From contig OX597821.1 in assembly GCA_951406725.2 (NCBI GenBank), forward strand, positions 50,778,001-50,842,000: DNA of 64,000 nucleotides, in the 5' to 3' direction. The notes under the pieces were generated by a model. The model saw only the letters and a list, made by a program, of their open reading frames with translations. It did not search any database and was not told the DNA's origin. Every line of letters begins with the position of its first letter. Positions within the stretch are counted from its first letter, which is position 1. Positions 1 through 64,000 of this stretch are shown piece after piece. Both the position numbers and the translations under genes were made by a program. This DNA comes from Octopus vulgaris (lineage: Eukaryota).

Positions 1-1890
1 TACTCTCATAAAAAGCCTCCAACTAGCTTATAAACAACAAAACTGGCCCAGGCTGAAATGTGATAAGAAACTTAGCTCTTGATTTGTAGAGAAATTTTTA
101 CTGCGACCCGGCAACGAACAACAAGCACTAGCACTAGACTCGGCAACGTGGGGTCATAGTGCTAGTAAAGAAACAACTTCTCCACGACAACTGTTAGTTA
201 TGATGGTTGTGAATTTGTGTCCATAGGCATTTAATTTCAGCTGTCTGGATTCTGTCCAAGAAGAACCACTTCGGATGAAAGCGATTAGTTAATATTTTTG
301 ATCTCTTGCTAAGTGACTACATTAATATCTAGAACTTTTCACTTAAACAAAAGATGGAATTCTTTGATACACTGAAGTTAGGAGTGTTTGTTTCAAATAT
401 GACTCAGGTCATTAGAGGGCATTTAACGCAATTCTTCGTGAGTTTCAAAGCGAATTGGAACAGTAAAATGACGTGTTGTCTGTTCCTTCAATTAATATGT
501 GTAGATAGTATTTGTAGCTTCTGGCAGTAACGTCTTTTGAAAGTGTCTGTAATCATTTCCGTATAATCTGCTTTCGATAACAACCAGGAGAGTTATAAGA
601 ACTAAAAATCTTTGCTTTTGACCAACAGGCTACCTTAAATTAGAAGGGATTTTTACCGCTACAAATTATCTTTCTGTGGATATGTGTTGTTGGGTATCGT
701 GTATCATCTCATAAGCTGTGTTGTTTATGTGAGAATAACTTACTTTAATGATATGTGTGTTGAAAAGCTTATTATATTTGTAGGTCGTCGGAAGTCTTGT
801 TTGACAGAGCTAGAATTTTCTAGTCCCATTAAGACGTAAACCGAATTCTCGACATTGAAATACACTTGTCATATTGCATGCTGAGTTGTTACTGTTGATG
901 TTTTGACGACTTCAGATCAGCTTTGATGGAGTAGGCCTATAACAGAGGGAATTTAAACTGTAGTCATTCTGTTTCTGTTCAGGTGTACCTGCAACCACAG
1001 TTATAGTATTATTTTGTCAAAGATTTGGCTGCTACTCCTAAAATATCGGCTGCCAGTTTAGGAGCATCCTCGTCACATCGACTAATATTCTGTGTTGCAG
1101 ACGTATATTTATCCATATACAGATCTTCCTGAAATCGCTTGCGTTAACATAAGTGTAAGGGCAAAGTATTAGCATCATGGCCTAAATCTTTAGGCCATGA
1201 CTTTCTTCATTTCTGAGTTCTTTCTCAGTAACCAATTGACTTGCCACATTTCCCCGTCGACTATTTTATGAATAAAGTCACATCTGCCTGCCAAATTATT
1301 ATGTTTTGTCTTTCTGTAGTATAATAACATATTTCTCTCTACGAAAGCTGTGTAGTGCTTCCATACTACTGTTCTAGTCGTCAAAATATAACTGTTTTTG
1401 GTGAACGTGTTTGTCTGTGAGTGTACATATGTGAATGCGCGCGTGTGTGTTCGCGCGAGTTTGTGTCTGTTTACGTTTTGTGTGCGTGCGTATATGTGTA
1501 TGCAAGCTATAATATATTGAATCGCTGTTACAGTTTCGATAGCTAAGTAGATTTTATGAATAAGATATGTAAGGATTATTGATGGCTTCGTTGATTAATT
1601 TTGCTTTTTGCTATAGTCGTTTTCAAATGAGAGTAGTTAAGATTCATGAAAGTTTCCCATTACATAGGCATCAAATGGTGTAATTAATTATAATTTAACA
1701 AGGCAAAATAAAGCTGGAAAGAAAACGAAGGAAGGATACAGACAGTGCTGTGGTTAAAAAGTTCACTCCAAAACGGTGTTATTACACGTTCGATCCCACT
1801 GTACGGCACTAAGGGTGGATGCTTTACCCTGAAACCTTGGGTTGACCAATATCTTATGGGTGAAATTTGATAGGAGGAAGCCGTATAATA

Positions 1891-3184
1891 CATGGTGGAG
1901 TAGAGAGAACGGACGTTTTTGAAAAATTCACAAAATCATTAATTTTAGCTGCAAGCAAATTTTATTGACATCAATGTGTTTGTATTGAAATAGCATTTGT
2001 CAAAATCAAGTGTGGAAAACAACATCCATCATATGGTGTCCGTTTTCATTGATGCATTTCTGAAGGCGTTCTTGGAAGTTGGCCTCCACTCTCTCCAGCA
2101 TTGCTCTGCCGATTTGGGCGATTTCCACACGAATATCTTCTTTCAAATCGTCCAATGTACGGGGCTTATGCACGTACACACGTGCCTTAAGGTTTCCCCA
2201 CAAGAAATAATCACACATGGACAAATCAGGGGACCGAAGAGAGGGCGCAGAACGTCCATTGATGATGTGGCTGTGTGGGCCGTCGCCCTATCGTGTTGAA
2301 ACCACACACGTCGAATAGGCATATGTTTTCGTCGTAATTCAGACACAAAGACGTAGTTTATCATCTCGATGTAACACTTAGAATTCACAGTAACAGCGTT
2401 TCCATTATTGTCTTCAAAAATGTAAGGACCAATGACGGTAGCTTTTCCAACAGTACACCTGACAGCCACTTTTAGGCTGTGTAGTGGTCTTTCGTGCAGT
2501 CCGCTCGGATTTTCGAAAGTCCAATGATGATAGTTCTGTTGATTCACCATACCATTGAGAAGAAAATGAGCTTCGTCCCTCATTAACAAAATGAGGTTAT
2601 CATTTGCCTCAAAAATTGCTTCCACCTGACGTGCGAAGTTAATCTGCTGTGTATAGTCCCATGGTTTCAACTGTTGCTCAATGACCAATTTATACGGATG
2701 GATATGCAGGTCTTCATGCAAAATATGCCTTACCGATTGATTATCAAGGCCAAGTTCAGTGGAATGCCTCAGAACAGAGCGATTCGGACTCCATATCAAA
2801 GCTAGTTTGATACATTCCACATTTTCCGGGATCCGTACCGTTCGTGGCGCCACCACCGGTCTCCTATTCATTAGTGTACCTCGAGTACGAAGTGCATTCA
2901 CTCACCCAATGTAAGATTGTGTTACGGGTGGAAACAGGCCGGTTTCGGTGAATGTTGAAGTGGCGTCAAAACTCACGCAGAACTACTGTGACAGACTCGT
3001 TATTCTTCACGTAAGTGTCGTAGGTAAACAGGCAATGCTCTATCGTCTACAGTATCATGGCTTTACCTGAAAAAGAAAATGCTCAAACACCAAGGACAGA
3101 ATGATATCTGCCGGACATATCTCCCTCCCCCTGGGGCTGAGTAATAGCCATTTCGAAAACGTCTGTTCTTTCTGCTCCACCCTG
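1891..3184 (-). mobile_element. Tc1/mariner DNA transposon (Tc3/rosa-like DDD transposase), full length and decayed
   Basis: ~34-bp imperfect TIRs (CATGGTGGAGTAGAGAGAACGGACGTTTTTGAAA; right end reverse-complements to CAGGGTGGAGCAGAAAGAACAGACGTTTTCGAAA) with TA on both flanks. ORFs 2143..2901 (DEAHF, WFQHD) and 2006..2224 (CDYFLWGNLKARVY). Confidence 0.93.
2006..3060 (-). pseudogene. Frameshifted mariner-family transposase
   Basis: HTH region, DEAHFLLNG, IGPYIFED, WFQHDRATAH and CDYFLWG motifs split across reading frames; deletion near the WPPRSPDL motif. Confidence 0.88.
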
Positions 3185-3904
3185 TATGTGCATAGTGAAT
3201 CCAGACTGACGGTAATTTTTATTAAGATATACTTTTTAGCCGTACGCAATTTGTATTGCTTGGTTCAACCCATGTGTGGTACAATGCACTTAACTATAGA
3301 TGCGTTCATATTGAAATTGTTAACATAATTTCCTCTAAATGTGGTACATGACTACTAAAGACCGTTTTATGCCTCTTTTCTCCGTCCCTGAAACTGGGTT
3401 TATGGTTTCGAAAACAGATTTTAAAGCTGTCTTCATCCATAATATTGCAGGAGTTTTTTATTTGCTTACAGCTTGCTAAAAGATCGACTTTCTTGAAACA
3501 TACGGCTTTGCATCAACGGTAGCATTATTTTTGCTTTACAGTATCTAAGCTAATCTTTGTTTAAGATTACCTATTATGATACTACCGATCATTTTAGTAT
3601 ATGATCTTGACATCATTTCTTTAAAACAAACGTATAGTTCTCACAATGAAGTGAACGTATTTCTTAACTAGTGCTAAGAAGTGTCCGGTTATGTTTGAAT
3701 TTCCTGTTTAAGATAAGAGAAAGTTTAACTATATATTTCATTATCTGGACTTGAAGGAAAGTCAAACTACAAGTTTATATGGGGCTATTACGAAAAATCG
3801 CCATCAGTATAAGTGATATTTCTCAGCTGATTCGTTATCTGCTGATTGTTACCTTACATAGGACTTGAAGTAAGTGAAAAAAATAGATAACTAAAATATT
3901 AAAT

Positions 3905-4047
3905 AATCTTGGCTATTATAGGTACAAGGCCTGAAATTTGGTGGAGGGGGACTAGTCGATTACATCAACCCCAGTGTTTAACTGGTACTTAATTTATCGA
4001 CCACAAAAAGATGAAAGGCAAAGTCGACCTCGATGGAATTTGAACTG
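3905..4047 (-). mobile_element. SINE family A, partial
   Basis: Reverse complement of GTCGACTTTGCCTTTCATC...GTCGATAAATTAAGTACCAG core and GGCCTTGTACC tail. Confidence 0.8.
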
Positions 4048-4124
4048 ATACGATATTAAATAATAACTTTATTGTTGTAGTGACTATTCCTTGGTTCACT
4101 CGTCGTGCATAATACTGATTGTTA

Positions 4125-4420
4125 TATCCTAATCACATGATTCTGGGTTCAGTTCCACTGTGTGGCATCTTGCTCAAGTGTTGTCTACTATAATCCCGGG
4201 CCGAACAAAGCCTTGTGAGAAATTTGTCAGACAGAAACTGAAAGAAGCCTATACATGTTGTGTACGTACTCATAACCTAGTGGTTCGGCGAAATATATCG
4301 ATAAAGTAAGTACTGGGACTGGGTATAGCAAAATAGGTATTGAGACAGATTTGTTCGACTAAAACCATTCAAGGCAGTGCCCCAGCATGAGCGAAGTTCC
4401 ATGAGTTAAACAAGTAAAAA
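4125..4420 (+). mobile_element. SINE family B (OR-like, CR1-type tail), decayed
   Basis: GGGTTCAGTTCCACTGTGTGGCA head/core, GAAACTGAAAGAAGCC, tail AAGGCAGTGCCCCAGCATG...AAACAAGTAAA. Confidence 0.78.
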
Positions 4421-5099
4421 CCAATGCACACACAAACATGTATTCCTACACAAAGCTGAAATCTTCAGTGTCGATAAATGATAGAGGGAAATAAATATCT
4501 ATACGTCAATATTTTCTTTACGGTGTTTCTTGACATTATGAGACCAAAGGTTTGTCAGTGAGACGGATTGTACTTGATTATATTCATTTTACTCATCAAC
4601 CTGACAAGATTTCAGCATGGAGGCTAACAAGGTGAAATTTAATACTTTAATATTAATAACATACCCTGGTGTTCTGTCATTTCCTCCGTCACTCCTCTAC
4701 ATATATTAACATAATTATACGTACTGGAAACCACTGGAAATTCCACGTGATTCGCTAATGAATATAACTAGATGAAAACAACTTGTTCAGTTAATAAGGA
4801 TAATCTTTTTCTTAAGCATACGAGGCCCAATCATTTATAAGGGAGGTTGTATAGTGATTAAAGTGACAACAAAATATTACTGGTATCAATAAAGGCCAAT
4901 AAAATAGTCACAGCATGATTGCTCGAACCTCCGCCACACCAGATCTGTCGTCTTCGATAAAGATATATTGGACAATGTAGTTGGGTCTACATTATTTCTG
5001 TAAAAAAAAAACCCATGTGGTCGTCATGGTTAGAATATCTTTGATTATATAGGCTCGATCAGAGCTCTTTCGTGACTAAGCAACAACCAAGCAACAATA

Positions 5100-5353
5100 G
5101 GAGGTGCGTGGCTTTGTGGTTAGGGTGTTGGACTCATGATTGTAAGATTTTAGTTTCGATTCCCAGACCGGGCGACGCGTTGTGTTCTTGAGCAAAACAC
5201 TTCATTTCACATTGCTCCAGTCGACTCAGCTGTCTAAAAATGAGTAATCCTGCAACGGACCGGCGTCCGTCCAGGTGGAGAATACATACGACATGAAACC
5301 GAGAAACAGGCTCTTATGAGTCGGTATCACTCGAGAAGGTAACTTTACTTTAC
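5100..5353 (+). mobile_element. SINE family C (tRNA-derived)
   Basis: A box TGGCTTTGTGG, B box GTTTCGATTCC, core GTGTTCTTGAGCAAAACACTT, tail (CTTTA)n; second copy on - strand at ~43060-43305. Confidence 0.8.
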
Positions 5354-5540
5354 TAAACAACAATAACAAAAACTGGTGCCTATTTCATGGAAACTGGAAA
5401 GATTGACGGCAAAACTGATCGAAGTCAATATCTGAACTCAAAACGTAAAGTGATGAAGATAAAAGATTCCAAAACGTATTTCGTCAGTTTCCCTATCGAG
5501 CCTGTCAACTTATCACCCTTTTTATCTCAACCATATTAAA

Positions 5541-6309
5541 TGTCACAAGAAATAGTTCTTATTGCCTATATCGATCCACCCAATGCTTTTTTCTCGCCTG
5601 CTATACCCGGCAGGTTTTGGGGGTCCACTCCTCCGGCATATACTCTTTAGGGTTCTATCAGAAGCCACGTTCATTACACTTTCTGGCTGGATTTCCAAAC
5701 GTGGCCAAAATGGATATAAGCCAACCATCTCGATCTTGGTCTACTCCTGGATCTCCTGCCGGTTGGCTCGGCTTGTAAAATCGGCCATGCGATTCTTTCC
5801 TGTCAAATATCTACAGTTACTGGAGCTTGTCAATGCGAAGAAATAGTGACTGAATCTGGAGAGATTCACCGAACCCTTCCTACTGGACCTGGAGAGACTT
5901 CCTGACTCCCAGCTGCTGTACCCTGTATCCTGTTGAGTAACGTTACTCCAGAGATCATTAGGAGAAACCCCATTTCAACTGCTTGTATTCGCAACTACAT
6001 TGGTATATAAACTGTTACAAACTACCAAGCCATACTCGCTCTCAGAGACAGCTGGCTGTACTACTTTTGTATCTGTGTACCTACTAAATACCATGTTAGG
6101 CTACTTCACCCAATCAACTTCATCATGGTCACCTGTCTTATATGCGTGCAATAATATTACACCACCCTCTTCTCTCTAACCCATCAAACAATAAACATTT
6201 CATATAACTTCACTGTTTTGTAGTTAATGTCAGAATGTAGAAACATATATAACCGAAAAAGCGCATCAGCGATTTGATATCAAATCTCAGTAGTATGGAA
6301 GCTGTGGCA
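5541..6309 (+). mobile_element. Possible solo LTR
   Basis: TGTCACA...TGTGGCA termini (TG..CA with short inverted repeat), TATATAAA at ~6004, AATAAA at ~6190; no clear TSD. Confidence 0.42.
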
Positions 6310-6859
6310 TTTCAATACGAGAGAAGTAGCGACTCAATATGGAGGGACCCTACCATTATTTTAAGAACCTTTTAGTTAGCAGGAAAAGTGGTGTCCCAGA
6401 CACTTTACAGTGCTTCCGTGATCGGTAGGAGGAAGTAAGAAAGATATCCTAAATCCAGAGACCTGATCCGACTGTTTGAAACGAAATGAAATGAACTCTG
6501 CTAATAGCACCCAGGGTGTTGTGTGGGCATGTCAAAGCGAATGATAGATTAAGTATACCACCCAAGACTTAATGAGGCGTTTACTGTTTGTCACTTGATA
6601 TTCTCTGGGAATTTATATATAGCGCCCTGAGACATTGGATTAAAGCAATGTGAAATGTTAATGAATTATATTTATTAGTTTGACACTAATTGCATCTCTT
6701 CTCTTTCTTCTGTTTAAGTGTTTCCCTGCGTTGCTATCAAATTAACAAGTGGCTTATAGGTGTAGTAAGGTGTACTCATGTGTGTGTGAATAAAGCGGTA
6801 TGTGTCTGTGAATCTGTGTATCTGTTTCGTACATTTGCACATATACATAAATGTATTCA

Positions 6860-6860
<1 letters not shown>

Positions 6861-6932
<72 letters not shown>

Positions 6933-7199
6933 CCCGTAGGCTTTTCTTTCCACGGGTAAACCTCACCTGTCCTCCCCTTTACACTTCATATTGACATTTC
7001 TGTGATTACGATCCCTATTGATAAATTTTTTTTCCTCTCCCCCTTTTTTTTCCTCTCCCCCCTTCTTTTTGTCCTCTTTCTTTCCTCTTACGATCCCTTT
7101 TGATCGAAAACCAACCCCCTTTTTTTACCCCCACAAGAAAAGCTCTACCTTGTAATTTGTTCTGTCTGTGTGCAGCCCTGTGTGGCTAATAAAGAAACA

Positions 7200-7291
<92 letters not shown>

Positions 7292-7324
7292 CATCCATCC
7301 ATCCATCCATCCATCCATCCATCC

Positions 7325-7400
<76 letters not shown>
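6861..7400. repeat. (TATC)n/(TCCA)n microsatellite interrupted by a LINE 3' end
   Basis: Direct tandem repeats at 6861-6931 and 7199-7400. Confidence 0.95.
6932..7198 (+). mobile_element. 3' end of an L1/Tx1-like LINE (3' UTR only)
   Basis: Pyrimidine-rich UTR ending CAGCCCTGTGTGGCTAATAAAGAAA, embedded in (TATC)n; clade assignment is inferred. Confidence 0.5.
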
Positions 7401-7415
7401 GTGTGTGTTTGTTAT

Positions 7416-7612
7416 CTTTTACTTACTTTAATCATTGGACGGAGGCCGTGTTGAGGGACAACCTTGAAGGACTTTAGTCGAACAAACCGATCAAAGTAGT
7501 TATTCTTTTTAAGCCTAGCATTTATTCCATCGTCTATTTCACCGAACCGCTATGATACATGGACCTAAACAAGCCAAGACTGGTTGTCAAGCGGTGGTCG
7601 CTAACAAACACA
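7416..7612 (-). mobile_element. SINE family B, 3' half
   Basis: Similar to 22962-23155 (CCGAACCGCTA, GGTTGTCAAGCG). Confidence 0.7.
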
Positions 7613-7616
7613 ACCC

Positions 7617-7660
<44 letters not shown>

Positions 7661-7799
7661 ACACATGTATTTATACATATATATATACGTATATATAAAT
7701 ATGTGTGTTTTATATACATATACTTATATATATGTATGTATATATATATATATACATGTATATATATGTACAAATGTATATATATATATATATATACAC

Positions 7800-7981
7800 A
7801 ACAAAAGGGACATTTGCCATTTGAATGTGGCTAGGGACAGGGCAGGGCGGTGGGGATGTTACTGATGCATTTAGCCCCAGGCGATCATCAACGTCACCAG
7901 ATAGGCTGACGCCATCACGGTGTCCTCTATCCTGCAAAGGGAGATCATTCCCCGAAGAAGCGGATGCCACATACGGACCCA

Positions 7982-7985
<4 letters not shown>
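7800..7985 (-). mobile_element. Truncated copy of the HHR-associated repeat (same family as 18505-19099)
   Basis: Reverse complement closely matches 18509-18690; begins in (TA)n at AAAC-CUGG-GUC-CGUAUG, the 3' half of the HHR. Confidence 0.88.
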
Positions 7986-8037
<52 letters not shown>

Positions 8038-8121
8038 GGTTTGGTGATGCAAACAGGAAAAATAATTTATGTAGTAACGTACTACTCGGTCCTTGAGCCA
8101 CTCTGTTACATCTGCATAATG

Positions 8122-8192
<71 letters not shown>

Positions 8193-8197
<5 letters not shown>

Positions 8198-10575
8198 AGC
8201 AGAGAAGAAGGTGGGATAAGGAGGCAAACCGAACGGTAACTGAATGCGGGATCAGGAGTGAACCCAGCAGAAGGGGATTCCGACAGCGAATGAAAGCAAA
8301 ATGGAATGAGATAGAACTCTTCGAAACAAGTGAACAACGGTCAGTCGACCGGGCAAGAGGAATAAGAGCAAAAGGGTGGTTTACAGACATGGAAAATAGA
8401 GAAGAGATAAAAAGGAAAGTAGAAGATAGAAGTAATACTTCACCAACAGTTATCGTGCCCAGTGATAACAGAAAAACGAAAGGCGGCAGTGAAGACGTAG
8501 AGCAAAGTGTAAATGTAAATGCATTCTCAGCAAATATATATATATATATATCACAAGGATACGATGATGATCAACAAGACAGAGGTGAGGACGCTGTGTC
8601 GATATATGAGAAATGGCCACGATCAAGCATCCCCTCCCAACCTGAGGTACATGGATCGACGCAAACTCAAAGTTGAAACAGAAGAGGTAGATTCGGTTCT
8701 TGGGCTTTTCCAGACGAGAAATATTTCTGAAAATAACAAGATTATTTGGGCTGCAGTTATGGTTACTGCAGATAGCGTTGGATGCAAAAGAAAAGAACAA
8801 ACAGAACGTAAAGAACTATTCTGGCGTAGACGAATTTGTGAGAAACAAAGTATTGTGTGGGCGCCCCCAGACGATGAAGTAGGCTAGCCCAATACGTAGA
8901 TATAGAGGGAGAAGTCTAGAGGTCGACAGACTAGAGTCAGTAGAGAGAAGAGTAGTAGAGGCATCGGAAGTGCGATATAACAATGGCGACGATGATTTCG
9001 TAGCTCACGCAGCCACTGTGTAGTATTGCGACATAACACAAAGTTAAAAAGATATTTAGGACAAGTGGATAGATTGAGAAGAAGGGAATTGCAGAACGAA
9101 AGCACAAGAATAATGCTGGAAAGAACATATAGAATAAGCGATAAAGGTTATGATGTGATAGAAGAATTGAAACAAAGAGTAGTAACAATCAAAGATATGA
9201 CAATAGAAAAAGACACTTCCGGCAACACAGATTGTTTGAAGCAAATCAGAAGAAACTGTTTCAGAAACTAGATGGGCATATACACGTAACAATGATACCA
9301 GATGCAGAGGAACGCAAGATATTCTGGAGAGGGATCTGGAACCAGCCTGTACAGCATAATGATGAAGCGGGGTGGCTCCATGAAACCCAAGATAGCTTAA
9401 GAAATAAAGAAGTCCAAGAAGACATAAAGATAACTACAGAAATGATGAAAAAGCAGTTAAGAAAATCCCCAAATTGGAAGAGCCCAGGACCGGATGCAGT
9501 ACAAGGTTATTGGATGAAGAAGCTGGAAGGGCTCCATTAAAGGATAGCACAACAGCGAGATGAGTGCTTGCATCAAGGCGCAGTACTCAGTTGGATGACA
9601 AAGGGAGGGATCCTGACAAAGGAAATGTTGCATCCAACTTTAGACCAATAACATACCTTCCGCTAATGTGGAAACTAATGTCAGATGCTTTAGCTGGTGA
9701 ACTGTATAGATACTTGGTAAAAATTGGGTTGCTACCCATTGAACAGAAAGGGAGCCAAAGAAATGAACCGAGGAACGAAGGATCAGCTCTTAATTGATAG
9801 TCTAATTATCAGGATCTGCAAGAGAAGACATGCAAACCTGAGCATGGCATGGATTGATTATCACTAAGCATACGATATGATACTACACTCCTGGATAATA
9901 AGAACAATAGAAATTTATGGAGTAGCAGAAAATATGAGAAACCTGATATGGAATAGCCTGAAATACTAACGCAATTGACAGCAGGGAAGCAAGTATTAGG
10001 ATAGATGAAAATCAAGTGCGTCCCCACTGATATTCGTGCTGGGAATGATCCCCTTGAGTGAAATACTACAGAAAACAAAGTTGGGTTATGATCTGGGAAA
10101 AGGTGAGGGAAAACTGAAATACTTGCTATTCAAGGACAACCTAAAGCTATTCGCAAAAACTGTATCAGAACTGGACAGCCTAGACCAGTCTGTGCGGAGT
10201 TTCTACAATGATATTAAGATTGAGTTTGGACTCTCAAAATGTGCTATGATGGTGATAAGACGAGGAAAGAATGGACAGAAGGCATATGTTTACCAAGTGG
10301 TGAAATGATGAAGACAATTCAACCTCAATCCAGCTATAAATACTTGGAAATACTTGAGGCAGGTGGAATCAAACACCACGACATGAAGGAAAAGGCAAAA
10401 AGAGAGTACTTGTGGCGAGTGAGAAAAATATTGGCTTCAAAGCTGAATGCCAGAAACATAATTTCGGCAAAAAACTCGCGCGCAATCGCAGTAGTTCGGT
10501 ATGGCGCTGGAGTCCTGAAGGAGACAAAAGAGGAGCTAAAGGAGACGAACAGGAAGTCAAGAAAGCTCCTATTTG
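8193..10575 (+). mobile_element. R4/Dong-clade non-LTR retrotransposon, decayed and 3'-truncated
   Basis: Starts directly after (TAA)n. N-terminal SEPSRRGFRQRMK...SEQRSVDRARGIRAKGWF; RT motifs PNWKSPGPDAVQGYWMK, SNFRPITYLPLMWKL, LLFKDNLKLFA, YKYLEILE; many stops and frameshifts. Confidence 0.92.
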
Positions 10576-10684
10576 ATAAAAGATGTTTTTTTTAAAATTT
10601 ATATATATATATTATATTTTGTGAAATTTGATTTAGTATTTTTAAATTGAATTTTTCCCTGTAAGTTTGGAATAATATTCCCTC

Positions 10685-10866
<182 letters not shown>

Positions 10867-11289
10867 ATTTCCCCGAGTATATATGCATATGTAGAGAACA
10901 TGTATGTGCATGTGTGTATATGTGTGTAGAAAGAAACAAAGAAGAGAGAGAGAGGGGGAGAGAGTAAAAGAGAGAAAACGTTTGTGATATACGTATATAA
11001 ATAAAAATAAGGGTGTATGTTTATATATTGATAAAAACATGAAAAGAAAGAAAGAAAAATTGAATAATCCTGTATGTCCAAAATTATAGAATTGCAACAC
11101 AATTTGTAATCTAGATAGCAATAATTCATGTGAAATTTAAGATGGAAGTCTTACATACCATGGCAAAAAGAACAAAAAAAGAAAGAAATTAGTGTTGGTT
11201 TCTTTATTGTATGCAACAAAAGGTAGAAACTAACGAACACACGATAATCTTGTTGCATAAATCATCGTTCAGTAATCTGTCGCTTTCAA

Positions 11290-11876
11290 GGCGGCGAGCT
11301 GTTCAGAATCGTTAGCACGCCGGGCTAAATGCTTAGCAGTAAGTATTTCGTCTGCCGCTGCGTTCTGAGTTCAAATGCCGCGGAGGTCGACTTTGCCTTT
11401 CATCCTTTCGGGGTCGATTATATAAGTACCAGTTACGCAACTAGGGTCGATATAATCATCGACTTAACCCATTTGTTTCTCCTTGTTTGTCCTCTCTGTG
11501 TTTAGCCCCTTGTGGATAGTAAAAAATAGGTATTTCGTCTGCCGCTACGTTCTGAGTTCAAATTCCGCCGAGGTCGACTTTGCCTTTTATCCATTCGGGG
11601 ACGATTAAATAAGTACCAGTTATGCACCGGGATCGATATAATCGACTTAATCCGTTTTTCTGTCCTTGTTTGTCCTCTCTGTGTTTAGCCCCTTGTGGGT
11701 AGTAAAGAAATAGGTATTTTATCTGTCTTTATGTTCTGAGTTCAAATTCCGCCGAAGTGGACTTTGTCTTTCATCCTTTCGGGCTCGATAAAACACGTAC
11801 CTGTTGCATACTGAGGTCGATGTAATCGATTTAACCCTGCTTCGAAATTGCTGGCCTTGTGTCAAAATTTGAAACT
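11290..11876 (+). mobile_element. SINE family A head-to-tail trimer
   Basis: First unit has the tRNA-like head GGCGGCGAGCTG...GAGTTCAAAT; units 2 and 3 restart at GGTATTT after an AAATA tail. Confidence 0.9.
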
Positions 11877-12139
11877 GATAGTATGTCACTTAGTTATCGA
11901 TGTCACATAAGCAAATTTACATTCGGTTTGAGGAGTTGTAACACTAACTTTTTAATAACTTAAGCCATTCACTTTGCATCTTAACCATTCTTTGTAGAAT
12001 TTTAACATGTATATACGGTCAAAAATACACCCCGCTCCACAAAGTCGAGGTATAAGTAAAAGAGACTTGGTTTATTAGCTGAAGGCTCAGAAAAAATGGA
12101 GGAATTCTTTAACGCTTTGAGCCAAGGCTTTTTTTTACA

Positions 12140-13270
12140 GAAAAGATGGGGTAAAGAGCCCCTTCGGTCATGAATGACAATGGAATTGCACCTAGAAATT
12201 ACATCTAATGAAATTGATATTTAAACTTGTAAGTCAACGTTTGCAGAAAAAGTATAAGCAAAAAGAAGATCCAGTTGATCGATGTTCTTGGAAGAAGGAA
12301 TGGATATAGTGCGGAGTGAAGGAGGGTTGGATGAAAAGATGCGAAAAAGACGTGTGGGTCAGGCATGACTAAATGATGAAAGTACAAGACCAATCAGCTC
12401 CAAGGAGCATAGGCCGTTATAGTTGTGATTGAAAAGACAGAGGAAACGGGATGCTTGTGAGCCAGAGGCTGGAGTGTGTATGTTAATGATAGAGTACCAG
12501 TCAACCGAGTGACGTTCTCTAGATGCGGTCAAGAATGTCAGTGTGCGCAGCAGCAGCACTCTTACAAATGTAAGAGCATTACACCATTAAGGCCTCACTC
12601 GGGCCTTGAAGAGTTTCAACAGCTGGCTCTGAAGAGAAAAACAAAAAATTGGGAAGTGGTCCTGGGTTTAGTAAGGATGTTCTTTCAACGGAAGAGCTCC
12701 TTGCAACTGTGAGGACTCATGCTGAGTGCCATTCATGTTTCAGTTTTTGTTTGTGCTGTTAAATTAGACAATGTTGGTAAGGTCCCATTAGAGGAACTCA
12801 CACGATTTCCGTTTATGGAATCAGTGCAGGTTTCGTGTGCAGTGCCTAGGTGGTGTGGATGATGCATAGTTAGGGTAAGTTAGGAAAGAATGAAGAGCCA
12901 TGTCATCCGCATAAGTTTTGCTGGGCTTTGGAAGCAAGTCGGTCATGGATGTATAAAGGATGAGAGTGGGTAACAGAGCTAAGCCCTGGGGAATACCACA
13001 GTTGATTCAAAGTGGGGATAGAAAGAGCTTTGCTAACACATTCTACTACGATGTGATCGACTCGGAAACTACTGATCCAGGATATGAGAGATGCGTGGAG
13101 CCCGTTGGCAGGAAGTCTGATAGGAGATTTGCATGCCAGACACTATCGAAGGCCGTGCTATGTGCCGGAGCAACAACATTGCTTTCCCTGAACTTTTCCA
13201 AAGCGAATTCTCTATCGGAGAAACAGTTTTACATGGTCATCTGTAGTCCGAGATTGTATTGGTTTCTAGA
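12140..13270 (-). mobile_element. CR1/Jockey-group LINE, RT and 3' part, decayed
   Basis: Minus-strand translation gives AFDSVWHANL, INCGIPQG, YADD and LCLFNHNYNGLCSLELIGLV motifs. Confidence 0.8.
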
Positions 13271-14122
13271 TCTGTTAACAGATCTAACAAATATGCATCA
13301 AATCATACACTAGATTGGATAAGTTATAAATAATAAAATGTAACGAATAATATCTTTGATCACAGGTTAGCTTGATTAAGTTTGACCTGGGCTTAAACAC
13401 GTAACACAACAAATATTATAAGAACATAACTGGAGTCTGAATATGCCGAGAAATGTCATGGGCTAATTTCTGGATGAGTAGAATAGAATAGCTTTAAATA
13501 GTTTTTTTTTAACATAGGTAAAAACATATTTCGGATCTTTTCGCTTTGACCGGCAGATTTTAAAAATAATTTCTTTTAAACTTCGTATACTGGTAAAATG
13601 TGTTTATAAAACATCTTTTTCTCTTGGCTTTCTTGAGAAAATTCTGTAGTTTGTAAGCTATTTCTTGTTTATTTCCTTGCATTTCGGCAAGTTCAACCAA
13701 TCGATGACGTCTATTGAGGTGAATTCAATTTCTGCCGGATCGTTGTCAACAACAATAATTTCCGGTGTCATCTTTCATAGATATTTTGGTCAATAGACAT
13801 CACCCATGCTGCAGCACCACCTTCAGCGGATTTAGTTTGTCAATTTTATATCAAATTTGTAACTCTAGCTAATGGTTGTATCTTTTTTCTCTCGGGAAAA
13901 AGAAGGGAAATGGAATGAACCAAGACGGAACATAGATACTTTTTTAATACATATAATATTTGTTCAATCCACTAACCGATTGTGCTGGCTAACACACGCA
14001 CACACGCGCACACACACATGCCTACATATATACACGCATACATACATCTGTATATATATAAGTATATACACACATATACATACATATATACATATATGAA
14101 TATAAATATATATTTATATATA

Positions 14123-14642
14123 CAGGGTTATTCAAAAAGAATGAGCCAATTTCATTACGCAATATTTTAATAAGGAAAAGCACTAAAAAACTCCAGCTAA
14201 GTCACAAGTAATTACACACAATCAACTTTTATTTCCTATTTTACAATGTTCAATGTGGCCAGTACCTGCGGTACAGTCAAAAACCTTTGCGATAAGAGAA
14301 TACCTCCAAGACGCATATCAGCATATCACGATCCACTGAGTTGATCGCTATTGTTATTCGATGTTTTAGATTAGTGGGTAGCGGTGGAACATAAACGTGA
14401 TCTTTTACATATCCCCACAAGAAAAAAAACAACAACAAAAAACACACGGTGAGGTCTGTGAGGAATTCTCTTATTGCATTGATGTTGCCCGTGCTGCAGG
14501 TGGTAACTACATTGAACACTTGTAAGACAGGAAATAAAAGCTTATTGTGAATAAATACTTGTGACTTAGCTTGAGTTTTCTATTGCTTTTCCTTAATAAA
14601 ATGTCGCATAATGAAATCAGTCCGTTCTTTTTGAATAACCCT

Positions 14643-14643
<1 letters not shown>
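14123..14643. mobile_element. Mariner-derived MITE with ~150-bp TIRs
   Basis: TA|CAGGGTTATTCAAAAAGAA ... TTCTTTTTGAATAACCCTA|TA; internal transposase C-terminal remnant FFLWGYVKDHVYVPPLP (ORF 14277..14519). Confidence 0.88.
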
Positions 14644-14695
<52 letters not shown>

Positions 14696-14950
14696 AATAT
14701 ATATGCATGTGTGTGTATAGATATATATGTGTGTATGTATAGATATATATGTGTATGTATATATATATATGTATATATATGTATGTATATATATATATGT
14801 GTATATGTGTATATATGTATGTATGTATATATATGTATATATATATATATATATATGCGTGTGTGTATATATATGTATATATATGCGTGTATGTATGTAA
14901 GTATATATATATATATACGTGTATATATACATATATATATATATATATAA

Positions 14951-15049
<99 letters not shown>

Positions 15050-15060
15050 TATATACACAC
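14644..15060. repeat. Compound (TA)n/(TATG)n microsatellite
   Basis: Low-complexity tandem repeats. Confidence 0.95.
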
Positions 15061-15242
15061 ACAGCAATCCCTCACCATATTTTCTGGTTCACCTATCGCG
15101 GTTTATTATTTAAGCGTACGTCGATTCCTCTCTGGTGTTGTTTTGCATGTATAATAAAATTAGTATATACAAAATTATAATATTTGGGGTTTTGGAACAT
15201 AACACTCCCGATAGTCGAGGGATCACTGCATAACTGCATATA

Positions 15243-15962
15243 AAATTAATAAAAACAGCTCTCTGCAACTTCATACTGTAAAAGAAAATTATAGTCGTCA
15301 ACCGAAGTTGAATAGGGGTGTGAATAACACCTACATTGCTAGAAATAGGTGCTAAAATGCTCGAAATGTTGTTACAAAGCACATAACATATATTCTGATA
15401 GAGGCTGCAATCGCCCCGAACACCGAACCGAGGATTCCACTGACTGACCGGCCTCACTAATATTGGCAACAGAAATTGCCGAAACTGGCTGGTCAATCTG
15501 AGAATTCCTCGGTACGGTGTTCGGGGCGATTGCAGCCCCCATCACAGTATATGTAAGAGCTTTGTAACAGCATTGGAATATTTTAGCTGTTATTTCTAGC
15601 AATGTAGGTGTTATCCACACCCTTAATCAAATTTAGTTGACGACTATAATTTTCCATTATGGTATAACGTTGCGAACAGCTGTTTTTATTAATTTCTTTT
15701 TGTATACATTAGCGACCTGCTAATTCATCCATAGGTTTTTATGGTGTATATATATACTCGGATAGGCATGCTAGCCCGGAATCAACCGAACGAGGTGGCC
15801 TTACTGAGGATGACAACGGAAATTGCCAAAACTGGCCGGTCAGTCTAAGGAATCCTCGGTTCGGTGTTCGGGGTGCAGCTCCTATCAGAGTATATGTTAT
15901 GAGCTTTGTAATAGCAATGGAACATTTTAGCTCCTATTTCTAACAATATAGATGTTATTCAC
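15243..15962. repeat. Fold-back repeat (~210-bp inverted arms) plus a third partial direct copy
   Basis: 15243-15450 inverted against 15488-15695; 15810-15962 repeats ~15465-15620. Confidence 0.85.
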
Positions 15963-15969
15963 GCACGCA

Positions 15970-16015
<46 letters not shown>

Positions 16016-17114
16016 ACACACACACATACACATATATATATCTGTGTGTGTGATTTGGTATTATATTTTATGTATTTTGGTATGGCTAAAGGACTTCTGC
16101 TCGATCAGGTTTGTTCTGAATCTAACCGGTGACAAGACGCCATTATCATTCTGAATTTGTGGTCTTCTACCTGCTTTAGGAATTTTATCCGAAAAGTTGA
16201 GTGTAATAGTGCTATTGGTAAACTGAAGTTGGCATTTATTTTGGCTTCTTAAGTATGAAACATTTTAATGGCACAGTTACGACCAGTACTATAACGTCAA
16301 ATTGTTCTTTGGTCTTGTTAGCTAAAAATGTACGACATTTAAGCTTAAAACCATAAAACGAAATAAGTAACTTGACAAAGCATAAGTACCAAATCCTAGA
16401 ATAGAATATTAATACTGGAGAGCAACATAAGTGAGTGTTTATGCGTATTTCATTATACTTGAGAAGGCATAGCACAAATCTCTTATTACACGCTTCCGCC
16501 ATCACAATGAGGTTAATGTCCTGTACATATGCAAAAATGTTTATTGTTAAACCAATGAAATGAACACAACGTTCAGAGTAGGCGTGGCTGTGTGGTTAAA
16601 ATTAGATTCATAACCTCCTGGTTTCAGGATCGATCATAATGCACGGTGTTTTTCACAAATGTCCTTCTACTGCAGTATTCAGAGCATCAGCACCTTGTGG
16701 GACACGGAAACTGTGCGGCAATCAATCGTATATTAATTGTGTTAATTAACAAGTAGCTTATTCCTAGTTTAGTTGTCTGTTTATTGCATCAAATAGCTGA
16801 AGCATTTCAGATGTTAGCGAGAAAACCACTTTCATTTCACACGCTGCACGTATGCAAGGACGATAAATAACCTCATAAATAGACTCATATTCAATAGGGA
16901 AAGAAGCGTATAATTCTGAGCCGTCATAAAGATTCTGCAATATAGTTAAATATGAAATTTGAGTGAATAGTTATACGCACGTACGTATGTTTGAAGGATA
17001 GTCCATCTGATGAAGAGTGTATACTTACATTTATGACATTCCTCTTTCCCCCCCTCTCTCTATCTCACTCTCTCTTCCTAGATATGAAAGTGCTATTCGG
17101 TTACAGTATGGGAT

Positions 17115-17186
<72 letters not shown>

Positions 17187-17274
17187 GTCTACTAGTAATA
17201 TTTGGCACAAAACTAAAATTGTGACCAGTTATATACATTAACCAGTAATGTATTGCTTGATAACGATGATATTG

Positions 17275-17337
<63 letters not shown>

Positions 17338-17565
17338 TAAGCAACATGGATATCCAGAGGTAATGCAGTACGATTGTTTCATGCGATTCCATTTAATTGA
17401 ACAATGCAAGCATTGCATCAATTTAAAATGTAGAGCAATCTTCAGCTGCATAAAAATATAGAATTTAGTTAAATTCGAAGCATTCATTTGTATAATTTTC
17501 TTTTTATCCAAAATCACAAAGAGGATAATTAGATAGACAAAGAACATGTCCTATCAACAATATCA

Positions 17566-17613
<48 letters not shown>

Positions 17614-17798
17614 CTCAGTATGCGGTACCGACTAATTGAGATACATTTTTATTTCTCTCTCTTCACCTTTCTCTCGTCGTCTATACTATCAGTAGGAGAA
17701 CGTATTCACGAAATAAATTTCCGTCTATTTTCCTGAGCGTAAGCTTAATACACTCTATTGTTTCGGATTTTACCTCAACTTAGTGCTGTTACCAATTT

Positions 17799-18050
17799 AA
17801 CGAAAAAATAGAGTACAGGACATACGAAACAAGGAAAATTCCCCTTCTTCAGTCGCCTTAATTTCATCTACTCCACGTGACCTTCAAAACGTGGAGTAGA
17901 TGAAATTAAGGCGACTGAAGAAGGGGAATTTTCCTTGTTTTGTATGTCCTGTACTTTATTTTTTCGTTGTTTTAAAAGAATGTCCATTTCCTTGGTTTTG
18001 TGTTTATGTTTTCGTTTCTCATTGTGTTCGACGTTTTTTTGGTGTCCTGC
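17799..18050. mobile_element. Penelope-like terminal-repeat remnant with 80-bp inverted repeat
   Basis: Arms 17799-17878 and 17889-17968 (2 mismatches), 10-nt spacer at CCTTCAAAACGT (decayed CGAAACGT); family assignment is inferred. Confidence 0.6.
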
Positions 18051-18184
18051 ACCCATATATGCATGTATATATACATGTAGAGGTAGGTACGTACATATAT
18101 ATATGTATATATGCATATGTTTTATTTATTTATTAATTTATTATATGACAGAACGCACGCATCCCTTTCTAAGTAAGATTGTTC

Positions 18185-18219
<35 letters not shown>

Positions 18220-18221
18220 TC

Positions 18222-18412
18222 TCCTTTGTTCCTTTCCGAGCCACGCCTGGCTCATAGTGCCAGTTTCCCGGTTTCCTTGGCATATAGGTTCTCCACCTGG
18301 ACGGGACGCCGGTCCGTCGCAGGTGAGCTGCAAGATGCATGAAGAAAGAGTGAGAGAAAGTTGTGGCGAAAGAGTCAGCAGAAGTTCGGCATTACCTTCT
18401 GCCGGAACCGCG
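18222..18412 (-). mobile_element. Retroposon 3' fragment sharing the family C SINE tail
   Basis: CCCGGTTTCC...CCACCTGGACGGGACGCCGGTCCGTCGCAGG also present at ~43100-43156, but the upstream sequence differs. Confidence 0.65.
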
Positions 18413-19097
18413 GTGTTTGCCTATTATCAACGTGTTTGCCTATTATCAAGGTGTTTGCCTATTATCAACGTATGGCAGGCACCGCCCCTCGACGAACGAC
18501 TCTCCTTGAAACCTAGGTCCGTATGTGGCATCCACTTCTTCGGGGAATGATCTCCCTTTGCAGGCTAGAGGACGCCGTGATGGCGTCAGCCCTCCTGGTG
18601 ACGTTGATGATCGCCTGGGGCTAAATGCATCAGTAACACCCCCACCGCCCTGCCCTGTCCCTAGCCACATCCAGATGGCTAACGTCCCTTATGTTATGGA
18701 GTAGTTACTGTCTATATCTCGTTTAGAGAATTATTATTATTGCTGTCGAACGGATTTTCTACATCAGTAAATGTATTTACTGTGAAAATCTTTATATATA
18801 GCCTGCACAGAGAGTCGTTCGTCGAGGGGCGGTGCCTGCCATACGTTGATAATAGGCAAACACCTTGAAACCTAGGTCCGTATGTGGCATCCGCTTCTTC
18901 GGGGAATGATCTCCCTTTGCAGGCTAGAGGACGCCGTGATGGCGTCAGCCCTCCTAGTGACGTTGATGATCGCCTGGGGCTAAATGCATCAGTAACACCT
19001 CCACCGCCCTGCCCTGTCCCTAGCCACATCCAGATGGCTAACGTTATGTTATGGAGCAGTTACTGTCTATATCTCGTTTAGAGAATTATTATTATTG

Positions 19098-19099
<2 letters not shown>
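18413..19099 (+). mobile_element. Tandem 359-bp HHR-containing repeat (retrozyme-like or Penelope pseudo-LTR) with 5' inversion
   Basis: 18505-18744 repeated at 18864-19099; 18447-18504 is the inverted copy of 18810-18867; 19-bp triplication at 18413-18469. Confidence 0.8.
18840..18884 (+). ncRNA. Type I hammerhead ribozyme, U3-A8 core variant
   Basis: Stem I CAUACG/CGUAUG; core UUGAUAA; stem II AGG-CAAACA-CCU; GAAA; stem III AC-CUAG-GU with palindromic loop; GUC site at 18876-18878. Confidence 0.75.
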
Positions 19100-19150
<51 letters not shown>

Positions 19151-19474
19151 AGTGTGTGTGTGTATGTTTGTGTGTGAAGTTATGATAAACACAAGTTTGT
19201 ATCGTTTGTCTCCTAGATACTTTTGATCACTATATGCATTTGCAACATTTGCATTAGATATTCCAAGTGCAAGTGGATACTGAACTACAACAGATCATCA
19301 GGGGAGCACTTTATAGTTTTATGTCACACAGATCAAATGCCTTGTGCTATTAGAACAGTAGTAAGCATACCACTATACCGGCAGCAGGCTGGATGATGAT
19401 ATTCTACGCATAGTTCTAAACTCAACAGTAACGTAACAACCGTGCAGCTAACTGTAAACCCAATATTATATATA

Positions 19475-19842
19475 CAGGACGATTCAAAAATCTCCTTACA
19501 TAGGAAATTCTTTATAAAAAGAAACAGCTTATAAAGATCCTCTAGATCCCCTGATATGACCTCTCTTGATTTGTATCTTTGGGGGCATTTGAAAGACAGT
19601 GTATCGCGGAAAGATAAGACATAAAGCATTTGAAGGAACGCATCACCAACTCAGTTTGCACATGTATCACCAGATGTGCTATTACGAGTTCATAATGAGT
19701 GGGAGATAAATGTATTGCAATGTGTATTCAAAACAATGGTAACCATATAGAGTCTGTTAAATAAAAAAAACAACTGTTCTTATAAACTGTTTCTTATAAA
19801 AAGATAAATTGTCCCTAAGTATAGCGACTTTTGAATATCACC

Positions 19843-19845
<3 letters not shown>
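19475..19845 (+). mobile_element. Internally deleted mariner element
   Basis: Degenerate TIRs CAGGACGATTCAAAAATC / GACTTTTGAATATCACCCTG; RSPDMTSLDLYLWGHLKDSV remnant at ~19545-19605. Confidence 0.8.
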
Positions 19846-19898
<53 letters not shown>

Positions 19899-20371
19899 TC
19901 ATCATCATCTTCATCCAGTGTTTTAAATCCGGGTTTTGTCCCCGTTAACGGGGGTGGCCGGATCTACTTCAGTGCCATAGCAACCGATTGTGTATAGATA
20001 AATCCATAAATATATACATTTATATTTAGTATACCAATCGGTGAGTGTTACTTGTTTATAAAGGTGTTATCGTTAATGAAATAAAATGTAATATTCATCT
20101 ACTATACAATAGTAAACAGATTTATTGCTCACAAAAGATTGAGCACACGACCTTTTGTTCCCGAAACCGCCTACCATTTATGATGACTTAAGCAAATTCA
20201 AACACACACACATACACATCTATTTGCATGCGCGCCAAATAGATGTGTATGTGTGCATGTTTGAATTTATATCATATATCTATATGTGCGAGCGCGCACA
20301 CACAAATATTTGTTCAACACTTATTGAGTTGAGAACTACCGCCTTAATCAAATAATGGAATATGATAATTT

Positions 20372-20586
20372 GATTTCAAATTTTTGCACAAGATCAGCAA
20401 TTTCGGAGAAGCAGATAAGTCGATTACATCGACCCAAGTGTTTAACTGGTACTTATTTTATCGACCCAGAAAGGATGATCGGGAAAGTGAACCTGGGCAG
20501 AATTTGAACTCAGAGCATAAAAACGAATGAAATGTCACTATGCATTTTGCCCGACGGGCAAACGATTCTGCCAGCTTGCTACCTTA
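20372..20586 (-). mobile_element. SINE family A, full length and decayed
   Basis: Reverse complement of head, core and ...GTGCAAAAATTTGAAA tail. Confidence 0.82.
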
Positions 20587-20669
20587 TCTAATATATCAAT
20601 ATTACGAAGATATCGCAGTTTAGAGTAATTTTGTCATTAACCTGTAATCTCTCTATTTTTCCATTATAC

Positions 20670-20670
20670 A

Positions 20671-20756
<86 letters not shown>

Positions 20757-20786
20757 GAGAGAGAGAGAGCGAGAGAGAGAGAGAGA
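20670..20786. repeat. (GA)n microsatellite
   Basis: GA run. Confidence 0.95.
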
Positions 20787-21110
20787 GTAAAATCTATTTG
20801 ACAACGTAAATCGGCAGTCCTGATTAGGATGGTGTTACTACCTTTTTTAGCCACAGGGAAACATATTTTCCAGCTGGCTACCGACGCACGACTGTGTGCT
20901 TATACCTCGAATAAGGGAGCTAATGTCCCTACTCAGCCTTAAACGGTACTACGGACCATGGTTTCTGAGTTATTTCTCTTCATCGGCACAGGATAACCGT
21001 TGACCCGAGACGGCAGCACTAGGCCTTGTATTCTGGACGGCTGGCTGGCTGGATCCTCCAAAGAGAAAAGGAGACATTGATGATCCTTTGGAGGACATAC
21101 TTCCTCAGCT
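20787..21110 (-). mobile_element. Second, divergent HHR-containing repeat family
   Basis: Collinear conserved blocks with the 18840-19045 unit: GAAAC-N4-GUCCGUA, GGGA..UCCC hairpin, GCGUC, AGCC..GGCUAAA, AGUAACACC. Confidence 0.65.
20949..20991 (-). ncRNA. Type I hammerhead ribozyme (CCGAUGA core variant)
   Basis: Minus strand: CUGUG CCGAUGA A-GAG-AAAUAA-CUC-A GAAAC CAUG GUC CGUAG; stem I pairs with two G-U; palindromic CAUG loop. Confidence 0.68.
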
Positions 21111-21520
21111 GCGGTCACCACACAATAAAAAATCCACGGCGGAACTCGAAGTGATCCAACGAAGCTACACTAAGAAAATCGTCTCGATGCAACATGTCAG
21201 CTACTGGGAAAGACTTAAAGAATTAAAACTCTTCTCTCTGGAACGAAGGCGGGAGAGATATGCAGTGATATACATCTGGAAAATCCTAGAAGGTCTTGTA
21301 CCAAACTTTGGCATTGAAAGTTACTCAAACTGCAGAACGGGGCGCCACTGCATAGTACCTCACGGCAAGAAACATAGATAAGTGCAGCAGCACCAAACTC
21401 CCTCATTGACAAAATGCCACATATCAGAGGAGGTTCCAAATAATGGTGCAGCTCAGTCAACGGTGGTGCTCCAGCGTGACCGCAGCTTTGCAGCAAAACA
21501 TTTTGAAATTGTTCAAATAG
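21109..21520 (+). mobile_element. CR1-type LINE 3' fragment
   Basis: ELEVIQRSYTKKI...SYWERLKELKLFSLERRRERYAVIYIWKILEGLVPN; 3' tail GGTGGTGCTCCAGCGTGACCGCAGC. Confidence 0.9.
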
Positions 21521-21522
21521 TT

Positions 21523-21556
<34 letters not shown>

Positions 21557-21559
21557 ACA

Positions 21560-21626
<67 letters not shown>

Positions 21627-21629
<3 letters not shown>

Positions 21630-22040
21630 CTGGTCATGAATTTAGATAGAGTGGCCGGTACCTTCGGTACAATAAAATGGCTACCGGTTCTGGCATTTGT
21701 ATAACACTCAATGCCAAAGTTAAGTACTGGTCCTTCTAGGATTTTCCATATGTACGTTATTGCGCATCTGTCACGCCTTCGCTCCAAGTAGTAGAACTGT
21801 AGTTTTCTCAACCTATCCCTATAGCTCATCTACTGTACAATTTCAATCTTTTTCATGTAGTGACGTTGGACTGCTTCCAGCTCCGATGTAAGTTTGGCAC
21901 TATGTGGTAACCATAACTGGTAACAGTAGTCTAGGCGGCTGAGAACAAAGGTTCTCCACAGGGTCAACATAATTTCTTGGTCTTTTGTCTTGAACGACCT
22001 CTGTATCCATTCTACCAGCTGTCTGCACTTTGCTGTCATC
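21627..22040 (-). mobile_element. CR1-type LINE fragment
   Basis: ORFs 21830..22039 (LWRTFVLSRLDYCYQLW) and 21626..21829 (SYRDRLRKLQFYYLERRRDR). Confidence 0.9.
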
Positions 22041-22044
22041 TTGC

Positions 22045-22385
22045 TTAACTTCCGCTTTCCATGTTGGCATGGGTTGGACGGTTTGACTTAGGACTGCTGA
22101 GCTAGAAGTTTGCACCAGACTCCAATCTGATCTGGCAAAGTTTCTACCGCTGGATGCCCTTCATAACGCTAACCACACAGAGTGTGTAGTGGGTGCTTTT
22201 AGGTGCCACCGGCACATGTGCCAGTGAGGCGACGCTGGCAACGATCACGCTCGAATGGTGCTTTTTACGTGCCACCGGAACGGGAGACAGTCAGCGGCCC
22301 TGGCAACGATCGCGCTCAGATGGTGCTTTTAACGTTCCACTGGCACGAATGCCAATCAGGCAGTACTGTCATCGGCACGTCAGCA
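22045..22385 (-). mobile_element. SINE family D with RTE-type tail and internal tandem units
   Basis: CCGCTTTCCATGTTGGCATGGGTTGGACGG and GCTGGATGCCCTTC..AACGC tail motifs; three GGTGCTTTT...CCAC(C/T)GG units. Confidence 0.7.
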
Positions 22386-22453
22386 ATATATATATAAAAT
22401 ATATTTATATATATATATAATATATATTTATATAATATATATTTATATATATA

Positions 22454-22959
22454 CTAGCAGTATCGCCCGGCGTTGCTCGGGTTTGTAAGGGAAATAACTA
22501 TATAAGCATTTTTAGAGAGTTACTTCCCTTATAAATTCGGGCTTTCTTAGCCATTTTTGTTTTGGTGTCTTCAAGCCATGAAGTCGTTGTTCTAAAAGAA
22601 CGCTGGTTTCCTTCACAACGCATTACGACGTTGATTTCTTTACACTCCCTTCCCCACAGCTTCACGAGGGAGGGAAGGGGGAGAAGCAAACAGGTGCAGC
22701 TGTGAGCGTGGACGCCAACTCCGCCGCCATCGACATACGATGCATTTTATGCATTAAAATGGAATAAAAAATGATGTTAAATTATTTTTAAAATCGTAGA
22801 CTCATCGTTGACGCGCGCTAATAGTCAGACGGGCTCGATATGAATCACGACTATAAGATACCCGAATTTGGTTAAACTGCACCGCAAAATGTGGGAGGAG
22901 TTAGGAATCTAAATCGAAGGGGACAGACACTCACACAACTAGAGTTTTATATATATAGA
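22454..22959 (-). mobile_element. Non-autonomous Helitron
   Basis: Minus strand A|TC 5' end, 3' hairpin CCCGAGCAACGCCGGG followed by GATACTGCTAG|T; inserted between A and T, no TSD. Confidence 0.85.
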
Positions 22960-22961
22960 TA

Positions 22962-23172
22962 TTCTCTTTTACTTGTTTCAGTCATTTGACTGCGGCCATG
23001 CTGGTGCCCCTCCTTTAATCGAGCAACTCGACACCGGGGCTTATTCTTTTGTAAGCCCAGTACTTATTCTATCGGTCTCTTTTGCCGAACCGCTAAGTAA
23101 CGGGGACATATACACACCAGCATCAGTTGTCAAGTAATGCTAGGGGGACAAACACAGACACACAAACACACA

Positions 23173-23226
<54 letters not shown>

Positions 23227-23238
23227 TACGACGGGCTT
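22962..23238 (-). mobile_element. SINE family B, 3' part
   Basis: CTCTTTTACTTGTTTCAGTCATTTGACTGCGGCCATGCTGG...TACGACGGGCTT. Confidence 0.88.
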
Positions 23239-23990
<752 letters not shown>

Positions 23991-24216
23991 TTCATCTGTC
24001 TGTCTGTTAAAAATGGGGATGGTTTATGGGATTATCTTACATTTCCTGTCCATAAGGGGTTTAACTTTATGGCGTATCATATATACATGTGTACATTAAA
24101 GCTGCAAAGTGAATGGGTTGGTGGTAGATATAGGATCTTAGCAAGGAATCTTTGAAAACGTGTTAATCAAAGAAAATATTTAGTATAAAAACATTTTGCT
24201 ACGCATTGCTTTATAA

Positions 24217-24475
24217 CAAGTGTTTCTCAACAGGGTTCCACATGACGTTTAGGGCTCCACATAAAATTTAGTTGTTAAAATTTATGTATAATAAATTGGT
24301 CATAATTCAACAATGCATAAAATATTTTAACAATTTTTTCAAATTCAATTCTTAATTACACTTAATCATAAAAATAGAATAGGATTTAAAAAAAAAACAT
24401 TGAATGGGTACGAGGGTCAGTAGATTAAAATAGGAATGAAAGGGGTCCATATGCAAAACTGTTAGATAACAACGC
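24217..24475 (+). mobile_element. hAT (Charlie-like) MITE, decayed
   Basis: CAAGTGTTTCTCAAC left terminus, GGGGTCC subterminal motifs, degenerate right end GTTAGATAACAACG; inverted partial copy at 28001-28114. Confidence 0.55.
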
Positions 24476-24901
24476 CTGATAAATTAATCGGACATGTATT
24501 AAACAAGATAAGGTATGTAGAGTTATCTCCCATCGTTTAGCCACACAGGAAGTGTAGTTGTTTCAAGCATATATATATATATATGTTTACTGTACAGGTA
24601 GAAAACATGTAGATTGGTAAGTTTTATGTATCTAATGAGCAAATGTAGTTAGCAAAACAGGTAGATATGTCAAGTGAGTAACTGCAGACGTTAAATATTT
24701 TCAAGTTTCACCATGTTTAATCGTGTCGGCATTCATACTTCTTCCTACTTACAAGTATGTATGTATGTATGTATGTATGTATGTATGTATGTATGTATGT
24801 ATGTATGTATATTTGTATGTATGTATGCATGTATGTATGTATGCATGTATATATGCACGTATGCATGTATATACGTATGCATGTATATATGTATGTATGA
24901 A

Positions 24902-25102
24902 GGCGGCGAGCTGGCAGAAACGTTAGCGCGCCGGGCGAAATGCGTAGTCGTATTTCGTCTGTCGTTACGTTCCGAGTTCAAATTCCGCCGAGGTCGACTT
25001 TGCCTTTCATCCTCTTGGGGGGTCGATAAATTAAGTACCAGTTACGCACTAGGGTCGATGTAATCGACTTAATCCCTTTGCCTGTCCTTTTTTGTCCCCT
25101 GT
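24902..25102 (+). mobile_element. SINE family A in (TATG)n
   Basis: GGCGGCGAGCTGGCAGAAACGTTAGC...GAGTTCAAATTCC head and core. Confidence 0.92.
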
Positions 25103-25451
25103 ATGTATGTATGTATGTATGTATGTATGTATGTATGTATGTATGTATGTATGTATGTATGTATGTATGTATGCATGCATGCATGTCTGTCTGTCTGTAT
25201 GTATGTACGTATGTATGTATAAAGCAGATTATCACCGATAGGCTTAAAGTGTATCTTTAGATGGCATACAAAATACGGATTACAGAATAAAGAAAGAAGA
25301 AATTAAAACAAAGAAAAACTTATAGAAAAATTCTTCTTTTCTGTTTTGCTTTCATTTCTGTTTATTCTGTAATCTGTAGTTTGTGCTCTACTTTAATATA
25401 CATCTCAAGTCAACCGGTATTTATACGCCTTTATAAGGCGTATATTTTTAA

Positions 25452-25680
25452 GGCGGCGAGCTGGCAGGAACGTTAGCACGCCGGGCGAAATGCTTAGCGG
25501 TATTTCGTCTGCGTTACGTTGTGAGTTCGAATTCCGCCGAGGTTGACTTTGCCTTTCATCCTTTCGGGGTCGATAAATTAAGTACCAGTTACGCACTGGG
25601 GTCGATGTAATCGACTTAATACCTATGTCTGTCCTTGTTGTCCCCTCTGTGTTTAGCCCCTTGTGGGTAATAAAGAAATA
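25452..25680 (+). mobile_element. SINE family A, full length
   Basis: Complete head, core and TTTAGCCCCTTGTGGGTAATAAAGAAATA tail. Confidence 0.93.
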
Positions 25681-26314
25681 GGTATTTATACGCCTTTCTT
25701 CCTTTCCTCTATTTTTCTGACTCTGTATTTCTTTGTTTCTGTCTGTCTCTCCTCTCTCTGTATATATCATCGTAGTCTGAGTAGTCTGCTACGCAACCAC
25801 TAGCTCCGTGGTTCGATTCAACTTCGTTCTATCCGCAGCATGTATTATTTACATAACCACAGGTCGACCTATACATTGTGAGTGAAACTGGGCAGACTGA
25901 AACTCGTCGATAGAAGCTCGTCTAGCGCATTGTATCTGGAATTCAAACGACACAAACTTATTACACCCTGAGTCACAACGAGTCTGCCTCGAGAATTGCA
26001 TAAGGTGTTGATGCGTTTAATAGCCAGCCACATAAACGTTTATTCAGAACGTAATTCAATTGACCCGACAACTGAACCCTCATTGTCAAACGGAGATCCT
26101 CCATCACCACCACATCACTCCATCAGTTTCTGGCTTGAGACCCAAGCATGTCAGCCACTAATATGTAAATATTATGTCAACCAATGATGTGTAAAGGTTT
26201 GCCTGGCATCAAGGTCCTTGACTCTACTCGGGTTTTTGCCATGCAGTGGTTTTTGCCTGCATTCCTCCTTAGCGTATGGGAGGCTGGTTTGTTTATCTTC
26301 CATTTTTTAAAAAT

Positions 26315-26490
26315 ATTTTACTTGTTTCAATCACTTGAATGCGGCCATGCTGGGGCTCGGCCTTGAAGGATTTTAGTCGAACAAATCTACCCCTCACTGT
26401 GCATATTTCTTTATTGCTGAACCGCTAAGTTACGGGAAGTAAACACACCAACACCGGTTGTGGTGGACAAACATAAATCCAAGGACACAC
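26315..26490 (-). mobile_element. SINE family B, 3' half
   Basis: TTTTACTTGTTTCA...GCGGCCATGCTGG...GAACCGCTAAGTTACGGG. Confidence 0.75.
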
Positions 26491-27386
26491 ACACACAGAC
26501 CCACCCTCACACAAAAGAAACTAGAAGTTGAAAATGTACTGAGAATAGTAAAAATATGTTTTTATTATTATATTTAAAGATTTAACCGGTTTCACAAGTT
26601 ACACCGATTTTCAAAAAGTTGAAATAGAAAGACGTGGCTTATGTCGTAGCTGTCCTACATCTGACTAGTGTTTGAAGCTTGCCCTGCTTTTATAGGGAGT
26701 TCATGGCTCAAATTAGTATACATTTTGATTAAGATTTGATTGGTAGAGGATAGTCACATGACTAATCTTGGACGTTTTTGTAGCTTCCCCGCTACGTCCG
26801 TGTGTTAGCATCAAGTGACAATGTTAGGCATCGTAAGTTGAGGCTGACACGGTTGACTGAACATATTTTCGCACAGTACTAAACAACGAATGCTTTGAAT
26901 CTTTTCCATCATGTGTTTGTATAAAATGAACATGTGATTTAGTTAAGAACCCTTTTTACGTTTCCCGCTACGTCCGTGCGCTAGTGTCACGTGACAGTAC
27001 ATTTTGCGCCGAAAATGAGGGCCGACACGGTTGAGTGAACATGCTTAGTTTCAATCAAGGCCCTCTACATAAAAACGGCTCCTGTCTACTCTCTCACCTG
27101 GCAAATTAAGTTTCTCGAAGGTCATTGCATTTTTTGTCACTGAGTATCTTCATGTTTGAGAACCTGCTTTAACATTTACTCGTTTGCTTGCTTCAGGTAG
27201 GCAGTAAGTCCCATGGTTGCAATTTTCAATGGGAATTGAGATTCTATAATCATTTCGTGACAGCCTTCATTTCTCAGAAAAGCTATATCAGGGATTTCGG
27301 TCTATGTCTGCTTTTGTGAGGTGTATACGAGAAATTTTGATATCACCTCTAACTGTTTTAACTGTTGACGTTCAATTTAAATACTG

Positions 27387-27570
27387 ATTTCAAATTTTGC
27401 ACAAAGCCAGCAAATTCGGCGGCGGGGTAAGCCGATTACATCGATCCCAGTGTTCAACTGTTTCTTATTTTATCGACCTCGGCGCAATTTGAACTCAGAG
27501 CGCAAAGACGGACAAATTGCCGCTAAGCATTTGTCCGGCGTGCTAACGATTCTGCTACCTCACCGTCCGC
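27387..27570 (-). mobile_element. SINE family A
   Basis: Reverse-complement head (CCGGCGTGCTAACGATTCTGC) and tail. Confidence 0.82.
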
Positions 27571-28114
27571 GTTCAATTTAAATATCAACCACATTTCTAT
27601 CGTTTAAACACCGTCAAAGATTATGGTCGTATTCCTGCCCCTGTAAATTTGCTGCATTTACTGGAAATAGCTTGTGTTTAACTCAATATGGAGTTAAATC
27701 CCTCTTACATTCGGAATATTATAATAGTTAAAGGATAAATCCGGTCTGTAGTAATGTTTTGTATATAGTAATGCTCTGACTACAATACTGTCTTGTTTAT
27801 AGTAGCACTTTGTGCCTTGCCTATAGTTAGGTATTATCAACAGCGTCTCGTTGCAAATAAAAGTATCATGTCTATAGTAGTGCCTATACTATAGCCTGTT
27901 TATGCTATACTATAGCCTATACTATAGCCTGTTTATAAGATACATACATGCACACACGCACATATATATATACATACATATATTATATACATATACATAC
28001 AATATTTTGTGTATTGTTGAATTATGACCAATTTATTATACATAAATTTTAACAACTAAATCTTATGTGGACCCCTAAACGTCATGTGGACCCCTGTTGA
28101 GAAACACTTGTTAT

Positions 28115-28158
28115 ATACATATGTGTGTGTGTGTATTTATCAATGTATATAATGTATG

Positions 28159-28227
<69 letters not shown>

Positions 28228-28384
28228 ATGTATCTATGGATATAATATATGTATATATACATATATATTTACATATATACATTGTAGTATGCATATATAT
28301 ATGTGCGTATATATATATAGTACATATATATATATATCATATATATACACATACATACATACGCACACATTTATATACACATGC

Positions 28385-28415
<31 letters not shown>

Positions 28416-28510
28416 TGTATGTATGTATGTATGTATGTATGTATGTATGTATGTATGTTTGTATGTATGTATGTATGTATGTATGTATGTATGTATGTAC
28501 ACACACAGAA
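28115..28510. repeat. Compound microsatellite
   Basis: (TA)n, (TG)n, (TATG)n. Confidence 0.93.
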
Positions 28511-29169
28511 ACACAAATACACACGAACATATAAACCCTTGTACTTCTACCAACTTTAATCAGACAAGTCGACCATTCCTTTCTTCTAGCTAGAATTTCT
28601 CATCCCACGTTCGTTACGTGAACATTTATATTCCTGCACTATGGAAGATAGCAACGAGGAATCGAACCTGTTGGATTTCAGACGCAAAAACTGAGATAAC
28701 GAAACTAAATGCAACACAGTTTTTATACATATTAGATAACAATAGCGCCCTCTTCTTACATAAAATTTTACTCTTTGAATTTAGAATAAAAAGTGTCATT
28801 GTTAAGTACCTAGCCAGCGTACCAACCTTGACTGTCTCACAGTTTTGAATATCTAAAACTACATTATCTAATATCTTTTCTTTTTTAAGATAGCAGGATA
28901 TTAAGAATGGGAATTTTGTGACTAATTTAACTGAACACAGCTTGTGAAGGTAGCTTTTTGTCTCCTTTCCATAGATGATGCTACTAGCTTAGACAAGTGA
29001 ATTAGCACCATTTATTTCAATGGTAGACGCAAGTCTATGTGTTGTAGGGGAAATAACTCCATCAAATTCTTCACTGTATATTTACCTTGTCTCCCTGAAA
29101 AAAATTTCATTTATCGATAACATTTCTTTTGCACTAGAATTCATAAGAGCAAGCAAACGAACATACAAA

Positions 29170-29259
29170 CATATATATATGCATGCATGCATGCATGTAT
29201 GTATGTATGTATGTATGTATGTATGTATGTATGTATGTATGTATGTATGTATGTATGTA

Positions 29260-29294
<35 letters not shown>

Positions 29295-29347
29295 ATGTAT
29301 GTATGTATGTTTGTATGTATGTATGTATGTATGTATGTATGTATGTA

Positions 29348-29380
<33 letters not shown>

Positions 29381-29692
29381 ATGTATGTTTGTATGTATGT
29401 ATGTATGTAAGTATGTATGTATGTATGTATGTATGTGTGTGTGTATGTATGTATGTATGCTTGTGTGTATGTTTGTTTGTATGTATATATGTATGTATGT
29501 ATGTATGCTTGTATGTATGTATGTATGTATGTATGTTTGTATCTATATATACACATATTTATATATATATGCATATATATATCTATATACACACACATAT
29601 ACATACATATACATATACATACATATACATATACATACATATACATATACATACATATACATATACATACATATACTTATATATATATATGT
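29170..29692. repeat. (TATG)n / (CATATA)n microsatellite
   Basis: Tandem repeats. Confidence 0.93.
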
Positions 29693-30151
29693 ATCGCTAC
29701 TTCACTAGAAGCAATACTGGAAAAATCCCCGGATGCAGTAAAGGCGGTGCACCAGCATGGCCTCAGCCTCTGGCTGAAACTCATAAAGGAAATAAAAGAA
29801 ATGTTGGTATTATTCCATATAAGGCAATAGCTTAGATTACATATACCTATATACATACATACACACACACACATACACACATACTCACACACATGTATAT
29901 ATGTATATATAACTGTTGGTAGTATTTGCACTTGTTTAAGAATGCGGTTATGTGAAAGGACGAATTCAACATTATTAAGTAGAGTGTTAAGTTTTCCACT
30001 TCAGTAGAGTCGAAAAAAAATGTATTTTCAGAACTGAGTCTGAATGAGTCGCTATTCAGAGTCTTTTGCTCCTGATGCATATATTTAATAAATCAAAGTG
30101 AAAGTTAAACATTGTTATTTCTTTAGCATATCATGATTATATGATTATAAA

Positions 30152-30547
30152 GGCGCAGGCATGGCTGTGTGGTAAGAATCTTGCTTCCAGACCACATGGT
30201 TCCGGGTTCAGTCCCACTGCGTGGCACCTTGGGCAAGTGTCTTCTACTATAGCCTCGGGCCGACCAGGGCCTTGTGAGTGGATTTGGTAGACATAAACTG
30301 AAAGAAGCCCGTCGCGTGTAAACATATATATATATATATATATATATTCTCTCTGTATTTGTTTCAGTCATTTGATTGTAGCCATGCTGGAGCACTGCTT
30401 TTAGTCGAGCAAATCGATCCCCAAGACTTATTCTTTGTAAGTTTCGTACTTATTCTATCGGTCTCTTTTGCCGAAAGTTACGGGGACGTAAACGCACCAG
30501 CATTGGTTGTCAAGCGATGATGGGGGGCAAACACAGACACACACACA

Positions 30548-30622
<75 letters not shown>

Positions 30623-31082
30623 TATATATATATATATATACATACGACGGTCTTCTTTCAGTTTCCGTCTGCCATATCCACTTACAAGGCTTTGATCGGC
30701 CCAAGGCTATGGCAGAAGACACTTGCCCAAGATGCCACGCAATGGAACTGAACCCAGAATGATGTGGTTTGTAAGCAAGCTACATACAACACAGCCATCT
30801 TGCGCCTCTCTCTCTCCCTCTCTCTCTTCCCCCTCTCTCTCATCCCCTTCTCTCTCTCTATATATATGTCTGTGTGACGTTGTGTCTGTGTTGTCCACGA
30901 TCGCTTGACAACCGCTGTTGGTGTGTTTATGTATCTATAAATTAGCGGGTCGGCAAAGGGACTGATAGAATAAGTACTAGGCTTTAAAAAATGAGTCCTG
31001 GGGTCGAATTGTTCGACAAAAACATTTGAAGGCGGTGCTCCTCTATGGCTGCAGTCAAATGACTGAAAGCAAATAAAAGAGT
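30152..31082 (+). mobile_element. SINE family B (+) interrupted by a full-length family B copy (-) at ~30350-30800
   Basis: + head 30152-30315, + tail ~30880-31082, opposite-strand complete copy between them. Confidence 0.82.
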
Positions 31083-32266
31083 AGTCGACTTCGGCGGAAT
31101 TTGAACTCAGAATGTAGCGACAGACGAAATAACACTAAGCATTTCGCCCGGCATGCTACCGATTCTGCCAGCTCAGCGCCTTAATAGCTGACGATATGTG
31201 TATCTCTGACCATGAGCAGAATTAGTTAGGGAGCATCAAAGCCATGTGTTGAAAAGAGTTCTTTGGGGTTTGAATAATTCAACTCCGGAAACATGGGTGT
31301 TTTGTTCATCATCCTTAAAACAAACCTTTTTCAGGGACCATTTGAGTGGGATGGACTACTCGACCTGAAGAAAATTCTAACTGGGCCCCTCGGAAAGGTC
31401 ATGAGATCACCATGTCGCGCACATGTGGTTGTGATGCATGTGTCTAGTGTATCCTTATCAGATGTGTCGTCATGATGGATATATTGGGTTTCGTATATTT
31501 GTACCCCAGTGTCACTTTGGTGGCATGCACTGTTCTCTCATTCAACAACAACAACAATGGTTTCAAATTTTGCCACAAGGGCAGTAATTTCTTTTTGTGG
31601 GGGAGTGGATGAGTCGATTACATCGATCACAGTTCGTAATTAGTACTTATTTAATCGACCCCGAAATGATGAATGGCAAAGCAGACCTCGGTGGAATTTG
31701 AACTCAGAACGTAGCGAAGGGTGAAATACTGTTAAGCATGTCGTCCAGCGTGCCAGCGATTCTGTCAGCTCACCGCCTTAAATAATAATAATAATATCAA
31801 CAACAATGATAATAATCTTTTCTACTGTAGGCACAAGGCCTGAAATTTAGGGGGAGGGGTAAGTCTATCACATCGACCCCAGTACGCAACTGGTACTTAA
31901 TTTATCGACCTCGAAAGGATGAAAAGCAAAGTGGACCTCGGTGGAATTTGAACTCAGAACATAAAGAGAGATGAAATGCCGCTGAGCATTTCACCCAGCA
32001 TGCTAACTGTTCTGCCAGCTCGCCGCTTTAAACTACAATAATATTAACAACAACAACCACAATAATTATTTCTACTGGAGGCACAAGGCCGCACATTTCT
32101 GGGGTGGAGACTAGTCGATTATATCGATCCCAGTGTTTCACTGGTACTTAATTTATCGATACCGAAGGATGAAAGGCAAAGCCGACCACGCCGGAATTTG
32201 AATACAGAACGTACCGACGGACGATATGTTACTAATCTTTTCATCCAGCGCGCTAACGATTCAGCC
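31083..32266 (-). mobile_element. Cluster of four family A SINEs (-) separated by (AAT/AAC)n
   Basis: Copies at ~31083-31181, 31559-31778, 31817-32028 and 32068-32266. Confidence 0.88.
31186..31543 (+). mobile_element. TAA-associated retroposon (same family as 62571-63124), 5'-truncated
   Basis: GCTGACGATATGTG...CCCCAGTGTCACTTTGGTGGCATGC match. Confidence 0.85.
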
Positions 32267-32924
32267 AATCAAAACCAACATGCGAATGCCGCAAAAATGG
32301 TCTCCTCTTTGGAACAACTCTTATTATGAGAAAAGGTGTTTTGTATTAGAGCCTTTTGTTGAAGCTTGTAAGCACGAAGAAAAAAAGAAAGAAAAAGAAA
32401 CAAAATAAAAAAAAAATACAAATACGAAGTTATAAGAATAAGGAGGACGATGATGATAATGATAGCAGATGTTGCGGCCGGTGTGTCTGTGGCAGTGATT
32501 ATTGCGATTAGACACAGAATAAAATATACTAATATCAGATAAATATGAAAAAAAAAAAAAAAAAATTATAAAAATAAATAGATAAATTGATAAATAAATC
32601 TTAAAAACAGAAGAAAATTTATTTGAAATGAGAGAAACATCGGTGAAGTGTGGAATAAGAAGATGACAAGAAAATTCTGTGAAATAAATATGCGTGAAAA
32701 ATCGTTAGATTGACGTATGGCATTAAATGAATCCTGTTGTGGTAATATGGTCTTGTTAAACGGTATATTGATATATCTTTTATAAACAAATTTGGTTTCC
32801 ATTTTGATTGGTGCCAATCTGGGTTAACTGTAGCAACAATTATATTAAAAGAGAGTGATATGACAACAATAACAAACTGTGGCTATCAATAATAGACAAT
32901 AAGAATAAGAAAATCAATACCAAA

Positions 32925-32934
32925 GATGATGATG

Positions 32935-32997
<63 letters not shown>

Positions 32998-33114
32998 TCA
33001 TTATTATTATTATTATTATTATTAATAATAATATTATTATTATTATTATTAATAACAATAATAATGATAATAATATTAATAATAATAATAGTAATGATAA
33101 CAATAATAATAATA
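32925..33114. repeat. (TAA)n/(TTA)n microsatellite
   Basis: Mixed-orientation trinucleotide repeat. Confidence 0.93.
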
Positions 33115-33577
33115 ATACTCTGGGATATGCCGATACACACAGATAGAGAAATTAAGGCCAACAGACCAGATATAGTTGTCAGAGATCATGAAGAAAAAAA
33201 ATGCTTTCTAATTGATGTATCAATACCGGCTGATGACAACGTATCTCTAAAAGAAATGGAGAAACTCTCAAAATACAAAGACCTGGAAATAGAGGTAACT
33301 AGAATGTGGAATCTGAAAACAGAAACAATTCCTATCATAGTAGGTGCATTAGGCATGATAAAAAAATATTCAGACAAAGACATAACATACACACCAGGAC
33401 TTACAAACACATATAACATACAGAAAATTGCACTACTAGGCACTGCACACATCCTACACGGAACACTTTCCATACAATAACCATCAGAGCATCACAACAA
33501 ATCACAGCACATACCCAAGGCACACAGAGCTGCGCTCGGTAGTGAAGTGAAAGCACGCTATAAAAATAAAGCTACTG
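33115..33577 (+). mobile_element. R4/Dong LINE 3' end (REL endonuclease C-terminus and 3' UTR)
   Basis: ILWDMPIHTDREIKANRPDIVV...LIDVSIP...KLSKYKDL; flanked by (TAA)n; near-identical to 34829-35297. Confidence 0.93.
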
Positions 33578-33595
33578 AATAATAATAATAACAAT

Positions 33596-34197
33596 GGTTT
33601 CGAATTTTGACACAGGGGTAGAAGTTTTGTTGGAGGGTATGAGTCGATTAGATCAACCGCAGTGTTCAACTGGTACTTAGTTTAACGATCTCAAAGTATG
33701 AAAGGTAAAGTCAACCTCGGCGTAATTTGAACTCAGAACGTAGCAACGGGCGAAATACCGCAATAATGATAATAATGATTTCAGATTTTACCACAAGGGC
33801 AGCCATTTTAGGGGACGAGATAAGTCGATTATATCGACCCCAGTGTTTCACTGGTACTTAATTTATCGAAGGATGAAAGGCAAAATCGCAATTTGAACTC
33901 AGCGCGTAAAGATGGGCAAAATACTGCTAAGCATTTTGCCCGAAGTATTAGTGAATCTGCCAGCTCGCCACCTTAGTAGTAATAATAATAATGGTTTCAA
34001 ATTTTGCCACAGGGCAGCCATTTTAGGGTAGGGTAGAGGACTAAGCGATTATATTGACCCCAGTGTTTCACTAGTACTTAATTTATTGACCCCGAAAGGA
34101 TGAAAGGTAAAGTCGACTTCGGCGGAATTTGAACTCAGAACGTAACGACGTAAGCATTTTGCCCGGCGTGCAAACAATTTTGCCAGCTCGCTGCCTC
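33596..34197 (-). mobile_element. Three family A SINEs (-) in TAA-rich spacers
   Basis: Copies at ~33596-33760, 33778-33974 and 33993-34197. Confidence 0.85.
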
Positions 34198-34269
<72 letters not shown>

Positions 34270-34278
34270 TGTAATAAT

Positions 34279-34368
<90 letters not shown>

Positions 34369-34372
34369 AAAA

Positions 34373-35294
34373 AAAAAAATGAAATCCAAACTAAAAATAG
34401 AACAGCAACGAACCATGATAAAACGATGGCAAGAAAAGCCCCTTCATGGTAAATACTGGACTAAACTAAACGCAAAAGAAATAGACAAAGAAAAATCCCA
34501 GCAATGGTTGAGAAGCTCAGGACTCAAAGCAGAAACAGAGGGATTTTTAATTGCAGCACAAGACCAAAGCCTCCCCACCAGAAATTACCAAAAACATGTA
34601 ATGAAAAGAAATATTACAAGTAACTGCAGAATATGTGGAGATGGACAAGAAACAATAAATCATATTATTTCTAGCTGCCCAGTCCTGGCTAAGAAGGAAT
34701 ATATTCACAGACATGACAGAGTTGGAACTTACATACATTGGAAGCTATGCCAACATTATGGAATAACAACAGAAAAAAGATGGTATAGGCACACACCAGA
34801 AAAGGTCACAGAAAACGAGAAAGCAACCATACTCTGGGATATGCCGATACACACAGATAGAGAAATTAAGGCCAACAGACCAGATACAGTTGTCAGAGAC
34901 CATGAAGAAAAAAAATGCTTTCTAATTGATGTATCAATACCGGCAGATGACAACGTGTCTCTAAAAGAAATGGAGAAACTCTCAAAATACAAAGACCTGG
35001 AAATAGAGGTAACTAGAATGTGGAATCTGAAAACAGAAACAATTCCTATCATAGTAGGTGCATTAGGCATGATAAAAAAATATTCAGACAAATACATAAC
35101 AAAAACACCAGGACTTACAAACACATATAACATACAGAAAATTGCACTACTAGGCACTGCACACATCCTACGCAGAACACTTTCCATACAATAACCATCA
35201 GAGCATCACAACAAATCACAGCACATACCCAAGGCACACAGAGCTGCGCTCGGTAGTGAAGTGAAAGCACGCTATAAAAATAAAAATAAAACTA

Positions 35295-35297
<3 letters not shown>
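34373..35297 (+). mobile_element. Young 5'-truncated R4/Dong LINE
   Basis: Flanked by (TAA)n; open ORF 34379..35194; ~100-nt 3' UTR. Confidence 0.95.
34379..35194 (+). CDS. R4/Dong ORF C-terminal fragment: CCHC zinc knuckle and REL endonuclease
   Basis: CRICGDGQETINHIISSC, YIHRHD, RPD..., LIDV, KLSKYKDL; uninterrupted 271 aa but no RT domain. Confidence 0.85.
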   Translation: MKSKLKIEQQRTMIKRWQEKPLHGKYWTKLNAKEIDKEKSQQWLRSSGLKAETEGFLIAAQDQSLPTRNYQKHVMKRNITSNCRICGDGQETINHIISSCPVLAKKEYIHRHDRVGTYIHWKLCQHYGITTEKRWYRHTPEKVTENEKATILWDMPIHTDREIKANRPDTVVRDHEEKKCFLIDVSIPADDNVSLKEMEKLSKYKDLEIEVTRMWNLKTETIPIIVGALGMIKKYSDKYITKTPGLTNTYNIQKIALLGTAHILRRTLSIQ

Positions 35298-35328
<31 letters not shown>

Positions 35329-35329
<1 letters not shown>

Positions 35330-35505
35330 GGCCTACAATTTCTAGGGAGGGGGATATTTGAATCACATTGACCCCAGTACTTGACTAGTACTCAATTCAT
35401 CAACCCTCAAAAGAATGAAAAAGTAAAGTTGACCACGGTGGAATTTGAACTCAGAACGTAGAGACAGACGAGACAGACGAAATGCCGCTAAACGTTTCGC
35501 CGCCT
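35329..35505 (-). mobile_element. SINE family A, decayed
   Basis: GAATTTGAACTCAGAACGTA, GACGAAATGCCGCTAA. Confidence 0.75.
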
Positions 35506-35513
35506 TAATAATA

Positions 35514-35604
<91 letters not shown>

Positions 35605-35624
35605 TAATAATAATAATGGTTGCA

Positions 35625-36005
35625 CAGATACAACAACAAGCAATGGCTCTCATAGGTTCTACTCCTAACTGACTGGAAGTGTTAACAAGTACATGTTTTA
35701 TGTGTATAGCATGGGCTACAGCAAATATTCTGTTCAGCACAGCAGATTTGCTTGTCATTTACTTTACCTCAACCAGTAGAGCATGTCCCTTAGTGGCTGA
35801 CGATATATGCATCGGAGTAGTGGAGAAGTATCATTGCTGTGTGTTGAGAGGAATTCTTTGGAATTTGAATAATTCACCGCTGAAAACACATATTTCGTTC
35901 ATCTTGCTTAAACTACCTGAAAACAAATTTCTAATTGGGCTCCACCTGCAAGGTCATGTGCTGTTTTTCTTGATATGGAGTCACTATGTCGCGTACATTT
36001 AGTTG
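35625..36005 (+). mobile_element. TAA-associated retroposon (62571-63124 family), decayed
   Basis: GGCTCTCAT..., GGGCTACAGCAAATATTCTG, GGCTCCACCTGCAAGGTCATGTG; follows (TAA)n. Confidence 0.82.
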
Positions 36006-36635
36006 TATGGCAAGTAACTTTGGAAGCATACTTTAGCTACAACGTGTAATATAAGGAAATATGGCATAAACACAATAATTATAATTTAAATTATATCAAA
36101 TATCTTGGTACTTATTCAAAATGGTGACATGAATATTAATTTCTCCCTCTTTAATACACACACATAGACACACACACATTCATACACATAAATATACATA
36201 CATATACATATGCATGTACACATGCATACATACATACATACATACATACATACATACATACATACATACATACATACATACATGCATGCATGCATATATA
36301 TATATATGTTTGTGTGTTCGTTCGCTTGCTCTTGTGAATTCACTGGAATTTCAACATGAACAACAGGATGTTTTTGTATGTATGTATGTATGTATGTATG
36401 TATGTATGTATGTATGTATGTATGTATGTATGTATGTGTATATGGACATTTTTATGCGTATAAATATATGTGTGTGTGTTTGTGTATTAAAGAGAGAGAA
36501 ATTAATATTCATGCCATCGTTTTGTATAAGTACCAAGATATTTGATACAATTAAAATTATAATTATTGTGTTTATGCCATATTTCCTCATATTACCCACT
36601 GTAGCAAAAGTATACTTCGAAAGTTACCCGCCATA
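36005..36635. repeat. Long inverted repeat enclosing microsatellites
   Basis: ~36005-36160 inverted against ~36480-36635, continuing inward as (CATA)n against (TATG)n. Confidence 0.85.
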
Positions 36636-36897
36636 TTACGGGTAACTCATCAGTTTCTTTATTAATAAGTCTTCAGTGTTATTGTTGTTCTCACTCTCCT
36701 ACTTAAAGTCTCGCCTCTGTTTCGTATTCGTTGTTTGCCTAACGTCTTTCGTTTTTGTATCGTTTTAATTACCCTAGCCCCTGGCGGTGAATAAAGGGAA
36801 TTATTATAGCCACGTGACCAAAATACAATGCTCAGGAGTACGAAAGTGTCCCTGGTAGTAAAATGTCTCTTATATATATATATATATATATATATAT

Positions 36898-37100
36898 ACC
36901 GGAGTAAACACATAAATGTGAAACAAGGTGGAAAAAAGAGTACTCAAATACCAGTGGTAGAGTAATATGCTTTATTTAAAGCAGCAGAAAATTCAACAAA
37001 ATCTGTTACTCTGAGTTTCTCGTTGCCGTTCATCAGATGAACGGCAACGAGAAACTCAGAGTAACAGATTTTGTTGAATTTTCTGCTGCTTTAAATAAAG
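36898..37100 (-). mobile_element. Penelope-like terminal repeat with HHR core and perfect 65-bp palindrome
   Basis: Arms 36970-37034 and 37036-37100; minus strand CUGAUGA-ACGGCAACGA-GAAAC-UCAGA-GUA; left part recurs inverted at 41311-41388. Confidence 0.72.
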
Positions 37101-37129
<29 letters not shown>

Positions 37130-37131
<2 letters not shown>

Positions 37132-37313
37132 GCGACCGCGGGTGTATCGTTGGCGATTTTCTTTCTCCGTCTTCCCTTCTTTAGACTTTTTCTATATTTC
37201 TGATGAAAAGCTCCGCTCGAAACGTGAAATCCCCTTTCTTTTCTTTCCTTTCCTGAGCGTCCAGTAACACTGTACTTATTCCATGTCCTCGTGTTGTTCT
37301 TTCTTGCTTGTTC
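37130..37313 (+). mobile_element. Penelope-like terminal repeat with minimal HHR (37196-37230)
   Basis: AUUU CUGAUGA AAAGCUCCGCUC GAAACGUG AAAU; GUG triplet predicted non-cleaving; downstream UUCCUGAGCGUCCAGUAACAC. Confidence 0.62.
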
Positions 37314-37338
37314 ATACACACACACACACACACGCACG

Positions 37339-37391
<53 letters not shown>

Positions 37392-37392
37392 C

Positions 37393-37548
37393 AGTGGCTT
37401 TGTGGTAAGAAGCTTGCTTCCCAACCACATGGTGCTGGGTTCAGTCCCACTGCGTGGCACCTTGGGCAAGTGTCTTTTACTATAACCTCGACCCAACCAA
37501 AGCCTTGTAAATGGATTTGGCAGACGGAAACTGAAAGAAGTCTGTCGT
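37393..37548 (+). mobile_element. SINE family B, 5' half
   Basis: GTGGCTTTGTGGTAAGAAGCTTGCTTCCCAACCACATGG...GGTTCAGTCCC...CACCTTGGGCAAGTG. Confidence 0.9.
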
Positions 37549-38395
37549 ATATATGTATATATATATATGCTCCATCTCCACTCTACTTTTCCTTCTCCTC
37601 TTTCTCTTCTCTTAAATGGTTTTTCTCCCTCATTGTGTACGTGTAAACCTTTCATTTACACACTGGCTTCTGTATACGTATCCTGCAATTCTCCACATAT
37701 GTCCCTTTTACTCTTTCTCCTCATTTCTTTGTGCGATGTATAGTGAAATTAACTAAGCAGCTAACCAACATTTATATCGGTTATTATTATACAAAGATAG
37801 GTAACTATAGATAATATTACAAAACAAAACAAGAACAATAAAAAAATGCCTCGACATGGAGGAGCCATGACATACGGTAATAGGGGACACTTTACAAACA
37901 ACCCCAAATTACTTTGATACACCAAAGATGAATGCATCCTCCTAGTTCTTTTTACCAGCTTACAGTTACCATAGTTAATGTGAGCCAATTTTAGCCATCC
38001 CCATTTCGCCACTCAACCTACCTTTCATTAAATTTGCCTTTAACTTTCTCCTTAAGTGACTGAAGATTACTTTAGAATGAATTAGTCAATGTGTCTTTTC
38101 TTTTTAAGACAAAAAAATACGATATGAGAAAGCTTTGGTTGGTATTTCTTGCAGGTCAAGATACTCCTAAAGTTTGATCATTGGTTTATAGGCATTGATT
38201 TGTCGTATTCAGATTCAAGTCGAAGATTGAACTAAAAATGAAAACAGGTAATTTTGATAACAGGATAACTCATAAGGATTTATAACATTGAGTTGACTGC
38301 CTAAGCAAAATTAGAATCGATTAATGAACGAAGTGCGCAATTACCCCTGGAACCTGTTAATTAGATATCGACCCAATAATATTAAGAAAGAATAC

Positions 38396-38848
38396 TGTTA
38401 ACAACTGAAATTAATACTTTAATGTGATTCATTATAATCGAAATAGTTGCTAGCAATAACCAAACTATTTCATCAATAATTACAATTATGATATACTCGC
38501 CGGACATTTAAGTCAATTAATAAGAGTACACACGAAGGGAGATAATTACAATATTTAGTTAAGCGCCACTCAAATTTCGATACAGAGTATGTTTAGACGG
38601 AATAGCAGAAGATAAATATTGATTGCGATTAGAACACTATTAATTAACAAATAGTGTCGAATGAGTGATACATGCTTTTGGGATCAAATGAAAGTAAACA
38701 CAGATATTTGGAAATATTATGGTGGTTCTCAGGAAAGGTGACTTAGGTTAAAAGGAATGTGAGATAATTAAAGAAGAGAGGTTAAGAGTTAGGTGAGATA
38801 AATAATTAACTGAAAGTTATTGAAAGTGTGGAAGATTAATATTTAACA
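38396..38848 (-). mobile_element. Possible solo LTR
   Basis: TGTTAA...TTAACA termini, flanks ATAC/ATAA (3 of 4 match), ATTAAA near the 3' end on - strand. Confidence 0.3.
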
Positions 38849-39593
38849 ATAATCAACAGAAATAGAATTGAAGAGATAGAATAGAAAAGAATGCAAGCTT
38901 TTGCAGGTTACAAGAACACAAATTGTTTGTATGCTATACTACAAAAGTCGTGTATATAAGAAACCTTCACAGTAGCCTATACAAGATAATGTATAGTGGT
39001 TCATACAAGCAGCCTATACAAGTAGCTAAAATAAGAAGCCGACATAAAATTCCTAAATAAAACGCTTACAGAAACATACAACAGTCTACACGTAGATCCT
39101 ATAACAAGACTCAATACAAACAGCTTGCACAAAATGCCTACATACAAAGACTACAAACGTAATCCACAGTAAAAGCTTAGAAAAGACATTATGAAATTTA
39201 TGTTTAATGGTTTAATGTGGAAGAAGGGAGTGTGTCCATGATCATCGCATATGAAAAGTACGGATTAAGGCCAGTAGGAAAAACTCGGACGTAAATGATA
39301 TTCCGGAAAGTTGACATTCCTGAGCGTAAAGTTTAAATAATATGAAAGTTGCGGGACCTGATGGTTGGTAAGAAGAAGAATGATGGATGCCTCGGGTAGG
39401 CCAGGGAGAGATTGGTACGCACTTAGCTCACCCAGAGAGGTGGTAGAATGGACAGAATGAGAAGTGAGAGTAGGTAGAGCAATACTTTGGGTGTATGAGT
39501 ATTTCCCAATCAGTTGGATGAGTTTTCACTTTCGTTTGAATGCAATTTATAAGTTTGTGTATGTGATTATGTGTGTATATGTGCGTTTGTGTT

Positions 39594-39656
<63 letters not shown>

Positions 39657-40227
39657 GTGTGTGCGTTCGTGTGTGAGTGTAGCAGCCGTACTGTCCTAGA
39701 TGCAAGAATGTTGGGACTACTGCACAATGCGTCGTACGTCGTAAAAATATCTTTGAGATTCTTTCGCTAGTGACAGTTGTGCTATTATCATATGAACTCA
39801 TTAGGCAAGATCAACAGAGTTTATGAACCCTAACCATTTGTAGTAAATTTTAAGGTTTGAAACATTCTAGGGCTATGATAATGTGGCAGAGATATTAATG
39901 CAGCAAAAACCACGTTGAGGCTCCTTCGTTTTCTTCCATGCCTCTATTTGGTCCTCATCGCAATTGGTCCTCATCGAAGATGACATTATAAAGTAATGAC
40001 ATTTAAATAAAATACAGTGACCGACTAAAGGTTTGTATGTGTGTTTATGTGTTTATGTGTGTATGTGTGTGTATTTTGACATTACAAATTTCATTGTAAA
40101 TGGATGACATAACATTCCAAAGTCACCATGTTCTCGAAACAAAAAGTGTAGATTTTTGATGGTGGACACCCAAAAATTGGGACGGAAAATATAACAACCG
40201 ATAAATAAATCTTTGTAAGTTATGACA

Positions 40228-40330
<103 letters not shown>

Positions 40331-40352
40331 CTGCAGAGATATATATACATAA

Positions 40353-40422
<70 letters not shown>

Positions 40423-40511
40423 CGTGTGTATGTGTTAGTGTGTGTTGGTGTGTGTATGTGTATGTATATGTCTATATGCGTACATATGTATACAGATATA
40501 TACATATTGTC

Positions 40512-40542
<31 letters not shown>

Positions 40543-40877
40543 GTCTGTCTATCTTTTTATTTATTTATTATATTTTGCAATAGAGAACCAATAAAGCAAA
40601 TTATGTTTTGAAAGGAAACTCAAATAAACCAATGAATATACAATGTTTCACATTTAGAAATAACGATCGTCGAATAAGAGGCTTTGGTGACATTTTGCAT
40701 ATATCTGCGGTTAATTTCATCAATTAAATATTCCAGATCTTTGCACAATGGTATTTTGTGAAATGCGTGTGTGCATGTTTATGGTATACATGCATACATA
40801 AATACATACATACATATATGTATGTGTGTGTATGTATGTGTGCGTGCGCAGGTGTATACATGTGTGTGTATAATATA

Positions 40878-41310
40878 TTGTGTCATCCCATAAATAATGC
40901 GGTTTTTCAAGTGCCTGAACTAAAAACTCGGAAGGGGACGGGATAAAGTACCTGCATCAACTTGCTATTAAAGCAGGTAGTAACTTTACATTTTCCTTAT
41001 TCTTAGTGCAATTTCTAAAGAGTGCAGTTCGATTTTAACAGTTATTTTTTGAAAGCTATAGTGGAAGTGATAAATTAGGCATTTTTTGCTTTATGAGTTC
41101 AATAAAGGCAACAACGCAATGGAAAGTGCGAGAAATATTAATGCAGTATATGGTGTTCGGAAAATAAGCATAAGCCAGTGGCAACGGTTATTCCAAAAAT
41201 TCCGAGCCGGAAACTTTAGCCTAGAAGACGAGCCTCGTCCTGGAAGACCTGTAGAGCTCGACGAGGACATCCTGCAAGCCCTGCTGGAACAAAACCCCAT
41301 CGTAACTTTT
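40878..41310 (+). mobile_element. Mariner (Mos1-like) 5' fragment
   Basis: LYEFNKGNNAMESARNINAVYG...FQKFRAGNFSLEDEPRPGRP HTH region (ORF 41086..41313). Confidence 0.88.
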
Positions 41311-41500
41311 TAATAAAGCATATTACTCTACCTCCGGTATTCGAGTACTGTTTTTACCACCTTGTTTCGCATTTATGCGTTTACTCTGCTGAAGAGCGTT
41401 GGCTCGAAACTTAAAAGACTTTCCCACCATTCCGAGCGTCAAACTAATGCACCTGCTTTACACCTGTCTTCGTCTTTTGTTTTCCTGTAATTTTCAACTA
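41311..41500 (+). mobile_element. Chimeric Penelope-like terminal-repeat fragments with HHR core
   Basis: 41311-41388 matches 36898-36975 inverted; then CUGAAGA-GCGUUGGCUC-GAAAC at 41389-41410 and UUCCGAGCGUC downstream. Confidence 0.58.
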
Positions 41501-41574
41501 TATGTGTGTGTATGTGTGTGCGCGTGTTTGTGCGTATGTATGTATGTATGTATGTATGTATGTATGTATGTATG

Positions 41575-41607
<33 letters not shown>

Positions 41608-43059
41608 GTGCTGCTAAAATTCCAACATTTCCAAACATAGCGTGTGTTTGCTACATAGTCTTTGTCTACCTTAAGGTTGCAGTCACAGATGAGGTAAAAT
41701 TTTACAAGAGACAAATATTTTCAGAGTTTAACTACTCTAAATTGTGTTACCACTGCAGTCCTTACACCCCCCCCACACACATTTCGTTGTACTCTTAAAA
41801 ATTTGATAGACTTTCGAGAAAATGGGAAATATTATTTTTGGGGAAGTGGTTCTCAAAGCATATAAATGTTAAAGAGATAGATACATATATGTGTTTTATT
41901 GAAAAAAATATTTTTCTGATTTAATCTTTCTTTTTATTAAAGTTTTCTGATATCTGATATCAGACTTTTTTGTTGTTTGTTCCGTTTGGAATGAGAAATT
42001 TCCAAAATTCATCGTTATCAACATTTTTAGGCTATCTCAGCCGGATCTTCAGGATATAGTGAAATTTTTAGCTCCTGTGCTGCTGTTTTTATGGTAGGCA
42101 GCTTATGTTTATAGTTTCCTGCAAGATTTCTTCCAGGGTCGATAAAATATATATTCCGTCAATGCTGGGATGATATATTAGACCGTTTCTCACTCCAAAA
42201 TTTTTTGTTCAGTTCCTTCTGTTAGAAATGGATATTCATATTATAATCTGGCCTCAGAAAATTGAGTGATTCCATTCTCCAAATTTTCTACACCGAATGA
42301 CCTGGTCTCGAGTTTAACTCTGAACCAACTAGTGTGGTTTCTCGAACTGCTAGAAATAGCAGCCACGTCTCTGTCACATTACATCCTACTATCTTAAGAA
42401 AAGTATACATTTGCTAGTATTGTCCAAGGTAGACTAGAAAAACCGCTTCATGGTAATAGCCTGAGTAAATTTTTATCTTCTTTATCAAATGTCTTCAACG
42501 TCTGTATCATCTGACAATAACAAAAACAAGAAATGAAAGACACTCTAGATTTTGAATATTATTTTCCAGAGTATGAAGAAGTACTTGATCGGAATAGAAT
42601 GCCGGAATGGCATTTCGTTCCAGGACAAGAAATTTCTTAAACGTCCAGAGAATCCTTCTTGTGGCCTTCAAATCTTTTTTGCAACAAAATATGTTTACCG
42701 GATGGCGCATTCACCAATGGAATGTTCATCTATGGAATGTGCACCACAAATTATTTTTGTTTGTATACCCCAATATTAGACTACTTTCTAAAGTAAATAT
42801 ATATAGTGAAAGCTTATAATTATATTTATAAAGTTTTCACTCGTCACTGTTTCTTTACTTACACAGTGTTTACACAATTACCTCCATGAAATCAAAGATC
42901 CAAAATTTAGCAGGAAACAGTGGATGGCTATATTGGGGTAATCGGTTGGCGCACTTATCGCTAAAGTAAGAGGTATGGATTTGATACTCACAAAGTTTTC
43001 ACTTGTCACCAGTTCTTAATTTACGCGGAATACGCACATGTTTACATAAAAAGTAGTAA

Positions 43060-43305
43060 AGTACGTTTTCGAGTCATTTATACTCATAAAGGCCGGTGTC
43101 CCGGTTTCCATTGAGTATATATTCCCCACCTGGGCGGGACGTCAGTCCGTCGCAGGTTTACTCATTTTTGTTAGCTGAGTGGACGGGAGCAACGAGAAAT
43201 GAAGAGTTTTGCTCAAGAATACAACGCGCCACCCGGTCCAGGAATCGAAACCATAATCTTATGATCCCGAGTCCAACACAGTCTAACCACTAAGTTACGC
43301 GCCTC
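43060..43305 (-). mobile_element. SINE family C
   Basis: Reverse complement of 5100-5353. Confidence 0.82.
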
Positions 43306-44258
43306 TACGTTTACATATTCGTGTAATTTAATGTAGTGCGATGTAGTCTAATGCAGCCTGGTGTAGAGCAACATAAGTTAGAGAGTGCTCTATATGTCGT
43401 GTAGTGTTATGAGTTTTATGTGGTTCCAATGTTTGTCATGCTATAAAGCAGATGTCTAAAGTCATCTACTGATATATTGATAGTTCAATATTTCAATATC
43501 GACATCGATTATTTTGATGTATTTTGATTCAAAGAAATTTAGTTCCACTCTAGTTTGGCTCCACATTGAAACAGGAACACTTCCAGACTCACTAATAACA
43601 ACAAAAGCACCACCACCACCAACACCACCACCACCAACACCACCACCACCAAAAACAACAACAACAACAACATCAGCAACGACAGCTTCCTCTGCGGTGT
43701 CTATCATATTTTCATTGCACACAGATAAATATTTATGAAATACATTTGTAAAGAAAATAAAAATCCATATAATATAATAAACGAAAAATAAAGGAAAAAG
43801 ATAGCGGCTTAACTGTATTGGTATTAACTTTCTTTTTTTAGTGGAAACTGTGGTTCTTGCAGTTGGCTGTTGCTATTGCTGTTGCTGTTGTTACTGTCGA
43901 GTTATATACAAAGTTTATAGTTGTTGTTAAAAAAAAAAGTCACAACGTTATGAGGTTGCGAATAAACTTCGAAACCAATGATGATTTTCTTACACCGAGA
44001 AGCAATAAACGTTCTCAATGGTTGTTTAAACACATCACCCTCTTTATCTGTATTTTAGAGAACTAGTCATCCACTCGCTCATTATTCCATAACTTTATGC
44101 ACCAACCTCTCTCTTTCTCACTCTCCCTGTCCTTCTCTCTGTGTTTATATATCCCATCCCATTTCACTCACTCACAACACATGCACACATACGTAAGCAA
44201 AAACATCAATATCTACTGTCTATTTGTCTATTTACCTGTCTATCCAATAATCTGATTG

Positions 44259-44431
<173 letters not shown>

Positions 44432-45180
44432 GTGTCTGTCAGTCTGTCTGTCTGTCACACACGCGCGCGCGTGTAAGCGCTTTCCTTCTCCCTCTGTGCG
44501 TGCCTACACGCACACGTCGTGTATGCTTGCATGGACAAAGTCGAATGTTTAAGATATTTCAGTTCGTAATCATAAGACCAAGAGTTCATTCCCACAGCGT
44601 GGCATCATGGGCAAGTGTATTTTACCACCGCCTCACATTATCCCAAACTCAGTTTAGACTAAAACATTAGAGGTCAATCTATTGGATTATACCCCTTATT
44701 TAAAGGACCAATATTTCTCACAAACTCTTATGTTGACTCTAACCGAGCATCATGTTAAGGGTACTCCTGTTTGTAGAACATTCAAACTTCTGCACTATAA
44801 GACACAGATGTGGCTGTGTGGTTAAGTCGGTCGTTTTGAAACATTGTTGATTTGGGGTTCAGTCCCACTTCGCTATACCACGAGCCGATGTCTTCTGAAT
44901 CGAACCGGAGACCAACCAAATTGCCAGTGTATATATATATAAATATGTTAGAAGGTTTGGAGGTGATGTACATGTATTATATATTAAAAGAAATAAGGTA
45001 TTCAGAAATCTGGATGGTTATAATTTAAAGAAAAATCTCTATTAAACAATTCAATTGTGAAAGTCGTTATTCACGACATAGAGGCATTTCTCTAAATTAT
45101 ATACATATATTATATATTGTAAAATTTGATTTAGAATTGCTAAATTGAATTTTTCTCTGTAAGTTTGGAATTATATTCCC

Positions 45181-45255
<75 letters not shown>

Positions 45256-45274
45256 CATTATTATTATTATTATT

Positions 45275-45699
45275 GAGCGAGAGAGCAGTTCATGCCATCA
45301 AAGTGACACTGGGGTGAAATATACGAAGCCCAATATACCCATCATGACTACTCGTCTGATAAGGGTACACCAGACACATGCATCACAACCATGTGTGTGC
45401 AACATGGTGATCTCATATCAAAATAAACAGCACATGACCTTGCAGGTGGGGCCCAGTTAGAATTTTCTTCTGGTCGAGTGACCCATCCCACTCAAAAGGT
45501 CCCTGAATAAGGGTTGTTTGAGGATGTTGAACAAAACACCCATGTTTCCAGAGGTGAATTATTCAAATCCCCAAAGAATCCCTCTCATTACATGGTTACG
45601 ATGCTCCCCCACTACTTCTGCTCGTGATCAGAGATGCACATAACGTCATCCACTAAGGGACATGCTCAACTGGTTATGGTCAAACAACTGATAAACAAA
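45275..45699 (-). mobile_element. TAA-associated retroposon (62571-63124 family), 5'-truncated
   Basis: Reverse-complement match; (TTA)n on both flanks. Confidence 0.92.
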
Positions 45700-45781
<82 letters not shown>

Positions 45782-45784
45782 ATA

Positions 45785-45851
<67 letters not shown>

Positions 45852-46193
45852 GTTAAAGAGGGCAACAAACATTAAGGTAAGGCAAACATCTCAAGTCATA
45901 TACATTATTATTGGTAACAACTTAGGGATATCCCAGAGTATGAGATATTCCGTCATCGGAGACAAATAGGGAAAATGAAAAAGCTATAGATTAATGAAAT
46001 GACAACATAGTAATCCGTTACAGCGCTTAACCTAGCGTACCTAATCGTTTAGATCACCAGTGAACTAAGCCCCCATACTTTGTATATATACCCCTTTCGA
46101 GGTCAAAAAATTAAGTACCAGCAAAATACTCGGGTCGATATAATCGACTGTCCTCCTCCTCCAAATTTCAGACCTGTGCTTATAATAGAAAAG

Positions 46194-46262
<69 letters not shown>

Positions 46263-46521
46263 ACATGTGTTACTAATACGTCACAAAAATGGTGAAATAT
46301 CGGTATCCATCACAAGTGAAGTCGATCGGAGGTGAATTGTTCTCACCTGTCTATGACTTTCTGGTATTTACAATCCAGTATAATGTGGGGTCTTCCTCAG
46401 AGTCGCCCCCAGAGAGCAGCGGAATGGTGAACAAACAAAGCACATGCATTGAATAGGTGCAGGATGATAATATAGGCGATTCTCCAGCATGGTTGCAGTC
46501 AAATGACTGAAACAAGTAAAA

Positions 46522-46552
<31 letters not shown>

Positions 46553-49482
46553 CGCATAGACATACATGTATGTGTGTATGTGTGTGAGCGTATATGTATG
46601 TATTATATATAAATACACACACATTACCCTTACCACATATATAATAATGAAATAAATATATAATTATAATGATAATTAACCATGAATCTTGCAACCCGGA
46701 TACATGGAACAGTCTGTAACTTTGTTAAAATAATACGCTACCCGTACCGCACGAAAAACAACGCTTAGATAAGCTTTTAGTTTTTTAATGTAAAGGAGGA
46801 AGATAAGATATTTACGTGACGAGAAAAAATAATATTCAACATTGACTAATATTAGTTTGATTCTCTAAATAATTCCATTTTCTACATCAATCAGTTTACT
46901 TCCTTAATAGTTTATTTTGTGATACCTCCTTTCTTACTTATGCAAATACGTTGAATTCGCTGTGCCACTGATGAGGACCAATGCGAGGAAAACTCACCCG
47001 GAGTTGTTTCCCATACATGTGCAAAAAATGAAAACTATATCAAGTAATTTTATTCCAATTAGCTTTTTGATGTTGGCTACTTTAAATAAATTAACATTTA
47101 ATTAGGTGAATTAAATTTAGATAAGTTTATAATAAAAATTGAGTCAACAATTTAAAATATGATATCATTCAGAGGTGTATGTTAAATATCAATATTTAAT
47201 TTCGGGAATCAATCAATAATTTAATGTTATGAATCAATATTGCTTAGATGAAGCTGAACGCATTCAGAACTAAATGAAATGAAAAAAGAAAACCCTCATC
47301 AAATTTTCCTAATTATCGTTTTTATAATCAACAACGAAATTATAGGGCAGTGGATTGACAGTCACGGTCGTTTCGTTTCGTATTTACATACCGCCATTAA
47401 TCGATTAAATATGACCCTTGTACTCTCTCCCTAAATTTAGGAATATTGTCTATGTTAGTAATAATAATAAAATGCAAACTGGAAAAAATTATATAAACGC
47501 TAGATTAGATGCATTAATGCGATATTGTGAGCTGATACATCAGATAGAGAAGGTGAGTTGGAATGGGGTGGAAGTGACGTGTGGTGAAGTCAGCCGAGTG
47601 CGACTTTTCACTTTGTAGGCTTGAGTAGTTAGACAATTAGACAAGTGGAGATTTCTCTGCGAGTGTAGGTAGTCATTCATTTATTTTGTTTGTTTCCGAT
47701 ACACTGCTTTCTTTATTGTTCTGCGCGAACACCACGGAGATTTGCTGTCAAAGACCCGTGGCTTAATATAAGGCGAAATCATTTTCCGTTGTTCGCCAGT
47801 TTCCACAGCAAGCTGTTTCGGTTTGTAACCCGGAAAATATATCGGTCACTATAAAGATATGCAGAGGAACGATAACGAAATAGATGTGGTCATGTGGGCG
47901 AAGAAGATAAGGTTGGTTGTGAAACAGCAAGACATCCCTCATATGGCAAGTCTTATGTCGTAGTATTTATAGGGTCCTACGTTGGCTCTTTGTCTAGAGA
48001 TGAGTGAGAAAGGAAAAATAGAAACCAAGGTGAAGGAGGATTTCACGGAATGGCTTTTGTAGCCGACGGCTGGGTGGGAAGAGCAAAGTGGACTGATGAA
48101 CAGGGGCATATATTTGCCAATGAGATCAGAAGATTGACGAGACTGGGTAGATACATTGGACAAAGGTTGTAAAGGACAGTAAGCTAGTTTGCGACTGGTT
48201 TCTTTGACTTCATATCAGTAAAAGTGCGTCAGTTGCCTGTTACTGAGGCCATAAATTTATCGTTTTCTATCTAAGTTTATTCTACTACATTAGTAGCAGA
48301 ATGCAATTCTTTCATTCTCTAGTTCTGATGAAATTATTATGGAGCATCCTGACTGTTGAAAACCTACATTTTGAATCCAAAGATGATGGTGTATTTCAAA
48401 CTGATGTAATGCTTGCCTTCTTCGATTAAATGGAGTCGGCTGAAACGGCCGTAATGCACTAATAGCTGGACATCCTTGTTACTTATTTGGTATATATATA
48501 TATATATATACACACATACACACACATATATGCGCGCGCGCGTGTATCTTCAGGAATAGCGTACTATTTGGGGGCACATTTCGAAGAATTTAGTTACTGT
48601 CATTTCTAGCAATTCGAATAAACATGCAGAGGTTCCCCCTTTTGTGAGTGGTCTCTGAGCCTTTACAGCTACGAGGTTAATGAATGAAGGTTGATGACTA
48701 AATGTTGAAACGAAACATCCTTGTTATGCACTCAAATTGTAACCACAGATCAAATTTTAAAAACCTTCCACACCTACAAGCGCAAAATTCTACCAAATTT
48801 AACTCTTCACCTGTTCAAGGCATTTTCGTAAGTTTGTTTTAAACACCTAAGCTTGTTTTTAAACTTTCAGATGGCTCTTACGGTGGTTGAAAAAAAAATT
48901 GGTATGTGTATCGTAAATGATGCATGGACACTAGGGAAAGCTATCTTGTTTATTACATGTGATATGTTAGGCAAGCAAAGGATTAAGTAAGGGATTTTGT
49001 GTCTGAAGCTGAGACGATAAGCTTTCTATAACATTGTTGACAACATCTCGTTAGCAAGTCGACACAAAATGATTTCATTGGGAAGATTATAAGCTATTCG
49101 CAGATTTAGTCTTTCATTCGCTGTTTCACGGTTATACAATTATATCTTATGAAACACTAAACACTGATTAAAAGAAAAATAAAGAACAAAAAGAAAAACA
49201 ACTAAAAATGTCCAGATACTAAAAAAAAAAAAAATTCCGCATTCATTCTAAAGTATTGAAAACATCTACTAAATAGGCTTTTAGTTTTATACAATAGGTT
49301 CTAGAAGGTGCATAGTGTGATGCAATATCACAGTCTACGCAAAAGAAAAGGAAATTAAAATGATTCTCAATATATATATATATATATATACATACATACA
49401 TACAAACATATATATATATATGTACATACAAACATATATATGTATATATACAAACATATATATCTATATATCTATATATATA

Positions 49483-49514
<32 letters not shown>

Positions 49515-49517
49515 CAT

Positions 49518-49568
<51 letters not shown>

Positions 49569-49703
49569 TATACATATATATATATATTCACACAAATATC
49601 TAAATATATTTACAAGTATATATATATATATATGCATGTATATATAAATATATATGGTTGCATGTATATATATACACGCACACACACACACATATATATG
49701 TAC

Positions 49704-49779
<76 letters not shown>

Positions 49780-49868
49780 GTATACATATATCTATGTACG
49801 TATGTATTGAGAATCATTTTAATTTCCCTCTTTTGCGTGAGACTATGACATATTTGTGTGTGTGTGTG

Positions 49869-49907
<39 letters not shown>

Positions 49908-50202
49908 CGTCTGGGTTTATAGATTCACTTTTTTTGGGCTTTTCAGGCTTCCTTTTATTTTCTATCCTATAAGAGCATACCAATTTGTAATATAGAATGT
50001 AAAAAAGCAATTATGTTCAGTGCTGTCGATGGTTATTATGAGAGATTGAGATCAATATATCCATTGGTATTGCTTTTATATTGCTCACTTAACTTCTCTG
50101 AAATGCTAAAATACCTTATGCATTGTACAACATACATACATACATACATATTATTATATATGTGTATATATATTTATATAATATGTATACGTATGTATAT
50201 GT

Positions 50203-50248
<46 letters not shown>

Positions 50249-50660
50249 TATATATACATATATATATGATATATATTATATATATTTATGTATGTATATG
50301 TATATAAAAATATCACTGGCGGTGCCCCAGCATGGCCACAGCCATAGGGCTGAAAGATATAAAAGAATAAAGAATACACACACACATATATAAGCGTATG
50401 TAAGCGTACGTAGCTATGATTATGTACTTATAACTGTCCACATACTATACACACAGGCGGGCGTCAATTGAAGCGTGTGAACATGCTGTGAGAATAAATA
50501 ACCACATATGCATAGCAATGTGCATACACACATGCATGCACATATAAACACACGTCTATACACATATATATCTACAATCACTTTAAGATTGTATACACAG
50601 AGGTTCCTCATAACCTTATAAATATATATATGTGTATATATGTGTATATATATATGTGTA

Positions 50661-50715
<55 letters not shown>

Positions 50716-50718
50716 GTA

Positions 50719-50762
<44 letters not shown>

Positions 50763-50778
50763 CATACATACATACATA

Positions 50779-52319
50779 CTGTTACGGCTATGCATAAGGG
50801 TCAGCAGGAACAAGTGTATTGAAATATTTATTATAGAAGATTATCAAAGCGTTGAGACTAGATATTTTACACATATTTAAATATAATAAATACCCATCTT
50901 CCATGAAAATTTCAAGTGAATGGAATAAATATTTCGTAAGTTATGAGGAAATAAACAAAGAATCTTCCAAACTGCAACGGCCAAAAGTTAAGGGCCACTT
51001 AGAAAAATAATGGAAAATGGAACAAGAACAAAAAAGAACCCTTACTATTAATATTTTGTGAATATCCCTTTACTATCAATGACCTCCTGACATCTGTTAC
51101 CACAGGACTGAACTAATTTCTTGCAAAATGATGGAGTAATATTGTTCCATCGTTTTTCAATAACTCCCAGAGTTGGTTCGTTGTATTTCTGCCTCGTGCT
51201 TCCAAATATCTTTTGTATAGAGTTGAGATCAAGACTTTGTGGTGGCTAGTCCATGAGATCAACCCCTTCATCACTCAAAGTACCTATAATTCTCTTCGTA
51301 GTGTGACAGGGAGCGTTGAACTGACGAGGGTAGGAGATGTAGAAGGGCATGCAGTCTAAGTATCTGTTTGTAGATTTCAGCATTGACAGCTCCCTGTAAA
51401 TGAATAAGTGGACAAGGATCAACAGCAGAAATCACTCCCCATACCATTATATTGCCTCCTCCATATTTCACTGTCTTCTTAACACATGCACGGGTTAACT
51501 TTTCGCCACTTCTTCGTCGAATGCACATCCCACCATCGGAACCAATCACATTAAGTTTCGTTTCGTCGCTCAAATGAACCGGCGACCATTGTTCTTCTGT
51601 CCAAATGACATATTCGTGAGCAAAACGAAGATGGGCTCTATGCTTCTTCTTGGAGATCAGAGGTTTCTTTGTCGGTGCCCGAGCAAGCAACCCAGAACCT
51701 CGTAACCTCCTAGAAACTGTTTTGAGCGATATGTTGACATCGAAAGTGTGGTTAAACTCGCGGGATTTCGCAGCAGCACTCTTAAACCTATCCTTCAGTG
51801 ATTTTCTAACCATAATACAATCCTGTTTTAGTGAAGTTTTACGAGGTCTACCAAGTTTTGGTTTTAGCATCTGTCGATCTTGATGACTTAGAACGAACTA
51901 CAATTCGTTGTACAACACTTCTAGACATTCTTACAGTTGTTGCTATCACAGAATTTGACTTGCCCACTTAGTGAAGGCACACAATCCTTTGTTTTTCATC
52001 ACAGGACACCGGTCGTCTCTCACGAGCCGCCATGTTGACAGATAACTGTTTCAATAATGTAAGATCATAAGAAGTAACTGTTAGCCCATTAACAGTCTTC
52101 TAAACAATAAATACCTCGGCTAGTAGTCCATTTTTTTCTAAGTAACCGTTAACCCTTGGCCGTTGCAATTTGCAACATTGTTTATTTCCTCATAACTTGA
52201 AATTTTCCCGAAGGGTAGATATTAGATATATCTAAATATGTGTAAAATATTTAGTCTCTTCTGTAATAACTATTTCAATACACTTCTTCTTACTTACCCT
52301 TATATTATGGCCGCTATTG
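50779..52319 (-). mobile_element. Tc1-family transposon with long (~200-240 bp) IR/DR-type TIRs, decayed
   Basis: TA flanks in (TACA)n; TIR similarity 50779-51015 vs 52127-52319; ORF 51271..51870 with GRPRKT, HTH, LSDETKLN, KYGGGNIMVWG. Confidence 0.93.
51040..52033 (-). pseudogene. Tc1 transposase pseudogene
   Basis: Open segment 51271..51870; flanking parts (including PPQSLDLNSI) disrupted by stops and frameshifts. Confidence 0.85.
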
Positions 52320-52611
52320 TACATACATACATACATACATACATACACACATACATACATACATACATACATACATACACACATACATACATACATACAT
52401 ACATACATACATACATACACACATACATACATACATACATACATACATACATACATACACACATACATACATACATACATACATGCATACATACACACAT
52501 ACATACATACATACATACATGCACACACACGTACATACATACATACATACATACATACATACATACATACATACATACATACATACATACATACATACAT
52601 ACACACATACA

Positions 52612-52645
<34 letters not shown>

Positions 52646-52663
52646 CATACATACATACATACA
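52320..52663. repeat. (CATA)n microsatellite
   Basis: Long tetranucleotide run. Confidence 0.97.
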
Positions 52664-52943
52664 TTAATGAACAAAAGATACACATACTCTACTCACACAA
52701 GCTATACGAACACATTGACATATGTAGATGTAAACTTTACACAACTATTTTCGGAAGTAGAGCTCATATATCAACACTTCTAGACTTATTGTCTTCTTCC
52801 TTCGCGAATATTCAACTTGTATATACACTCAAATATACATGCATACATACATATATACACATACACATACATATATTAACATGTATGTATGTATGTATGT
52901 ATGTATGTATGTATGTATGTATGTATGTATGTATGTATGTATG

Positions 52944-53010
<67 letters not shown>

Positions 53011-54029
53011 CCGAAAACCCGAAGAAAAGACGCACATGAATATAACAGTTCAAATTCTGCCGAGGTCGACGATGCCTTTTATCATTTCGGGGGTCAATGT
53101 AATTGACTAGACTCTTCCCCCAAAATTTCTGGTTTTGCACCTATAATGGAACAGGATTATTATCAGGAAACAATTTGTTTGTTAATGAATTTTCCATGCT
53201 AAATATTAATCGTAATTCACTTTTAGTTAACTCCATACAGCGTTTTGTTTTAAAAATTCAGCTTTTTTTCGTACAAGTTTTTCACATAAATTTATTATTT
53301 ATTTCGCTGAATCCAAAACAAGCTAAAAACATGGCGAAGAAATATATGAATGTTTACAATATTTTTTCTTGAATTTCTTTAAGGACAAATTTAAACCAAC
53401 TTCAATTAACATATCACGTTTACAGTTTTCGATAAAGCTTATAACATAGTTTCCTTTCTCTATTTCTAATAAAGAATAAACATCTTAATCTTGCCTGCAC
53501 TTGAACTAATATCTTTAAACATGGTGAAAGTATTCTAATCATTCTAAATAAATTAATTATTAAAACGATTCCATCATGGAAAAATACAAACATCAGATAT
53601 TAATTTACATAATTTGCCACATTTGCTTTCATTATAAACTTCTTGTTGCGGCATACATCTTAATTCTATTCTATTCCGATTGCTTATTAAACATTTTTTC
53701 AGGATGAGTCATCTTAATTACGTCTAATAGAATTTTCCTGAGAGGGTATTAAGGAAAATTTGCATCTTTATTTGACGTTCTCTCATGAATTACATAAAGG
53801 TTAAATATTTAATAGTTTATTTTATTAACAGTGCCATTGACCCATGGCTTGCCTTTGAGACTAATACTGGTACCGTTGGGGGAAAATAGGGAGGGAAGAA
53901 GATATTCTCAAACTAGGGACTATACTCGGCTGTTTGCAATTGGGTAGACCCTGTTAAAGGTACTCAACAAGCATGTTTCAACCATGTGATAGAAGTGAGT
54001 CTTCAAATCAATAGCATATACAACCCGAA

Positions 54030-54246
54030 GGCGGCAATCAGGCAGAATCGTTACCACGCCAGGCAAAATCCTTAGCGGTATTTCGTCTGTCTATACGTTC
54101 GTTCGGAGCACAAACTTCCGCCGAGATCAACTTTGCCTTGCATCCTTTCGAAGGCGATAAAATAAGAACCCGTTGAGCACTGGGGTCAATGTAATTGACT
54201 TATCCCCTTTCCCAAAATTATTGGCCTTGTACCAAAATTTGAAACC
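54030..54246 (+). mobile_element. SINE family A, full length
   Basis: GGCGGC..GGCAGAATCGTTA head, core, GGCCTTGTACCAAAATTTGAAACC tail. Confidence 0.85.
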
Positions 54247-55362
54247 AATTATATACACAGCGCGACTAGCACGACTGTTTATAGTTTCTGTGTATCGAAT
54301 TTCATCTTGAAAGTTGAGACGCCCAAGTTTATCGTGTAAAATATTTGCCTAAATTGCTGCACAGTGAAATTACATACGAAATCACGTGAACCCGCGGCAA
54401 AGTTAATAAACAACTTCCATGTTAATGACTGATACTTAATAATCTCATAAAACAAAATTAGTAACATTATGTTTGGTTGAATGGAAGGCTTAAAACGTGT
54501 GATACGGTCGCAGTAACTTCATTGTAACATTTTGAAAATATGGCGGAGGTCATCCTTCCCTAGTTTTAAACACGGTCGATTTCTTTATCGACCATGAAAG
54601 GATGAAAGATGTAGTTAACCCCAATGAGATTGGGATCAGCATATAGAGCCTCAAAGAATACCGCGAGGCATTCTATCCTCCGTTCTCATAACTCTACCAC
54701 CTCACAAGCTCAGTGTATAACGATTATATGTAAGTATGGACAAACACTTACATATATCTACAAAGTATTTTTTCATTTATGTGATAAAAATTACATTTTG
54801 CTAACATAAAAGTTTGAACAACGAAGGATGTTAACATAATTTTGGTATTGCTTTCTTTTGAGTGATATCATAAGCTCTATATTGCCATTATTAAATGCCC
54901 TGCAGAATTATGATCATACGCATTCCAACTATGCCCATCCTGTCTTTTTTGGCTCAGCTATATAATATCTAGGACTGAATTATCCAGTATCTTGTTCGAG
55001 GCAGAGTGTGATGTGAGGAAGATGTGGTTGCTATTTTAATAGATAGCATAACGTGTCACAAGCTTCATCGTCGACTCAAATACTTTATACTTCTTTAAAA
55101 TGCAAGGACCTATAGAGAACGAACTTTCTATGTAGTTGACTTAGAATCACAACCCTCTGGTATAGACAGCATAAGTAGCAGTGATAAGCTAGGATTGCTT
55201 CAATACCAAAATTTCAATATTTGCAAATTTATTCTGTGTATAGTAAAAGACAATTAGTAATTTAATCATTTGTTCATTAAATGACTCCAGCTTAGCAAAA
55301 TGTGGAAGCTGTATCGTCTCAATAGCAACATTCTGATTCCATTCAGCTTTTATAATATAGTG

Positions 55363-55428
<66 letters not shown>

Positions 55429-55431
55429 CTA

Positions 55432-55472
<41 letters not shown>

Positions 55473-55882
55473 TTCTTTCTTTCTTTCTCTTTCTTCCTTT
55501 ACTCCATTCTTCTATCAATATATCTTTCTGTCTGTCTTTCTTTATTCCTCTGTTTCGTGTCATGTAAGATCGTCTGTTAATTAAGAGACATTATTCAAAT
55601 GCTCGTATATCTAACCTGACTTTTCGAAATCATCCAATAAAAGGGTATTATTTCTATTAAAAGGTTCATTTTAGCATGCAGTAGTTGACATTATAAAACT
55701 ATGGAGTTCGTACTAATACCACATGCCTTTGCAATTCCAACTGCATTGTAGTCAATGCATTGTAGTCAATGCAGTGATGGACGAATTATTGCGAATGTTT
55801 CATTTAAAATGGGTGAACAATGAAAACTCAATACCTTCTTTTCAACGTACATATATATATATATATATACATTTATATACAC

Positions 55883-55934
<52 letters not shown>

Positions 55935-56267
55935 ATACACGTATATACATATATATATATATTTACGCATACATAAATACATAAATACATACACTCACAC
56001 ATACATACATGCATACATACATATATAAATATATACGTCACGAAGAACGGACCAAAAGTCACGACGGTGTTTCAATACTCAATAAACTCTTAATTTTGCT
56101 TGCAAATTATGATACCCTAGTAACGGATACAAGATTTAAATTTTGGAAATTGACGTAAGGTAGGTGGGTAAAATCACATATAAATTAAAAAAAATAATAA
56201 TTAAAAAATATCTAATTAAAATTTCATACCTTTCCGCAACTTTTGGCCCACCCTGTGTGTCTTTATA

Positions 56268-56397
56268 TTGTACTTATTTTATCGACTTGAAAAGCAAAGT
56301 CAACCTCCTCAGAATCTGAGTTCAGACTGTCAAAACGGATGAAATACCGCGAAGCATTTCGTCCGGTGTGCTAACGATCCTGCCAGCTCACCACCTG
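56268..56397 (-). mobile_element. SINE family A, partial
   Basis: CCGGTGTGCTAACGATCCTGCCAGCTCACCACC. Confidence 0.75.
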
Positions 56398-58451
56398 GGA
56401 TTAAACCCTAATATGCTAATGTGAAATTATATTAGAATTAGAATAAATCTTATAGTAATCATTTAAAAGTTTCATGGGGGATAGCAAACATTAAGGTTAT
56501 AAGTTTTTGAGTGCAGATGTGAGTAAATATTCTAGTTGTTGTTGTTGGTGTTTTTGTTGTTTTGCTCCAATTTATGCTGATGGAGCACACCTGCAACAAA
56601 AGGTCATTATCTCCAACTTCTGTCATTTTAAGACAAATGGATGTGAGCTGTGATTTCTCTATTTCCTCCTAGATATGCATTCAAATAAGGGTTTCCTTGA
56701 TGGTTTGTGTTTTTGTAAGTAGTTATTTAAACCAGCGTAAGTAGTTATTTAAACCTAATTCATAAGGCCCAAGACTTATGAATTAAACAGGATTGATAGA
56801 AATTCTGTGATACATATCTGAGTAGATGTACCTGTATTTGGTAGTGATTGTTTGACGTCACTTGATTTAATAGCACCACTTATCTTTTGCAAGCCTTTCG
56901 CAGTTTTTATACTCTGTTACAGATATTTTGACCTTTCCTACTTTTCCTTGATGCCATTTGTGGCAACCCTTGTCAGAGCGGGCCAAGACACTTAAACTAG
57001 TGAAATGTTTGTTAGCACGTTACTAATGACTGTTTTGGGCGACTTTATAATACATTACATTAATGGGTAGCATTACCATCACTGTTGGGTGCAGAATGGT
57101 TGAATAATGAAGTTCGCTTCGCACAGATCCCACTGCATGTCTTCTTGGGTAAAAGACTTTGACGATAGCCTCGGGTCGACCCAAATCTTTTGAGTGAAAC
57201 TGAGTATATGGAAACTTAATGGAAGTCTGTGGCATGAAAGGTACTTGTAATTCAAAGGTATAGCCATGTCATACATCGTGTCACATCATTACAAGCATCC
57301 GTAGAGGAATACTAAATAGCTTATACATTTGCTTGAACAACTGAATATTCATCGTCGAAAACGACGGAAATCCCTTTATGTTTTATCGCCAATGGAATAT
57401 AGAAAGTCTTTTTAGGATTATTACTTATCTGATTGATAAAGAACCAAAGCGATATCTCCCTCCGTTTTATTGAGAGAAAAAACAACAACTTATAAACGAC
57501 ACATTAAGACCCCCACCCCCAAATACGCCAGATTTTAATTTAAGAAATATCTTATTTATACACATCCATAAGATCGTTATTTTTATTGCTTGACATTGTT
57601 TTTTGCCTGTTTTTCTTCAGATATATTTTATGATATTTACTCAGGAAACACGATATAAGGTTAAAATAGAATACTTATAGAAAGACACGCATACAGATAA
57701 ATACACACTTTAAACAATGATACATAACGATAAACACATACATAAAAATACATATCGCACAAACAAACCTATTTTCGTCTTTTTCTTTTATCTTCATCTT
57801 TCCTACTTAAATCTTTTATTATTTCGCTTTGCGCTTTTTTCTTCTGTTCCACAAATAAGATAATAAAGTGTTTCAAATGTTCAGTGGTCGATGAATGAGA
57901 GAGACGAAAAGTGCAGCTGGCTCTAGTGGGGCGGAATAAAGAGGAAGAAACTGATAGCAACGCTTTGATTAAAATCAATTAATTGTTTTGGAACGCTCGA
58001 TTCTAAAAACGATAATAGCAGTTCTAGTAATGGCCATTATTGATATCGAGGCTATTTATGAAAAATATCCTTCAACAATCGTTAGTCCCTTTATTCTTCA
58101 GCAATAGCCAATCCCTTTATTTAGATAAACCTCCCATCATTCAACAATTCTTGTTCCCTTTATAAAAACAAAATCGCTCCCAATCGTTCCTCTATTCATA
58201 AAACCTCCATTCTTAAATAATTGTTCCCTTTAGTTATATAATCCATAACATCATACAACAATTGTTTCTCCTTTACTTTCTGATAAAGTTATTGTAAGAA
58301 TATTATTGTCCTTATCAACATCCGTAGCAAGTTGTTATTGTTGTTATCGTTGCGCTGTTGTTTAGTCCTAAGTTATCCCTGAATAAGCGTACATTTGATA
58401 AAAAATTAATCGATCCATGACTACTTTTAAAAATACGTAAGACTATATTGT

Positions 58452-58680
58452 GGGCGAGCTGGTAGAAACGTTAGCACGCCGGGTGAAATTCTTAGCCGTA
58501 TTTCGTCTGTCGTTACGTTCCGAGTTCAAATTCCGCCGAGGTCGACTTTGCCTTTCATCCTTTCGGGGTCGATAAATTAAGTACCAATTACGCACTGGGG
58601 TCGATGTAGTCGACTTAATCCCTTTGTCTGTCCTTGTTTGTCTCCTCTATGTTTAGCCCCTTGTGGGTAGTAAAGAAATA
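58452..58680 (+). mobile_element. SINE family A, full length and young
   Basis: Near-identical to 25452-25680. Confidence 0.93.
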
Positions 58681-60392
58681 TATATTGTTAATTTTGGCTT
58701 TCGTTGTTTCTTCATTCTTATTTCATTCCTATTGTTGTAATTTAACATCAGTTATCTGATCAAAAACATTCCCCAACGTGACAATCTTGACTTTTTTAGA
58801 CATAGCATATATTGCGACTATGAAAGCAAGTACGTATTCCCCTAGTTAAAACGAGAGCGTAAAAATTTAAAGGTATTGTGTCTGCGTTTTGTTTTATATT
58901 TCATGTTTTTTCTTTTGTGATGGATCCATATATATTGTTGGTGCTACTTTATATTGATGATTTTATTGCCATCACTTTTGATATTTTTCGTGGTGCTTTA
59001 TATTTAGCTATTGTGTGGTGATATGATCCATGAACTGTGTATGTAAATTGTGATAAATCCTTAGGATCTTCTCTAGTCAACCAATGGGGAAGCCTATGCT
59101 CGACTTAGTATAAATAACATGTAAAGCTCCCACAAACTTCACTCTGCCAGTTTAAAATCGGACAGATTGTACGCCTGGCTATCTATTAGCGTGGACAATC
59201 AGGGCGAGTCTGAGGCTAAAGAAGAGGAAAGAAGGGTAAGAAGAGCAAAGAAGAGGAGGGGAAAGAGAAGGGGAGTAGAAGAATAAGAAGGAATAAGAAG
59301 AGGAAAGAAGAGGAGGAGAAGGAAGAAGATGAAGGAGAACAACACCAACAACAATAACAACTACAGCTACAGCTACAACTCTGGGTCAGTTCACCAATTT
59401 TATGGTAATTTATTCTTCGATAAATCCTGGCTGACTTTCTCAAACACAGTTGATCGCTGAGTAGCATTCAAGAACGTAATATATCGGTCACACACAACAA
59501 GAAAAACTCTCATTTGCTTTGTCTTTCTGTTGATATTCCTCCTGGGAAAATTCTATCATTCCGGTTGAATCCTATTATCAAAATGGTTTGTTCCACCACA
59601 ACATAGCTAAAAAAAGATTACACGAAGTTCTGATAACTGGCCGATTTTGAACATTTTAAGAAGGAGCATTAATAAATATGACAAGTGCAATTCATGTAAG
59701 AATACTTATTATAGAACAGACATTAGGCAGGAGAAAGTGAAGAAGAGAAAAACAAAATTAAAAAAAATTAAGCAAAATATAGTGGATCTGAACAATATTT
59801 ACCGTTTGCATAATTAGTTGTAATATTGAAATTGTAGTAATATATACCTATAAATATTGCAGAAATAAGACTTATGTCTCCTGTTTTCGACCAGTCGGAT
59901 GTTTCACTTAAAGGTTCATAGCATGGGTTTAAGCAACATCCGTGTGCTCCACACTGTAGTGTACTGCACTTACATTACTATAGTTTCACTGGCTTATTGT
60001 AGAAAGATTATTTAAGTCGTTGGATTTCGCCTCAATTTCGTCGATTATTGCTATTCATGAATATTCACACATAAGCAGACACATGTACATGCAATGTGTA
60101 AACTAAAGCTAGAAACATAATGGATTGTGATAAAAATATAAAAACCTTTTGGAGAAAACAGGTATATTTAAAAGAACGTACATATATATATGTTAAGGCT
60201 ACCATTAGTTTCATGTTAAGAAAAGTTGGAAAATATCCTAGTGTCTTAATCATTTTTCAAGCCGATCACATGAAGATGGGCTTGACAAATTGTTAATACA
60301 CTAGGACATTTTCCTACATTTCTTAACATGCAACCAATGGTAGCCTTAATTCACAAATAAAGAAGTACTATCCACCATTTTCATCGTTCAAC

Positions 60393-60451
<59 letters not shown>

Positions 60452-60479
60452 CATACGCACACATACATGATAATTGCTT

Positions 60480-61385
60480 CATCTTGATAGATGATAGCCA
60501 TCCCATCAACACACACGCCACACCTCATCATAGAGCACAATCATTCCGTTGATGAGCCCTTAGATGACTTGTAAGACCAGCTGCTGACTGGCAGGCTTTA
60601 AAACACAAGTGACATATATTATTCAAGTTTCATCTATATTTTTGCCTTTTGGAATCTGATTCTGAAAGAATGTTTTGTTTATTACAGTTCCAATTGTTCC
60701 TTTGCGAGACCCTTTTAAGCTCAGAGTGCTGAATCACCTTTCCTCCCAGGCATTGCAACCAGTCTTAACAGCACCTCTCCACTTGTTCCGATCTATAACA
60801 TCATTTTTCCCAATCACTTTTGTTCATACCTAGTTTTTCCATATTTTCCCTGACACAATCTTTATACCTTTTCCTCGGCTTGCGTTGTGGTCGCTTACTA
60901 GAGTTGAGCTCACCATAAAAAAGACACTTTGGCAAACGCTCCTCTTTCATTCTAATAACATGTCCAGTCTATTTCATTTGAGCCAAGATAACACGTTGTT
61001 TAACTGAGCTGTAACGTGCCATGCACAAGACTTCTGTATCTGGTATGAAACATTCCTACTTGACTCCTAAGATATGTCCGAGGCACTTTTGCTGAAATCT
61101 CTCCAGCAAGTTTACATGACACTTGTAAGTGGTTCATTTATCTGGAATAGACAATACACACGCTTTATAGACACTGATTTTTGTCTGCAGGGAAATACTT
61201 CTATCCGTCCACACCCGCTTTTTGAGCTTACCAAATACAACACTTCCCTTCCATATGCATTAGTATATTTCTGCATCAAAACCACCAACTCTTGACGGTG
61301 TGCTTCCAAGGTAAACAAAGGTGTTATCGACTTCTGTCTTTGTTCCATTCACAAAAATATTTGGTTCAGAATATGTTTGTCCTGG
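60480..61385 (-). mobile_element. RTE-clade LINE 3' portion, decayed
   Basis: Minus strand FVYLGST, ISLQTKISVYKACI, GHVIRMKEERLPKCLFYGEL..KRPQRKPRKRYKD. Confidence 0.88.
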
Positions 61386-62421
61386 CACGGACGTACGTAC
61401 GTACGTACTTGCATACATACATACATACATACATACATACATACATACATACATACATACATACATACATACATACATACATACATACATAATCATGTGT
61501 ATATACACATAACCTAGCAATGCATCGCGCGGATTGACGGCATTTCGAAGGCCTATAGTTTATGACATTTGAATATTTCAAAGAAAGATACTACTTTTTA
61601 TTTCTTTATTCAACTCTTTACAATCTTTGACCCCCAGTGATTTGATCAGACGTCATTAGCTTCATATATCTGGGAACTGAAAGATAATTTTCTAGCCTTA
61701 AGTGTTTAATTATATTTTTAAATCTTTACTTACACAACAATTTTCTTCTTGTCACTAATGAACACTAACTCCCCCATTACACATTATACATCCCAATATA
61801 TTTAATAGTAATACCATAAAATCTAGCTACGATTGTTTAAATAATACAGGTCTTCAAATCTTCCTTCATTACTCTAAATCCTAGCAATATCGTATTACAC
61901 TATCCTGCACCTCCTGAATGCTATTGAAAAAATAACAAAACTAGGAAATTTAGAATTGTGTGGTACATTTAACAACAACAAAAAAAACCCCTCATAAATA
62001 GAGGAAATTATTGTAGGTTTTTTTAAAAATAAAGGGTCCAACTGAAAATATGTTCGGAACTGATACATTTTGTCTTTCCAACTTTTAGATTTTGATAAAA
62101 CTTATCCACGAACTAACAACTTTACTAATTTTTCCATGTTTCAAAAGTTGTCTATATTTATGCCTGGAGACATAACCTTATATAAATACACGAAGATAAT
62201 TTATTTATTCTCAGATAAGCCATAAATTCTTTTAAAATATTAGATTTTGCTGTCACCTACATCACACCTACACTACTTGACACATATTCTTGTACTATCG
62301 TCACGTACAGACATAATAAGAATTTGAAGTGATTTCTATCTAACTCTAATTCTCCTATAATTTAATTTTTGATACACGCACCTACACTCACACTCACATA
62401 TATACATGTCCTTGTGGATAC

Positions 62422-62485
<64 letters not shown>

Positions 62486-62500
62486 ATGTATGTAATAATG

Positions 62501-62570
<70 letters not shown>

Positions 62571-62571
<1 letters not shown>

Positions 62572-63124
62572 CCCTGATGCAGTACCAGGCAGTGGCTCTC
62601 ATGGCTTCTGATCTTAACTGATTGGAAGTGTTATCATGTACATTGTTTTGTCTTGGTATAAAAGATGGGCTACAGCAAATATTCTGCTCAATACCACAGA
62701 TTTGCTTGTCAGTTGTTTGACCTTAACCAGTTGAGCATGTCCCCTAGTGGCTGACGATATGTGCATCTCTGATCACGAGCAGAAGTAGTGGGGGAGCATC
62801 ATAGCCATGTGTTGAGAAGGATTCTTTGGGGTTTGAATAATTCACCTCTGGAAACATGGGTGTTTCGTTCAACGTCCTTAAACAACCCTTATTCAGGGAC
62901 CTTTTGAGCGGGATGGGTTACTCGATCTGAAGAAAATTCTAACTGGGCTCCACCTGCAAGGTCATGTGCTGTTTATCTTGATATGAGATCACCATGTCGC
63001 GCACATATGGTTGTGATGCATGTGCCTGGTGTACCCTTATCAGACGGGTAGTCATGATGGATATACTGGGCTTCGTATATTTTACCCCAGTGTCACTTTG
63101 ATGGCATGCTCTGCTCGCTCACTC
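62571..63124 (+). mobile_element. TAA-targeting non-coding retroposon, longest copy (possible long 3' UTR of an R4/Dong family)
   Basis: (TAA)n on both sides; four copies in the window, three with a common 3' end. Confidence 0.85.
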
Positions 63125-63169
63125 AATAATAATAATAATAATAATCATAATAATATTGCTGTTTGATGG

Positions 63170-63350
63170 CACATTACTGTTATTGCGGATATCAGGTCTG
63201 GGTATCACCACGGCCTCATAGATGACCCCTTCGGCCTCGCATCGGTCTCCTACTGGATGCATACGATTGAATATATTCACTGCTATGTTACTCTGGTGTT
63301 GTACGCATTTTTGAGGGCATTCTGGGGTGAATCCATGATATATAAACATG
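63170..63350 (-). mobile_element. Penelope-like element, fragment at the start of the GIY-YIG endonuclease region
   Basis: HPVGDRCEAEGVIYEAVV resembles the PLE CP.xG.C...VIY.A.V motif. Confidence 0.6.
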
Positions 63351-63426
63351 GAACTGAGTGTGTATGTGTTTTACTTTGTGTTTTCGGTACGTATTACAGT
63401 TTTATGTTTATGCATTTAATTAGCGA

Positions 63427-63520
63427 TCTTACTCATGAGCTACGGATGATTAAATAGTCAATTAATTCTCTTATTAGTTGATTTATTTGGTCAGTAATAG
63501 CAAAACTTGTATGTAAAAGG
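63427..63520 (+). ncRNA. Decayed type I hammerhead with long stem II
   Basis: CUcAUGA GCUA [long hairpin] UAGC aAAAC UU GUA; two core substitutions. Confidence 0.45.
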
Positions 63521-64000
63521 TTTACTATATTTTCTCTTCGTGTATGTTTCATACATTATTATATTTAAAGAAATTTATGTCTTTTGACTCTTATAACGCG
63601 TACTAGCCACTGGTAAATAATTATTTAACAAGTTTTACCTTTATAACCACACACACACACACATACACACATACACACCCATACACACGTTTATATGCAT
63701 TTACAACTTTGTTTCCATTGAAAATGGCTTCACTTTCACTGTATATAATTTAAGAAATATGGCCGTAGCACTAATTATCATTCGAGGTTCGTGATGTGAA
63801 CATTTACATTTCCCCCTATGATTGATGAACGAAAGACAATAAGTGCTGTGTTATTAGTTTATGCAAATGTAACAAAATAGGAAATGTAATTGTCACACTT
63901 AGATACCTGTCCAATAATAATAATAGTCATTGTTACGCCGAAATTCTTGTTTCTTAGTTTAAAACGATATGAATAAAATAGAACACTTTTAACGCAATAA

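What the first reader, a model, noticed from the sequence alone, without database searches (positions are those of the whole stretch)
20787..20991. Second divergent HHR family conserving the same downstream multi-hairpin RNA domain
Seen on - strand: HHR (CCGAUGA...GAAAC-CAUG-GUC-CGUAG), then a GGGA-loop-UCCC hairpin, a GCAC/GUGC hairpin overlapping GCGUC, a long UAGCCA/UGGCUA hairpin followed by AAA, and AGUAACACC. The 18880-19000 unit has the same order: GGGA/UCCC, GACGCC/GGCGUC, AGCCC/GGGCU-AAA, AGUAACACC. Loops and stem sequences differ, and the stem III loop changes CUAG to CAUG while staying palindromic. Inference: a conserved ~130-nt structured RNA domain 3' of the cleavage site, which could be an RT-recruitment or stability element.
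Basis: partly seen in the sequence, partly recalled or inferred. Interest (0 to 1): 0.78.

Follow-up and report, generated by a model that had tools for sequence, protein, structure and literature searches.

The report
Ribozyme repeats that hijack Penelope retrotransposons
This is one worn copy of a 350-base non-coding repeat carrying a hammerhead ribozyme; seven related families in this genome keep one predicted RNA fold and the same two insertion ends, so the folded RNA likely recruits a Penelope-type reverse transcriptase that copies it into TA repeats.

Summary
Window 21029-20784 (minus) is a 5'-truncated, 8%-diverged copy of a 350-nt tandem unit with a type I hammerhead, that is, a non-LTR retrozyme. 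It is homologous over its whole length to the 18.9-kb family and to five more families found here (50-71% identity among the six compared). All seven are predicted to fold into a long rod extending hammerhead stem I, capped by a branched domain, with compensatory changes well above nulls. GGGA/UCCC is not a local hairpin in the full monomer, and GCAC/GUGC is a mutated GACGC/GCGUC. Insertions end at two fixed sites 44-60 nt apart, mostly next to microsatellites. In 42 of 43 classifiable inverted insertions, one arm ends at each site, as in this genome's autonomous Penelope-like elements. One insertion fuses a Penelope RT fragment to a retrozyme array. Copies read through the cleavage site, so the template is likely circular or uncleaved. 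RT recruitment by the domain, cleavage and circularisation are inferred. The class is published; my searches did not find the conserved fold or the two-end rule in print. The scan noted an analogous tRNA-bearing repeat elsewhere.

The parts
20784..21029 (-). Family B retrozyme copy: 5'-truncated (monomer position 275, through the hammerhead, to 171), 91.9% identical to the family consensus, single hammerhead
20942..20992 (-). Type I hammerhead: stem I 5' strand 20992-20987, CCGAUGA 20986-20980, stem II, GAAA-C-CAUG-G-UC 20965-20954, predicted cleavage after 20954; stem I 3' strand weakened by one substitution and one deleted base in this copy
20902..21029 (-). Imperfect rod that extends stem I, with the hammerhead at its tip (the outermost part of the upstream strand is lost by truncation); contains GGGA..UCCC at 20929-20915
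   Evidence: predicted folds
20883..20899 (-). Hairpin H1 (family GACGC/GCGUC; damaged in this copy)
20848..20880 (-). Hairpin H2: outer stem, internal loop (4x3 in six families), inner stem with 5 of 6 pairs compensated
20831..20839 (-). AGUAAC: 5' strand of long-range helix P3; its partner lies in the tail, absent from this copy
20799..20830 (-). Hairpins H3a (variable) and H3b (GCCA/UGGC, conserved) inside the P3 junction
20784..20784 (-). End site E1 (inferred first reverse-transcription start)
20670..20787 (.). (CT)n microsatellite adjoining the 3' end
18504..19093 (+). Family A array, about 1.7 units crossing two hammerhead junctions (the first hammerhead lacks its 5' half), ending at E2 next to (TA)n at 19099-19147
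18446..18504 (-). Short inverted piece of family A at the 5' junction of the array
7797..7986 (-). Third copy in the window: family A, 5'-truncated, ending at E1 between TA-rich repeats

Best explanation
The sequence is a truncated copy of a 350-360-nt non-coding hammerhead repeat (non-LTR retrozyme) with seven families, two fixed 3' ends and a covarying predicted fold, and it is likely copied in trans by a Penelope-like RT-endonuclease that likely recognises the branched domain. Proposed cycle. (1) Tandem arrays are transcribed (inferred; promoter unknown). (2) Two hammerheads pair through their palindromic stem III loops and cleave, and the ~350-nt monomer, whose ends are held together by the rod, is ligated to a circle (inferred from other retrozymes). 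(3) The Penelope protein binds the branched cap (inferred), nicks a (TA)n site on both strands and primes once at E1 and once at E2 on the same RNA or on RNA of the same source locus (ends and shared variants shown; priming inferred). (4) RT runs through the cleavage junction one to three times (shown in copies) and the two 5'-truncated arms are joined, giving direct and inverted arrays. The window copy is a one-arm E1 product with a single hammerhead, probably dead.
For: Seven families of 350-360 nt, each with 1149-3025 first-look candidates (not copy numbers, may overlap). Consensus folds z -4.0 to -10.2. A structure predicted from one family and scored on the other six in a sequence-only alignment: doubly changed pairs stay canonical in 0.55-0.79 of cells against 0.42-0.46 in nulls; 6 of 7 references exceed all 500 nulls. 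On 13 real copies, 89.8% of 403 cells pair and 12 of 32 pairs are compensated; 0/500 shuffles reach this and slid controls give 31-49%. Hammerhead core and a palindromic stem III in 7 of 7 families, with six different loop sequences. Of 249 outer 3' ends, 197 fall on E1 or E2; 127 of these 197 abut a microsatellite against 9 of the other 52. E1 lies 15-18 nt after H3b and 6-9 nt before the P3 3' strand in all seven. 42 of 43 classifiable inverted insertions are E1+E2 (21.5 expected). Opposite arms share non-consensus variants 2-5 times more often than other loci do (A: 57/113 against 712/7789). Only 3 of 262 segments start at the cleavage site (5.9 expected if uniform); 200 cross it and 24 cross it two or three times. 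Autonomous RT+GIY-YIG elements of this genome show two ends 40 nt apart, (TA)n targets and E1+E2 inversions. L132 is (TA)n - Penelope RT fragment - family C array - (TA)n. In vitro, a Penelope protein cuts and extends both strands and starts RT at two internal sites that bound the tail (PMC11167929).
Against: No binding, cleavage, circle or expression was shown; no run was on record as RNA. The domain was not found in the autonomous elements sampled (no profile hit in the 50 GIY-YIG loci L061-L110 other than separate retrozyme insertions; best E 0.057 in 14 more loci), so a shared recognition signal is not identified. H1 and the outer stem of H2 have only 1 compensated pair each and lie 60-115 nt from E1. 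One-sided changes are not enriched for pairing. 37 of 80 two-arm insertions have at least one end elsewhere, my queries preselected one arm's end, and I set the end windows from these data. The RT chimera is 1 of 298 arms. In the anole element, hammerhead cleavage was not needed for insertion in vitro.
Confidence: 0.6

Rival explanations
1. It is a Penelope-mobilised retrozyme, but H1-H2 and the rod serve RNA stability, ligation or control of the hammerhead (or bind a host protein); only the local sequence near E1/E2 matters to the RT.
For: The rod joins the two cleaved ends and carries most of the pairing. H1-H2 are far from the start sites and are absent from the autonomous elements sampled, which are copied without them. 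Other retrozyme circles are abundant and highly self-paired (PMC7229834).
Against: E1 and E2 keep fixed distances to H3b and P3 across families only 50-71% alike, and P3 ties the tail to the same junction.
Confidence: 0.25
2. The template is the uncleaved multimeric transcript, and the hammerhead is a passenger or only trims the 5' end; no circle is made.
For: Junction-crossing copies fit this equally well. Hammerhead mutants did not affect insertion in the anole element (PMC11167929). Arrays sampled are short (longest segment 938 nt).
Against: The catalytic core and loop palindromy are kept in 7 of 7 families. Unit length is held at 350-360 nt. Mussel, coral and axolotl relatives form circles.
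Confidence: 0.2
3. The units are terminal repeats (pLTRs) of autonomous Penelope families that I did not sample, not independent elements.
For: Same insertion signature as autonomous elements. Xenopus retrozymes are related to pLTRs (bioRxiv 10.64898/2026.07.22.740005). Only 150 of 6136 GIY-YIG candidates were scored.
Against: Only 1 of 298 arms has Penelope coding sequence directly upstream, and it breaks in mid-ORF. Tandem units follow each other with no ORF. The pLTRs inspected carry a minimal hammerhead and an AT-rich end.
Confidence: 0.1
4. The shared blocks reflect common descent or a DNA-level internal promoter, with no selection on RNA structure.
For: H1 and outer H2 are conserved mainly in sequence, and a TATA-like run precedes the rod in six families.
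Against: Compensatory changes exceed nulls. This genome's U6 upstream element is not matched in any of 7 consensus sequences (best scores 0.8-8.8 against 24-28 for true sites). No tRNA in 7 loci.
Confidence: 0.05

Closest known systems
Non-LTR retrozymes of animals (Cervera & de la Pena 2020, PMC7229834; mussel 350-390 bp, axolotl 330/350 bp)
   Same: Non-coding tandem units of about 350 nt, type I hammerhead with a weak stem III and palindromic loop, GC below 50%, highly self-paired predicted monomer, co-existence with Penelope-like elements.
   Different: Here seven families at 50-71% identity give a covariation-supported common fold. Insertions are dispersed 1-3-unit direct or inverted arrays with two fixed ends in microsatellites. 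A 2020 review (PMC7761336, passages) states that animal retrozymes show no conserved motif pointing to their mobiliser. Circles and cleavage were not tested here.
Penelope-like elements, EN+ (Neptune/Nematis/Naiad; Craig et al. 2021, PMC8557442; Frangieh et al. 2024, PMC11167929)
   Same: Partial tandems, inverted 5'-truncated copy, tail often at only one end, (TA)n preference, two internal RT start sites.
   Different: No ORF; tail 44-60 nt rather than 30-40; full hammerhead at the tip of a ~50-bp rod rather than a minimal one; the branched domain is not detected in the autonomous families sampled.
Xenopus retrozymes as non-autonomous Penelope derivatives (Li, Clavereau & Pollet 2026, bioRxiv 10.64898/2026.07.22.740005)
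   Same: Same conclusion that Penelope-like elements mobilise retrozymes.
   Different: That work rests on co-occurrence and pLTR homology in vertebrates. Here the evidence is insertion anatomy, an RT chimera and RNA covariation, and pLTR homology was not found.

Membership tests
Type I hammerhead ribozyme | Conserved core (C/U-U/C-GA-N-G/A-A ... GAAA ... UH) with stems I, II and III, stem I open | tested here: met
   7 of 7 consensus sequences; three carry the U3-A8 covariant described in PMC4209133; stem I proximal 39/42 cells canonical, 6 of 6 pairs compensated
Type I hammerhead ribozyme | Match to an Rfam hammerhead model | tested here: not met
   No gathering-level hit in the window; no hammerhead family among 33 hits up to E=10 in 18300-21200
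Type I hammerhead ribozyme | Self-cleavage, as monomer or dimer | not testable with these tools
   Palindromic stem III predicts 6-8-bp intermolecular helices; activity untested
Non-LTR retrozyme | Non-coding tandem unit of 150-450 bp with one type I hammerhead per unit, GC below 50% | tested here: met
   350-360 nt, GC 0.41-0.48, tandem copies in all seven families
Non-LTR retrozyme | Stable, highly self-paired monomer | tested here: met
   MFE z -4.0 to -10.2 against 40 shuffles each; covariation
Non-LTR retrozyme | Expressed as linear and circular monomer RNA | tested here: inconclusive
   No holder on record as RNA; only contigs of runs guessed to be RNA were laid, which cannot show strand, ends or circles
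Penelope-mobilised insertion | 5' truncation, partial tandems, inverted copy, optional tail, AT-rich or microsatellite target | tested here: met
   the same pattern in autonomous elements
Autonomous Penelope-like element | RT plus GIY-YIG ORF flanked by the repeat as pLTR | tested here: not met
   1 of 298 arms has coding sequence upstream, broken in mid-ORF; no domain in the sampled pLTRs
tRNA- or snRNA-promoter-driven SINE | tRNA-derived head or U6-type upstream element | tested here: not met
   0 tRNA genes in 7 loci; no match to the local U6 element

The most novel reading that the evidence does not exclude
The branched cap is a dedicated RNA landing pad, evolved by a circular RNA parasite, that seats a dimeric Penelope RT-endonuclease so that its two active sites prime at E1 and E2 on one circle from the two nicked DNA strands. 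The 42-of-43 rule would then be the general explanation of the Penelope one-sided tail and 5' inversion, and the 350-nt circle would be a minimal, reloadable template for target-primed insertion into TA repeats.
Probability: 0.3. Interest if true: 0.8.

Novelty: new member of a known kind. Interest (0 to 1): 0.55.

Why it matters
Which enzyme moves animal retrozymes, and what it recognises, has been open. A 2020 review notes no conserved motif, and a 2026 preprint argues for Penelope-like elements from co-occurrence and terminal-repeat homology. This genome offers seven diverged families with one covarying fold, base-resolved start sites, a strict pairing of the two start sites in inverted insertions, and recently active autonomous candidates with open 781-aa frames. 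Together these make RT recognition and the origin of the Penelope tail directly testable in the published in vitro assay. The window copy itself is ordinary repeat debris.

Tried and rejected
Rfam: nothing at gathering score; only microsatellite-driven miRNA-model hits and other weak matches at E<=10. Local GGGA/UCCC hairpin as part of the main fold: rejected (probability 0.000 in 7 of 7 monomers; not in the consensus fold of real copies); it stays possible as a folding intermediate (C p=0.002, G p=0.022, B 0.29, F 0.79). GCAC/GUGC hairpin: an artefact of this copy. Internal U6-type promoter: no match. tRNA origin: none. Domain in autonomous pLTRs: not found. Relatives in public collections: 0 exact pattern matches in metagenome contigs and viral contigs. 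Expression: no RNA holder listed; contigs of four runs guessed to be RNA cover parts of family A but cannot show expression level, strand or circularity; family B reads were not obtained. Structure-aware MAFFT modes were not available, so the per-helix table uses my own structure-weighted alignment, which leans towards the structure; the statistics I rely on come from sequence-only alignments. No covariance model was built and R-scape was not available. Paper searches for retrozyme+octopus, octopus+hammerhead ribozyme, Penelope+twin priming+tail+inverted and retrozyme+Penelope+microsatellite+tail listed no description of these families or of the two-end rule. The supplement of PMC7229834 (mussel and other predicted folds) could not be read, the preprint's supplements were not seen, and Repbase/Dfam could not be checked; any of these may hold these families or a similar fold.

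Full report
Setting. The window lies in a 2.8-Gb animal genome with 227 contigs and dense microsatellites; a cephalopod is my inference from size and recalled repeat types, not a tool result. Rfam gives no hit at gathering score.

Observation. The two window units align with score 55.5 against 22.4+-3.8 for 2000 dinucleotide shuffles, none reaching it. Three details change once more copies are seen. GCAC/GUGC is a mutated form of the family's GACGC/GCGUC. GGGA/UCCC is not a local hairpin in the full unit (probability 0.000 in 7 of 7 consensus monomers). AGUAAC pairs with GUUACU downstream, beyond the end of this copy. The window copy is 91.9% identical to its family consensus and folds no better than shuffles (z -0.77).

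What it is. A search of the genome with the finding gave 1149 first-look candidates, 40 scored; the 18.9-kb family gave 1281. Both are tandem units, of 350 (B) and 356 nt (A), 58% identical over 254 nt (E=1e-7). Profile searches of fetched loci exposed five more families, C to G, with 2533-3025 candidates each; these figures are not copy numbers and may overlap. Units are 350-360 nt, pairwise 50-71% identical among A-F. The best-matching copies diverge 1.7-11.5% from their consensus, so the families differ in age. Every family has a type I hammerhead core at the tip of an imperfect rod of about 50 bp, and a palindromic stem III: loops CUAG (A, E), CAUG, UCGA, CGCG, AU and UA. By the published description (PMC7229834, read: parts 2-4 of 6; PMC4209133, read: part 1 of 4) this is a non-LTR retrozyme, whose weak palindromic stem III points to cleavage as a dimer.

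Structure. Each consensus folds on its own into the same plan: the rod, then a branched cap of H1, H2, a junction closed by P3 (holding H3a, H3b and end site E1), a variable tail region and H6 (z -4.0 to -10.2, 40 shuffles each). With the structure predicted from one family and scored on the other six in a sequence-only alignment, cells changed on both sides stay canonical in 0.55-0.79 of cases. The null, made of random partner columns of the same base type, gives 0.42-0.46. Six of seven references exceed all 500 nulls; D does not (0.55, null maximum 0.59). One-sided changes are not enriched. On 13 real copies, RNAalifold recovers H1, H2 and H3b, with 10 of 20 pairs compensated. A six-helix structure that I named pairs 89.8% of 403 cells, with 12 of 32 pairs compensated; 0/500 shuffles reach this and slid controls give 31-49% (that shuffle ignores relatedness, and the structure was derived from these families). 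By helix (structure-weighted alignment): inner H2 has 5 of 6 pairs compensated, H6 4 of 6, stem I 11 of 12, H3b 2 of 5, but H1 and outer H2 only 1 each; these two are conserved mainly in sequence. H1-H2 is the most conserved segment of the unit (mean identity 0.70 against 0.68 for the hammerhead core and 0.48-0.60 elsewhere), which fits a sequence-and-shape binding site.

Insertion anatomy. After dropping loci fetched twice, 171 insertion clusters were examined. Of 249 outer 3' ends, 76 lie at E1, 121 at E2 and 52 elsewhere; a microsatellite follows 127 of the 197 E1/E2 ends and 9 of the 52 others. E1 is 15-18 nt after H3b and 6-9 nt before the P3 3' strand in all seven families, and the tail from E1 to E2 is 44-60 nt (family C has few E1 ends). 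Of 80 insertions with two outward-facing arms, 43 have both ends on E1/E2: 42 are E1+E2, one is E1+E1 (an A/D chimera, L036) and none is E2+E2, against 21.5 mixed expected (p about 5e-12). The other 37 have at least one end elsewhere. My queries preselected one arm's end and I set the end windows from the data, so an unbiased tally is still needed. Opposite arms share non-consensus variants more often than unrelated loci do in all seven families (18-50% against 7-17%), so both arms come from the same RNA or the same source locus. 5' ends are scattered: 3 of 262 segments start within 3 nt of the cleavage site (5.9 expected), 200 cross it (partly a result of my queries) and 24 cross it two or three times. 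The cleaved linear monomer is therefore not the usual template.

The likely mobiliser. A GIY-YIG search of the genome found Penelope-like elements with RT and a C-terminal endonuclease, many with an open 781-aa frame. They carry the cysteine linker motif described for Neptune/Nematis (PMC8557442, read: passages). These elements end at two sites 40 nt apart (21 and 9 hits, loci partly duplicated) before (TA)n, and the three inverted ones seen (L073, L096, L098) are E1+E2. PMC8557442 already notes a tail often present at only one end, and reports Naiads, which also favour (TA)n, in Octopus, so Naiads remain candidates. In vitro, an anole Penelope protein cuts and extends both DNA strands, is predicted to be a dimer and starts RT at two internal sites bounding the tail; its hammerhead was dispensable (PMC11167929, read: parts 1-2 of 4). 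One insertion, L132, runs (TA)n, a mid-ORF Penelope RT fragment, a family C array, (TA)n, with no spacer at the join and no Penelope sequence resuming after the array. It is best read as a template switch in one event, but it is 1 of 298 arms. Against a simple origin from terminal repeats, the domain was not detected in the autonomous elements sampled, and only 150 of 6136 endonuclease candidates were scored.

Mechanism and rivals. Best reading (0.6): a probably circular 350-nt RNA whose branched cap recruits and positions a Penelope RT-endonuclease, primed once at E1 and once at E2 from the two nicked strands of a TA repeat. Shown: families, core motifs, covariation, end positions, junction crossing and the chimera. 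Inferred: transcription, dimer cleavage, ligation, protein binding. That the element is a Penelope-mobilised retrozyme I put at about 0.9; the doubt concerns what the domain does. Rivals, not all exclusive: a stability or ligation role (0.25), an uncleaved multimer as template (0.2), an unsampled pLTR (0.1), and promoter or mere descent (0.05; no match to the genome's U6 element).

Novelty. The class and the link to Penelope-like elements are published (PMC7229834; bioRxiv 10.64898/2026.07.22.740005, read: parts 1-3 of 5). A review states that animal retrozymes show no conserved motif pointing to their mobiliser (PMC7761336, read: passages). My searches listed no account of these families, their covarying fold or the E1+E2 rule; unread supplements and repeat databases may hold part of it. 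The scan's notes list an analogous tRNA-bearing repeat in another genome and nothing for this sequence or genome. Verdict: new member of a known kind, with mechanistic evidence of real use; interest 0.55.

Noticed in passing
L132:888-1737: Penelope RT ORF fragment fused without spacer to a family C array, both ends in (TA)n; probable template switch in one insertion.
   Followed up: yes
L036:1178-2188: Family A array joined on the same strand to a piece of family D, then an inverted D arm; the only E1+E1 insertion. Six other clusters mix families (L011, L130, L134, L142, L155, L177); some are adjacent separate insertions or misassigned subfamilies.
   Followed up: partly
L094:268-4960: Recently active Penelope-like element (copies up to 99% alike) with an open 781-aa RT+GIY-YIG frame, an overlapping upstream 479-aa frame with no convincing Pfam match, a minimal U3-A8 hammerhead with a CAUG palindrome and a 40-nt tail.
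   Followed up: partly
L098:1810-4985: Second Penelope-like family with an inverted 5' arm, a minimal hammerhead (GUAC palindrome) and an AC-rich tail of about 28 nt on one arm only.
   Followed up: partly
L039, L048, L057-L060 (family A): A subfamily has loop CUGG instead of CUAG, still self-complementary through G-U pairs.
   Followed up: no
L237, L239, L244-L247: U6 genes of this genome share an upstream element near -78 (TATGCWAATKAG..) and a TATA box near -30; several sit in a ~1.1-kb tandem array on C1.
   Followed up: partly
window 21004-21381 (+): ORF fragment resembling the 3' part of a CR1/L2-type LINE (recalled motif) abuts the 5' end of the family B copy.
   Followed up: no
window 8500-10600 and 33200-35200 (+): Broken non-LTR retrotransposon reading frames (recalled resemblance) with strong A skew.
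   Followed up: no
window 2143-2901 and 51271-51897 (-): Tc1/mariner-like transposase fragments (recalled resemblance).
   Followed up: no
window 17780-17960: Long near-perfect inverted repeat (about 85-bp arms); a smaller one at 20192-20270 drives the miRNA-model hits.
   Followed up: no
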